Of a stretch of DNA of 64,000 nt, positions 1 through 64,000 are shown piece after piece. Under the pieces are notes generated by a model. That model was not told the DNA's origin and did not search any database. It worked only from the letters and a program-made list of their open reading frames with translations. This stretch comes from Euprymna scolopes. Taxonomy: Eukaryota. Both the position numbers and the translations under genes were made by a program. Within the stretch, counting starts at the first letter, position 1, and each line of letters begins with the position of its first letter. The stretch lies in the NCBI GenBank assembly GCA_053919585.1, contig CM132826.1; one strand, given 5' to 3'.

Positions 1-3000
1 TGAAATTAAACTGGAAAAATCTATATATCGTAATAAAAGATGAATTTTAACTGGAACAATCTATATATCGTAATAAAAGATGAATTTTAACTGGAAAAAT
101 CTATATATCGTAATAAAAGATGAATTTTAACTGAAAAATCTATATATCGTAATAAAAGTTAAAATTTAACTGGAAAAATCTATATATCGTAATAAACGAG
201 GAATTTTAACTGGGAAAATCTATATATCGTAATAAAAGTTGAAATTTAACTGGAAAAATCTATATATCGTAATACAAGTTGAAATTTAACTGGAAAAATC
301 TATGTATCGTAATAAAAGATTTATTTAAACTGGAAAAATCTATATATCGTAATAAAAGTTGAAATTTAACTGGAAAAATCTATATATCGTAATAAAAGAT
401 AAATTTTAACTGGAAAAATCTATATATCGTAATAAAAGATGAATTTTAACTGGAAAAATCTATATATCGTAATAAAAGATGAATTTTAACTGGAAAAATC
501 TATATATCGTAATAAAAGTTGAAATTTTACTGGAAAAATCTATATATCGTTATACAAGATTTATTTTAACTGGAAAAATCTATATATCGTAATAAATGTT
601 GAAATTTAACTGGAACAATCTATATATCGTAATGAAAGATGAATTTTAACTGCAAAAATCTATATATCGTAATAAAAGTCGAAATTTAACTGGAAAAATC
701 TATATATCGTAATAAAAGATGAATTTTAACTGAAAAATCTATGTATCGTAATAAAAGATGAATTTTAACTGAAAAATCTATATATAGTAATAAAAGATGA
801 AATTTAACTGGGAAAATCTATATATCGTAATAAAAGATGAATTTTAACTGAGAAATCTATGTATCGTAATAAAATATGAATTTTAACTGAAAAATCTATA
901 TATCGTAATAAAAGATTAATTTTAACTGGAAAAATCTATATATCGTAATAAAAGATGAAGTTAACTGAAAAATCTATATATCGTAAAAAAAGTTAAAATG
1001 TAACAGGAAAAATCAATATATCGTAATAAACGATGAATTTTAACTGGGAAAATCTATATATCGTAATAAAAGTTGAAATTTAACTGGAAAAATCTATATA
1101 TCGTAATAAAAGTTGAAATTTAACTGGAAAATCTATATATCGTAATAAAAGATGAATTTTAACTGGAAAATCTATATATCGTAATAAAAGTTGAAATTTA
1201 ACTGGAAAAATCTATATATCATAATAAAAGATGAATTTTAACTGGGAAAAACTATATATCGTAATAAAAGTTGAATTTTAACTGGAAAAATCTATATATC
1301 ATAATAAAAGATGAATTTTAACTGGAAAAATCTATATATCGTAATAAAAGTTGAAATTTAACTGGAAAAATCTATATATCGTTATAAAAGATTAATTTTA
1401 ACTGGAAAAATCTATATATCGTAATAAATGTGTAAATTTAAATGGAAAAATCTATATATCGTAATAAAAGTTGAAAATTAACTGGAAAAATCTATATATC
1501 GTAATAAAAGGTAATAAAAGATTAAATTTAACTGGAAAAATCTATATATCGTAATAAAAGAGGCATTTTAACTGAAAAATCTATGTATCGTAATAAAAGA
1601 TGAATTTTAACTGAAAAATCTATATATCGTAATAAAAGATGCATTTTAACTGGAAAAATCTATATATCGCAATAAAAGATGACATTTAACTGGGAAAATC
1701 TATATATCGTAATAAAAGTTGAATTTTAACTGAAAAATCTATATATCGTAATAAAAGATTAATTTTAACTGAAAAATATATATATCGTAATAAAAGATGA
1801 ATTTTTACTGGAAAAATCTATATATCGCAATAAAAGATTAATTTTAACCGAAAAATCTATATATCGTAATAAAAGATGAATTTTAACTGGAAAAATCTAT
1901 ATATCGTAATAAAAGATGAATTTTAACTGAAAAATCTATATATCGTAATAAAAGATGAATTTTAACTGGAAAAATCTATATATCGTAACAAAAGAATAAT
2001 TTTAACTGGAAAAATCTATATATCGTAATAAAAGATGAATTTAACTGAAAAATCTATATATCGTAATAAAAGATGAATTTTAACTGGAAAAATCTATATA
2101 TCGTAATAAAAGTTAAAATGTAACTGGAAAAATCAATATATCGTAATAAACGATGAATTTTTACTGGGAAAATCTATATATCGTAATAAAAGTTGAAATT
2201 TAACTGGAAAAATCTATATATCGTAATAAAAGTTGAATTTTAACTGGAAAAATCTATATATCGTAATAAAAGATTAATTTTAACTGGAAAAATCTATATA
2301 TCGTAATAAAAGTTGAAATTTAACTGGAAAAATCTATATATCGTAATAAAAGATGAATTTTAACTGGAAAAATCTATATATCGTAATACAAGGTTAATTT
2401 TAACTGGAAAAATCTATATATCGTAATAAAAGATGAATTTTAACTGGAAAAATCTATATATCGTAATAAAAGTTGAACTTTTACTGGAAAAATCTATATA
2501 TCGCTATAAAAGATTAGTTTGAACTGGAAAAATCTATATATCGTAATAAATGTTGAAATTTAACTGGAAAAATCTATATATCGTAATAAAAGATGAATTT
2601 TAACTGGAAAAGCTATATATCGTAATAAAAGTTGAAATTTTACTGGAACAATCTATATATCGTAATAAAAGATGAATTTTAACTGAAAAATCTATGTATC
2701 GTAATAAAAGATTAATTTTAACTCAAAAATCTATATATCGTAATAAAAGTTGAAATTTAACTGGAAAAATCTATATATCGTAATAAAAGATGAATTTTAA
2801 CTGGAACAATCTATATATCGTAATAAAAGATGAATTCTAACTGGAAAAATCTATATATAGTAATAAAAGATGAATTTTAACTGAAAAATCTATATATCGT
2901 AATACAAGTTAAAATTTAACTGGAAAAATCTATATATCGTAATAAACAATGAATTTTCACTGGGAAAATCTATATATCGTAATAAAAGTTGAAATTTAAC

Positions 3001-6000
3001 TGGAAAAATCTATATATCGTAATAAAAGTTGAAATTTTACTGGAAAAATCTATATATCGTAATAAAAGATTAATTTTAACTGGAAAAATCTATATATCGT
3101 AATAAAAGTTGTAATTTAACTGGAAAAATCTATATATCGTAATAAAAGATGAATTTTACCTGGAAAAAACTATATATCGTAATAAAAGATGAATTTTAAC
3201 TGGAAAAATCTATATATCGTAATAAAAGTTGAAATTTAACTGGAAAATCTATATATCGTAATAAAAGATTAATTTTAACTGGAAAAATCTATATATCGTA
3301 ATAAAAGATGACTTTTAATTGGAAAAATCTATATATCGTAATAAAAGGTGAATTTTCACTGGAAAAATCTATATATCGTAATAAAAGTTGAAATTTATCT
3401 GGAAAAATCTATATATCGTTATAAAAGATGAATTTTAACTGGAAAAAACTATATATCGTAATAAATGTTGAAATTTAACTGGAAAAATCTATATATCGTA
3501 ATAAAAGATGAATTTTAACTGAAAAAATCTATATATCGTAATAAAAGTTGAAATTTAACTGGCAAAATCTATATATCGAAATAAAAGAGGAATTTTAACT
3601 GAAACATCTATGTATCGTAATAAAAGATGAATTTAAACTGAAAAATCTATATATCGTAATAAAAGATGAATTTTTACTGGAAAAATCTATATATCGCAAT
3701 AAAAGATGACATTTAACTGGGAAAATCTATATATCGTAATAAAAGATTAATTTTAACTGAAAAATCTAAATATAATAATAAAAGATGAATTTTAACTGAA
3801 AAATCTATACATCGTAATAAAAGATGCATTTTAAATGGAAAAATCTCTATATCGCAATAAAATTATTATTTTAACTGAAAAATCTATATATCGTAATAAA
3901 AGATGAATTTTAACTGGAAAAATCTATATATCGTAATAAAAGATGAATTTTAACTGAAAAATCTATATATCGTAATAAAAGATGAATTTTAACTGGAAAA
4001 ATCTATATATCGTAACAAAAGATTAATTTTAACTGGAAAAATCTATATATCGTAATAAAAGTTGAATTTTAACTGGAAAAATCTATATATCGTAATAAAA
4101 GAGGAATTTTACTGAAAACTCTATATACCGTAATAAAAGATGAATTTTAACTGGAAAAATCTATATATCGTAATAAAAGTTGAAATTTAACTGGAAAAAT
4201 CTATATATCGTAATAAAAGTTGAATTTTAACTGGAACAATCTATATATCGTAATAAAAGATGAATTCTAACTGGAAAAATCTATATATAGTAATAAAAGA
4301 TGAATTTTAACTGAAAAATCTATATATCGTAATACAAGTTAAAATTTAACTGGAAAAATCTATATATCGTAATAAACAATGAATTTTCACTGGGAAAATC
4401 TATATATCGTAATAAAAGTTGAAATTTAACTGGAAAAATCTATATATCGTAATAAAAGTTGAAATTTTACTGGAAAAATCTATATATCGTAATAAAAGAT
4501 TAATTTTAACTGGAAAAATCTATATATCGTAATAAAAGATGAATTTTAACTGAAAAATCTATATATCGTAATAAAAGTTAAAATTTAACTGGAAAAATCT
4601 ATATATCGTAATAAACGAGGAATTTTAACTGGGAAAATCTATATATCGTAATAAAAGTTGAAATTTAACTGGAAAAATCTATATATCGTAATACAAGTTG
4701 AAATTTAACTGGAAAAATCTATGTATCGTAATAAAAGATTTATTTAAACTGGAAAAATCTATATATCGTAATAAAAGTTGAAATTTAACTGGAAAAATCT
4801 ATATATCGTAATAAAAGATAAATTTTAACTGGAAAAATCTATATATCGTAATAAAAGATGAATTTTAACTGGAAAAATCTATATATCGTAATAAAAGATG
4901 AATTTTAACTGGAAAAATCTATATATCGTAATAAAAGTTGAAATTTTACTGGAAAAATCTATATATCGTTATACAAGATTTATTTTAACTGGAAAAATCT
5001 ATATATCGTAATAAATGTTGAAATTTAACTGGAACAATCTATATATCGTAATAAAAGATGAATTTTAACTGCAAAAATCTATATATCGTAATAAAAGTCG
5101 AAATTTAACTGGAAAAATCTATATATCGTAATAAAAGATGAATTTTAACTGATAAATCTATGTATCGTAATAAAAGATGAATTTTAACTGAAAAATCTAT
5201 ATATAGTAATAAAAGATGAAATTTAACTGGGAAAATCTATATATCGTAATAAAAGATGAATTTTAACTGAGAAATCTATGTATCGTAATAAAATATGAAT
5301 TTTAACTGAAAAATCTATATATCGTAATAAAAGATTAATTTTAACTGGAAAAATCTATATATCGTAATAAAAGATGAAGTTAACTGAAAAATCTATATAT
5401 CGTAAAAAAAGTTAAAATGTAACTGGAAAAATCAATATATCGTAATAAACGATGAATTTTAACTGGGAAAATCTATATATCGTAATAAAAGTTGAAATTT
5501 AACTGGAAAAATCTATATATCGTAATAAAAGTTGAAATTTAACTGGAAAATCTATATATCGTAATAAAAGATGAATTTTAACTGGAAAATCTATATATCG
5601 TAATAAAAGTTGAAATTTAACTGGAAAAATCTATATATCATAATAAAAGATGAATTTTAACTGGGAAAAACTATATATCGTAATAAAAGTTGAATTTTAA
5701 CTGGAAAAATCTATATATCATAATAAAAGATGAATTTTAACTGGAAAAATCTATATATCGTAATAAAAGTTGAAATTTAACTGGAAAAATCTATATATCG
5801 TTATAAAAGATTAATTTTAACTGGAAAAATCTATATATCGTAATAAATGTGTAAATTTAAATGGAAAAATCTATATATCGTAATAAAAGATGAATTTTAA
5901 CTGGAAAAATCTATATATCGTAATAAAAGGTAATAAAAGATTAAATTTAACTGGAAAAATCTATATATCGTAATAAAAGAGGCATTTTAACTGAAAAATC

Positions 6001-9000
6001 TATGTATCGTAATAAAAGATGAATTTTAACTGAAAAATCTATATATCGTAATAAAAGATGCATTTTAACTGGAAAAATCTATATATCGCAATAAAAGATG
6101 ACATTTAACTGGGAAAATCTATATATCGTAATAAAAGTTGAATTTTAACTGAAAAATCTATATATCGTAATAAAAGATTAATTTTAACTGAAAAATATAT
6201 ATATCGTAATAAAAGATGAATTTTTACTGGAAAAATCTATATATCGCAATAAAAGATTAATTTTAACCGAAAAATCTATATATCGTAATAAAAGATGAAT
6301 TTTAACTGGAAAAATCTATATATCGTAATAAAAGATGAATTTTAACTGAAAAATCTATATATCGTAATAAAAGATGAATTTTAACTGGAAAAATCTATAT
6401 ATCGTAACAAAAGAATAATTTTAACTGGAAAAATCTATATATCGTAATAAAAGATGAATTTAACTGAAAAATCTATATATCGTAATAAAAGATGAATTTT
6501 AACTGGAAAAATCTATATATCGTAATAAAAGTTAAAATGTAACTGGAAAAATCAATATATCGTAATAAACGATGAATTTTTACTGGGAAAATCTATATAT
6601 CGTAATAAAAGTTGAAATTTAACTGGAAAAATCTATATATCGTAATAAAAGTTGAATTTTAACTGGAAAAATCTATATATCGTAATAAAAGATTAATTTT
6701 AACTGGAAAAATCTATATATCGTAATAAAAGTTGAAATTTAACTGGAAAAATCTATATATCGTAATAAAAGATGAATTTTAACTGGAAAAATCTATATAT
6801 CGTAATACAAGGTTAATTTTAACTGGAAAAATCTATATATCGTAATAAAAGATGAATTTTAACTGGAAAAATCTATATATCGTAATAAAAGTTGAACTTT
6901 TACTGGAAAAATCTATATATCGCTATAAAAGATTAGTTTGAACTGGAAAAATCTATATATCGTAATAAATGTTGAAATTTAACTGGAAAAATCTATATAT
7001 CGTAATAAAAGATGAATTTTAACTGGAAAAGCTATATATCGTAATAAAAGTTGAAATTTTACTGGAACAATCTATATATCGTAATAAAAGATGAATTTTA
7101 ACTGAAAAATCTATGTATCGTAATAAAAGATTAATTTTAACTCAAAAATCTATATATCGTAATAAAAGTTGAAATTTAACTGGAAAAATCTATATATCGT
7201 AATAAAAGATGAATTTTAACTGGAACAATCTATATATCGTAATAAAAGATGAATTCTAACTGGAAAAATCTATATATAGTAATAAAAGATGAATTTTAAC
7301 TGAAAAATCTATATATCGTAATACAAGTTAAAATTTAACTGGAAAAATCTATATATCGTAATAAACAATGAATTTTCACTGGGAAAATCTATATATCGTA
7401 ATAAAAGTTGAAATTTAACTGGAAAAATCTATATATCGTAATAAAAGTTGAAATTTTACTGGAAAAATCTATATATCGTAATAAAAGATTAATTTTAACT
7501 GGAAAAATCTATATATCGTAATAAAAGTTGTAATTTAACTGGAAAAATCTATATATCGTAATAAAAGATGAATTTTACCTGGAAAAAAACTATATATCGT
7601 AATAAAAGATGAATTTTAACTGGAAAAATCTATATATCGTAATAAAAGTTGAAATTTAACTGGAAAATCTATATATCGTAATAAAAGATTAATTTTAACT
7701 GGAAAAATCTATATATCGTAATAAAAGATGACTTTTAATTGGAAAAATCTATATATCGTAATAAAAGGTGAATTTTCACTGGAAAAATCTATATATCGTA
7801 ATAAAAGTTGAAATTTATCTGGAAAAATCTATATATCGTTATAAAAGATGAATTTTAACTGGAAAAAACTATATATCGTAATAAATGTTGAAATTTAACT
7901 GGAAAAATCTATATATCGTAATAAAAGATGAATTTTAACTGGAAAAATCTATATATCGTAATAAAAGTTGAAATTTAACTGGCAAAATCTATATATCGAA
8001 ATAAAAGAGGAATTTTAACTGAAACATCTATGTATCGTAATAAAAGATGAATTTAAACTGAAAAATCTATATATCGTAATAAAAGATGAATTTTTACTGG
8101 AAAAATCTATATATCGCAATAAAAGATGACATTTAACTGGGAAAATCTATATATCGTAATAAAAGATTAATTTTAACTGAAAAATCTAAATATAATAATA
8201 AAAGATGAATTTTAACTGAAAAATCTATACATCGTAATAAAAGATGCATTTTAAATGGAAAAATCTCTATATCGCAATAAAATTATTATTTTAACTGAAA
8301 AATCTATATATCGTAATAAAAGATGAATTTTAACTGGAAAAATCTATATATCGTAATAAAAGATGAATTTTAACTGAAAAATCTATATATCGTAATAAAA
8401 GATGAATTTTAACTGGAAAAATCTATATATCGTAACAAAAGATTAATTTTAACTGGAAAAATCTATATATCGTAATAAAAGTTGAATTTTAACTGGAAAA
8501 ATCTATATATCGTAATAAAAGAGGAATTTTACTGAAAACTCTATATACCGTAATAAAAGATGAATTTTAACTGGAAAAATCTATATATCGTAATAAAAGT
8601 TGAAATTTAACTGGAAAAATCTATATATCGTAATAAAAGTTGAATTTTAACTGGAACAATCTATATATCGTAATAAAAGATGAATTCTAACTGGAAAAAT
8701 CTATATATAGTAATAAAAGATGAATTTTAACTGAAAAATCTATATATCGTAATACAAGTTAAAATTTAACTGGAAAAATCTATATATCGTAATAAACAAT
8801 GAATTTTCACTGGGAAAATCTATATATCGTAATAAAAGTTGAAATTTAACTGGAAAAATCTATATATCGTAATAAAAGTTGAAATTTTACTGGAAAAATC
8901 TATATATCGTAATAAAAGATTAATTTTAACTGGAAAAATCTATATATCGTAATAAAAGTTGAAATTTAACTGGAAAAATCTATATATCGTAATAAAAGAT

Positions 9001-12000
9001 GAATTTTAACTGGAAAAAACTATATATCGTAATAAAAGATGAATTTTAACTGGAAAAATCTATATATCGTAATAAAAGATTAATTTTAACTGGAAAAATC
9101 TATATATCGTAATAAAAGTTGAAATTTAACTGGAAAAATCTATATATCGTAATAAAAGATTAATTTTAACTAGAAAAATCTATATATCGTAATAAAAGTT
9201 GAAATTTAACTGGAAAAATCTATATATCGTAATAAAAGATGAATTTTAACTGGAAAAATCTATATATCGTAATAAAAGAGGCATTTTAACTGGAAAAATC
9301 TATATATCGTAATAAAAGATGAATTTTAACTGTAAAAATCTATATATCGTAATAAAAGTTGAAATTTAACTGGAAAAATCTATATATCGTAATGAAAGAG
9401 GAATTTTAACTGAAAAATCTATGTATCGTAATAAAAGATGAATTTTAACTGAAAAATCTATATATCGTAATAAAAGATGAATTTTAACTGGAAAAATCTA
9501 TATATCGCAATAAAAGATGAAATTTAACTGGGAAAATCTATATATCGTAATAAAAGATTAATTTTAACTGAAAAATCTATATATCGTAATAAAAGATTAA
9601 TTTTAACTGGAAAAATCTATATATCGTAATAAAAGATGAATTTAACTGAAAACTATATATACCGTAATAAAAGATGACTTTTAACTGGAAAAATCTATAT
9701 ATCGTAATAAAAGTTGAAATTTAACTGGAAAATCTATATATCGTAATAAAAGATTAATTTTAACTGGAACAATCTATATATCGTAATAAAAGATGAATTT
9801 TCACTGGCAAAATCTATATATCGTAATAAAAGATGAATTTTAACTGAAAAATCTATATATCGTAATACAAGTTAAAATTTAACTGGAAAAATCTATATAT
9901 CGTAATAAACGATGAATTTTCACTGGGAAAATCTATATATCGTAATAAAAGTTGAAATTTAACTGGAAAAATCTATATATCGTAATAAAAGTTGACATTT
10001 AACTGGAAAATCTATATATCGTAATAAAAGATTAATTTTAACTGGAAAAATCTATATATCGTAATAAAAGTTGATATTTAACTGGAAAAATCTATATATC
10101 GTAATAAAAGATGAATTTTAACTGGAAAAAACTATATATCGTAATAAAAGATGACTTTTAATTGGAAAAATCTATATATCGTAATGAAAGGTGAATTTTC
10201 ACTGGAAAAATCTATATATCGTAATAAAAGTTGAAATTTATCTGGAAAAATCTATATATCGTTATAAAAGATGAATTTTAACTGGAAAAATCTATATATC
10301 GTAATAAATGTTGAAATTTAACTGGAAAAATCTATATATCGTAATAAAAGATGAATTTTAACTGGAAAAATCTATATATCGTAATAAAAGTTGAAATTTA
10401 ACTGGCAAAATCTATATATCGAAATAAAAGAGGAATTTTAACTGAAACATCTATGTATCGTAATAAAAGATGAATTTAAACTGAAAAATCTATATATCGT
10501 AATAAAAGATGAATTTTAACTGGAAAAATCTATATATCGCAATAAAAGATGACATTTAACTGGGAAAATCTATATATCGTAATAAAAGATTAATTTTAAC
10601 TGAAAAATCTACATATCGTAATAAAAGATGAATTTTAACTGAAAAATCTATACATCGTAATAAAAGATGCATTTTAAATGGAAAAATCTATATATCGCAA
10701 TAAAAGAATTATTTTAACTGAAAAATCTATATATCGTAATAAAAGATGAATTTTAACTGGAAAAATCTATATATCGTAATAAAAGATGAATTTTAACTGA
10801 AAAATCTATATATCGTAATAAAAGAACAATTTTAACTGGAAAAATCTATATATCGTAACAAAAGATGAATTTTAACTGGAAAAATCTATATATCGTAATA
10901 AAAGTTGAATTTTAACTGGAAAAATCTATATATCGTAATAAAAGAGGAATTTTACTGAAAACTCTATATACCGTAATAAAAGATGAATTTTAACTGGAAA
11001 AATCTATATATCGTAATAAAAGTTGAAATTTAACTGGAAAAATCTATATATCGTAATAAAAGATGAATTTTAACTGGAACAATCTATATATCGTAATAAA
11101 AGATGAATTCTAACTGGAAAAATCTATATATAGTAATAAAAGATGACTTTTAACTGAAAAATCTATATATCGTAATACAAGTTAAAATTTAACTGGAAAA
11201 ATCTATATATCGTAATAAACAATGAATTTTCACTGGGAAAATCTATATATCGTAATAAAAGTTGAAATTTAACTGGAAAATTCTATATATCGTAATAAAA
11301 GTTGAAATTTAACTGGAAAAATCTATATATCGTAATAAAAGATTAATTTTAACTGGAAAAATCTATATATCGTAATAAAAGTTGAAATTTAACTGGAAAA
11401 ATCTATATATCGTAATAAAAGATGAATTTTAACTGGAAAAAACTATATATCGTAATAAAAGATGAATTTTAACTGGAAAAATCTATATATCGTAATAAAA
11501 GATTAATTTTAACTGGAAAAATCTATATATCGTAATAAAAGTTGAAATTTAACTGGAAAAATCTATATATCGTAATAAAAGATTAATTTTAACTAGAAAA
11601 ATCTATATATCGTAATAAAAGTTGAAATTTAACTGGAAAAATCTATATATCGTAATAAAAGATGAATTTTAACTGGAAAAATCTATATATCGTAATAAAA
11701 GATGAATTTTTACTGAAAAATCTATATATCGTAATAAAAGATGAATTTTAACTGGAAAAATCTATATATCGTAATAAAAGTTGAAATTTAACTTGAAAAA
11801 TCTATATATCGTAATAAAAGATGAATTTTAACTGAAAAATCTATGTATCGTAATAAAAGATGAACTTTAACTGGGAAAATCTATATATCGTAATAAAAGA
11901 TGAATTTTCACTGAGAAATCTATGTATCGTAATAAAAGATGAATTTTCACTGAGAAATCTATGTATCGTAATAAAAGATGAATTTTAACTGAAAAATCTA

Positions 12001-15000
12001 TATATCGTAATAAAAGATTAATTTTAACTGGAAAAATCTATATATCGTAATAAAAGATGAATTTAACTGAAAACTCTATATACCGTAATAAAAGATGAAT
12101 TTTAACTGGAAAAATCTATATATCGTAATAAAAGTTGAAATTAAACTGGAAAAATCTATATATCGTAATAAAAGATGAATTTTAACTGGAACAATCTATA
12201 TATCGTAATAAAAGATGAATTTTAACTGGAAAAATCTATATATCGTAATAAAAGATGAATTTTAACTGAAAAATCTATATATCGTAATAAAAGTTAAAAT
12301 TTAACTGGAAAAATCTATATATCGTAATAAACGATGAATTTTAACTGGGAAAATCTATATATCGTAATAAAAGTTGAAATTTAACTGGAAAAATCTATAT
12401 ATCGTAATACAAGTTGAAATTTAACTGGAAAAATCTATGTATCGTAATAAAAGATTTATTTAAACTGGAAAAATCTATATATCGTAATAAAAGTTGAAAT
12501 TTAACTGGAAAAATCTATATATCGTAATAAAAGATAAATTTTAACTGGAAAAATTTATATATCGTAATAAAAGATGAATTTTAACTGGAAAAATCTATAT
12601 ATCGTAATAAAAGATGAATTTTAACTGGAAAAATCTATATATCGTAATAAAAGTTGAAATTTTACTGGAAAAATCTATATATCGTTATACAAGATTTATT
12701 TTAACTGGAAAAATCTATATATCGTAATAAATGTTGAAATTTAACTGGAACAATCTATATATCGTAATAAAAGATGAATTTTAACTGCAAAAATCTATAT
12801 ATCGTAATAAAAGTCGAAATTTAACTGGAAAAATCTATATATCGTAATAAAAGATGAATTTTAACTGAAAAATCTATGTATCGTAATAAAAGATGAATTT
12901 TAACTGAAAAATCTATATATAGTAATAAAAGATGAAATTTAACTGGGAAAATCTATATATCGTAATAAAAGATGAATTTTAACTGAGAAATCTATGTATC
13001 GTAATAAAATATGAATTTTAACTGAAAAATCTATATATCGTAATAAAAGATTAATTTTAACTGGAAAAATCTATATATCGTAATAAAAGATGAAGTTAAC
13101 TGAAAAATCTATATATCGTAAAAAAAGTTAAAATGTAACTGGAAAAATCAATATATCGTAATAAACGATGAATTTTAACTGGGAAAATCTATATATCGTA
13201 ATAAAAGTTGAAATTTAACTGGAAAAATCTATATATCGTAATAAAAGTTGAAATTTAACTGGAAAATCTATATATCGTAATAAAAGATGAATTTTAACTG
13301 GAAAATCTATATATCGTAATAAAAGTTGAAATTTAACTGGAAAAATCTATATATCATAATAAAAGATGAATTTTTACTGGAAAAATCTATATATCGTAAT
13401 AAAAGTTGAAATTTAACTGGAAAAATCTATATATCGTTATAAAAGATTAATTTTAACTGGAAAAATCTATATATCGTAATAAATGTGTAAATTTAAATGG
13501 AAAAATCTATATATCGTAATAAAAGATGAATTTTAACTGGAAAAATCTATATATCGTAATAAAAGGTAATAAAAGATTAAATTTAACTGGAAAAATCTAT
13601 ATATCGTAATAAAAGAGGCATTTTAACTGAAAAATCTATGTATCGTAATAAAAGATGAATTTTAACTGAAAAATCTATATATCGTAATAAAAGATGCATT
13701 TTAACTGGAAAAATCTATATATCGCAATAAAAGATGACATTTAACTGGGAAAATCTATATATCGTAATAAAAGTTGAATTTTAACTGAAAAATCTATATA
13801 TCGTAATAAAAGATTAATTTTAACTGAAAAATATATATATCGTAATAAAAGATGAATTTTTACTGGAAAAATCTATATATCGCAATAAAAGATTAATTTT
13901 AACCGAAAAATCTATATATCGTAATAAAAGATGAATTTTAACTGGAAAAATCTATATATCGTAATAAAAGATGAATTTTAACTGAAAAATCTATATATCG
14001 TAATAAAAGATGAATTTTAACTGGAAAAATCTATATATCGTAACAAAAGAATAATTTTAACTGGAAAAATCTATATATCGTAATAAAAGATGAATTTAAC
14101 TGAAAAATCTATATATCGTAATAAAAGATGAATTTTAACTGGAAAAATCTATATATCGTAATAAAAGTTAAAATGTAACTGGAAAAATCAATATATCGTA
14201 ATAAACGATGAATTTTTACTGGGAAAATCTATATATCGTAATAAAAGTTGAAATTTAACTGGAAAAATCTATATATCGTAATAAAAGATGAATTTTAACT
14301 GAAAAATCTATGTATCGTAATAAAAGATTAATTTTAACTCAAAAATCTATATATCGTAATAAAAGATGAAATTTAACTGGGAAAATCTATGTATCGTAAT
14401 AAAAGATGAATTTTCACTGAGAAATCTATGTATCGTAATAAAAGATGAATTTTAACTGAAAAATCTATATATCGTAATAAAAGATGAATTTTTACTGGAT
14501 AAATCTATATATCGTAATAAAAGATGAATTTAACTGAAAACTCTATATACCGTAATAAAAGATGAATTTTAACTGGAAAAATCTATATATCGTAATAAAA
14601 GTTGAAATTTAACTGGTAAAATCTATATATCGTAATAAAAGATGAATTTTAACTGGAACAATCTATGTATCGTAATAAAAGATGAATTTTAACTGGAAAA
14701 ATCTATATATCGTAATAAAAGATGAATTTTAACTGAAAAATCTATATATCGTAATAAAAGTACAAATTTAACTGGACAAATCTATATATCGTAATAAACG
14801 ATGAATTTTAACTGGAAAAATCTATATATCGTAATAACAGTTGAAATTTAACTGGAAAAATCTATATATCGTAATAAAAGTTGAAATTTAACTGGAAAAA
14901 TCTATATATCGTAATAAAAGATTAATTTTAACGTGAAAAATCTATATATCGTAATAAAAGTTGAAATTTAACTGGAAAAATCTATATATCGTAATAAAAG

Positions 15001-18000
15001 ATGAATTTAAACTGGAAAAATCTATATATCGTAATAAAAGATGAATTTTAACTGGAACAATCTATATATCGTAATAAAAGTTAAAATTTAACTGGAAAAA
15101 TCTATATATCGTAATAAACGATGAATTTTCACTGGGAAAATCTATATATCGTAATAAAAGTTGAAATTTAACTGGAAAAATCTATATATCGTAATAAAAG
15201 TTGAAATTTAACTGGAAAAATCTATATATCGTAATAAAAGATTAATTTTAACTGGAAAAATCTATATATCGTAATAAAAGTTAAAATTTAACTGGAAAAA
15301 TCTATATATCGTAATAAAAGATGAATTTTAACTGGAAAAAACTATATATCGTAATAAAAGATGAATTTTAACTGGAAAAATCTATATATCGTAATAAAAG
15401 ATGAATTTATACTGGAAAAATCTATATATCGTAATAAAAGTTGAAATTTAACTGGAAAAATCTATATATCGTTATAAAAGATTAATTTTAACTGGAAAAA
15501 TCTATATATCGTAATAAATGTGTAAATTTAACTGGAAAAATCTATATATCGTAATAAAAGTTGATATTTAACTGGAAAAATCTATATATCGTAATAAAAG
15601 ATGAATTTTAACTGGAAAAATCTATATATCGTAATAAAAGATGACTTTTAATTGGAAAAATCTATGTATCGTAATAAAAGATGAATTTTAACTGAAAAAT
15701 CTATATATCGTAATAAAAGATGCATTTTAACTGGAAAAATCTATATATCGCAATAAAAGATGACATTTAACTGGGAAAATCTATATATCGTAATAAAAGA
15801 TGAATTTTAACTGGAAAATCTATATATCGTAATAAAAGTTGAAATTTAAATGGAAAAATCTATATATCATAATAAAAGATGAAATTTAACTGGAAAAAAC
15901 TATATATCGTAATAAAAGATGAATTTTAACTGGAAAAATCTATATATCATAATAAAAGATTAATTTAACTGAAAAATCTATATATCGTAATAAAAGATGA
16001 ATTTTAACTGAAAAATCTATATATCGTAATAAAAGATGAATTTTAACTGGAAAAATCTATATATCGTAATAAAAGATTAATTTTGACTGAAAAATCTGTA
16101 TATCGTAATAAAAGATGAAAAATCCATCTATCGTAATAAAAGATTAATTTTAACTGGAAAAATCTATATATCGTAATAAAAGATGAATTTTAACTGAAAA
16201 ATCTCTATATCGTAATAAAAAATGAATTTTAACTGAAAAATCTATATATTGTAATAAAAGTTGAAATGTAACTGGAAAAATCTATATATCGTAATAAAAG
16301 TTGAAATTTAACTGGAAAAATCTATATATCGTAATAAAAGATTAATTGAACTGAAAAATCTATCTATCGTAATAAAAGATTAATTTTAACTGGAAAAATC
16401 TATATATCGTAATAAAAGATGAATTTTAACTGAAAAATCTATATATCGTAATAAAAGATGAATTTTAACAGAAACATCTATATATTGTAATTAAAGATGA
16501 ATTTTAACTGGAAAAATCTATATATTGTAATAAAAGTTGAAATGTAACTGGAAAAATCTATATATCGTAATAAAAGATGAATTTTAACTGGAAAAATCCA
16601 TATATCGTAATAAGAGATGACTTTTAACTGGAAAAATCTATATATCGTAATAAAAGAATAAATTTAACTGGAAAAATCTATATATCGTAATAAAAGATGA
16701 ATTGTAACTGGAAAATCTATATATCGTAATGAAAGACGAATTTTAACTGAAAAACCTATGTATCGTAATAAAAGATGAATTTTTACTGGAAAAATCTATA
16801 TATCGTAATAAAAGATTAATTTTAACTGGAAAAATCTATATATCGTAATAAAAGATGAATTTTAACTGGAAAAATCTGTATATCGTAATAAAAGATGAAT
16901 TTTAACTGAAAAATCTATATATCGTAATAAAAGATGAATTTTAACTGAAAAATCAATATATCGTAATAAAAGATGAATTTTAACTGAAAAATCTATATAT
17001 CGTAATAAAAGATGAATTTTAACTGGAAAAATCTATATATCGTAATAAAAGATGAATTTAAACTGGAAAAATCTATATATCGTAATAAAAGATGAAATTA
17101 AACTGAAGAAATCTATATATCGTAATTAAAGATTAATTATAACTGAAAAATCTATATATCGTAATAAAAGATGAATTTTAACTGAAAAAATCTATATATC
17201 GTAATAAAAGATTAATTTTAACTGGAAAAATCTATATATCGTAATAAAAGATGAATTGAACTGAAAAATCTATATATCGTAATAAAAGATGAATTTTAAC
17301 TGGAAAAATCTATATATCGTAATAAAAGATGAATTTTAACTGGAAAAATCTATATATCGTAATAAAAGATGAATTGAACTGAAAAATCTATATATCGTAA
17401 TAAAAGATGTCTATTAACAGAAAAATCTATATATCGTAATAAAAGATGAATTTTAACTGGAAAAATCTATATATTGTAATAAAAGTTGAAATGTAACTGG
17501 AAAAATCTATATATCGTAATAAAAGATGAATTTTAACTGGAAAAATCTATATATCGTAATAAGAGATGACTTTTAACTGGAAAAATCTATATATCGTAAT
17601 AAAAGATTAAATTTAACTGGAAAAATCTATATATCGTAATAAAAGATGAATTTTAACTGGAAAATCTATATATCGTAATGAAATATGAATTTTAACTGAA
17701 AAATCTATATATCGTAATAAAAGATTAATTTTAACTGAAAAATCTATATATCGTAATAAAAGATTAATTTTAACTGGAAAAATCTATATATCGAAATAAA
17801 AGATTAATTGTAACTGGAAAAATCTATATATCGTAATAAAAGATGAAATTTAACTGAAGAAATCTATATATCGTAATAAAAGATGAATTTTAACTGAAAA
17901 ATCTATATATCGTAATAAAAGATGAATTTAAACTGGAAAAATCTATATATCGTAATAAAAGATTAATTTTAACTGGAAAAATCTATATATCGTAATAAAA

Positions 18001-21000
18001 GATGAATTTTAACTGGAAAAATCTATATATCGTAATAAAAGATGAATTTTGACTGAAACATCTATATATCGTAATAAAAGATGAATTTTAACTGAAAAAT
18101 CTATATATCGTAATAAAAGATGAATTTTAACTGGAAAAATCTATATATCGTCATAAAAGTTGAAATTTAACTGGAAAAATCTATATATCGTAATAAAAGA
18201 TGAATTTTAACTGGAAAAATCTATATATCGTAATAAAAGATGAATTTTAACTGGAAAAATCTATATATCGTAATAAAAGATGAAATTTAACTGGAAAAAT
18301 CTATATATCGTAATAAAAGATGAATTTTAACTGGAACAATCTATATATCGTAATAAAAGATGAATTTTAACTGAAAAATCTATGTATCGTAATAAAAGAT
18401 TAATTTTAACTGGAAACATCTATATATCGTAATAAAAGATGAATTTTAACTGAAAAATCTATATATCGTAATAAAAGATTCATTTTAACAGAAAAATCTA
18501 TATATCGTTATAAAAGATGAATTTTAACTGGAAAAAAATATATATCGTAATAAAAGTTGAAATGTAACTGGAAAAATCTATATATCGTAATAAAAGAAGA
18601 ATTTTAACTGGAAAAATCTATATATCGTAATGAAAGTTGAAATTTAACTGGAAAAATCTATATATCGGTATAAAAGATTAATTTTTACTGGAAAAATCTA
18701 TATATCGTAATAAAAGTTGAAATTTAACTGGAAAAATCTATATATCGTAATAAAAGATGAATTATAACAGAAAAATCTATATATCGTAATAAAAGATGAA
18801 TTTTAACTGGAAAAATCTTTATATCGTAATAAAAGATGAATTTTAACTGAAAAATCTATATATCGTAATAAAAGATGAATTTTAACTGGAAACATCTATA
18901 TATCGTAATAAAAGATGAATTTTAACTGAAAAATCTATATATCGTAATAAAAGATTCATTTTAACTGAAAAATCTATATATCGTAATAAAAGATGAATTT
19001 TAACAGAAAAATCTATATATCGTAATTAAATATGAATTTTAACTGGAAAAATCTATATATTGTAATAAAAGTTGAAATGTAACTGGAAAAATCTATATAT
19101 CGTAATAAAAGATGAATTTTAACTGGAAAAATCCATATATCGTAATAAGAGATGACTTTTAACTGGAAAAATCTATATATCGTAATAAAAGATTAAATTT
19201 AACTGGAAAAATCTATATATCGTAATAAAAGATGAATTTTAACTGGAAAATCTATATATCGTAATGAAAGACGAATTTTAACTGAAAAATCTATGTATCG
19301 TAATAAAAGATGAATTTTTACTGGAAAAATCTATATATCGTAATAAAAGATTAATTTTAACTGGAAAAATCTATATATCGTAATAAAAGATGAATTTTAA
19401 CTGGAAAAATCTGTATATCGTAATAAAAGATGAATTTTAACTGAAAAATCTATATATCGTAATAAAAGATGAATTTTAACTGAAAAATCAATATATCGTA
19501 ATAAAAGATGAATTTTAACTGGAAAAATCTATATATCGTAATAAAAGATGAAATTAAACTGAAGAAATCTATATATCGTAATTAAAGATTAATTTTAACT
19601 GAAAAATCTATATATCGTAATAAAAGATGAATTTTAACTGAAAAAATCTATATATCGTAATAAAAGATTAATTTTAACTGGAAAAATCTATATATCGTAA
19701 TAAAAGGTAATAAAAGATTAAATTTAACTGGAAAAATCTATATATCGTAATAAAAGAGGCATTTTAACTGAAAAATCTATGTATCGTAATAAAAGATGAA
19801 TTTTAACTGAAAAATCTATATATCGTAATAAAAGATGCATTTTAACTGGAAAAATCTATATATCGCAATAAAAGATGACATTTAACTGGGAAAATCTATA
19901 TATCGTAATAAAAGTTGAATTTTAACTGAAAAATCTATATATCGTAATAAAAGATTAATTTTAACTGAAAAATATATATATCGTAATAAAAGATGAATTT
20001 TTACTGGAAAAATCTATATATCGCAATAAAAGATTAATTTTAACCGAAAAATCTATATATCGTAATAAAAGATGAATTTTAACTGGAAAAATCTATATAT
20101 CGTAATAAAAGATGAATTTTAACTGAAAAATCTATATATCGTAATAAAAGATGAATTTTAACTGGAAAAATCTATATATCGTAACAAAAGAATAATTTTA
20201 ACTGGAAAAATCTATATATCGTAATAAAAGATGAATTTAACTGAAAAATCTATATATCGTAATAAAAGATGAATTTTAACTGGAAAAATCTATATATCGT
20301 AATAAAAGTTAAAATGTAACTGGAAAAATCAATATATCGTAATAAACGATGAATTTTTACTGGGAAAATCTATATATCGTAATAAAAGTTGAAATTTAAC
20401 TGGAAAAATCTATATATCGTAATAAAAGTTGAATTTTAACTGGAAAAATCTATATATCGTAATAAAAGATAAATTTTAACTGGAAAAATCTATATATCGT
20501 AATAAAAGTTGAAATTTAACTGGAAAAATCTATATATCGTAATAAAAGATGAATTTTAACTGGAAAAATCTATATATCGTAATACAAGGTTAATTTTAAC
20601 TGGAAAAATCTATATATCGTAATAAAAGTTGAAATTTAACTGGAAAAATCTATATATCGTAATAAAAGTTGAACTTTTACTGGAAAAATCTATATATCGC
20701 TATAAAAGATTAGTTTGAACTGGAAAAATCTATATATCGTAATAAATGTTGAAATTTAACTGGAAAAATCTATATATCGTAATAAAAGATGAATTTTAAC
20801 TGGAAAAGCTATATATCGTAATAAAAGTTGAAATTTTACTGGAACAATCTATATATCGTAATAAAAGATGAATTTTAACTGAAAAATCTATGTATCGTAA
20901 TAAAAGATTAATTTTAACTCAAAAATCTATATATCGTAATAAAAGATGAAATTTAACTGGGAAAATCTATGTATCGTAATAAAAGATGAATTTTCACTGA

Positions 21001-24000
21001 GAAATCTATGTATCGTAATAAAAGATGAATTTTAACTGAAAAATCTATATATCGTAATAAAAGATGAATTTTTACTGGATAAATCTATATATCGTAATAA
21101 AAGATGAATTTAACTGAAAACTCTATATACCGTAATAAAAGATGAATTTTAACTGGAAAAATCTATATATCGTAATAAAAGTTGAAATTTAACTGGTAAA
21201 ATCTATATATCGTAATAAAAGATGAATTTTAACTGGAACAATCTATGTATCGTAATAAAAGATGAATTTTAACTGGAAAAATCTATATATCGTAATAAAA
21301 GATGAATTTTAACTGAAAAATCTATATATCGTAATAAAAGTACAAATTTAACTGGACAAATCTATATATCGTAATAAACGATGAATTTTAACTGGAAAAA
21401 TCTATATATCGTAATAACAGTTGAAATTTAACTGGAAAAATCTATATATCGTAATAAAAGTTGAAATTTAACTGGAAAAATCTATATATCGTAATAAAAG
21501 ATTAATTTTAACGTGAAAAATCTATATATCGTAATAAAAGTTGAAATTTAACTGGAAAAATCTATATATCGTAATAAAAGATGAATTTAAACTGGAAAAA
21601 TCTATATATCGTAATAAAAGATGAATTTTAACTGGAACAATCTATATATCGTAATAAAAGTTAAAATTTAACTGGAAAAATCTATATATCGTAATAAACG
21701 ATGAATTTTCACTGGGAAAATCTATATATCGTAATAAAAGTTGAAATTTAACTGGAAAAATCTATATATCGTAATAAAAGTTGAAATTTAACTGGAAAAA
21801 TCTATATATCGTAATAAAAGATTAATTTTAACTGGAAAAATCTATATATCGTAATAAAAGTTGAAATTTAACTGGAAAAATCTATATATCGTAATAAAAG
21901 ATGAATTTTAACTGGAAAAAACTATATATCGTAATAAAAGATGAATTTTAACTGGAAAAATCTATATATCGTAATAAAAGATGAATTTATACTGGAAAAA
22001 TCTATATATCGTAATAAAAGTTGAAATTTAACTGGAAAAATCTATATATCGTTATAAAAGATTAATTTTAACTGGAAAAATCTATATATCGTAATAAATG
22101 TGTAAATTTAACTGGAAAAATCTATATATCGTAATAAAAGTTGATATTTAACTGGAAAAATCTATATATCGTAATAAAAGATGAATTTTAACTGGAAAAA
22201 ACTATATATCGTAATAAAAGATGACTTTTAATTGGAAAAATCTATGTATCGTAATAAAAGATGAATTTTAACTGAAAAATCTATATATCGTAATAAAAGA
22301 TGCATTTTAACTGGAAAAATCTATATATCGCAATAAAAGATGACATTTAACTGGGAAAATCTATATATCGTAATAAAAGATGAATTTTAACTGGAAAATC
22401 TATATATCGTAATAAAAGTTGAAATTTAAATGGAAAAATCTATATATCATAATAAAAGATGAAATTTAACTGGAAAAAACTATATATCGTAATAAAAGAT
22501 GAATTTTAACTGGAAAAATCTATATATCATAATAAAAGATTAATTTAACTGAAAAATCTATATATCGTAATAAAAGATGAATTTTAACTGAAAAATCTAT
22601 ATATCGTAATAAAAGATGAATTTTAACTGGAAAAATCTATATATCGTAATAAAAGATTAATTTTGACTGAAAAATCTGTATATCGTAATAAAAGATGAAA
22701 AATCCATCTATCGTAATAAAAGATTAATTTTAACTGGAAAAATCTATATATCGTAATAAAAGATGAATTTTAACTGAAAAATCTCTATATCGTAATAAAA
22801 AATGAATTTTAACTGAAAAATCTATATATTGTAATAAAAGTTGAAATGTAACTGGAAAAATCTATATATCGTAATAAAAGTTGAAATTTAACTGGAAAAA
22901 TCTATATATCGTAATAAAAGATTAATTGAACTGAAAAATCTATCTATCGTAATAAAAGATTAATTTTAACTGGAAAAATCTATATATCGTAATAAAAGAT
23001 GAATTTTAACTGAAAAATCTATATATCGTAATAAAAGATGAATTTTAACAGAAACATCTATATATTGTAATTAAAGATGAATTTTAACTGGAAAAATCTA
23101 TATATTGTAATAAAAGTTGAAATGTAACTGGAAAAATCTATATATCGTAATAAAAGATGAATTTTAACTGGAAAAATCCATATATCGTAATAAGAGATGA
23201 CTTTTAACTGGAAAAATCTATATATCGTAATAAAAGAATAAATTTAACTGGAAAAATCTATATATCGTAATAAAAGATGAATTGTAACTGGAAAATCTAT
23301 ATATCGTAATGAAAGACGAATTTTAACTGAAAAACCTATGTATCGTAATAAAAGATGAATTTTTACTGGAAAAATCTATATATCGTAATAAAAGATTAAT
23401 TTTAACTGGAAAAATCTATATATCGTAATAAAAGATGAATTTTAACTGGAAAAATCTGTATATCGTAATAAAAGATGAATTTTAACTGAAAAATCTATAT
23501 ATCGTAATAAAAGATGAATTTTAACTGAAAAATCAATATATCGTAATAAAAGATGAATTTTAACTGAAAAATCTATATATCGTAATAAAAGATGAATTTT
23601 AACTGGAAAAATCTATATATCGTAATAAAAGATGAATTTAAACTGGAAAAATCTATATATCGTAATAAAAGATGAAATTAAACTGAAGAAATCTATATAT
23701 CGTAATTAAAGATTAATTATAACTGAAAAATCTATATATCGTAATAAAAGATGAATTTTAACTGAAAAAATCTATATATCGTAATAAAAGATTAATTTTA
23801 ACTGGAAAAATCTATATATCGTAATAAAAGATGAATTGAACTGAAAAATCTATATATCGTAATAAAAGATGAATTTTAACTGGAAAAATCTATATATCGT
23901 AATAAAAGATGAATTTTAACTGGAAAAATCTATATATCGTAATAAAAGATGAATTGAACTGAAAAATCTATATATCGTAATAAAAGATGTCTATTAACAG

Positions 24001-27000
24001 AAAAATCTATATATCGTAATAAAAGATGAATTTTAACTGGAAAAATCTATATATTGTAATAAAAGTTGAAATGTAACTGGAAAAATCTATATATCGTAAT
24101 AAAAGATGAATTTTAACTGGAAAAATCTATATATCGTAATAAGAGATGACTTTTAACTGGAAAAATCTATATATCGTAATAAAAGATTAAATTTAACTGG
24201 AAAAATCTATATATCGTAATAAAAGATGAATTTTAACTGGAAAATCTATATATCGTAATGAAATATGAATTTTAACTGAAAAATCTATATATCGTAATAA
24301 AAGATTAATTTTAACTGAAAAATCTATATATCGTAATAAAAGATTAATTTTAACTGGAAAAATCTATATATCGAAATAAAAGATTAATTGTAACTGGAAA
24401 AATCTATATATCGTAATAAAAGATGAAATTTAACTGAAGAAATCTATATATCGTAATAAAAGATGAATTTTAACTGAAAAATCTATATATCGTAATAAAA
24501 GATGAATTTAAACTGGAAAAATCTATATATCGTAATAAAAGATTAATTTTAACTGGAAAAATCTATATATCGTAATAAAAGATGAATTTTAACTGGAAAA
24601 ATCTATATATCGTAATAAAAGATGAATTTTGACTGAAACATCTATATATCGTAATAAAAGATGAATTTTAACTGAAAAATCTATATATCGTAATAAAAGA
24701 TGAATTTTAACTGGAAAAATCTATATATCGTCATAAAAGTTGAAATTTAACTGGAAAAATCTATATATCGTAATAAAAGATGAATTTTAACTGGAAAAAT
24801 CTATATATCGTAATAAAAGATGAATTTTAACTGGAAAAATCTATATATCGTAATAAAAGATGAAATTTAACTGGAAAAATCTATATATCGTAATAAAAGA
24901 TGAATTTTAACTGGAACAATCTATATATCGTAATAAAAGATGAATTTTAACTGAAAAATCTATGTATCGTAATAAAAGATTAATTTTAACTGGAAACATC
25001 TATATATCGTAATAAAAGATGAATTTTAACTGAAAAATCTATATATCGTAATAAAAGATTCATTTTAACAGAAAAATCTATATATCGTTATAAAAGATGA
25101 ATTTTAACTGGAAAAAAATATATATCGTAATAAAAGTTGAAATGTAACTGGAAAAATCTATATATCGTAATAAAAGAAGAATTTTAACTGGAAAAATCTA
25201 TATATCGTAATGAAAGTTGAAATTTAACTGGAAAAATCTATATATCGGTATAAAAGATTAATTTTTACTGGAAAAATCTATATATCGTAATAAAAGTTGA
25301 AATTTAACTGGAAAAATCTATATATCGTAATAAAAGATGAATTATAACAGAAAAATCTATATATCGTAATAAAAGATGAATTTTAACTGGAAAAATCTTT
25401 ATATCGTAATAAAAGATGAATTTTAACTGAAAAATCTATATATCGTAATAAAAGATGAATTTTAACTGGAAACATCTATATATCGTAATAAAAGATGAAT
25501 TTTAACTGAAAAATCTATATATCGTAATAAAAGATTCATTTTAACTGAAAAATCTATATATCGTAATAAAAGATGAATTTTAACAGAAAAATCTATATAT
25601 CGTAATTAAATATGAATTTTAACTGGAAAAATCTATATATTGTAATAAAAGTTGAAATGTAACTGGAAAAATCTATATATCGTAATAAAAGATGAATTTT
25701 AACTGGAAAAATCCATATATCGTAATAAGAGATGACTTTTAACTGGAAAAATCTATATATCGTAATAAAAGATTAAATTTAACTGGAAAAATCTATATAT
25801 CGTAATAAAAGATGAATTTTAACTGGAAAATCTATATATCGTAATGAAAGACGAATTTTAACTGAAAAATCTATGTATCGTAATAAAAGATGAATTTTTA
25901 CTGGAAAAATCTATATATCGTAATAAAAGATTAATTTTAACTGGAAAAATCTATATATCGTAATAAAAGATGAATTTTAACTGGAAAAATCTGTATATCG
26001 TAATAAAAGATGAATTTTAACTGAAAAATCTATATATCGTAATAAAAGATGAATTTTAACTGAAAAATCAATATATCGTAATAAAAGATGAATTTTAACT
26101 GGAAAAATCTATATATCGTAATAAAAGATGAAATTAAACTGAAGAAATCTATATATCGTAATTAAAGATTAATTTTAACTGAAAAATCTATATATCGTAA
26201 TAAAAGATGAATTTTAACTGAAAAAATCTATATATCGTAATAAAAGATTAATTTTAACTGGAAAAATCTATATATCGTAATAAAAGATGAATTGAACTGA
26301 AAAATCTATATATCGTAATAAAAGATGAATTTTAACTGGAAAAATCTATATATCGTAATAAAAGATGAATTTTAACTGGAAAAATCTATATATCGTAATA
26401 AAAGATGAAATTTAACTGAAGAAATCTATATATCGTAATTAAAGATTAATTTTAACTGAAAAATCTATATATCGTAATAAAAGATGAATTTTAACTGGAA
26501 AAATCTATATATCGTAATAAAAGATTAATTTTAACTGGAAAAATCTATATATCGTAATAAAAGATGAATTGAACTGAAAAATCTATATATCGTAATAAAA
26601 GATGAATTTTAACAGAAAAATCTATATATCGTAATAAAATATGAATTTTAACTGGAAAAATCTATATATTGTAATAAAAGTTGAAATGTAACTGGAAAAA
26701 TCTATATATCGTAATAAAAGATGAATTTTAACTGGAAAAATCTATATATCGTAATAAGAGATGACTTTTAACTGGAAAAATCTATATATCGTAATAAAAG
26801 ATTAAATTTAACTGGAAAAATCTATATATCGTAATAAAAGATGAATTTTAACTGGAAAATCTATATATCGTAATGAAATATGAATTTTAACTGAAAAATC
26901 TATATATCGTAATAAAAGATTAATTTTAACTGAAAAATCTATATATCGTAATAAAAGATGAATTTTAACTGGAAAAATCTATATATCGTAATAAAAGATG

Positions 27001-30000
27001 AATTTTGACTGAAACATCTATATATCGTATTAAAAGATGAATTTTAACTGAAAAATCTATATATCGTAATAAAAGATGAATTTTAACTGGAAAAATCTAT
27101 ATATCGTCATAAAAGTTGAAATTTAACTGGAAAAATCTATATATCGTAATAAAAGATGAATTTTAACTGGAAAAATCTATATATCGTAATAAAAGATGAA
27201 TTTTAACTGGAAAAATCTATATATCGTAATAAAAGATGAAATTTAACTGGAAAAATCTATATATCGTAATAAAAGATGAATTTTAACTGGAAAAATCTAT
27301 ATATCGTAATAAAAGATGAATTTTAACTGAAAAATCTATGTATCGTAATAAAAGATGAATTTTAACTGGAAACATCTATATATCGTAATAAAAGATGAAT
27401 TTAACTGAAAAATCTATATATCGTAATAAAAGATTCATTTTAACAGAAAAATCTATATATCGTTATAAAAGATGAATTTTAACTGAAAAATCTATATATC
27501 GTAATAAATTTGAAATGTAACTGGAAAAATCTATATATCGTAATAAAAGAAGAATTTTAACTGGAAAAATCTATATATCGTAATGAAAGTTGAAATTAAA
27601 CTGGAAAAATCTATATATCGGTATAAAAGATTAATTTTAACTGGAAAAATCTATATATCGTAATAAAAGTTGAAATTAAACTGGAAAAATCTATATATCG
27701 TAATAAAAGATTAATTTTGACTGAAATATCTGTATATCGTAATAAAAGATTAAATATCTATCTATCGTAATAAAAGATTAATTTTAACTGGAAAAATCTA
27801 TATATCGTAATAAAAGATGAATTTTAACTGAAAAATCTATATATCGTAATAAAAGATGAAAGTTAACTGGGAAAATCTATATATCGTAATAAAAGATGAA
27901 TTTTTACTGAGAAATCTATGTATCGTAATAAAAGATGAATTTTAACTGAAAAATCTATATATCGTAATAAAAGATGAATTTTGACTGAAAAATCTATATA
28001 TCGTAATAAAAGATGAAAAATCTATACATCGTAATAAAAGATGAATTTTTACTGAAAAATCTATGTATCGTAATAGAAGATGAATTTTAACTGAAAAATC
28101 TATATATCGTAATAAAAGATGAATTTTAACTGGAAAAATCTATATATCGTAATAAAAGATGAATTTTAACTGAAAAATCTATATATCGTAATAAAAGATG
28201 AATTTTAACTGGAAAAATCTATATATCGTAATAAAAGATGAATTTTAACTGAAAAATCCATATATCGTAACAAAAGATGAATTTTAACTGAAAAATATAT
28301 ATATCGTAATAAAAGATTAATTTTAACTGGAAAAATCTATATATCGTAATAAAAGATTAATTTTAACTGGAAAAAACTATATATCGTAATAAAAGAAGAA
28401 TTTTAACTGGAAAAATCTATTTATCGTAATAAAAGATGAATTTTAACTGGAAAAATCTATATATCGTAATAAAAGATGAAGTTTAACTGGAAAAATCTAT
28501 ATATCGTAATAAAAGATGAATTGAACTGAAAAATCTATATATCGTAATAAAAGATTAATTTTAACTGGAAAAATCTATATATCGTAATAAAAGTTGAAAT
28601 TTAACTGGAAAAATCTATATATCGTTATAAAAGGTTAATTTTAACTGGAAAAATCTATATATCGTAATAAAAGTTGAAATTTAACTGGAAAAATCTATAT
28701 ATCGTAATAAAAGATGAATTTTAACTGGAAAAATCTCTATATCGTAATAAAAGATGAATTTTGACTGAAGAAATCTATATATCGTAATAAAAGATGAATT
28801 TTAACTGAAAAATCTATATATCGTAATAAAAGATTAATGTTGACTGAAAAATCTATATATCGTAATAAAAGATGAAAAATCTATATATCGTAATAAAAGA
28901 TAAATTTTAACTGAAAAATCTATATATCGTAATAAAAGATGAATTTTAACTGAAAAATCTATATATCGTAATACAAGTTAAAATTTAACTGGAAAAATCT
29001 ATATATCGTAATAAAAGATGAATTTTAACTGAAAAATCTATATATCGTAATAAAAGATGAATTTTAACTGGAAAAATCTATATATCGTAATAAAAGATGA
29101 ATTTTAACTGCAAAATCCATATATCGTAATAAAAGATGAATTTTAACTGAAAAATCTATATATCGTAATAAAAGATTAATTTTAACTGGAAAAATCTATA
29201 TATCGTAATAAAAGATTAATTTTAACTGGAAAAATCTATATATCGTAATAAAAGATGAATTTTAACTGGAAAAATCTATATATCGTAATAAAAGATGAAA
29301 TGTAACTGGAAAAATCTATATATCGTAATAAAAGATGAATTTTAACTGGAAAATCTATATATCGTAATAAAAGATGAATTTTAACTGAAAAAGGTATGTA
29401 TCGTAATAAAAGATGAATTTTAACTTAAAAATCTATATATCGTAATAAAAGATTAATTTTAACTGGAAAAATCTATATATCCTAATAAAAGATGAATTTT
29501 AACTGGAAAAATCTATATATCGTAATAAAAGATGAATTTTAACTGGAAAAATCTATATATCGTTATAAAAGATGAAGTTTAACTGGAAAAATCTATATAT
29601 CGTAATAAAAGATGAATTGAACTGAAAAATCTATATATCGTAATAAAAGATGAATTGAACTGAAAAATCTATATATCGTAATAAAAGATGAATTTTAACT
29701 GGAAAAATCTATATATCGTAATAAAAGTTGAAATGTAACTGGAAAAATCTATATATCGTAATAAAAGATGAATTTTAACTGGAAAATCTATATATCGTAA
29801 TAAAAGTTGAAATTTTACTGGAAAAATCTATATATCGTAATAAAAGATGAATTTTAACTGGAAAAATCTATATATCGTAATAAAAGTTGAAATTTAACTG
29901 GAAAAATCTATATATCGTAATAAAAGATAAATTTTAACTGAAAAATCTATGTATCGTAATAAAAGAGTAATTTTAACTGAAAAATCTATATATCGTAATA

Positions 30001-31225
30001 AAAGATGAAATTTAACTGGGAAAATCTATATATCGTAATAAAAGATGAATTTTAACTGAAAAATCTATGTATCGTAATAAAAGATGAATTTTAACTGGAA
30101 AAATCTATATATCGTAATAAAAGATGAATTTTAACTGAAGAAATCTATATATCGTAATAAAAGAGGAATTTTAACTGGAAAAATCTATATATCGTAATAA
30201 AAGATGAAATGTAACTGGAAAAATCTATATATCGTAATAAAAGATGAAAAATCTATATATCGTAATAAAAGATGAATTTTAACTGAAAAATCTATATATC
30301 GTAATAAAAGATGAATTTTAACTGGAAAAATCTATATATCGTAATAAAAGATGAATTTTAACTGAAAAATCCTTATATCGTAATAAAAGATGAATTTTAA
30401 CTGGAAAAATCTATATATCGTAATAAAAGATGAATTTTAACTGAAAAATCTAATAATCGCAATAAAAGATGAATTTTAACTGAAAAATCTATATATCGTA
30501 ATAAAAGATGAATTTTAACTGAAAAATCTCTATATCGTAATAAAAGATGAATTTTAACTGAAAAATCTATATATCGTAATAAAAGATGAATTTTAACTGA
30601 AAAATCTATATATCGTAATAAAAGATTAATTTTAACTGGAAAAATCTATATATCGTAATAAAAGATGAATTTTAACTGGAAAAATCTATATATCGTAATA
30701 AAAGATGAAATGTAACTGGAAAAATCTATATATCGTAATAAAAGATGAATTTTAACTTAAAAATCTATATATCGTAATAAAAGATTAATTTTAACTGAAA
30801 AATGTATATATCCTAATAAAAGATGAATTTTAACTGAAAAATCTATATATCGTAATAAAAGATGAATTTTTACTGGAAAAATCTATATATCGTAATAAAA
30901 GATGAATTTTAACTGGAAAAATCTATATATCGTAATAAAAGATGAATTTTAACTGGAAAAATCTATATATCGTAATAAAAGATGAATTTTAACTGAAAAA
31001 TCTGTATATCGTAATAAAAGATGAATTTTAACTGGAAAAACTATATATCGTAATAAAAGATTAATTTTAACTGGAAAATCTATATATCGTAACAAAATAT
31101 GAATTTTAACTGAAGAAATCTATATATTGTAATAAAAGATGAATTTTAACTGGAAAATCTATATATCGTAATTATAGATGAATTTTAACTGAAGAAATCT
31201 ATATATCGTAATAAAAAAAGAATTT
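1..31225. repeat. Tandem satellite DNA, 40-bp monomer (frequent 39-bp variants), roughly 780 copies; continues beyond the left edge of the window
   Basis: Consensus AACTGGAAAAATCTATATATCGTAATAAAAGATGAATTTT repeated head-to-tail. Variants include GTTGAAATTT, GATTAATTTT and loss of one G. No ORFs in the track. Confidence 0.99.
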
Positions 31226-31239
31226 CCCAGAGTACTGCG

Positions 31240-32200
31240 CAGATTATGAAACCGTCAAAGCGGTGATTTTAAAGGCGTATGAATTAGTCCCAAGAGCATA
31301 CCAACCAAAAATTCAGGGGGTTAAGGGTAAGCGAAGGCCATGCCTATATAGAGTTTGCCAATCGGAAAGAAGCACTCATCAACCGTTGGTGTAGCTCTAA
31401 AGGTGCGGAGGGAGATTTAAAAAAATTGAAACAGCTCCTATTAATAGAAGAATTTCTAAACTGCGTCCCAGAAGACATGAGGCTACACCTGGCCGAAAAA
31501 GAGGAAGCGACAGTACTGGACATGGCTAAATTAGCGGACGAGTATGTTATCACCCACAAGGGTAGACCAGGATCGCATAAGCCTACACATCCACGTAGTA
31601 GAGAGGCCTATACACTCCATGAAAAACGTAGCGGTCCGCAAGCGCTTAGGGGGAGTCCGGCATTCTCAGCCAAACAACCGCCATTCAAACAGGAAGCCAG
31701 ACCTATCACATGTTTCAACTGTAAGAAGCTGGGTCACATAGCTGCAAACTGTTGGGCGAAGCGAGGCCCGGAACAAATTCGAAATCTTCCAGCTAAACCA
31801 CAATTGATGGTACACGCAAATGTAGAAGCGGAGTATAAACCCTTCACGTCGGGAGGATACATTTCCCGAAAGAAAAAGAGCCAGAGAAGGCTCATCAATC
31901 TCCTAAGAGACACGGGTGCATCCCAATCCTTAGTGCTAAGGAACCACGTGCCCTACGGGAATAAAAACAACCTCCAATAGGACAGTCACTATTAGAGGCA
32001 TAGAAGATAAGCCGATGAAAATTCCTCTAGTTAAAATTTACCTAGAATCAGATTGGATATCAGGCGAGATCATCGTGGGAGCCATTAGTAGCTTACCTAT
32101 GACCGGCGTGGCGATGATAGTAGGTAACGACATTGCCAAAAGCCGAATCAAACCCTCGAGCCAAATGAAGCCTGAATCCATGGGGGAACTCAAGGCATCA
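31240..32200 (+). pseudogene. gag: gag (SCAN/capsid-like C-terminal part, zinc knuckle) and aspartic protease, frameshifted and with stops
   Basis: ORF 31426-31980 contains CX2CX4HX4C and LRDTGASQS. It stops at 31978-31980 and continues in ORF 32015 (IPLVKIYLESD...GVAMIVGND). Confidence 0.85.
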
Positions 32201-32439
32201 GAAGATAAGGCATCGGCAATTGTAACGACGAGGGGGAAGAAGAAAGAGAGAGAGAAGTCTACTACTAGGTCACCAGAAAGGAAGGGCCAAACAAAAGAAG
32301 AGATAGGGCTGCGATCCAATCTATTGATACCGCGACAGGAACTAATTAGGGAACAACGAAACGGTGTCGATTTGAAACCCCTGTTTGGGCGGATCGGAAA
32401 TGAAGAATGCGATGGTAGGGCAGGACAATACTTCCTCAA

Positions 32440-33560
32440 TACCGGCGTATTAATGAGAAGGTGGAATCCTCCCAGTGTGACGGAGGGGATAGACTGGAGC
32501 GTGCGCGAGCAAGTGATGGTGCCGAAAGCATACCGGGAGGGAGTGCTAAAAGTTGCACACGTGATACCATTGCGGGTCACCTGGGTGTCACTAAGACGCA
32601 CGAAAAGCTCACGAGACACTTCTATTGGCCAGGAATCATGGGGGACGTGAAAATGTTCTGTTGAACATACAAGATACGCCAAGTGACAGGAAAACCCAAC
32701 CAGAAGATTCCTCTGGCGCCACTCCAACCAATACCGGCAGTGGAGGAACCTTTCGGTCGAGTGATTGTCGACTGTGTGGGACCGTTGCCTAAAACTAAAG
32801 CCGGCCATAAATATATAATGACTATAATGTGTGCGTCCACCAGATTCCCTGAAGCGATCCCATTGCGGAATATATCGGCGAAAAAGATAGTAGGCACCCT
32901 GATAACTTACTTTACAAAGGTGGGATTACCAAAAACAATCCAGACCGACCAAGGGTCTAATTTCATGTCAAAGATCTTCAGGCAGACGGCGGCACAACTG
33001 GGAGTCACGCACGTCAGATCCAGCGCATATCACCCGCAGTCCCAGGGAGCGCTGGAACGCTTCCACGCCACACTCAAAACTATGCTAAAAGCATATTGTG
33101 TGGAACATGATGACGAGTGGGACAGAGGTATTCCCTTCGTGTTGTTTGCGGCACGTGAAGCAGTACAGGAATCACTAGGGTTCATCCCATTCGAGCTAGT
33201 TTTTGGCCACCCAGTACGGGGGCCACTAAAACTAATAAAAGAACGATGAGTAAATGATGAGCTCATGCCGAACAATATGTCGGAATATGTGGCTAAAATG
33301 CGAAAAACCCTGTCAGAAGCGCGAGAGTTAGCCAGAGATAACATAGAGAATAGTCAGAAAACCATGAAAGCCGCATATGATAAGAAAACGATAGAAAGGG
33401 AATTCAAAGAAGGGGAGGAAGTCCTATTACTGTTACCCCTAAACGGTCAGCCATTTAAGGCCAGATACCAGGGACCCTATACAGTAGCCAAATAGATTAG
33501 CTCCATTAACTACCTAATAGATACTTCAGAACGTAGAAAGAAGACGCAAGTATGTTAATA
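32440..33560 (+). pseudogene. Retroviral-type integrase (zinc-binding region plus DDE core), fragmented
   Basis: AGHLGVTKT..HFYWPG in ORF 32461. ORF 32683-33249 has VDCVGPLP, QTDQGSNF and YHPQSQGALERF. C-terminal YQGPY in ORF 33265. Confidence 0.92.
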
Positions 33561-35068
33561 TGATGCGAAAGTACTTTAGAAGGACGGAAGAGAAAGCGGT
33601 GCTAATAACACCATGTATCCAGGGAGAACTCGAACTGACCAGCGCTGAGGGGGAAACCAGTGTTGCCAAGGACCCACCTAGTAAGTTAAACAACTCAGCG
33701 GTCTTGGGAAATTTAGATGCCAAATTTGCCCACCTACCTTCGAAGGAAGGGCAGAGTTTAAAAACAATACTCTCAAAGTACAGAGACTTATTCTCAGATG
33801 CGCCCAGATGCATGAATGCAGCAGTACATGATGTAGCACTGAAAGAGGATAAACCGATTAGACAACACCCATATCGCCTAAGTCCGAGAAAACTAGCAGT
33901 TCTAAAGGAAGAGATAGACTATATGTTAGATCATGGGATAATAGAACCCAGTCAGATTGAGTGGACATCACCGTGCGTGCTAGTAGACAAGCCCGATGGG
34001 ACAGTGCGATTTTGCACTGACTATCGAAAAGTAAACGCGCTCACCAAGGCCGACTCATATCCTATTCCCAGAATGGACGACTGTATAGATAAAATAGGGC
34101 GAGCAAAATATATCACCAAATGCGATCTCTTGAATGAGTATTGGGCGGTACCCCTAACAGAACGAGCCAAACAAATATCGGCATTTGTTACCCCTGAGGG
34201 AACATATCAATACCGAGTGATGCCCTTTGGCATGAGGAACTCGCAGGCCACGTTTGTATTAATGAATGCGTGTCTCGCAGGGATAGCAAATGTAGATGCC
34301 TACATAGACGACATAGTGATCTATAACGACACGTGGGCAGAGCATGTCGAAACAATAAGGAAAGTATAACCATAAACCTAGCGAAAAACGAATTCTGTCA
34401 GGCCGAGGTAAAATACCTAGGGCACGTGGTAGGACACGGGAGAATTACCCCACTAAAGGCCAAAACCCAAAAGATCGAAAACTGTTCTGAGCCTAAGGCG
34501 ATTCTTAGGTATGGCCGGATACTATAGGAAGTTTTGTAGGGATTTTGCGAGCATCGCCGCGCCCCTGACGGAATTATTGAAAAAGCACAGTAAATTCAGA
34601 TGGTCAGTGGAATGCCAGGAAGCATTCGAAACCATAAAACGAGCGTTAAGTACAGAACCAATACTGAAAACTCCTTCATTCAGTCAACCCTTTAGCTTAG
34701 CCGTAGATGCCAGTGACAAAGGCATCGGAGCAGTGCTATTGCAACCGGGGGAAGACGAGCAGCTTCATCCAGTTAGTTTCTATTCAAAAAAGTTTAATGA
34801 ATTCCAGAAATCCTATTCAATGATAGAGAAAGAAGCATTAGCGCTAATATCAAGCCTTCTTCACTTTGAGATATACGTGACCTCAGCGCCTACTCCAATC
34901 TCAGTATTTACTGATCATAATCCGTTCGTCTACGTGAATAGGATGAAGAACAAGAATAGAAGATTAATGTATTGGAGCCTTATGCTGCAGGAATTTAATT
35001 TAGATATCATGCACATTAGCGGCAAGAACAATGTGGTAGCAGATGTCCTATCGAGAAAACATGATTAA
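33560..35068 (+). pseudogene. pol: Reverse transcriptase and RNase H (pol), frameshifted
   Basis: PIRQHPYR, RFCTDYRKVN, VMPFGMRN, AYIDD, KYLGHVV, AGYYRKF, VDASD, EKEALA, TDHNP, NVVADVLSR. Confidence 0.95.
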
Positions 35069-35177
35069 GAAATAATTAAATAAATAAACAAATAAATAAA
35101 TAAACAAAAGCACGAATCAGATTTTAAAAAAAGAAGAAAATAAGGAAAAAACAATTTTTTTCTCTTATGCTTGGAGG

Positions 35178-36410
35178 TGTTATATTGGTAGAGAGGCTGG
35201 TTGATATCGGTTGATAAATTAAGAAATAATCATAACGGAATAAGAAATAGTTTTTTTATCTCTTAGGGAACGCCTACGACGAACCGTGAATTTAAATTCA
35301 AATATAAATATGAAAGCATGCACCCCCTCGCCTTCGGCGAGCGTGAATTTAAATTCAATAAAAAAAAATAAATAATAATAACAAATAAATAAACGCACTA
35401 GCGTTCGAGACGTACACACATACCCCATCCCCCCTCTGAAAATGCAATGCGCGAGAGAGCCCACGGTCAGCGAAGCTGATGAAAAGGGAAAGGGAGAGAA
35501 AGAAAAATGAAATCGACGCGGACGAATAAAGAAAGCAGTTTTTGAACTGAGCCTTTTGTCAATGGTGAAAAACGATAGCGTTCGTATAAAAAAATTGAGA
35601 GGCAAGAAAAAAAAATAGAAAAGAAACGAGACTGGGGAGAGCAGTGAACGGCGTCAAATGGACTGGTTGTTTTGTTTACGTTTGAGCGAATAATGACTAA
35701 AAAAAAAAACTCGCTATGAGCCGGTGATGCTCAGGAATGCCCAAAGCGCAGCGTAAACAGATTTCCCTGAAATAAACAAGAGTTGAATTCTTTCGACCGA
35801 GAATAGATGTCGTGGAAAGTTCACGGCGAAGACATTAAAGAGGAATAAGAACAAAAATATCATTATGTCGATGGGCGTCTCCATCCAAGAAGAAACCAAA
35901 CAGGAAAAATCTCGCGAATGGTGAACTTTACGGAGACATTATGAAACACGAAAGTCCAATTGGATAAAGTTAAGTGACTATTATGATTTCCCCATCCCGA
36001 TATCCCCGCTCCTTGTCCTTGGCCGAAATGTCATTCCATAATGGAAATGATATATACATTTTCTCTTATATTATTTTTTTTGTTTGTCACCTTGTTTTCT
36101 TTTCTTTCTTTTATGATGTTTCTTTTTTATCATCCGACCTCACCCCAAGCTATTGCGGTGTGATATTAAATTTAAGGATGTTGAGTAAAATTCGTGTTTA
36201 AAGATTCTAGCGTTGTGTCATTCTTGCTTTGAGTTTGAATCGTTCGGAACCAAATGTGCTAATGAGAACCTCAGACAACGTGTCAAATAGGTCACAAATC
36301 GTGGACGACACTTTACTTGTCATTATTTTATTTTTATTTTTATATTGTGTTATGGACAACGTAGGGTGAAGCGCTGACCTAGAGTCATAAGACATTCACC
36401 CCGACTCAGG
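35178..36410 (+). repeat. Putative 3' LTR of the Gmr1-like element
   Basis: Begins TGTTATA right after a short purine-rich GGAGG about 110 bp after the pol stop. About 1.2 kb non-coding up to the satellite at 36411. The right end is uncertain (ATAAGACA ending 36394 is a candidate) and there is no 5' LTR to compare. Confidence 0.6.
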
Positions 36411-36486
36411 GGAAAATCTATATATCGTAATAAAAGAACAATTTTAACTGGAAAAATCTATATATCGTAATTAAAGATGAATTTTA
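36411..36486. repeat. About two monomers of the young 40-bp satellite
   Basis: GGAAAATCTATATATCGTAATAAAAGAACAATTTTAACTGGAAAAATCTATATATCGTAATTAAAGATGAATTTTA, same orientation as the main array. Confidence 0.97.
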
Positions 36487-37774
36487 GAGCAAGTAAACTT
36501 TTAGAACTTTAGACTAAACATACAACATAACATTAGTTTTATTTTCTCTGCCGGTCTCCCTCGACCCAGGACTGCACCATAATAAAGAAAGTCCCCGACA
36601 GCATAGACACAGCACTCCTTCTGGACACTAGCGCGCAAGTACATGTATTTGGTGACTTTAATGTCCACCACAAAAACTGTCTTGGATTCTCTACTTACAC
36701 AGATGCAGCGGGCAGCACAACACATAGCTTCACTATATCTCATTCCCTATCACAAATTATTACGTTTCCAACCCGTTTCCCTGACCAGCAAGAATAACGC
36801 GCATCACTTCTAGATCTGTTTCTGACTACAGTTCTCGAGGATTGTATAACAAATGCTGACAGCCCACTCGGGAACGCTGATCATGCAATGATAACGGTCG
36901 AAATCGCCCTAAACTCTAAAGCCAAACCTGAAGAACCAGTGCTCAAAACAACGAGATATTATAAAAAGGCTGACTGGGAAGCCATTAGAGATCTTATCAG
37001 AGATGCCCCATGGGGAAATATTTTTCCTCTTCCTGCTGAACAGTGCGCAAATGAGATCACTGAATGGTTCAAAACGGCAATTGAAGCACCTGTTCCCATG
37101 CGGAAATTTTATAGCAAGCCCCACTTTCCCCAATGGTTTACTTCGACTTGCGCAACTGCCATTGCTCAAAGGCAGCATGCATACCGCAGATTTTACCGAC
37201 ATAAGTCCAGTTCAAACAGACAGAAGTATATATAAGTTAGAAGTAACGTTTAGAAAGAAATAGCGACGAGGTTGTTTGCTCAGCAACCGATAAGGCTAAT
37301 ATGCTTGCCAGTCGGTTTGCTTCAAACTTCACACTGAACCCTTCCAATAACCCCCTACCTGACTTTCCTTTGCGGACAGACGCCACGCTAAATGATCTAA
37401 AAATCACCCCTGCTAAGGTGCATGCTATCATAAAAAACCTTCACACTTCAAAAGCATGTGGACCCGATCTCATCCTAGCTGTGCTATTAAAAAAGTGCTC
37501 AGCCGAAGTAGCTCCAGTTCTCTCCAAACTCTACAATAAATGCCTTAATGAAGCTTGTTTTCCGGGCTGTTGGAAAACTGCTTCTATGGTACCAATATTC
37601 AAGAATTCTGGCGAAAGAACTGACCCAGTAAATTATCGTCCCATTAGCCTCCTCCCACTTTTTGCCAAAATATTTGAGACCATAATTAACCATGCTCTAG
37701 TCCAGCACCTTACAGATGCTAAACTTCCAAGTGGCAATATGACTTGTTTAAGGAGAACGTTAGTAAAAAAAAAA
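36487..37774 (+). mobile_element. CR1/L2-group LINE copy A: APE endonuclease and N-terminal RT joined directly to the family 3' end and poly(A)
   Basis: APE motifs VFGDFNVHH, LDLFLT and PLGNADH, then YKKADW. RT motifs KACGPD, PIFKNSG and NYRPISLLP. It ends CAAGTGGCAATATGACTTGTTT..A10, matching the 3' terminus at 41503-41552. Confidence 0.88.
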
Positions 37775-37998
37775 CCATGGATATCATTTAGGAAAAGATG
37801 TGTGACGTCAAAAACAAAGAATTAGTTCTACCGCGAGATCATAAATGGGCTGTGAAAAACTGTCTGAATATATAAAGAAGCTTTTTAATTTCGGAAATGT
37901 TGTGAGGCGCTAAAAGATTTACCTCAGAATAGCAGTGGCGTTTTATAATGGACGAATGTTAATTTGGAAAAAATGTGTGGTGACAAAAGAATTTTTTA
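37775..37998. repeat. Diverged relic of the 40-bp satellite family (old variant)
   Basis: Units such as GGAAAAGATGTGTGACGTCAAAAACAAAGAATT and GGAAAAAATGTGTGGTGACAAAAGAATTTT. Confidence 0.65.
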
Positions 37999-39149
37999 CA
38001 AGGGAGTCAATACTCATCAAGGTCTGAAGGCCACTCGAGGATAAGGGTTAATGATTGTACGGTCGTTATCGGGACAGCAGCGTAGTAATCGTTAGTAGTG
38101 ATGTCGCAAATTAACTTTGTAACAGTTAATATCGACGAATATTGACTCGGCTAACGAGAGATAAGAAATGAAAACAATGCAATTTAAAGAAAAAAATAAT
38201 TACAATTTTATTAAAGAAGAGAAAAAAAAATAAATAAAAGGGAAAAGATTGGGATTTTAATTCAAGTTGGTAACAGACTGTTCATATGAGCTTAAACCCA
38301 CGTAAAATTTGCTGCAAAATACAGTCCTATCTTGCTAGCCCAAAGGCAGGTTAACTTTGTTGGAAGAGTGTAAGTCAGAATAAAAAAGAGAATTAAGAAC
38401 TTACTTGAAAAAAATATTTTGACAGTTTAGAGAACAGAGAGAAATTAATAAAATGTTACCATTTTTTTACTGCTGAATTGTCTCCCTTGGACTGTATTTA
38501 TTATTTTACACACCACGCATATAATTTTTTATCGGCTCCTCGTTAGGGGTTAGTTCCTTTTGTTGCAAACAGGGACTCGGGTTGTTTCCAGACTCCCAGC
38601 CGTACTTCTCACATAGAACGGTAACAGTATTCTGTTTTTTTTTTTGTTTTTTTTTAGAACTCTAAGCTGGTAGAGAATGCTCCGTTTGAGTTCGTTGACT
38701 CCAGCTTTTCTCTCCGAACGTTAAAAGATTTTTCCTTGTGTTTAAAAACTTCTCTCAATACTCTCTTGATTTTTAGAACATCTGTCTCTGCGCACCTTTA
38801 TCCTTTAAGGACTCACACGGTCCTCTTTTCTTGTTCTTCACTTGAGTTTTAGGACTTATCTGTCCGAGTTCAGCTCAACAGCATAGGTCTAGACTCCGAA
38901 ATCTCAGCTGCAACTGACTTAATTAGGTTTGATTTGCAACCTTTTTTGGCGAAAAAATCCATCGTCCAATGGATGCACAGAAAAACAGTCACGTGTCAGC
39001 AGTAGCAGCGGCTCTTCTAACATCATAGAAGAAAGGGGCAGGGAAGAAGAAGTAAAGGTAGAGGAAGAAATAAATAGTCTAAAATAAATTCTGACAGTGG
39101 AAATTTAGTATAATTTCATTATTTAATGGGACAACTCATTCAGAACTTG

Positions 39150-39745
39150 TTTACATTGGGCTTGAACACGACCATATTTTAGTCAGCTAGAAAGCAGGCC
39201 CGCAGAATAAAGCTCTACAGGCAGGCAGTTCTAGAAAAAAAAGCTTTGTTTATGGAATACAAGTTTAGATTAAGGTACATATAAAAAGCGGGGGAAATTA
39301 TTGATAGTGGTTGTAGGTAGACGAGTGTTTTGTGAAAGTTTCGCAAGGAGGAACCATAGACTGGGGCTCAGAGGTTGCAGATAAAAGAAAAAGACATCAC
39401 TTACCAGATTTTGCCGTCAGTTTATATCTATCAAAGCATGGTAGGTGATCCAAGCAGCTCCTGCCAAGACATACTTGGCTTTCATACAGGTAGAGGATGG
39501 TATCGGCTTGAGCGGGAGAATGATTCAACCATTTTTTCGGCGATCTTGGCAAAGGATTTGATATATGTGCTCTATTTTACATCAGGGGTGAAGGTCAGAC
39601 CCAGATACTTATCAAAGCATGAACCTACCCTAAGACAAAAGCCAGTCGTTTCAATTAGGGCCAGAGCGTTGATGATTTAAGTAGAGGAGCTTTGTTTTAA
39701 ATGCATTAAAATTAACCAGACACCTTTTTCTCCATTGCACTACGT
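39150..39745 (-). mobile_element. Degenerate LINE RT C-terminal fragment
   Basis: Minus strand reads KYLGLTF near 39590-39613 and a SFFSRTA-like motif near 39220-39250. Confidence 0.6.
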
Positions 39746-39764
39746 GCCCGAAACCAGATATCTA

Positions 39765-40062
39765 TAAAAAGTTGTTCAGTTCAATAAATGATGACCTTCG
39801 ATACAGAAAAGCCGTGTGGAATATGAAAATCCATTTTAGCTGAAAAAAAAACCCAGTTGTTTAGAGTCATAAAAATGAATTCCATGTCAAAAATGTGGCG
39901 CCAAGAATGATAGATTTAAGGTGAAATAACTATGTGACGTCACGAACGATGAATTTCCGATTGAAAAAGTTTTGTAACAATGAACTCCAGATTCAAAATG
40001 TATGTGGCGTTAAAAACAATTGATTTTAGATTGAAAAGGTTGTGTGGTGTCAAAAACACCAG
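39765..40062. repeat. Diverged relic of the 40-bp satellite family (old variant)
   Basis: GTGAAATAACTATGTGACGTCACGAACGATGAATTTCC and TTGAAAAGGTTGTGTGGTGTCAAAAAC, at about 40-bp spacing. Confidence 0.7.
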
Positions 40063-40416
40063 TTTTTTTTTTTTTTTTTAAGATAAAAGCATAGTCTCTC
40101 TCTCTCCATTCAATTAAATTCTACTTTACACATCGATTGCATTCGAATAATAAGGGATTAATTATCATTGTATTTAATTTTTTAATACTGAACTTTAAGT
40201 AATATATATTATCAGAATACCAGAATGACTTATAAAGACCCCTCTGTCTTATATTAACTGAAACGTGTTACATTTTACGTATACCTTCATAAATTAACAC
40301 ACCGTAAATGTTAATAATTGCAACAAAATTATCTTCATCATTTAACGTTATTGGATTAAGTATTGACATGTCTGTCCTCTACTGCTGCAAAAAATATACG
40401 TATTAATAATACCCAT

Positions 40417-41563
40417 TTACATAAACTAGAGTAGACCCAATCTTCCATAAAATATTACGAATAATAAATCCTTCTTAGATAAGAGAAAAATCCAGGTTGT
40501 CCTCGACGATCGTACATCTAAACAATATGATATAAATGCGGGAGTGCCTCAGAGGGTCTATCCTTGGACCTCTGCTGTTCCTGATATTCATAAATGACCT
40601 CCCCGACAAAATTGCCTCTGAGATGGGTATATATGCTGATGACACCACACTCTATAGCAGGCACGACAGGAAAACAAATAAACATATATCTAAAGTAATG
40701 GCAGAAACACTAGAGGATGACCTCCAATCAGTAGTGGAATGGGGACAAAAATGGATGGTCACGTTCAATGCCGCCAAGACAAAACTGGTTTCATTCAATA
40801 ATTACAAGAAACCTTCTCTACCACCTATAGCAATGGCCAACGACTCTTTATCTGAGAGTACGTCTCTCAAGCTCCTTGGCCTAACGTTCACAGGAAACAT
40901 GAGTTGGAACAATTACATCGAGAGCATTGCCAGGGCCGCTGCGAGGAAGGTAGGCTCTCTCTACCGTGCTAGAAAACTTCTAACACCCGAAAGTATCCTG
41001 TACCTCTATAAGGCCACTATTCGCCCATGTATGGAGTATTGCTGTCAAATTTGGGCTGGTGCATCGACTACTAGTATCTCACTCCTTGACAGGGTTCAAA
41101 AGAGAGTCGCCAATCTGATAGGCCCTAAACTGGCATCTAAGCTTCAGCCTCTGTCCCATCGTCGAAACGTTGCATCCCTCTGCCTGTTCTACAAGTATTA
41201 TAATGGTGAATGCTCTGATGAACTGCAAGCACTTGTGCCCCCACGACGTGAACACCCTCGACAGACCCGACAAGCTGCAAAATCCCACCCCACACTGTAG
41301 AGATCCCTAGATGTAAAAGATCTTTCTACTCCAGTAGTTTCTTCCCCAGAACTGCTAGACTTTGGAATTCCATTCCAGGTCACTGCTTCCCCAACTGTAC
41401 TGACATGCATAAGTTCAAGTGCAACGTGAACCAACATCTCGCTGCCCTAATCCCTACATAGTACCCCAGTAGATGTTTCCCCTGATAGTAGCCCCCTACA
41501 CCAAAGTGGCAATGTGCCTTGTTTGGGGTGAAAATGTAATAATAAAAAAAAATTTAAAAAAAA
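40417..41563 (+). mobile_element. CR1/L2-group LINE copy B, 5'-truncated (RT core to 3' UTR and A-rich tail)
   Basis: LHKL, INAGVPQ/GSILGPLLFLIFINDLP, IYADDTT, LLGLTF, LYKATIRPCMEYCC, SSFFPRTARLWNS. The 3' end AAGTGGCAATGTGCCTTGTTTGGGGTG is followed by A runs. Confidence 0.93.
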
Positions 41564-41564
41564 C

Positions 41565-43400
41565 GAAATATTATTGCAATTATTATCATCCATACAATTA
41601 TGATTATTGATAGGGTGTTTGTTTATCTCTAGATTAAAAAACGTAGTATAAAAGCAGTTTCGTTTTCTTTTGTAAATTAATGTAATTGTTATTCAAAATT
41701 AATTATATTGATTTTGAAGTCAGTATATTTGCAAACTTAACTGTATCACTTTCCAAGCCATTATTTATGAAGCATTAAGTTAATTACCAGTTTTGGGACG
41801 GGAAAATTGGGGCTATTTTTCTATGTTTTAACTAGAAATAGGCGGTAAAAATCGATTTCGATTTTTATAATATTATTATAAACAATTACGTACATTTCCT
41901 TTTAATATAGTATATTCCAATTTTAATTTACCAAAAAAATCAATACAATTAGTATAAAAATGAACTTCTCGTATTATCTAATACTGTATTAAAGAAGTTA
42001 TTTTTCTCCTTATTGTATTGATTTTTGTAAATTAAAGTTTAAATATTTTTAAAGAATACAGAAATGTAAGTAACTTTTAATAATAGTTATATTAGTAACC
42101 ATTATTAAAAGTTACCTACATTTCTGTTTACTTCAGAAAATTTTTATTCTCTTTTCACCCTAAATAAGACACTGCCACTTTGATGTAGGGGTTTACTATC
42201 GGGTTATACGTTTCAGGGATGCTATGTAGGGAGTTGAGCAGCAAGATGTCTTTTTACATTACACTTGAACTTCTGCATGTCATCAGTACAGTTGGGAAAG
42301 CGGGAATCCGGAAGGGTGTTCCAAGTCTTGCACTTCTGGTAGAAGGCCTTCTTACATCTAGGGATTCCTACTGTGTAGGGGTGGAATTTTACTACTTGTA
42401 CGGAAGAGAGAGCCCACCTTCCTCGCAGCGGCTTTGCCAATGATCTCAATGTATCTGTTCCAACTCATATTCCCTATGAACGTAAAGCTGAGAAGTTTGA
42501 AAGAAGTACTTCCAGGTAATGTATCTTTAGCAATAGCTATTGGTGGATGAGATGGTTTCTTATAATTATTGAAGGAAACAAGCTTATTCTTGGCAGCATT
42601 GAATGTGACCATTCATTTTTGTCCCCATTCTACTACACATTGGAGGTCCCTCTAGTTTTTTTGCCATTTCCTTAGATGTGTGTTCATTTGTTTTTTCCTC
42701 GTACCAGTTATAGAGCGTAGTGTCATCAACAAATATACCCATCTGAGAGACAATTTTATCAAGGAGATAATTTATGAATATTAGGAATAATGAAGATCCA
42801 AGGATAAACCCCTGAGGTACACCCGCATTTATAACATATTAAAAATCAATATAATTAGTAAACAAATTAATTCTCGATTTAACGATATTTAATTAAGCAT
42901 TGATATTAAAGGATGTCCGGTACTGTAATAAATTAATGGAATTATTATTTTAAAAATTATCTACATTTCTGTTTAATTCAGTATCTTAATACTTGAATTT
43001 ACAACTAGAAGTAAAAGAATTTCTCGATTTAACGATATTGAATTAAGCACTGATATGTATGGATGTCCAGAACTGCAATAAATAGAAGTATAAAATATTT
43101 TCATTTGCATAAACCAATCTTCTGTATCAAGTTATAAATAATAAAAAGAAATATTATTGCAATTATTGTCAAGCATACAATAAATCTTGTTGATAATGAT
43201 TGATGTTTAGCTTTTCACCAAAGATTCTATTATACAAAGTTGACTGAATTTTTATCTGTTTCTTTTGGCCATCCTAATAAAATATTTTGATTTCCAATTA
43301 TTTATGCATCATTAACCGAATACTTTATCAATGTTGATCCAGGAAAATTGGGGTTATTTTTCTGTTTTAAATAGAAATGGAGATAGCCGTTGTGAATTTT
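41565..43400. repeat. AT-rich ~150-bp-period diverged repeat with inverted units, interrupted by LINE copy C
   Basis: TTCTCGATTTAACGATATT at 42871 and 43021. GAAATATTATTGCAATTATT at 41565 and 43148. GGAAAATTGGGG(C/T)TATTTTTCT at 41801 and 43342. Palindrome at 42060-42125. Confidence 0.7.
42141..42840 (-). mobile_element. CR1/L2-group LINE copy C, 5'-truncated and internally deleted
   Basis: Minus ORFs MVTFNAAKNKLVSFNNYKKP..AARKVGSL and IPRCKK..KFKCNVKRHL align with copy B. The same 3' terminus is present reverse-complemented at 42153-42180. Confidence 0.9.
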
Positions 43401-44346
43401 TTCGATATTTTTTAATACTTTTTAGCAAAAGGAATTATGAAAACGGCGACCACTCTATTCTACGATTGATTGAGAATCATTAGGGACCTATTTGCATTAT
43501 CCTATTTTTAAAGCCATTTATATATCAATCATCACTGAATCTTTTTACTCTAATCTAACAATAATCTAATCCTATCCCAACCCTAACCTAACCCTAAACT
43601 AAGTTTTATTAGGTTGAGAAGAAAGTTCTTGCAGAATTTTTAATTATATTCCAAATGATATATTTTCAAATAAGTTACGTTATAATACCTTTATTTTATA
43701 TATAATTTTAAAGAGGTAGTTGTTGAATTGAATTGAGACCATTGTTGTAAGAAATCGAGTTTGAACCGCCCTTCCACCCACGTTGCCCCTCGCTGACTGA
43801 CTGAACTGTTTACGCGACTGTAATCTATGCTTTGTTAAAAAGGAAATATGTTCTTTTCTTTTCAGTTAACTGTACTGTAATATTGTAATCAAAAGTTTAT
43901 TTAACAATTAATCTTTATAAAAACAAGAATTTACAACTGGAGTTTATTTGGATTTTTTCCTAATGAATTCGTTTCTCAAGTGTCAAACGAATGCCATCAG
44001 TTGGAGTTGATTTCTTTCAGGAGACAGCAAGCAGAAAAAAGGGCGGCAAACCTATCGCCGGTTAAGACTGTAGCCCGTGGCACTCGTATTTCCCTGGAGA
44101 CTTTGAGTGTTTCGTTTCTTTTTCTTTTCCCTATTTTTGTTCTTTTACCTATGGTCTACTGTTGAAGCAAGTAATAACAGGAATCGCGCATAAATCTCGT
44201 CATCGCATAGGCGATCAAGGCCACATTGCTAAACTTTCTTAGGTGTTCCTAAATCAGAACCACCTAGAACTACATTTACGTACACCGAGTCTTCTTCTGT
44301 CACATTTGGTACCGTTTGACTGGGATACGATCCCCGCTCTTGACCT

Positions 44347-44970
44347 GTTACAGATGAAAAGTGGGTTCTTTACAAGAACCAGCGACGCTCAGCTCAGTGG
44401 TCAGACGCCGACAAAGCTCCACGGCACTTCCCGAAGCAAGAGTTGCACCAAAAAAGTAATGCTTACTGTTTGTTGATCTGAAACTTGTCTCATCCATTAC
44501 AATTTTTTGAATGAAGGCGAAACCATTACGGCGGAGAAGTATTGTCAACAAATAGATGAAATGCATCAGAGACTTCGACAATAGCACCCAGCATTAGTCA
44601 ACAGAAAAGGCTCAATTCTTCTCCACGACAATGCCCGACTGCACGTTGCTAAATCAACCCTACAGAAGTTAAACGAATTGAGCTACGAAACTCTACTTCA
44701 TCTGCCATACTCTCCAGACCTATCACCTACCGACTATCACTTTTTCAAGCATCTCGACAATTTTCCGCGTGAGAAATGGTTAAAAAATCTAAGAGATGTC
44801 ATAAAGGCCTTTAGCGATTTCATCGCCACCAGAACGCAAGATTTTTACGTTACTGGCATAAATATATTTGTTTTGCGTTGGCAAAAGTGTGTTGATTCTG
44901 ATGGTGCTTATTTCGATCAATAATTTTTTGTTTGAACTTCTGAATTTAAAAATTAAAAACCGCAAGAACT
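44347..44970 (+). mobile_element. Mariner (Tc1/mariner, D,D34D type) transposase 3' fragment with partial right TIR
   Basis: TDEKWVLY, LLHDNARLHVA, HLPYSPDLSPTDYHFF, RWQKCVDSDGAYFD, with stops and frameshifts. TIR-like AAAAACCGCAAGAACT at about 44955-44970. Confidence 0.93.
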
Positions 44971-45423
44971 GTGTGGTCTCATAAACGATGCATTAAATTT
45001 ACAAAATGTTGTACATTGTCATAAAGATTTATTTTCTGTTTTGAAATGCAATAAAGGGTTAACTTTAGTTGTGGAAAAAGTTGAGTTGTGAAATAAACGA
45101 TGGATTTCAGTTCGAAAAGGATGTGTGCCATCATAAAGCATGCATTTTAGTTGAAACGAATCCGGGTGGCCTCGGAAAAGATAAATTTCATTTTTGGAAA
45201 CTGTGTAACGCCATAACGAAAGAAAATTGTTTCGAAAATGCTGTGTCGCGTCAATTAAGCATGAATTCTTACTATAATGAAACTGCTGTTCTTAACAAAA
45301 GCTGTATGGCGTCAAAAGAATTAAATTTACTTTGGAAAAGCTGTCTGGCGTCATAAGGGTTAATTGTATTTTTAAAATGCTGTGCAGCCCCATAAATGAT
45401 GAATTTTATTTAGAAAAGCGTCG
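44966..45423. repeat. Diverged relic of the 40-bp satellite family (about 11 old units)
   Basis: For example TTGGAAAAGCTGTCTGGCGTCATAAGGGTTAATTG, AAAAGCTGTATGGCGTCAAAAGAATTAAATTT and CATAAATGATGAATTTTATTTAGAAAAG. Confidence 0.78.
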
Positions 45424-45446
45424 AGACAGAGCGAGTGGTCAGGTTT

Positions 45447-45590
45447 GTATATTAACATTATAAAGCATAATCATATTAGTTCTCATTAGATCACCGTAGT
45501 TAAGCAATGTTGAACCTGACCAGTACTAGATGAGTGACAATTTGGAAATACCAAGTGCTGTATGTATGAGGATGTCATCATTTCCTGCAG
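45447..45590 (+). mobile_element. 5S rRNA-derived degenerate head (SINE3-like or 5S pseudogene), copy 1
   Basis: GTTCTCATTAGATCACCGTAGTTAAGCAATG..CAGTACTAGATGAGTGAC..TTGGAAATACCAAGTGCTGTA follows the 5S A-box/IE/C-box layout. Confidence 0.8.
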
Positions 45591-46804
45591 CTCCTGCATT
45601 TCATCTGGTCTCCAGCTATCTCGATTGTCCTTCCGCAGGATCAGACTGGTTGGTACAAGAGAGTGAGGCTTACTCTGCGCAAATCAATCTCACTTTAAAC
45701 AAACTCCCATCCATCTCTCATCATATGCTCTTCGTTATTCCGACGGACGAACCGCTTTATATTAACATAACAACTAAAATGAGGCGCAGAGAAAAAGTGA
45801 GAGAGCTATTCAAGTAAACCCTACACAAGACAGGGCGAGTTCAAGTCGAATTAAATTAGTTCTATTATTTTACCTCGTGGTAAAATACCAGGTTGAGAAA
45901 CTGGCGCGGTCTATCCTTCTCTCGAGGGTAGATGGGACTCTCTTAAGCCGTGGTAGGCACACCATCTATAGCCCAGGCAAAGCATCAAGTATTCAGCTAC
46001 CGACAAGATTTGAATTATACTATAAATTCGTGTAGTGAGTTCAATCTCGGCTACGGCCACGCTGCATGGATGGATTATTTTGTGAAATTATATAGACACG
46101 CACGCACTTATCGTTCGGTAAATTTAAAATGTCTAGAATTTGCAGTAACAGTTTCTTTCCAATAACTTTTCATCGTTGGGACAATTTTCCAAATAATGTC
46201 CTCCCTGGAGGCTGCAATATGGTAATATTTCTCTAATCTGTCTGTATTTATATGGCAGGTGGTCAACCGGGCTTTAAGATCTGCTCCCTCTTCTGTAAAA
46301 TCTTCTATACTAGAACTTGTTTAGCTACTAATTATGTACAGAACTCCCCTCTTTTTCTATGTGTACCTAAATTCAAACAGAATTTTCATGAACATCCGTT
46401 TGTTTCCAAAACTTTTCCACCCGTGGAACACATTATCTCGGGAATATTTCCTTACAGACTGTAATATAGGAATTTTCAGTTTCATGATGTCAACAAATAT
46501 CTATTAAGTCCTCCTTTGAATTAATTACAGTTCTCAATCCGTTCATCTCAATCTGTTAAATTATCCAACATGAAATCTCACGAGTGGCTTTCGGCCTTGG
46601 TAGTTGTGTTCCGTAAGTATTAAATCAAATCTAACGTCGATAAATATTTGCCATAAACCAACTTCATAGGTCATCAAATTTTATTATTCATTCGGTTATT
46701 TTCAATCCTGTCATGATATTCATCGTCTGTTAACCGACCATATATCCATCTCATTAAATCGATAAGCGGTGATAAGTAAATAAAAACAAAGAGAAAAGTT
46801 TAAT

Positions 46805-46886
46805 ACATCATCATCATTGTAATCATTATCATTGTAATCATCACCATTGTAATCATCATAATTGTAATCATCATCATTGTAATCAA
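46805..46886. repeat. Short minisatellite built on ATCATCATTGTAATC
   Basis: About 5 imperfect tandem copies at about 15-bp period. Confidence 0.85.
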
Positions 46887-47029
46887 CACGATTAGAATGT
46901 TTGATTACTTGAGAAAAGGAAGCCTTTCTTAATTTTCTTCCACTTTGTTTTGTACCTGGTTAAGCGTGGGACCCACTTGGTTATCAAGATCAACTCTCAC
47001 TGTTTTTGCATTGCAGAGTATTGTTACAA

Positions 47030-47410
47030 TATTTGAGTTGCTATAGCAATGTTAATCTCTCCTTCTTAGAAAGGCTTTAACCTCATAAGTTTCACACTAT
47101 CAGACACCAGCCCTTCTTCATCGCCGCAAAGTTGCATCTCTGTTGCTTTTTTACAAGTATTTTAACAGAATATGCTCCGATGAGCATGCCGCATTTATGC
47201 CCCTTCAACCTAACCCTAACCCTTTAACATAAACACCTGCGACTAATCCGACAAGGAACGCACTCTCACTCCTTCACTCTAGAGATATCCAAATGCCAGA
47301 AGGCTTTCTACTCGAATAGCTTGTATTTGGAATTCTCCATGCTCCCTGTTTTCCCGATTGTACTAAGATGCAGAGATTTGAATGTAATGTGCATAAACAT
47401 TTTCTCATTA
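47030..47410 (+). mobile_element. Highly degenerate 3' fragment of the same LINE family
   Basis: CATCGCCGCAAAGTTGCATCTCTG matches copy B CATCGTCGAAACGTTGCATCCCTC. TGCTCCGATGA and TTGGAATTC are also collinear. Confidence 0.7.
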
Positions 47411-47912
47411 AGATGTCTATAAATATTGACCATAATTCATATTAGCTTTTTAGGTTTCAGCTTATCTTTGTCTAGAGATGAAAATGAAGTTTCGGACATG
47501 AAGAATGATTCGTAGGGAGAAAGTTTTGAGATAATGTTCTGTAATTATTTTATTGTATCTTTATCTTTAAACATGCGTTTGATGTACAACTCCTGGTTGT
47601 ATGATGCTGTACTGTATTTTTTTTTTACTTCAATTCCTTAAGCTGACGATGAGATTCATTATCAACAAAATTCATATCGTCTCAGAAGCAATTGTACAAA
47701 ATTTTGTTGTTCATGCTAAATTCTTTAAGTGTCTGAAAATGATAATTTTATAATGTCGTTTACCTCATACATATATACATACATACATACATATATATAT
47801 ATATATGTCAATATATATATATATATATATATATACATACACACACACTAGACATTTTGCCGTAAAAAAAAAACAAGCAAAAGTTGATTAGGAATGTGTG
47901 TTTTATGTAAAA

Positions 47913-48368
47913 CTAGCATTTCAGCCCAGCGTTGCTCGGATGTTTGGATGTGTGTTTTGAGAAAAAAAAATAAAATAAAATAAAAAAAGGTGGCAGGCTT
48001 GAACCCGTACCGCGAAGGAGAAAAAGAACGGGGGAAAACCCTGAGGTCTTTGCTGTTACAACCACCGCCAAACCGGAAGTGACGTAGGTTTTAATTAAGA
48101 CTAGACAATCGAAAGGCGGGGATGACTTTCAAAAATATCGGCGAAAAAAGCGACCCCCCCCCTGTAGAAAAATGCCCAGTTAAAGGTAAAGATATTAATG
48201 TTTTTAGCAAATTTAATTGTCGTCTGAAAGGTCGAAATTCAAAACGATACTGATCTTGTAAAACCCGTCGCCTCTGTTGAAAGTTTTAGGCAGACATGCA
48301 AACATACATACATACATACATACATACATACATACATACATACATACATACATACACACATTTATATA
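47913..48368 (-). mobile_element. Non-autonomous Helitron-like element
   Basis: Minus-strand 3' end is a hairpin (CCGAGCAACGCTGGG) followed by CTAG|T. An (ACAT)n microsatellite and TTTATATA lie at the other end. Confidence 0.65.
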
Positions 48369-48508
48369 CTGGTAACTAAAAATTTTCAACCTAAACCGAT
48401 TAAAAAGCTTGCCCTATCTCTGAATACCCTTTATGTCAAATTTCAAATGTTTAAACCAGATTAATTTGGTAGAGACCGCAGAGGTCAACTGTTTTTAAAC
48501 TTTGAACC

Positions 48509-48690
48509 TTATCATGACTCCTTGACATTTATTGTTTTGGGCACAAATCAAGTTATTACGTTAGATCCATGTCCAAAGAACCTATATCAAAAATTTCACT
48601 CCTATTATGACCCCTTAACATTTATTGTTTTGGGCTCAAATCAAGTTATTTAGTTAGATACATGTCCAAGGAACGTATATCTAAAATTGC
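48509..48690. repeat. Direct tandem duplication of about 94 bp
   Basis: CATTTATTGTTTTGGGC.CAAATCAAGTTATT..GTTAGAT.CATGTCCAA at about 48526 and 48619. Confidence 0.85.
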
Positions 48691-49097
48691 AATTGTTTAT
48701 ACCCAAAATTTGGAGGTAGGACTGGCTTAACATGTACCTGCACGAATTCTGAAGTCGCATATGTCTAATAGGAATATATCGACAAGCGCATCCGAGCGTT
48801 TGAAGAATACGTCCAGACTTTTAGTGAGCACATCCGGGCACTCATCGATCCACGAGTGGGAAATCGGATGGCATTTGCTCACCAATAAATTGTGCGGAGA
48901 TGCCTATTGGGACAGTTGCTTTCGTATTATACATAGGGTCCGCTCCAAATATCTACTGAATATCTTGGAGGCCTTGAGTGTCGCGATGCGCAAACCCTCG
49001 CTCTGTAGGCAGAAAAAGCTCTCCCACAAATATATATATATATATATATTTTCTGTAGACTGTTTTTGAACCCAGTCAACGACGGGTGCTTCTGCCA

Positions 49098-49180
<83 letters not shown>

Positions 49181-49184
49181 AATA

Positions 49185-49310
49185 GCCGTATAGTGTAATG
49201 CTGAGAAGCCTTGACTGTCATTTGGGCGGTCAGGTTTCGATCCTGGCTTGAGGCAGTTTCCTAGCCGTACTGATGAGCTGTGAAACAGCGAGACAGTACT
49301 CTATGTGGAT

Positions 49311-49313
<3 letters not shown>
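49185..49313 (+). mobile_element. tRNA-headed hammerhead SINE, copy 1 (core mutated)
   Basis: TAGTGTAATG..GACTGTCAT..GGTTTCGATCC, then CTGATGA-GCTGTGAAACAGC-GAGAC-AGTACT-CTA-TGTGGATGAC-(TA)n. Confidence 0.85.
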
Positions 49314-49381
<68 letters not shown>

Positions 49382-49382
<1 letters not shown>

Positions 49383-51357
49383 TGGCAGAAGCACCCGTCG
49401 TTGACTGGGTTCAAAAACAGTCTACAGAAAATGGACTGTGATTGATGAAAGTATGATAGGCTATAAAAAGGAGGGGGTTGTAAAGAGATAGGTTTTTAAA
49501 CTCAAAACTTTTACCCCCAAGCAAAATATGATGAAAGTAAAGATAGTTTTCGCGTAAATATATTTTTATATCAACTTTGTTTCCGTTCATAGCCAAGAGT
49601 GACCAACAAAATGATGTTTCCTTACAAATAGAAAATGCTATACATATAATGATATAAATATACAAGAAATAAATGTTACCATAGTCAATAAAAATTACTT
49701 TTATGGTAGAAAAGTTCATTGGTTTGTATTTTTAAGTAGTTTTTAAAAAGAATTGTATTTTTAATTCACGAATCGGTTTTAAAAAAATCAAAATGGCAGC
49801 GACTTTGAAATGGAGAGCCCCGTTTTCAATTTGAAGGAGGGCACCTGAGCATTTTGTGTTAACAATTTAAGGGAGTTCCGTCAACGTAAGGAATATTTAT
49901 ACGCATATTTTAATGTTTTCAGTTATTTTGTGCTTGAGGAATATTCGATTATGGCATGTGTAGTTTATATAAAAATTCATTTAAATAGTTATCGCCTAAA
50001 ATTTCGTTTTAATTTCGGTTCACTGAAATTATTTCAATTAAAGAGCATTAAAAACTATTTCAAAACAAAAGAAAAAACATGAACTGAACTTTTATTGACT
50101 ATGGTAACATTTATTTCTTGTATATTTATTTTTTCGGGTAGTCGTTTGTTGGCTTTTCTGTTAAACACTCTTACTAAATAATATCGACGAAATATCGAAA
50201 AACAAAGAAACAAAAACAGTTTTGAAAAATAATGAAGCTTTACTTACTTTAGTAAAATAATCCGAAACAGAAAAATAGGATATTAAAAAAGTAAACACGT
50301 AATTACTTTAAAAAGCAAAGAATCGATATAAATATGAATGAGAAGAAAGTAGAACAGTTCGTTTCAGTTGTACAGTATTGAACGGTATAGTATTACGCCG
50401 TCGGATTCAGGGCTGTAATATTGTAATGTAAAGAACACGCAGAAAGAGTTGTAATAAACTGAATTCCTTCTAGTACATTGACAAAAAAAGCTTAAACAGA
50501 TATATAAATAAAAATAAAAAGGTTATGTAAATGTTTTTAAAAAGACACGTAATAAAGTGAGCAGGATTTTTTCCTTCTTTTTACAATATAACAAGTAACG
50601 TTCTTATTTTTTATTATTTATCTATTTTAAAAGAGTGCCACGTGCAAATGGAGAAGGAAAAAAACAGAGTTATGCAAAATTTGTGTCGAGAATTGTCTAA
50701 AGTTCCGACTTTTCTTTTTTTGACTTTCACTTTAATAAGAACACGAATTTATGAGGTGAATTTATTCGACACAATATGATTCAACTCAAAAAAAAAATAT
50801 AAAAGCTAACGTGAATTAAGATTAAAGTTAAGGTGTTATTGTCGACCCTCGCCCCTTTTAAAAAACCTTGTTAAACTTTGTGACATATTTACATTCTATG
50901 GAGGCCAGGCGCGAAAGAACACCCAATAATTTTATTATACCATATTTGTTTAAACTGAAACATAATTATCAACATATACTTACGCAAATAGATATGAAAA
51001 GTCTTTGTTAATGTTTGTGCCATATTTCCATGGAGTACAGGCGCGAACGCAGACCCCACAATTTTATTATACCATTCCTATTTAAGTTGAAACATACTAT
51101 CAAAGTATTCTTATGTACATCTATATCAAAAACCATTGTAAACGTTTTTATTTTCATTTTTTATTTCCATACTTTGTTAACCAGGCGCGAACGCAGACCC
51201 CACAATTTTTATGAACCATCGTTTTGCCAGATCAAACATGCCCATTCTTGATCCTCGATACATCTTCTATCATTATATGTAATCAGTTTTTTTTTAAATA
51301 GTCAACTATATAGGAGCCTATTCGTGACCAGACATACACACACACACAGACGTTCAG

Positions 51358-51370
<13 letters not shown>
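49382..51370 (-). mobile_element. About 2-kb non-autonomous Helitron-like element inserted in (TA)n
   Basis: Minus-strand 3' end ACCCAGTCAACGACGGGT hairpin plus CCAG|T. The other end is CAGACATACACACACACACAGACGTTCAGCTTTATATA. Internal repeats CAGGCGCGAA..CCC..AATTTT at about 50906, 51038 and 51182. Confidence 0.6.
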
Positions 51371-51432
<62 letters not shown>

Positions 51433-51449
51433 ATAGTAATCATTAAATA

Positions 51450-51495
51450 CCTACAGACACTAGTGTTTCATCCTTTCGGGAATCATCAGTGCAGG
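51450..51495 (-). ncRNA. Type I hammerhead ribozyme, second family
   Basis: Minus strand CCTGCA-CTGATGA-TTCCCGAAAGGAT-GAAAC-ACTAGT-GTC^TGTAGG. Stem I is CCUGCA/UGUAGG and stem III is the palindrome ACACTAGTGT. Confidence 0.8.
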
Positions 51496-51918
51496 GTGTC
51501 ACGATTCGAACCCGGCAACAAAGCCATCTATGACTCCGTTAGCAAAATTATTTTCCTAAATCTGTCGATATTATGCCTGATTTTTTATTTAATATCCTAA
51601 TATTGGCGACATTTTTCTTTTCTTTTTCCATTTCTCCACCCCATGTTGTAAAAAATTAGTTTAAACGATAGTTATTAATATTTTGCTTTTGTTAATCGTA
51701 TTCGCCGATGTCGTTTTTTTTCTTGATAATGTATCGGTCGAAAGACGTCTCGAGTTTATATTTTAATAGATTTATTTTCTTTTTTAATCGTTAATTTATT
51801 CTTAAATCGTTTTTATCAACGTCTTTTGTGCTTCCCCCTCGACTTTCTATATGATTCTTTCTCAACTCAACATGACTCCAGCTATTTTGTATAAAACTAA
51901 TATATATATATATATATA

Positions 51919-51973
51919 GTCATCCACATACAGTACTGTTTCGCTGTTTCACAGCTCATCAGTGCGGCTAGAC
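51919..51973 (-). ncRNA. Type I hammerhead ribozyme, predicted cleavage between 51929 and 51928
   Basis: All core nucleotides present (CUGAUGA, GAAA, GUA). Stem I CCGCA/UGUGG plus GUC/GAC beyond an internal loop, stem II GCUGU/ACAGC, stem III ACAG/CUGU. Confidence 0.88.
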
Positions 51974-52052
51974 AGGCAACTACCTCAAGCCAGGATTGAA
52001 CCCTACCGTTTGCACGGCAGTCAAGGCTCCTAACCATTACGCTATTGACGGC
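51919..52052 (-). mobile_element. tRNA-headed hammerhead SINE, copy 2 (intact core)
   Basis: Minus strand GCCGTCAATAGCGTAATGGTTAG (A box)..GGTTCAATCC (B box)..GTCTAGCCGCA-CTGATGA-GCTGTGAAACAGC-GAAAC-AGTACT-GTA^TGTGGATGAC-(TA)n. Confidence 0.9.
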
Positions 52053-52096
52053 TGCTTGAACGAGTAGTGAGTTTAACGATATTTTGATATCGTCTG

Positions 52097-52158
<62 letters not shown>

Positions 52159-52191
52159 TTATAATGGAATAATAAAAATGTAATTTCCATG

Positions 52192-52257
<66 letters not shown>

Positions 52258-52370
52258 TAAGCTATTAAGCGAATCCCACTATTAATTTGTTTGTAAACAA
52301 GCTGATGGTTAGAGCACTTTTGCGGCTGGTGAGTGTGGATTTAATACACACTCAAGCACTGATTCGTATC

Positions 52371-52487
52371 CTGTTGGTGAGAGCTGCCGACTGTCAATGC
52401 GACGGTTGTAGGTTCGATCCTCGGCTGGGGAAAAGTTTATGTCTAGCCGCACTGATGAGTTGTGATACAACGAAACAGTAATGTGGA
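52371..52487 (+). mobile_element. tRNA-headed hammerhead SINE, copy 3 (variant subfamily; CTGT of stem III deleted)
   Basis: TGGTGAGAGC..GACTGTCAA..GGTTCGATCC..GTCTAGCCGCA-CTGATGA-GTTGTGATACAAC-GAAACAGTA-ATGTGGA. Confidence 0.85.
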
Positions 52488-52837
52488 AGAGAAACTGTCA
52501 TTGTTCCCATTTACCTTGTCCTTTTTCAGCCAAAATTTTTTCGAACGTTTATTTTTTTTTCATGAAATTTGCTTCTCATAAAATCCAATAATATAATTGA
52601 ACAATCTCTCGACATGTGTCGCTTGTGAAATAATATTGAATTCTAATGCTTTCACCGTGCAAACTTTCGCACATTTAAGTATGTATTCTCTTTTTTTCAT
52701 CAGTTGTCTGAGAAAACAAAACAGAAAAACAACGAAATAAATTGGCCAGTTTGTTGTAGATCAAACTAGCCCATGTACCCAGCGTTGGCTGGCTATCAAA
52801 TAGATTATATAGCTTTTACATTATTATTAATTATTAG

Positions 52838-52978
52838 TTGTCTGAATAATCACGTTGCCACATCGGATTTCGTAAGATCACCGAAGTTAAGCAATGTGGG
52901 ATCTTGTCAGTACCAGACTGGTGACCAATTTGGGAATACAAGGCGCTGTATGTAGGAGGACGTCGACGTCTCCCTGCA
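52838..52978 (+). mobile_element. 5S rRNA-derived degenerate head (SINE3-like), copy 2
   Basis: CATCGGATTTCGTAAGATCACCGAAGTTAAGCAATG..CAGTACCAGA..GTGACC..TGGGAATACAAGGCGCTGTA. Confidence 0.82.
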
Positions 52979-53547
52979 AACGTTGCAAAAACCTAACGTC
53001 TTCATCTCCTCTGATGGTGATATAGTTGCAACTAGTTGCTTGTAAATTTAATATTCCCATGAAACTTCCTCTTTCAGATGAAGCCGATTGAACCCACCTA
53101 GGGTTAGTGCTGCAGTTTCATTACATTTTTTTTATTCTCCCGATTTCCATTGCTCTCCACCTTTTTTGATAAACATTAAAAATCACTTTGCGTTATTGCA
53201 ACAGCCACTTTCAATTGATTTCTTGCTGACAATGACCATTGGTTTTCTATGGATTTTGGGTGGCAATAAGCCTCTCCAAGGTTCCCGTACTATCTGCACT
53301 CTTCCAAGTGCTTTTTTTTTCTTCCTTTGTAACTCTTCGCGACTATTGTGTGTGGTCTCACAGCCATGACTGCGACCTTCTATTTTTTTAGGATGAAAAG
53401 TTTATTTCTCACAGTTTCAATTCTCTTGGGCTCGAGTGGTGTTCCCGTCCATGATTTTTTTCTATTTCTATTGTTGGCTGATTAGTGTTCGTAGTTGACT
53501 TGGTTTCTGCAATCGAGAATCTTTTTTTAAGATTTCAATACTACTAC

Positions 53548-53582
<35 letters not shown>

Positions 53583-53852
53583 ACAGAAACAATACATGTT
53601 GGTATAGCAGTATCAGCTGATGTAAATGCGATGGAAAACTTAAATCCTAATATATGAATTATCGTGGTAGATTTTGAAAGTGAGATTTAAAGAGAAATCC
53701 GCCAAGCATATTGATGTTTGATTCGGACTAGTCAATTTTTTGTCTTTTTCCCCCAATGTGTTATTGGCACGTATATATGCTATTTTGTTTTATTCTTATT
53801 CTGGGGGAAAAACTGTGATAGTCAAGATAGTTTTCTTTACTCTTCGAAAGGT

Positions 53853-53899
<47 letters not shown>

Positions 53900-54084
53900 C
53901 TCGCCTCCATATTATTACTTGTTCATTAATAAAAATTCATTAAAATCAAGTTGTAAAACAAACTTTTAAAAAATTCTATTTCACAAAGTAATTTAATTAC
54001 AAAGTTAATGTCGCCGAAATTAATTTCCGTTTCTACGTTAAGTCATAAGACTTTTTTCTATTTTTCTTTGTAAACGTCGAATAG

Positions 54085-54167
<83 letters not shown>

Positions 54168-54170
<3 letters not shown>

Positions 54171-54224
54171 ATCCAGATTACAGTACTGTTTCGTCGTATC
54201 ACAACTCACCAGCTGGAGCTGCTT
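54168..54224 (-). mobile_element. Hammerhead SINE, copy 4 (internally deleted)
   Basis: Minus strand AAGCAGCTCCAG-CTGGTGA-GTTGTGATACGAC-GAAAC-AGTACT-GTA-ATCTGGATTAC-(TA)n. Confidence 0.75.
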
Positions 54225-54238
54225 GTTTATTTACGAAC

Positions 54239-54402
54239 NNNNNNNNNNNNNNNNNNNNNNNNNNNNNNNNNNNNNNNNNNNNNNNNNNNNNNNNNNNNNN
54301 NNNNNNNNNNNNNNNNNNNNNNNNNNNNNNNNNNNNNNNNNNNNNNNNNNNNNNNNNNNNNNNNNNNNNNNNNNNNNNNNNNNNNNNNNNNNNNNNNNNN
54401 NN
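54239..54402. other. Assembly gap (N run)
   Basis: Run of n characters. Confidence 1.
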
Positions 54403-55433
54403 TAATTACACGTTATATTAAAAGATTAAAAACATAATTTATATCCTTAATTTGTTAAATAAGCCATCGTAGCACGTCTTGGATCTGTCTGATTAAATTA
54501 ATTATTAAATCATAGACGCCTTCTAGGAATCAATGAACCGAAAACATCAAACGGCCTGAATTATCTCCCTTTAGCTGTTACAGGAAATAAAATCGACCTC
54601 TTTTCCAACAGAATTAACTAGTAGCAATTAACAACATAATTGGATTATCTCCCTTCATAATCGTCTTTAGTAACGATATGAACACATATTTAAGTAGAAT
54701 GACAATGAATTTTAATACATTAAATAATAACAAATAAATTAGAATACCTTACTCGAAATGCTGTACAAGGATTTATATATATAATATAGCCTTTTTATTT
54801 ATTCTCATATTCAATTAAACTTTAAACCGAAAAAAGGTCTTAAATCTAAGTACTAAAATAACGATAATCTGTAAACATTACTTGCCACTAATACGAAACT
54901 AAAATTAACCGTAACATGATTGCAAGGTTGTTACGGCCATACTATAAATATAGACATAAAAATAAATAAAAAAATATTTTCGTAAAAAAAATGAATTATT
55001 GGGAAATAAAGAAACAGCGAGATCTAATTTAGGAACACAGCGAATGGGATATATAAAAAAAAATTTTTTAATGGCTTAGGGTTTTCTGTGGAAACTTCTC
55101 ATGACTCTGTTCTTAAATAAGGATACGAAAATTAGGTGATATATTAATATTTAAATGGGCTTTTCCGTAGCTATTGCAAAGGTAAATGTTTCTCACATGC
55201 TTTTTCCGTTAAGGGAATTTTTCCTTTTCTTTCGTTTTTCTTTCTCTTCAAAAATGTTCTATTGTCAAAAGTTTTTTTATTCATAAAGTCGGAAGAAATG
55301 CTGGTTTTTAACAATTTTCAAACGCTATAATGTTTGAAATTGTCGGCTGGACATGGATACAATTGTAACGTAAAATGAAATACACTTTTTGTTGCCACGA
55401 ACACCTTTTTTGAAGTCTTGATTTGCTTTCACA

Positions 55434-55504
<71 letters not shown>

Positions 55505-55508
<4 letters not shown>

Positions 55509-56379
55509 CGGGGAGGGGGCGGCTTTGTCCTGTCGTAAAATACGCTTAAATATGATATTTTGATTCGTCCAGATTTCGTATATATTATTATGGAGTTGTG
55601 ATTTCACAGTAAAAAAAAAAGTATTTGGGTTCCATCAGCGAAAATCGAAACCGAAGTCAAAACTGTAACATTCAAAGCTTGTAACGTTACCACTGCACCA
55701 ACATGACACGCTTATGAACAGATTAAAGTAAACTTAAATGAAAGTACAAAACGTATAACGATTTTTTCAATTTTGAAACTTAAAAACTATTTTAACCGGG
55801 TGAAGACCCATACAAGACCGGCCCATAAAAATCCAATTATTTGAGGCCCCGAGCATCGCTCTGCGACTTTTAGTTTCGGAGGAGATAGAGTTTAGAAAAC
55901 ATGGAGATGAACAGTCATAGAGAGTTTTTTTTTTAATTAGACAAGCGGGGGGGGGGCTTTTCCCGGTCGTAAAATACGCTTAAATATGATGTTGTAATTT
56001 GTCCAGATTTCGTATATATTATTATATAATTGTGATTTCAAAAGTAAAGAAAAAATTTGGGGGGGGGCATGAGTTAGAATCGAAACCGAAAGCAAAGAAT
56101 TCAAAGCTGGTTACGTTACCACTGTACCAACGTGACACGTATATCAACTGCTTAAAAATTAAAAATAAACTAAAATAAATGTACAAAATGTATAACGATT
56201 TTTTTCAATTTTAACTTTTTGACCCCTTAAAAACTATTTTAACCGGCTAAAGACCCATAAAAAACGGTTAATAAAAAATCCAATCATTTGAGGCTCCTAG
56301 CGACGATCTGCGATTTTTAGTTTCGGGAGAGATAGAAATATTGAGACAGACAGGTGTATAACCTTTTAAATATATATAG
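55505..56379 (-). mobile_element. Tandem pair (~437-bp period) of Helitron-like non-autonomous units, each with a tRNA-like segment
   Basis: GTCGTAAAATACGCTTAAATATGAT at 55531 and 55966, collinear similarity throughout, degenerate TAG plus GC-rich end. The pair ends CTTTTAAATATATATAG. Confidence 0.6.
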
Positions 56380-56500
56380 CGAAATGGTTAGAAGCTTCGA
56401 CTGTCATTTAGGCGGTCGAGTTTCGATCCTTGTTTGAAATAGTTGCTTGTCTAGCCGCACTGATGAGCTGTACAGCGGAGCAGTACTGTATGTGGATGAC
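56376..56500 (+). mobile_element. tRNA-headed hammerhead SINE, copy 5 (core mutated)
   Basis: ATAGCGAAATGGTTAG..GACTGTCAT..GTTTCGATCC..GTCTAGCCGCA-CTGATGA-GCTGTACAGC-GGAGC-AGTACT-GTA-TGTGGATGAC-TATA. Confidence 0.85.
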
Positions 56501-57059
56501 TATAATGCTCCTTATCTTAGGTTGAGCTGAGCATATTGGGAAGTGATATACAAATACAATATATATATATATTGTTTAATGTATTAGATTATTCTACACC
56601 AAATATAAGTCCAGATATGCTTGTTTAATGTATTAGATTATAAGTCCAGATATGCTCCGGATCTTTCAAAACACGCAATCTCTTCTTCAGAAGGTAATAA
56701 CACAATTTTGAAAAAAAATCATCTTCTCATATTTTTAACATAAAATCAAAATAATAAAAGTTAATGATTTTATGCTTTGAAAGTATCAAATCATTTAAAA
56801 TATTAAAAAAAATATTGCACATTGTTCCAAACAATAATTTGAAGCATGAAATTAAAATAGTAATATTTTCCTTTTGTCATCAAAATATCAATTTGTGCCA
56901 TTCTAAAGACGTCAGTAGATGGTGTTTTTTTTAATATTTAAATTTCAAATTAATTGTATTAGGAATCTTTTCACCATGATCTTGAAAATACATTTATAAA
57001 CACTTTTTATAACATCTTTGAAAGTGTATACCACACAGGATCAGTTATTCTATTGACAT

Positions 57060-57720
57060 ATGGCTTCGTTTTGGGTTTTTTTAACATATAAAATGGCTTT
57101 TGACAATGTTTGGCATAAAGATATAATTCACAAGACTTTTATTTGGAAATGTCTCATCAAACATCAAATCCCTTCTCTTTGATTGATTTATCAAAGTAGT
57201 TATTGATCGACAAAAGTCTGGAGCTCAGCAACGTTGGCGGCTTTCAATGGTCCGTTCTGAGTCCTAAACCTCTTTATCTTCTGAACTTCATCAATAATCT
57301 CAATCACATTCTAAGATTATCGCCAAGATAAAATATGCAGATGCTTCAGAAGATATCTCACCCTTAAAACAATCCTCTACCTGTACAAAAGCCATAACCT
57401 TCTGAAGATAGAGCACTGTTACCATATCTGAGGAGGTGCTGATTAAAGAATCTTTTCCTGCCTTGGCAGTGTAAAAACCGCCTCCAAAATCTAGTGGGCG
57501 ATGGCCTTTTCCCTCCTACTACCTCTTTATCATAGAAGAGACGTTGTTAGTCTTTCTTCGCTCTATCAATATTTTCTTCGTGGACTGAGTTTCTAAATAT
57601 ACCATACCCCCTTCTGTAAAACATTCGTAATAGAGACGAGCGGGAATCATATTCATTGATTGAAAAATTTTTAGTGCACACATTCATGTGTAATCAAGTT
57701 TTTCATTTATTTCGGGGATA
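57060..57720 (+). mobile_element. Very degenerate LINE RT remnant
   Basis: GCTTTTGACAATGTTTGGCAT (AFDNVWH), a GSVLSP.LF-like stretch and TATGCAGATG (YAD). Confidence 0.55.
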
Positions 57721-59810
57721 ACGAAAAAGAAAGGAATAAGCTAACAGAATTGATAAGAAACAGAGTAGCTATAACTTCACAGACCTTCAGAAATAGACAA
57801 GAATGGGAAAACAAACCATATAAACGAGAGACGAAAATAGCAGGATCACAGGTAGCACGGAACACAAGAATACAAGAGACGCCAACACTATCTCTTCGAC
57901 CGAATTATCGTCGAGTTAAACTTTATTGTATTATGTTCACAACTCATTTGAAAAGATTTTGAAAGGGGAATTGAGAATAACATGTTAACAATTGGAGAGT
58001 TGATAAGTGGGTTCAACGGAGAGCAAGTGTGGGAACGATATGCAAATGAGCGCCCATGGGGGTGGCACCACGAGAGATGAAAGCGAAGAAGAATGGTTAG
58101 AGTGTGAATGACACAGAGGTGTGGAAACTCGAAAAGAACGGTCGTTGGCAAACCTACTAAGAATCACACGTTGTGATAGGTACTGATCTGCCTATCAGTT
58201 TATCAATCTATCTAATAGTTACTTAAGAAAATATAACTATCTCTCTCCTACATAAGGAAGTGTACATTTATGACGCTATCGTTTGCTGAGGGAGGCTTAC
58301 TTGGTTGAGGAAACTAGCTCCCCGATCAACGATATCAAACGGTAGGCACATCAACGGGTCGATATGCCGTCGGCTATAACCAACTGCATTGGTCTTGTCA
58401 TGACGTCATTGCGGCCAGGATTTTATCATTATTTTTTATGATAGAAACCGTTGGGCTGAAATTGAACGCTTATATAAAAATAGCGAACAAATGCATTTTT
58501 ATAGAAATATATAATTTATTTTACATTTAACACTGGAGGAGCATATTTAATCAGTGATTGTCGACCCACGTCTGTCGTCACTTGTGTACAGACCAGACTA
58601 CTACATGTCTGCTTTCAACGTCCAACACCTTAACTGTTTTTAAAACAATATAATTATACTTCAATTCTCTCTTTCAATGAAGAAAGGAATAGAAAGAGAG
58701 TGATAGAACGTAAAAGAGAAAGAGAGTGAAAAGCCATAAAAAGAGAGAAAGAGGTTAATACATAATGTGTGAGCAGTGTTTTGTTTTTGTATGCCTCGAT
58801 GACGAGTTCTTTTGGATTTGACCTTTAAATTCTAGGGTCTCAGATCGTTTTGACTTGGACATTATAAACAATTGTCACTCTTGACTCGAGTCATACCTGA
58901 TTGATATAATTTCCAAAATCACGTAGCACCTGCATGACACGCGTTTACTTCCCCACAAGTACAAAACTAGTTGTGCACAAGGTTAGAAGCCCCCAGCTCC
59001 CCATTGTGCCACATATTGTACTTGTGATAATCATAAGTACAATTTACACTTCTTAACATTTACACAATTTCCCTATTTTTTGCAAGGTACAACCTTTAGT
59101 AGTAGTAGTAGTAGTAGTAGTAGTAAGTTTCTTTAACTGTGTCGTCACATGAACAATATTTATCTATTCTTATATGCAGAAATAATAGTGCACTATTGCA
59201 CACATATTGTACGCGTTTACAGAAAAAAATCTTGATCAATATTTGTTTTAATATCCTATAACTGAATAACCAAGAGTTTACGCACTTATTTACACAATAA
59301 AACATATTCTCGGTATAATCTGTATGCTGCCAATATTTATTCCAAACATTTGAGCATTAGAAACCACTAATATGATGAATGCACTATGTTTTTAACGCAG
59401 TTCTACAAACTTATTGTTGTTTTATATTCAAAAGAGGAAAACGCAACAACACTTTAAAGGTATGTGCGCATTTGCCTTTCTGTCTAGAAGGAATGGTTGA
59501 AGGATGCAGAAAAAAGCAAACTACCGAGATAATGCCATGATAGCGTACATCCCCAGACTTCCAAATTAATCTGCCAGCTAAAGAAACTAGTGAGAATGAC
59601 AGCAGGTCTTGGAGATAAGTTGTAACATAATATGCCGAATTCCGCAGTATGTTTAAAAGGAATGGTGGAAGTGTGCAGGAAGAGGAGTTGACTTATAATT
59701 CTGAACTTCCTGATCATTCAGTTCGTTAAATAAAGTATTGACAGAAAAAGATCTTGAAGATAGTTAAGGTATTATCGATCGAATTCTGTATGAAGAGCAT
59801 GATGATATGA

Positions 59811-59818
59811 TGTTGTTG

Positions 59819-59850
<32 letters not shown>

Positions 59851-59890
59851 GGTGGTGGTGGTGGTGGTGGTGGTGGTGGTGGTGGTGGTG
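59811..59890. repeat. Compound trinucleotide microsatellite (TGT)n(TGG)n
   Basis: Direct reading of the sequence. Confidence 0.95.
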
Positions 59891-60369
59891 TAAGCCTTCA
59901 TCTTTGAAATCTCTTGTTGACGTCATTGCCGCAAGGAGTTGTCATGCTTATAAAATCTCCAATCAATAACTATGAATTTTCAACTTGATGTTCGATACTG
60001 CATGATACATAGATACTGTGAAACGTTCGTATTTGCTACATGATTTATTAGAAAATATCGAAACAAACTAACAACTAATTAATGCTTCTTACACGTTGTT
60101 AAAGAACAGAACAGCAACGCGTCTTTCGTTTATAATTGAAAGTTTCATTATACCAGGAATAACTGCGTAAATCAATCGACAACACGAATTATGGACAAGA
60201 TGTTTTACTTGCTCTCATCAAAGAATAGAAATTGAATTTTTAATGGTAAACATTTTATTCAATTTTTGTTTATGAAATGTTATATGAACGATGGTTGCAC
60301 TTAGTTATCATTTGTAAATATGTTGGTGATGTTGAGGTTTAGTCACGAGCGGAGGACATTTTACCGCAC

Positions 60370-60825
60370 CTGATCGTGGCGTTAAGGACCCTTGCTTCGC
60401 CATTGTGATCGACCCTATCTCGAACATATAGTTCAGCTAGTGAATAATACAAATATAACTAAAACAGCTGCAATGTTACGTCCTGTGATTATTTTAAAGT
60501 ATTTTCACGGTGACTATTCTAACGAACGTGTTGTACTTGTGCTTACCCAACGTAAATACATCCAACAAGCAGCAAAACCCACCCTTTACTATCAAGGTCC
60601 CCAAAATGTCGTAAGGCTGTCTTACTCTAATAGCTTCTTTCCTCGATGTCTTTGAAATTCTTTTCGTGCTTCCGGTTTGCCCAACTGTACGAACATGCAG
60701 AAATTTAAATATAATGTGAACAAGCATCTCCGTTTAGGAATCCCCTATAGTTTTCCTCAGTTCACAGTAGTCACTTACGTTGCAGTGCGTCTTGTTTAGA
60801 GTGAATATAAATAAATAAAAAAAAC
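60370..60825 (+). mobile_element. Degenerate LINE 3' end fragment (same family) with A-rich tail
   Basis: YSNSFFPR, CCAACTGTACGAACATGCAGAAATTTAAATATAATGTGAACAAGCATCTC and GCAGTGCGTCTTGTTTAGAGTGAA followed by A-rich sequence. Confidence 0.78.
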
Positions 60826-61039
60826 AAGATCGCCATATTGAAATACTCTTTGCAATTAACAAGAAAGAGTTATCGCCCTTAATCCCCAATACTAAAGTAG
60901 GCAGTGAGAGGAGAGTAAGAATGTTAGGGTCTGGTGTATTTCACTTATTAAAAGTGCTTCCATGCCTGTGTTATTTTTATTTATCTTATTTGCCAAGGTT
61001 TAGGTACAACATCAAATGTTGGTTTGATGAAAGTGTTTC

Positions 61040-61110
61040 GGTGGAACGAACTGGATTCGAACTTGGCACATTAAAGTTTTCGGTCCTGTTCCTTAACCAC
61101 TTAGCCAATT
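61040..61110 (-). mobile_element. tRNA-derived head (SINE remnant or tRNA pseudogene)
   Basis: Minus strand TGGCTAAGTGGTTAAGG (A box)...AGTTCGAATCC (B box). No convincing acceptor stem. Confidence 0.6.
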
Positions 61111-61689
61111 TCACCTCTTTCATATCTATGTTAACAACTAAGCCGACGCCATTATCTGTGTTATAATGATGAACTACATTGATCGGGTATTTTAGCTAGT
61201 AAATAGTACAAATATAACTAAATCATCGTCAGCGAATTGAAAGTGTAAACATTTCTGTAATATGTGTCCATGTTTCATAATGCACATTGGAATCACATCG
61301 CTAATTGACTGAGCAAACGAACCCGCTTCAGATCGTGTCCGTTGGGGAAATGCACTCGATTCTTTCCACGTCGTCGTTTCTCAGTCGAGATTGTGTCAAC
61401 GTAAATGGAGGCTAAACATTGGTAAAACACAAAGATGGTGACAAATTGAAAACGTAGCTGAGGTGATCGAAGCAAAGAAAATTGGAAACACCCACGTTTG
61501 TTGTCGGCTCGTTGCTGAGGCAATGGCTCTGCAGTGATGACATGCTTGAAGAACATCGTGTGTAGTTGAAGAGTTCGATTGGGGAAATATCTTTATTGCC
61601 TTTATTGAAAAATAAAATGTCGAAAGGGAGAGAATTGAGTTTCGTAATTGATGATTGAAGGAGTTGCGTCAACTGACAGAAAGCAAGGA

Positions 61690-62480
61690 TGAAGTGAAAG
61701 CCGGGTAAAGAGAAAGGAGGACGGGAGCAATGCGGATGAAGCGAAAAGCAACGATTAGAGTGGTGGGGAGAGGTAAGAAATTAAAGCAAAGTGATCGGAA
61801 TGCAAAGCGAATTGAGAGCAAGGGGACGGAGAGAAATAACAAGGTGAGGGCGGAGACAAAACGGGGAGCAAAGTAGACAGAGAGCAAGGCAGGTAGCATG
61901 CAAGGTGGGTAGCGTGTAAGGCGGGCGGAGACAAAATGAGGAGCAAAGCGGATAAGGGAGCAAATAAATGAAGAGCAAAATAGATAAAGAGCTAAGCGGA
62001 CAGAGAGCAAGGCAAGAGGTGTGCAAATCGGGTAGCGTCCAAAGCGGGTGACGTACAAGGCGGGAAGCGTGTAAATCGGACGGAGACAAAATGGGGAACA
62101 AAGTGGACAAATAACAACTCAGATTGAGAGCAATGCGGAGAGCAATGCAGCAGAGCAATGCGGATGGCGTGCAAGGCTGGTAGTGTGTAAGGCGGGCGGA
62201 GACAAAACGGGGAGCAAAGTGGACAGAGAGCAAAGTAGATGAAGAGCACAAGCGATATAGAGCAAAATTCCTCGAGGGAAAGGCGGGCTAGATTAAAGCT
62301 GCCATGATGCAAGACAAGCGGGAACAAAGTAGTAGGAATGCAAGGCGGCAGAAAGGCGGAGAGCAAGGTGGACAGACAGCAAAGCGTACATATATTAAGA
62401 CGAGACTAAAACAAGGCGGGCAAGATCAAATCTTATGGATACAAGACGAGCAGATAGAGCAGAGCGAACAAGGAGTAAGT
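61690..62480. repeat. Purine-rich degenerate minisatellite
   Basis: CGGAGACAAAA(C/T)G(G/A)GGA(G/A)CAAAG recurs at about 61851, 61926, 62081 and 62197, with interspersed GAGCAA words. Confidence 0.8.
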
Positions 62481-62769
62481 AGTATATACATATATTAAGA
62501 AGATCTAAATAAAGACAAATGACACTTAACTTTATGTGTAGAATCCATATTCCAAAAAAAAAAAATCAAATTCCATCACATTTAATTTCAGAAAATATCT
62601 GAAATTTAAGTTTAAAGAATTTTAAGAAGAAACTGAAATTCAGTGATTTTTGCTTTATTGGTTTCCAATAACTATGGATCAAATTTTATGCAAATCTGAA
62701 ATATTTGATTTGTCAAATATGGGGGGGTCTATGCCCATTTATTATGTCACCTTGAATTTATATAAAATA

Positions 62770-63819
62770 CTAGCGGGGGTACCCGGCGTTGCCCGAGTGT
62801 TTGTTTCCGGGACGGGGGGGGGAGTTTTAAAAAACGTTATGGTAGGTAAGTAGGAAGGATCAAACCCGGAGTCATGAGTAAAAGTAGGAAAATAAAGTGT
62901 GAAAAAAAAACAAAAAAAACATCTGCAACGTTAACAGTTCGGCCACCAAGAAAAGTCCATTCCAGTTGTTTAGGAAAAAAAAAAAAAAAAACGACTACGG
63001 TAGGTCGGCGCGAACGTGAAAATATAATGTGAATTGTCCAGCACGCTAACCACTACGCCACAGAGCACTGCAGCTTAGTTTAGTGATTTTAAATAACTTC
63101 ACATGAAAGAACTACGAAGCCAAACCGGTGTTCTCTTCTCAACTGTTCCTTGTGAACGATCTCCAAACGGTGTTAAGTGGTGGCAGGGGGAGGAGAAATT
63201 TATTAGAGAGAAAATATTTTACCACTTCCATCGATCTTAACCGATTTTGGCCGTGACTTCTCAGCAGAAAAAGTATAGAAATCTAAGATTATCGAGGAAT
63301 TTGAGAAATAATAAGCCTATAACACACCTCAGATATTGTTCTGCCGTTTGTGCATATTATATTTGCATGAAATATCTTGATTTTTAATCCTATTAATGTC
63401 AAAATCCCACGGGAAAAAATGAGTTCATTTTATTTATATAGAAGAATAGAAGATAGAAGAGATAAAAAAATAAAAACATTTTTAAAAATTCTTAAAATTT
63501 CAGAAATATCCACTAAAATCCCTTTTAAATAATTTGAAGAAACTAAAAGTTGGAACACATTGTTTATGTGATTTCTAATATCGATTATTAAAATTTACAA
63601 AAATCGAAATTATTTGAAAGTTGCCGAAGGGCTTCCATCCTTCCTTTTACTTACTTTGCATAACAACTAAATTAAACTCAATATAGTCCACATTGCCACA
63701 TATGACACTTAACAACTGTGTTCTAAAATATTTAATGATCGGTTAATTAGTTTAGTAGCGAATCCTGTACATAGAAATATATCAACATATACATATACTT
63801 AGCTTTATATAAAGATAGA
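62770..63819 (-). mobile_element. About 1.05-kb non-autonomous Helitron
   Basis: Minus-strand 3' end CGGGCAACGCCGGG hairpin plus CTAG|T. The 5' end is A|TCTATCTTTATATAAAGC. Insertion between A and T with no TSD. Confidence 0.75.
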
Positions 63820-64000
63820 TAAGATTTTTATATATATTTTTATTTGCTGTTATTTATGACATTTTTTCGGACTGCTATTCTCGCAATGTTTAGAACGTTA
63901 CACTCCGACCTTTTTATGTAGCTTTTATTGTACTATTGAATTTCAAATTCTTTATTGAAACTTTAAAACAAAATTTAATTCGAGGAATTGTGCCTAGATA

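Follow-up and report, generated by a model that had tools for sequence, protein, structure and literature searches.

The window analysed here, the whole stretch of 64,000 nucleotides from Euprymna scolopes, probably contains six insertions that belong to four related families (A, B, C, and D) of a non-coding, non-autonomous retroelement. The reading that we favor, and consider likely, is that these families are tRNA-headed non-LTR retrozymes of the Schistosoma Sm-alpha type that were inserted at (TA)n through target-primed reverse transcription. A full unit measures 284–323 nt and comprises a body, a tRNA-related segment with A and B boxes, and a type I hammerhead motif 18–36 nt beyond that segment. 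The initial annotation had proposed a compact SINE of about 135 bp; this size does not hold, as the window copies are truncated parts of the 284–323-bp units, which are found as tandem arrays. Its broader idea of a retroposed non-coding repeat family is supported, as is the fusion of a tRNA-like segment, with A and B boxes, to a type I hammerhead motif; the likeness that it drew to Sm-alpha is apt. The suggestion that the family is possibly undescribed in this host stands within the literature that could be searched, while the element type itself is already known from blood flukes (Schistosoma) and animal retrozymes.

The tandem arrays occur elsewhere in the genome with periods of 284, 285, and 321 bp and matches of 97%–100%, and some arrays on contig C1 reach about 20 units, whereas the window contains single partial units only. 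Units have a GC content of 37%–45%, and the longest stop-free stretch in a trimer of every unit is at most 92 codons. Copy number was checked genome-wide. Searches of the element's own genome gave 586 first-look candidates for family A, 2,638 for family B, and 865 for family C, and the genome contains 29,989 exact matches to a pattern of the core plus stem II but 0 to the reversed pattern.

Table 1. Element copies in the 64-kb window and the two motifs of copy 2
Feature	Position	Strand	Assignment and extent	Identity or basis
Copy 1	49190-49317	+	old family-A-like fragment, unit positions 167-284 plus 14	84% to L022 unit
Copy 6	51425-51545	-	family C, unit positions 233-323 plus 31	92% to family C unit
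Copy 2	51915-52101	-	family A, young, unit positions 111-284 plus 14	97.3% to L022 unit
Copy 3	52254-52484	+	family B, unit positions 68-304	86% to family B unit
Copy 4	54157-54212	-	5'-truncated fragment from core onward	82-84% to units D and A
Copy 5	56376-56555	+	old family-A-like fragment, unit positions 167-284 plus about 60	83% to L022 unit
Putative type I hammerhead of copy 2	51919-51973	-		sequence; family covariation; predicted dimer
tRNA-like head of copy 2	51993-52044	-		box regex match; box-spacing statistics

When four real family units were used as BLAST queries, exactly six copies were found in the whole window, all inside 49190–56555 (Table 1). The five elements listed in the initial annotation are present where it placed them and can be aligned with one another, but its count overlooked copy 6, and its sizes of about 60–135 bp are too short for copies 2, 3, and 5, all of which extend further. 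Judged by sequence, cleavage is still possible for copies 2 and 6 only. The hammerhead core C3-U4-G5-A6-N7-G8-A9...G12-A13-A14 and the N-U-H triplet are retained in these two copies and broken in copies 1, 3, 4, and 5, which are predicted to be dead. Copy 2 consists of a partial body, a head, and an intact hammerhead, with (TA)n on either side, and shares 97%–98% identity with 40 other genomic copies. Copy 6 has an intact core (CUGAUGA, GAAA, and GUC, with a predicted cut between 51456 and 51455), a head reduced to its B-box half (GGTTCGAATC at 51503–51512), and a 3' end joined to (TA)n; it scores 20.3 bits against Rfam HH9, under the threshold.

Among the remaining copies, copy 1 has an A/B-box head, and its alignment indicates a hammerhead inactivated by changes of GAAA to GAGA and G16.2 to C and by a shortened stem I 5' strand. 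This copy is embedded in a (GA)n/(TA)n tract, centrally between the detected arms of an inverted-repeat element. The start of copy 3 directly abuts a (TA)n tract and its head is present with an A box altered from TAGCC to TATCC. Compared with 20 family B copies, its hammerhead is dead through a 4-nt deletion that abolishes stem III and the cleavage-site register, the stem I 3' strand has diverged, and an additional internal deletion is found upstream of the head. Copy 5 also has a head, followed by an aligned hammerhead that is dead through the loss of 3 nt from loop II and a change of GAAAC to GGAGC, and continues beyond the ribozyme into the unit body. The homology of copy 4 begins precisely at its CTGGTGA core at 54212 (CUGGUGA in RNA, A6 to G), leaving neither a stem I 5' strand nor a head, and its 3' end is joined to (TA)n. 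An N gap (54239–54402) starts 26 nt upstream, and neither these 26 nt nor the 298 nt past the gap show significant similarity to any family unit. Copy 4 could continue inside the gap, and no result here rests on continuity across it.

The hammerhead of copy 2 is formed by a stem I with its 5' strand at 51963–51973 and its 3' strand at 51919–51928, the CUGAUGA core at 51956–51962, a stem II (GCUGU/ACAGC) followed by GAAA, and a stem III that is a short helix (ACA/UGU) with a palindromic GUAC loop; cleavage is predicted after GUA, between 51929 and 51928. As initially claimed, its catalytic nucleotides are complete (CUGAUGA, GAAA, and the GUA site) and stem I has an internal loop (5 bp, a 3x2 internal loop, and 3 bp). 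Covariation computed on 57 distinct family hammerheads supports the predicted helices in a three-helix type I layout with stem I open and loops closing stems II and III. Paired cells reach 90.2%, compared with 80.4% in shuffles (0 of 500 reach the observed value) and 22%–45% with partners slid. Both-sided changes occur in 9 of 15 pairs, in stems I and II, with stem III nearly invariant, and stem I pair 11-52 is CG in 25, UA in 18, and GC in 6 sequences, although these counts represent a few family-level events rather than many independent ones. The core is likewise conserved in the family alignment, being unchanged across the four diverged families apart from U7, the sole core position that varies among sub-lineages (CUGAAGA in part of family C) and a tolerant position in hammerheads.

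None of the Rfam models reached its gathering score; the hammerhead matches (Hammerhead_3 and HH9) score 19–25.5 bits against thresholds of 48.5–52, with copy 2 at 22.4 bits for Hammerhead_3 (threshold 48.5). Sub-threshold scores of this size are plausible where stem III has 3 bp. The minimum-free-energy structure predicted for one ribozyme by itself differs from the hammerhead, and its z-scores are not significant. Two cofolded family A sequences, and likewise two of family C, are predicted to form two hammerheads sharing a 10-bp stem III, at −38.6 kcal/mol versus 2 × −14.7. The stem III loop is palindromic in both families despite unlike sequence (GUAC in A and CUAG in C).

The head resembles a tRNA in having A and B boxes at tRNA-like spacing only and is, on the evidence of its sequence, a degenerate tRNA-related segment. 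The boxes of copy 2, TAGCGTAATGG (A) and GGTTCAATCC (B), start 42 nt apart. A regular expression for the two boxes matched twice in the window compared with 0.02 matches expected, and the spacing from A to B box is 42–44 nt in families A, B, and D and 53–54 nt in family C. The reported CTGTCA is indeed found in three copies (1, 3, and 5), with CTGCCG in copy 2. The assignment to tRNA-Asp was not confirmed, and neither was Pol III transcription: a tRNA covariance model gave no match even at E<=10 (331 bases), and ARAGORN at default settings found no tRNA in the heads. At relaxed thresholds, the only ones at which the head of copy 2 is called a tRNA, the calls disagree (Gly-GCC for family A and a 4-nt anticodon for family B, with Met-CAT for the family D unit at a still looser setting).

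The manner of integration was examined in 79 independent insertions on many contigs. The 3' end is fixed: it lies at the first UA-rich patch past the predicted cleavage site, 10–36 nt downstream of it, where the element is fused to (TA)n. Of the family A insertions, 24 of 26 end at unit position 14, whereas 13 of 21 in family B end at position 13 and 10 of 24 in family C at position 36. The 5' ends are scattered over 68 distinct positions. (TA)n is present at the 3' flank in 61 of the 79 insertions (77%) and at the 5' flank in 35, against a background of 6.6%. Insertions are 0.14–4.9 units long, and lengths above one unit are common, although most remain below two. Thus, contrary to what had been suggested, the copied RNA does not owe its 3' end to cleavage, because the integrated copies run past the cleavage site to the UA-rich patch.

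On the retrozyme reading, a (TA)n-specific endonuclease/reverse transcriptase would nick the microsatellite, after which the TA 3' end of the DNA would anneal to the UA patch of the element RNA and prime cDNA synthesis back through the ribozyme, head, and body. Since the priming patch is located downstream of the cleavage site, the RNA that is copied would have to be either a multimer that has escaped cleavage or a circle closed by re-ligation. Repeated passes around a circle or reading along a multimer could produce arrays of identical units, whereas early stops of copying could produce short head-plus-ribozyme fragments such as those in the window. Multimeric transcripts would be cut down to single units, ready for circularisation, by the hammerhead, which probably works as a dimer through its palindromic loop III. 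The A and B boxes may allow transcription of every unit by Pol III. The enzyme probably comes from a Penelope-like element. No such element was found in the window or in 70 loci, and the reverse transcriptases present in the window are those of a Gypsy-like LTR element and a CR1-like LINE. The initial annotation saw no TTTT after the ribozyme, which applies to family A only; families B, C, and D have a TTTT run 20–77 nt past the cleavage site. Such a run could halt Pol III before a full unit is transcribed, and this counts against the reading that we favor, as do the low Rfam scores, the negative tRNA searches, the predicted fold of the single ribozyme, and the poly(A) reads described next. 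The unit is present in Logan contigs of four runs recorded as RNA (X6, X7, X9, and X14). Among 183 poly(A) RNA reads placed, 89% run into unlike flanking sequence (chimeric), and the reads show neither a pile-up of ends at the cleavage site nor a unit-length signal, although such a library cannot settle cleavage.

Microsatellite insertion bias and a partial tandem structure, both present here, are expected of a Penelope-like-dependent element. It is conceivable, if rather unlikely, that the families are Penelope-like-dependent SINEs in which the hammerhead-shaped 3' module merely serves as a recognition or priming handle for the reverse transcriptase, with no self-cleavage and no circles, and in which arrays arise by template jumping or from read-through multimers. 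The UA-patch 3' ends just past the hammerhead, the (TA)n targets, and the partial tandems fit this explanation equally well, the poly(A) reads are without sign of cleavage, the lone ribozyme is not predicted to fold as a hammerhead, and Penelope-like elements carry such motifs in a role that is not established (PMC7761336, PMC8557442). Against it stand a catalytic core that is unchanged save for U7, the covariation of stems I and II, and a loop III that is palindromic in both A and C, as dimeric cleavage needs.

An ordinary tRNA-derived SINE, in which Pol III would produce an RNA of about 135 nt from the head, the hammerhead would cut its 3' end, and a LINE would copy it, is improbable. The box spacing is tRNA-like, fixed 3' ends with variable 5' truncation resemble target-primed reverse transcription, and LINE reverse transcriptases exist in the window. 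However, the short copies are fragments of 284–323-bp units, many insertions are longer than one unit and reach 4.9 identical units, (TA)n is the target in nearly all cases, and every integrated 3' end lies past the cleavage site, so that the cleaved RNA cannot be the template. The families also lack the features of a classical LINE-dependent tRNA SINE, namely a tail shared with a LINE or a poly(A) or simple-repeat tail of their own, and unit-length dispersed copies: their 3' end falls at a UA patch inside a longer repeating unit, and insertions longer than one unit are common. Finally, it is very improbable, despite the existence of tandem arrays, that the families are a satellite that spread as DNA, through unequal exchange or extrachromosomal circles, and that the hammerhead and boxes are inert passengers, given that the 79 dispersed insertions have a common 3' boundary and scattered 5' truncations, that most are shorter than two units and sited within (TA)n, and that units within an array are 97%–100% identical compared with 81%–98% for separate insertions of the same family against the window copies as queries (97%–98% for young family A).

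We now return to the retrozyme reading and the closest known systems. Sm-alpha units are about 300 nt in size. The families here resemble Sm-alpha and Sj-alpha, as these are described, in this unit size, in a tRNA-like head that bears Pol III-type boxes upstream of a type I hammerhead whose stem III is short, and in tandem and dispersed copies numbering tens of thousands. Sm-alpha is described as SINE-like, derived from a tRNA, and equipped with a hammerhead, and S. mansoni contains more than 38,000 hammerhead candidates (PMC2770079); Sm-alpha and Sj-alpha are credited to Ferbeyre et al. 1998, as cited in that paper. In contrast to the flukes, the host belongs to another phylum, several families coexist with class I-like (42–44 nt) and class II-like (53–54 nt) box spacing, and a strict (TA)n target is documented. 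Moreover, Sm-alpha heads are identified as tRNA-Gln-TTG by tRNAscan-SE (PMC2770079), whereas the heads here fail the tRNA model.

Animal non-LTR retrozymes, described in mussel, coral, and axolotl, are tandem 170–400-nt repeats with type I hammerheads that are expressed as RtcB-made circles (Cervera and de la Pena 2020, PMC7229834). The families here share with them tandem non-coding units of about 170–400 bp with a type I hammerhead in each, a low GC content, the expectation of dimeric action with a short stem III, and a proposed route from multimeric transcript through self-cleavage and an RtcB-made circle to reverse transcription. They differ in their tRNA-like/Pol III head, which is unmentioned in PMC7229834, and in being known from DNA anatomy rather than from circles. 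Retrozymes have also been proposed as non-autonomous Penelope-like derivatives (bioRxiv 10.64898/2026.07.22.740005). Penelope-like elements carry hammerheads and prefer microsatellites including (TA)n (PMC8557442), and their hammerhead motifs were reported by Cervera and de la Pena 2014 and Lunse et al. 2017, as cited in PMC7761336. Type I hammerheads with a minimal, dimer-capable stem III, partial tandem insertions, and the (TA)n bias are common to these elements and the present families, although the latter are without a reading frame. Penelope-like hammerheads usually lack stem III, whereas 3 bp and a 4-nt loop are found here.

No tRNA-like head is known from newt satellite 2 or cave-cricket pDo500 repeats. 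These repeats are similar in their tandem organization, type I hammerhead, short stem III, and dimer-dependent cleavage (PMC7761336), the dimer being a prediction in the present families. They form long satellite blocks, whereas the copies described here are mostly dispersed, truncated, and located in (TA)n.

BLAST of four reference units against the whole 64-kb window located exactly six copies, all of which lie between 49190 and 56555. Each reference is one real genomic unit representing one of four related hammerhead-bearing repeat families, namely A (284 bp, from fetched locus L022), B (313 bp, from L034), C (323 bp), and D (321 bp), the last two from L052. The five elements named in the initial annotation are present and mutually alignable, although copies 2, 3, and 5 extend further than it had stated, and copy 6 is a sixth element beyond its list.

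Family insertions in the window and the state of their hammerheads (unit positions are numbered from the predicted cleavage site)
Copy	Position	Strand	Family and identity	Unit portion	Hammerhead	Defects
1	49190-49317	+	A-like, 84%	167-284 plus 14	dead	GAAA -> GAGA; G16.2 -> C
6	51425-51545	-	C, 92%	233-323 plus 31	core intact	none
2	51915-52101	-	A, 97.3%	111-284 plus 14	core intact	none
3	52254-52484	+	B, 86%	68-304	dead	4-nt deletion; stem I 3' strand lost
4	54157-54212	-	D/A-like, 82-84%	from core onward	dead	A6 -> G; stem I 5' strand absent
5	56376-56555	+	A-like, 83%	167-284 plus about 60	dead	GAAAC -> GGAGC; loop II deletion

When copy 2 was searched against its own genome, 40 scored matches at 97-98% identity were recovered from 586 candidates, many of them exactly 284 bp apart. 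Locus L022 contains 4.9 family A units with 100% matches, and further arrays with periods of 284, 285, and 321 bp show 97-100% matches. Given this 284-bp spacing and the tandem arrays in the genome, the short pieces in the window are fragments of longer units. Read from the cleavage site, the family A unit consists of UGUGGAUGAC-UAUA, a body of approximately 150 nt, the tRNA-like head, a 35-nt linker, and the hammerhead ending in GUA. Families A, B, and D align over the whole unit, whereas the resemblance of family C to them is mostly confined to the ribozyme and the B box. Own-genome searches returned 2,638 candidates for family B and 865 for family C, both of which are older and mostly dispersed. 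The 5.9-Gb genome has 29,989 occurrences of the core motif CTGATGAGYTGTGAWACARCGAAACAG and 0 of its reversed control.

The copies cluster in 49000-56700 because this region is rich in (TA)n, with 12-mers of the repeat accounting for 6.0% of it versus 1.9% window-wide, a threefold enrichment. Copy 1 sits in the (TA)n centre between two inverted arms of 120 nt (49048-49167 and 49313-49432) that are 93% complementary. Each arm is made up of (TA)n and, on the outside, approximately 50 nt of unique sequence, as in a MITE-like palindromic element. The arm sequence recurs in the L034 flank, adjacent to a (TA)n tract. Family similarity in copy 4 starts exactly at the CTGGTGA core (54212), close to an N gap at 54239-54402. 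Neither the 26 nt between the copy and the gap nor the 298 nt beyond the gap showed significant similarity to the four units, and a candidate extension to the gap, based on 9 nt that match the body of family B, was rejected as no better than shuffled sequence. No result presented here rests on continuity across the gap.

Copy 2 retains a complete catalytic core, as the initial annotation had claimed: CUGAUGA, GAAA, and the GUA site are all intact, with a stem II of GCUGU/ACAGC. Its stem I also carries the proposed internal loop (five pairs, a 3x2 loop, and three pairs), its stem III consists of three pairs (A-U, C-G, and A-U) capped by a GUAC loop, and the predicted cut falls between 51929 and 51928. 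Conservation of this structure was assessed with a hand-drawn model over 57 distinct hammerheads from families A-D. Paired cells reached 90.2%, compared with 80.4% in shuffles (0/500 of which attained the observed value) and 22-45% when partners were slid. Both sides changed in 9 of the 15 pairs, although these changes represent a handful of family-level events rather than many independent ones. The stem I pair 11-52, for example, is C-G in families A and B, G-C in D, and U-A in C, and three stem II pairs also switch among families. Among core positions, sub-lineages differ only at U7, and hammerheads are known to tolerate change at position 7. This U7 -> A variant (CUGAAGA) defines part of family C and is found in several independent insertions (L005:1238-1299, L060:1510-1571, L065:1545-1606, and L067:1506-1567 and 1798-1859).

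The Rfam search suggested in the initial annotation was not supportive, as the hammerhead models scored 19-25.5 bits against thresholds of 48.5-52 and none reached them; across the whole window, no Rfam match was obtained at gathering thresholds. The minimum-energy fold of a single ribozyme is likewise not a hammerhead (z-scores from -1.5 to +0.9), the linear fold of the unit has a z-score of -2.15, and family C places U opposite U at 10.1/11.1. When two copies were cofolded, two hammerheads sharing a 10-bp stem III were obtained for family A (ACAGUACUGU) and family C (ACACUAGUGU), with a family A cofold energy of -38.6 versus 2 x -14.7 kcal/mol. Loop III of family D is non-palindromic. These predicted cofolds agree with the dimer mechanism described for newt, Penelope-like-element, and vertebrate retrozyme hammerheads (PMC7761336, PMC7229834).

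Upstream of the ribozyme, every family carries a head 18-36 nt away. The A box reads TAGCGTAATGG in family A, TAGCCTGTTGG in family B, and TGGCCGAATGG in family C, and the B box occurs as GGTTCGATCC, GGTTCAATCC, or GGTTCGAATCC. The starts of the two boxes are separated by 42-44 nt in families A, B, and D, which is the spacing of class I tRNAs, and by 53-54 nt in family C, which is that of class II tRNAs with a long variable arm. A loose regular expression for the boxes matched twice in the window against 0.02 expected, once in copy 2 and once at 56077-56129(-), the latter being a tRNA-like repeat unrelated to the families. From the A and B boxes, the elements may be transcribed by Pol III. The earlier remark that no TTTT terminator follows the ribozyme holds for family A, which has no T4 run, but not for families B, C, and D, which have one 20-77 nt past the cleavage site.

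Outside the two boxes, evidence that the heads are tRNA-derived is weak. They lack an acceptor stem and their anticodon-arm region folds differently in each family. ARAGORN with default settings found no tRNA in the window or the loci; under relaxed settings it made many false calls with inconsistent isotypes, reporting tRNA-Gly(GCC) for the family A head and a 4-nt anticodon for that of family B. The family C head (GGCCGAATGG ... UUGCUAA) resembles tRNA-Ser-GCU and looks unrelated to those of families A, B, and D, in which the anticodon-like sequence is CUGUCA or CUGCCG. CUGUCA is common to family B, family D, and copies 1 and 5, and is therefore probably ancestral. The initial annotation had taken this sequence to indicate tRNA-Asp; we do not accept the assignment, as sharing of CUGUCA is no proof of it and, even when 331 bases were searched, the Rfam tRNA model matched no single unit at E<=10.

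Several other tRNA- or 5S-like features were observed. The interval 55515-56336 is a direct duplication of approximately 435 bp at roughly 80% identity, formed by a SINE-like repeat without a hammerhead; its second copy bears the minus-strand A/B-box segment at 56077-56129, and the first appears similar by eye. At 52837-52954(+), a 5S rRNA-like sequence (31.5 bits against a gathering score of 38; E = 0.002) represents a 5S pseudogene or a 5S-derived SINE, and a similar piece flanks a family B copy in locus L041. Elsewhere in the host genome, contig C11 contains a very large tRNA gene cluster at 1.68-2.16 Mb, with at least 60 matches to the tRNA model scoring 64-80 bits, nearly all on one strand.

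To describe how the elements integrate, we used 79 independent insertions that do not touch locus ends, taken from 70 fetched loci; the sample is biased towards copies with head and ribozyme because those served as queries. The 3' end of family A falls at unit position 14 in 24 of 26 insertions (GAUGACUAUA directly abutting (TA)n). Family B ends at position 13 in 13/21, family C at position 36 in 10/24, and family D at positions 20 or 26. In each family this fixed end is the first UA-rich patch past the ribozyme, and the patch and the TA repeat have 2-6 nt in common. The 5' ends are scattered over 68 different positions, family A having a hot spot at 111-114 (unit sequence UAUUU), and insertion lengths range from 0.14 to 4.87 units. 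The repeat (TA)n flanks the 3' side in 61/79 insertions and the 5' side in 35/79, compared with a 6.6% rate at positions drawn randomly from these loci.

Judged from these integrated sequences, the anatomy bears the hallmark of target-primed reverse transcription into nicked (TA)n, primed by annealing of the UA patch. A nicked (TA)n end would anneal to the patch in the element RNA and prime cDNA synthesis. Since the priming patch lies beyond the cleavage site, the copied RNA would have to span that site, either as an uncleaved multimer or as a re-closed circle. This contradicts the earlier suggestion that cleavage defines the RNA 3' end, as the integrated 3' ends are located 10-36 nt downstream of the site. 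A possible record of in vivo cleavage in the 5' ends was rejected, with 7/79 within 15 nt of the site against approximately 5% expected, which is not significant in this biased sample. No Penelope-like open frame was found in the 70 fetched loci and no Penelope-like element in the window, where the reverse transcriptases are Gypsy-like and CR1-like. The former belong to LTR retrotransposon fragments at 31426-35068 (zinc knuckle, integrase, RT, and RNase H) and the latter to LINE fragments at 36888-41300.

The unit is present in 18 public runs, four of which are on record as RNA. One raw-read poly(A) run yielded 183 reads, 89% of which continue into unlike sequence. At the 3' junction their loose ends consist of (TA)n, and coverage does not extend beyond the ribozyme and the portion of the head next to it. 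The reads are mostly chimeras, that is, read-through transcripts of solo copies, with no informative joints among them. Read starts or ends do not pile up at the cleavage site in this run, whose library is blind to Pol III products and circles. At the ribozyme of L022 (1216-1306), minus-strand first mates outnumber plus-strand ones by approximately 3:1 in this poly(A) run (X21). If that library is stranded, mRNA-embedded copies are mostly antisense, perhaps because transcripts have lost sense-oriented ribozymes or are selected against carrying them.

Families A-D are best read as a tRNA-headed hammerhead retroelement of the Sm-alpha/retrozyme type. The fusion of head and ribozyme noticed in the initial annotation is confirmed, and its interpretation as a self-cleaving Pol III retroposon is partly supported. 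The closest design is that of Sm-alpha and Sj-alpha in schistosomes, which are tRNA-derived, SINE-like, hammerhead-bearing, and present in tens of thousands of copies (PMC2770079). The closest mechanistic frame is offered by animal non-LTR retrozymes, although tRNA or Pol III heads are unmentioned in the retrozyme papers (PMC7229834, PMC7761336). Penelope-like elements also carry type I hammerheads, insert in partial tandem form, and favour microsatellites including (TA)n (PMC8557442), and they are argued to be the source of vertebrate retrozymes in a 2026 preprint (10.64898/2026.07.22.740005). Our literature search returned no account of such elements in cephalopods or other non-bivalve molluscs.

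The fusion of a tRNA-type promoter to a hammerhead would now extend beyond flatworms and be tied to the animal retrozyme and Penelope-like-element picture. SINEs are almost absent from decapodiform genomes, according to a cuttlefish genome paper (PMC13218726). With approximately 30,000 intact core motifs in 5.9 Gb, the families matter for repeat annotation, and their clean anatomy, a fixed UA-patch 3' junction just past the cleavage site facing (TA)n, provides a testable priming model. The window itself is ordinary, holding six fragments of which four are dead, and the family is of more interest than the locus. The class I-spaced heads of families A, B, and D and the class II-spaced head of family C raise the rather speculative idea that a Pol III promoter and a hammerhead were joined more than once. 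If true, the combination of a tRNA promoter, a hammerhead, and a UA priming patch would be a design that recurs and is favoured by selection, in which an element drives its own transcription, trims its own RNA, and relies on a Penelope-like enzyme for copying into (TA)n. On that reading, and if the host is a decapodiform cephalopod, these elements would be the SINE equivalents of a lineage said to be nearly free of SINEs.

Finally, we note additional hammerhead-like motifs with different stems in locus flanks (L016:1131-1194(-), L049:1317-1380(+), L049:2425-2485(+), and L052:2278-2340(+)), one of which has a palindromic CCUAUAGG stem III and scores 25.4 bits with Rfam HH9. Hammerhead families in this genome thus outnumber the four studied here.
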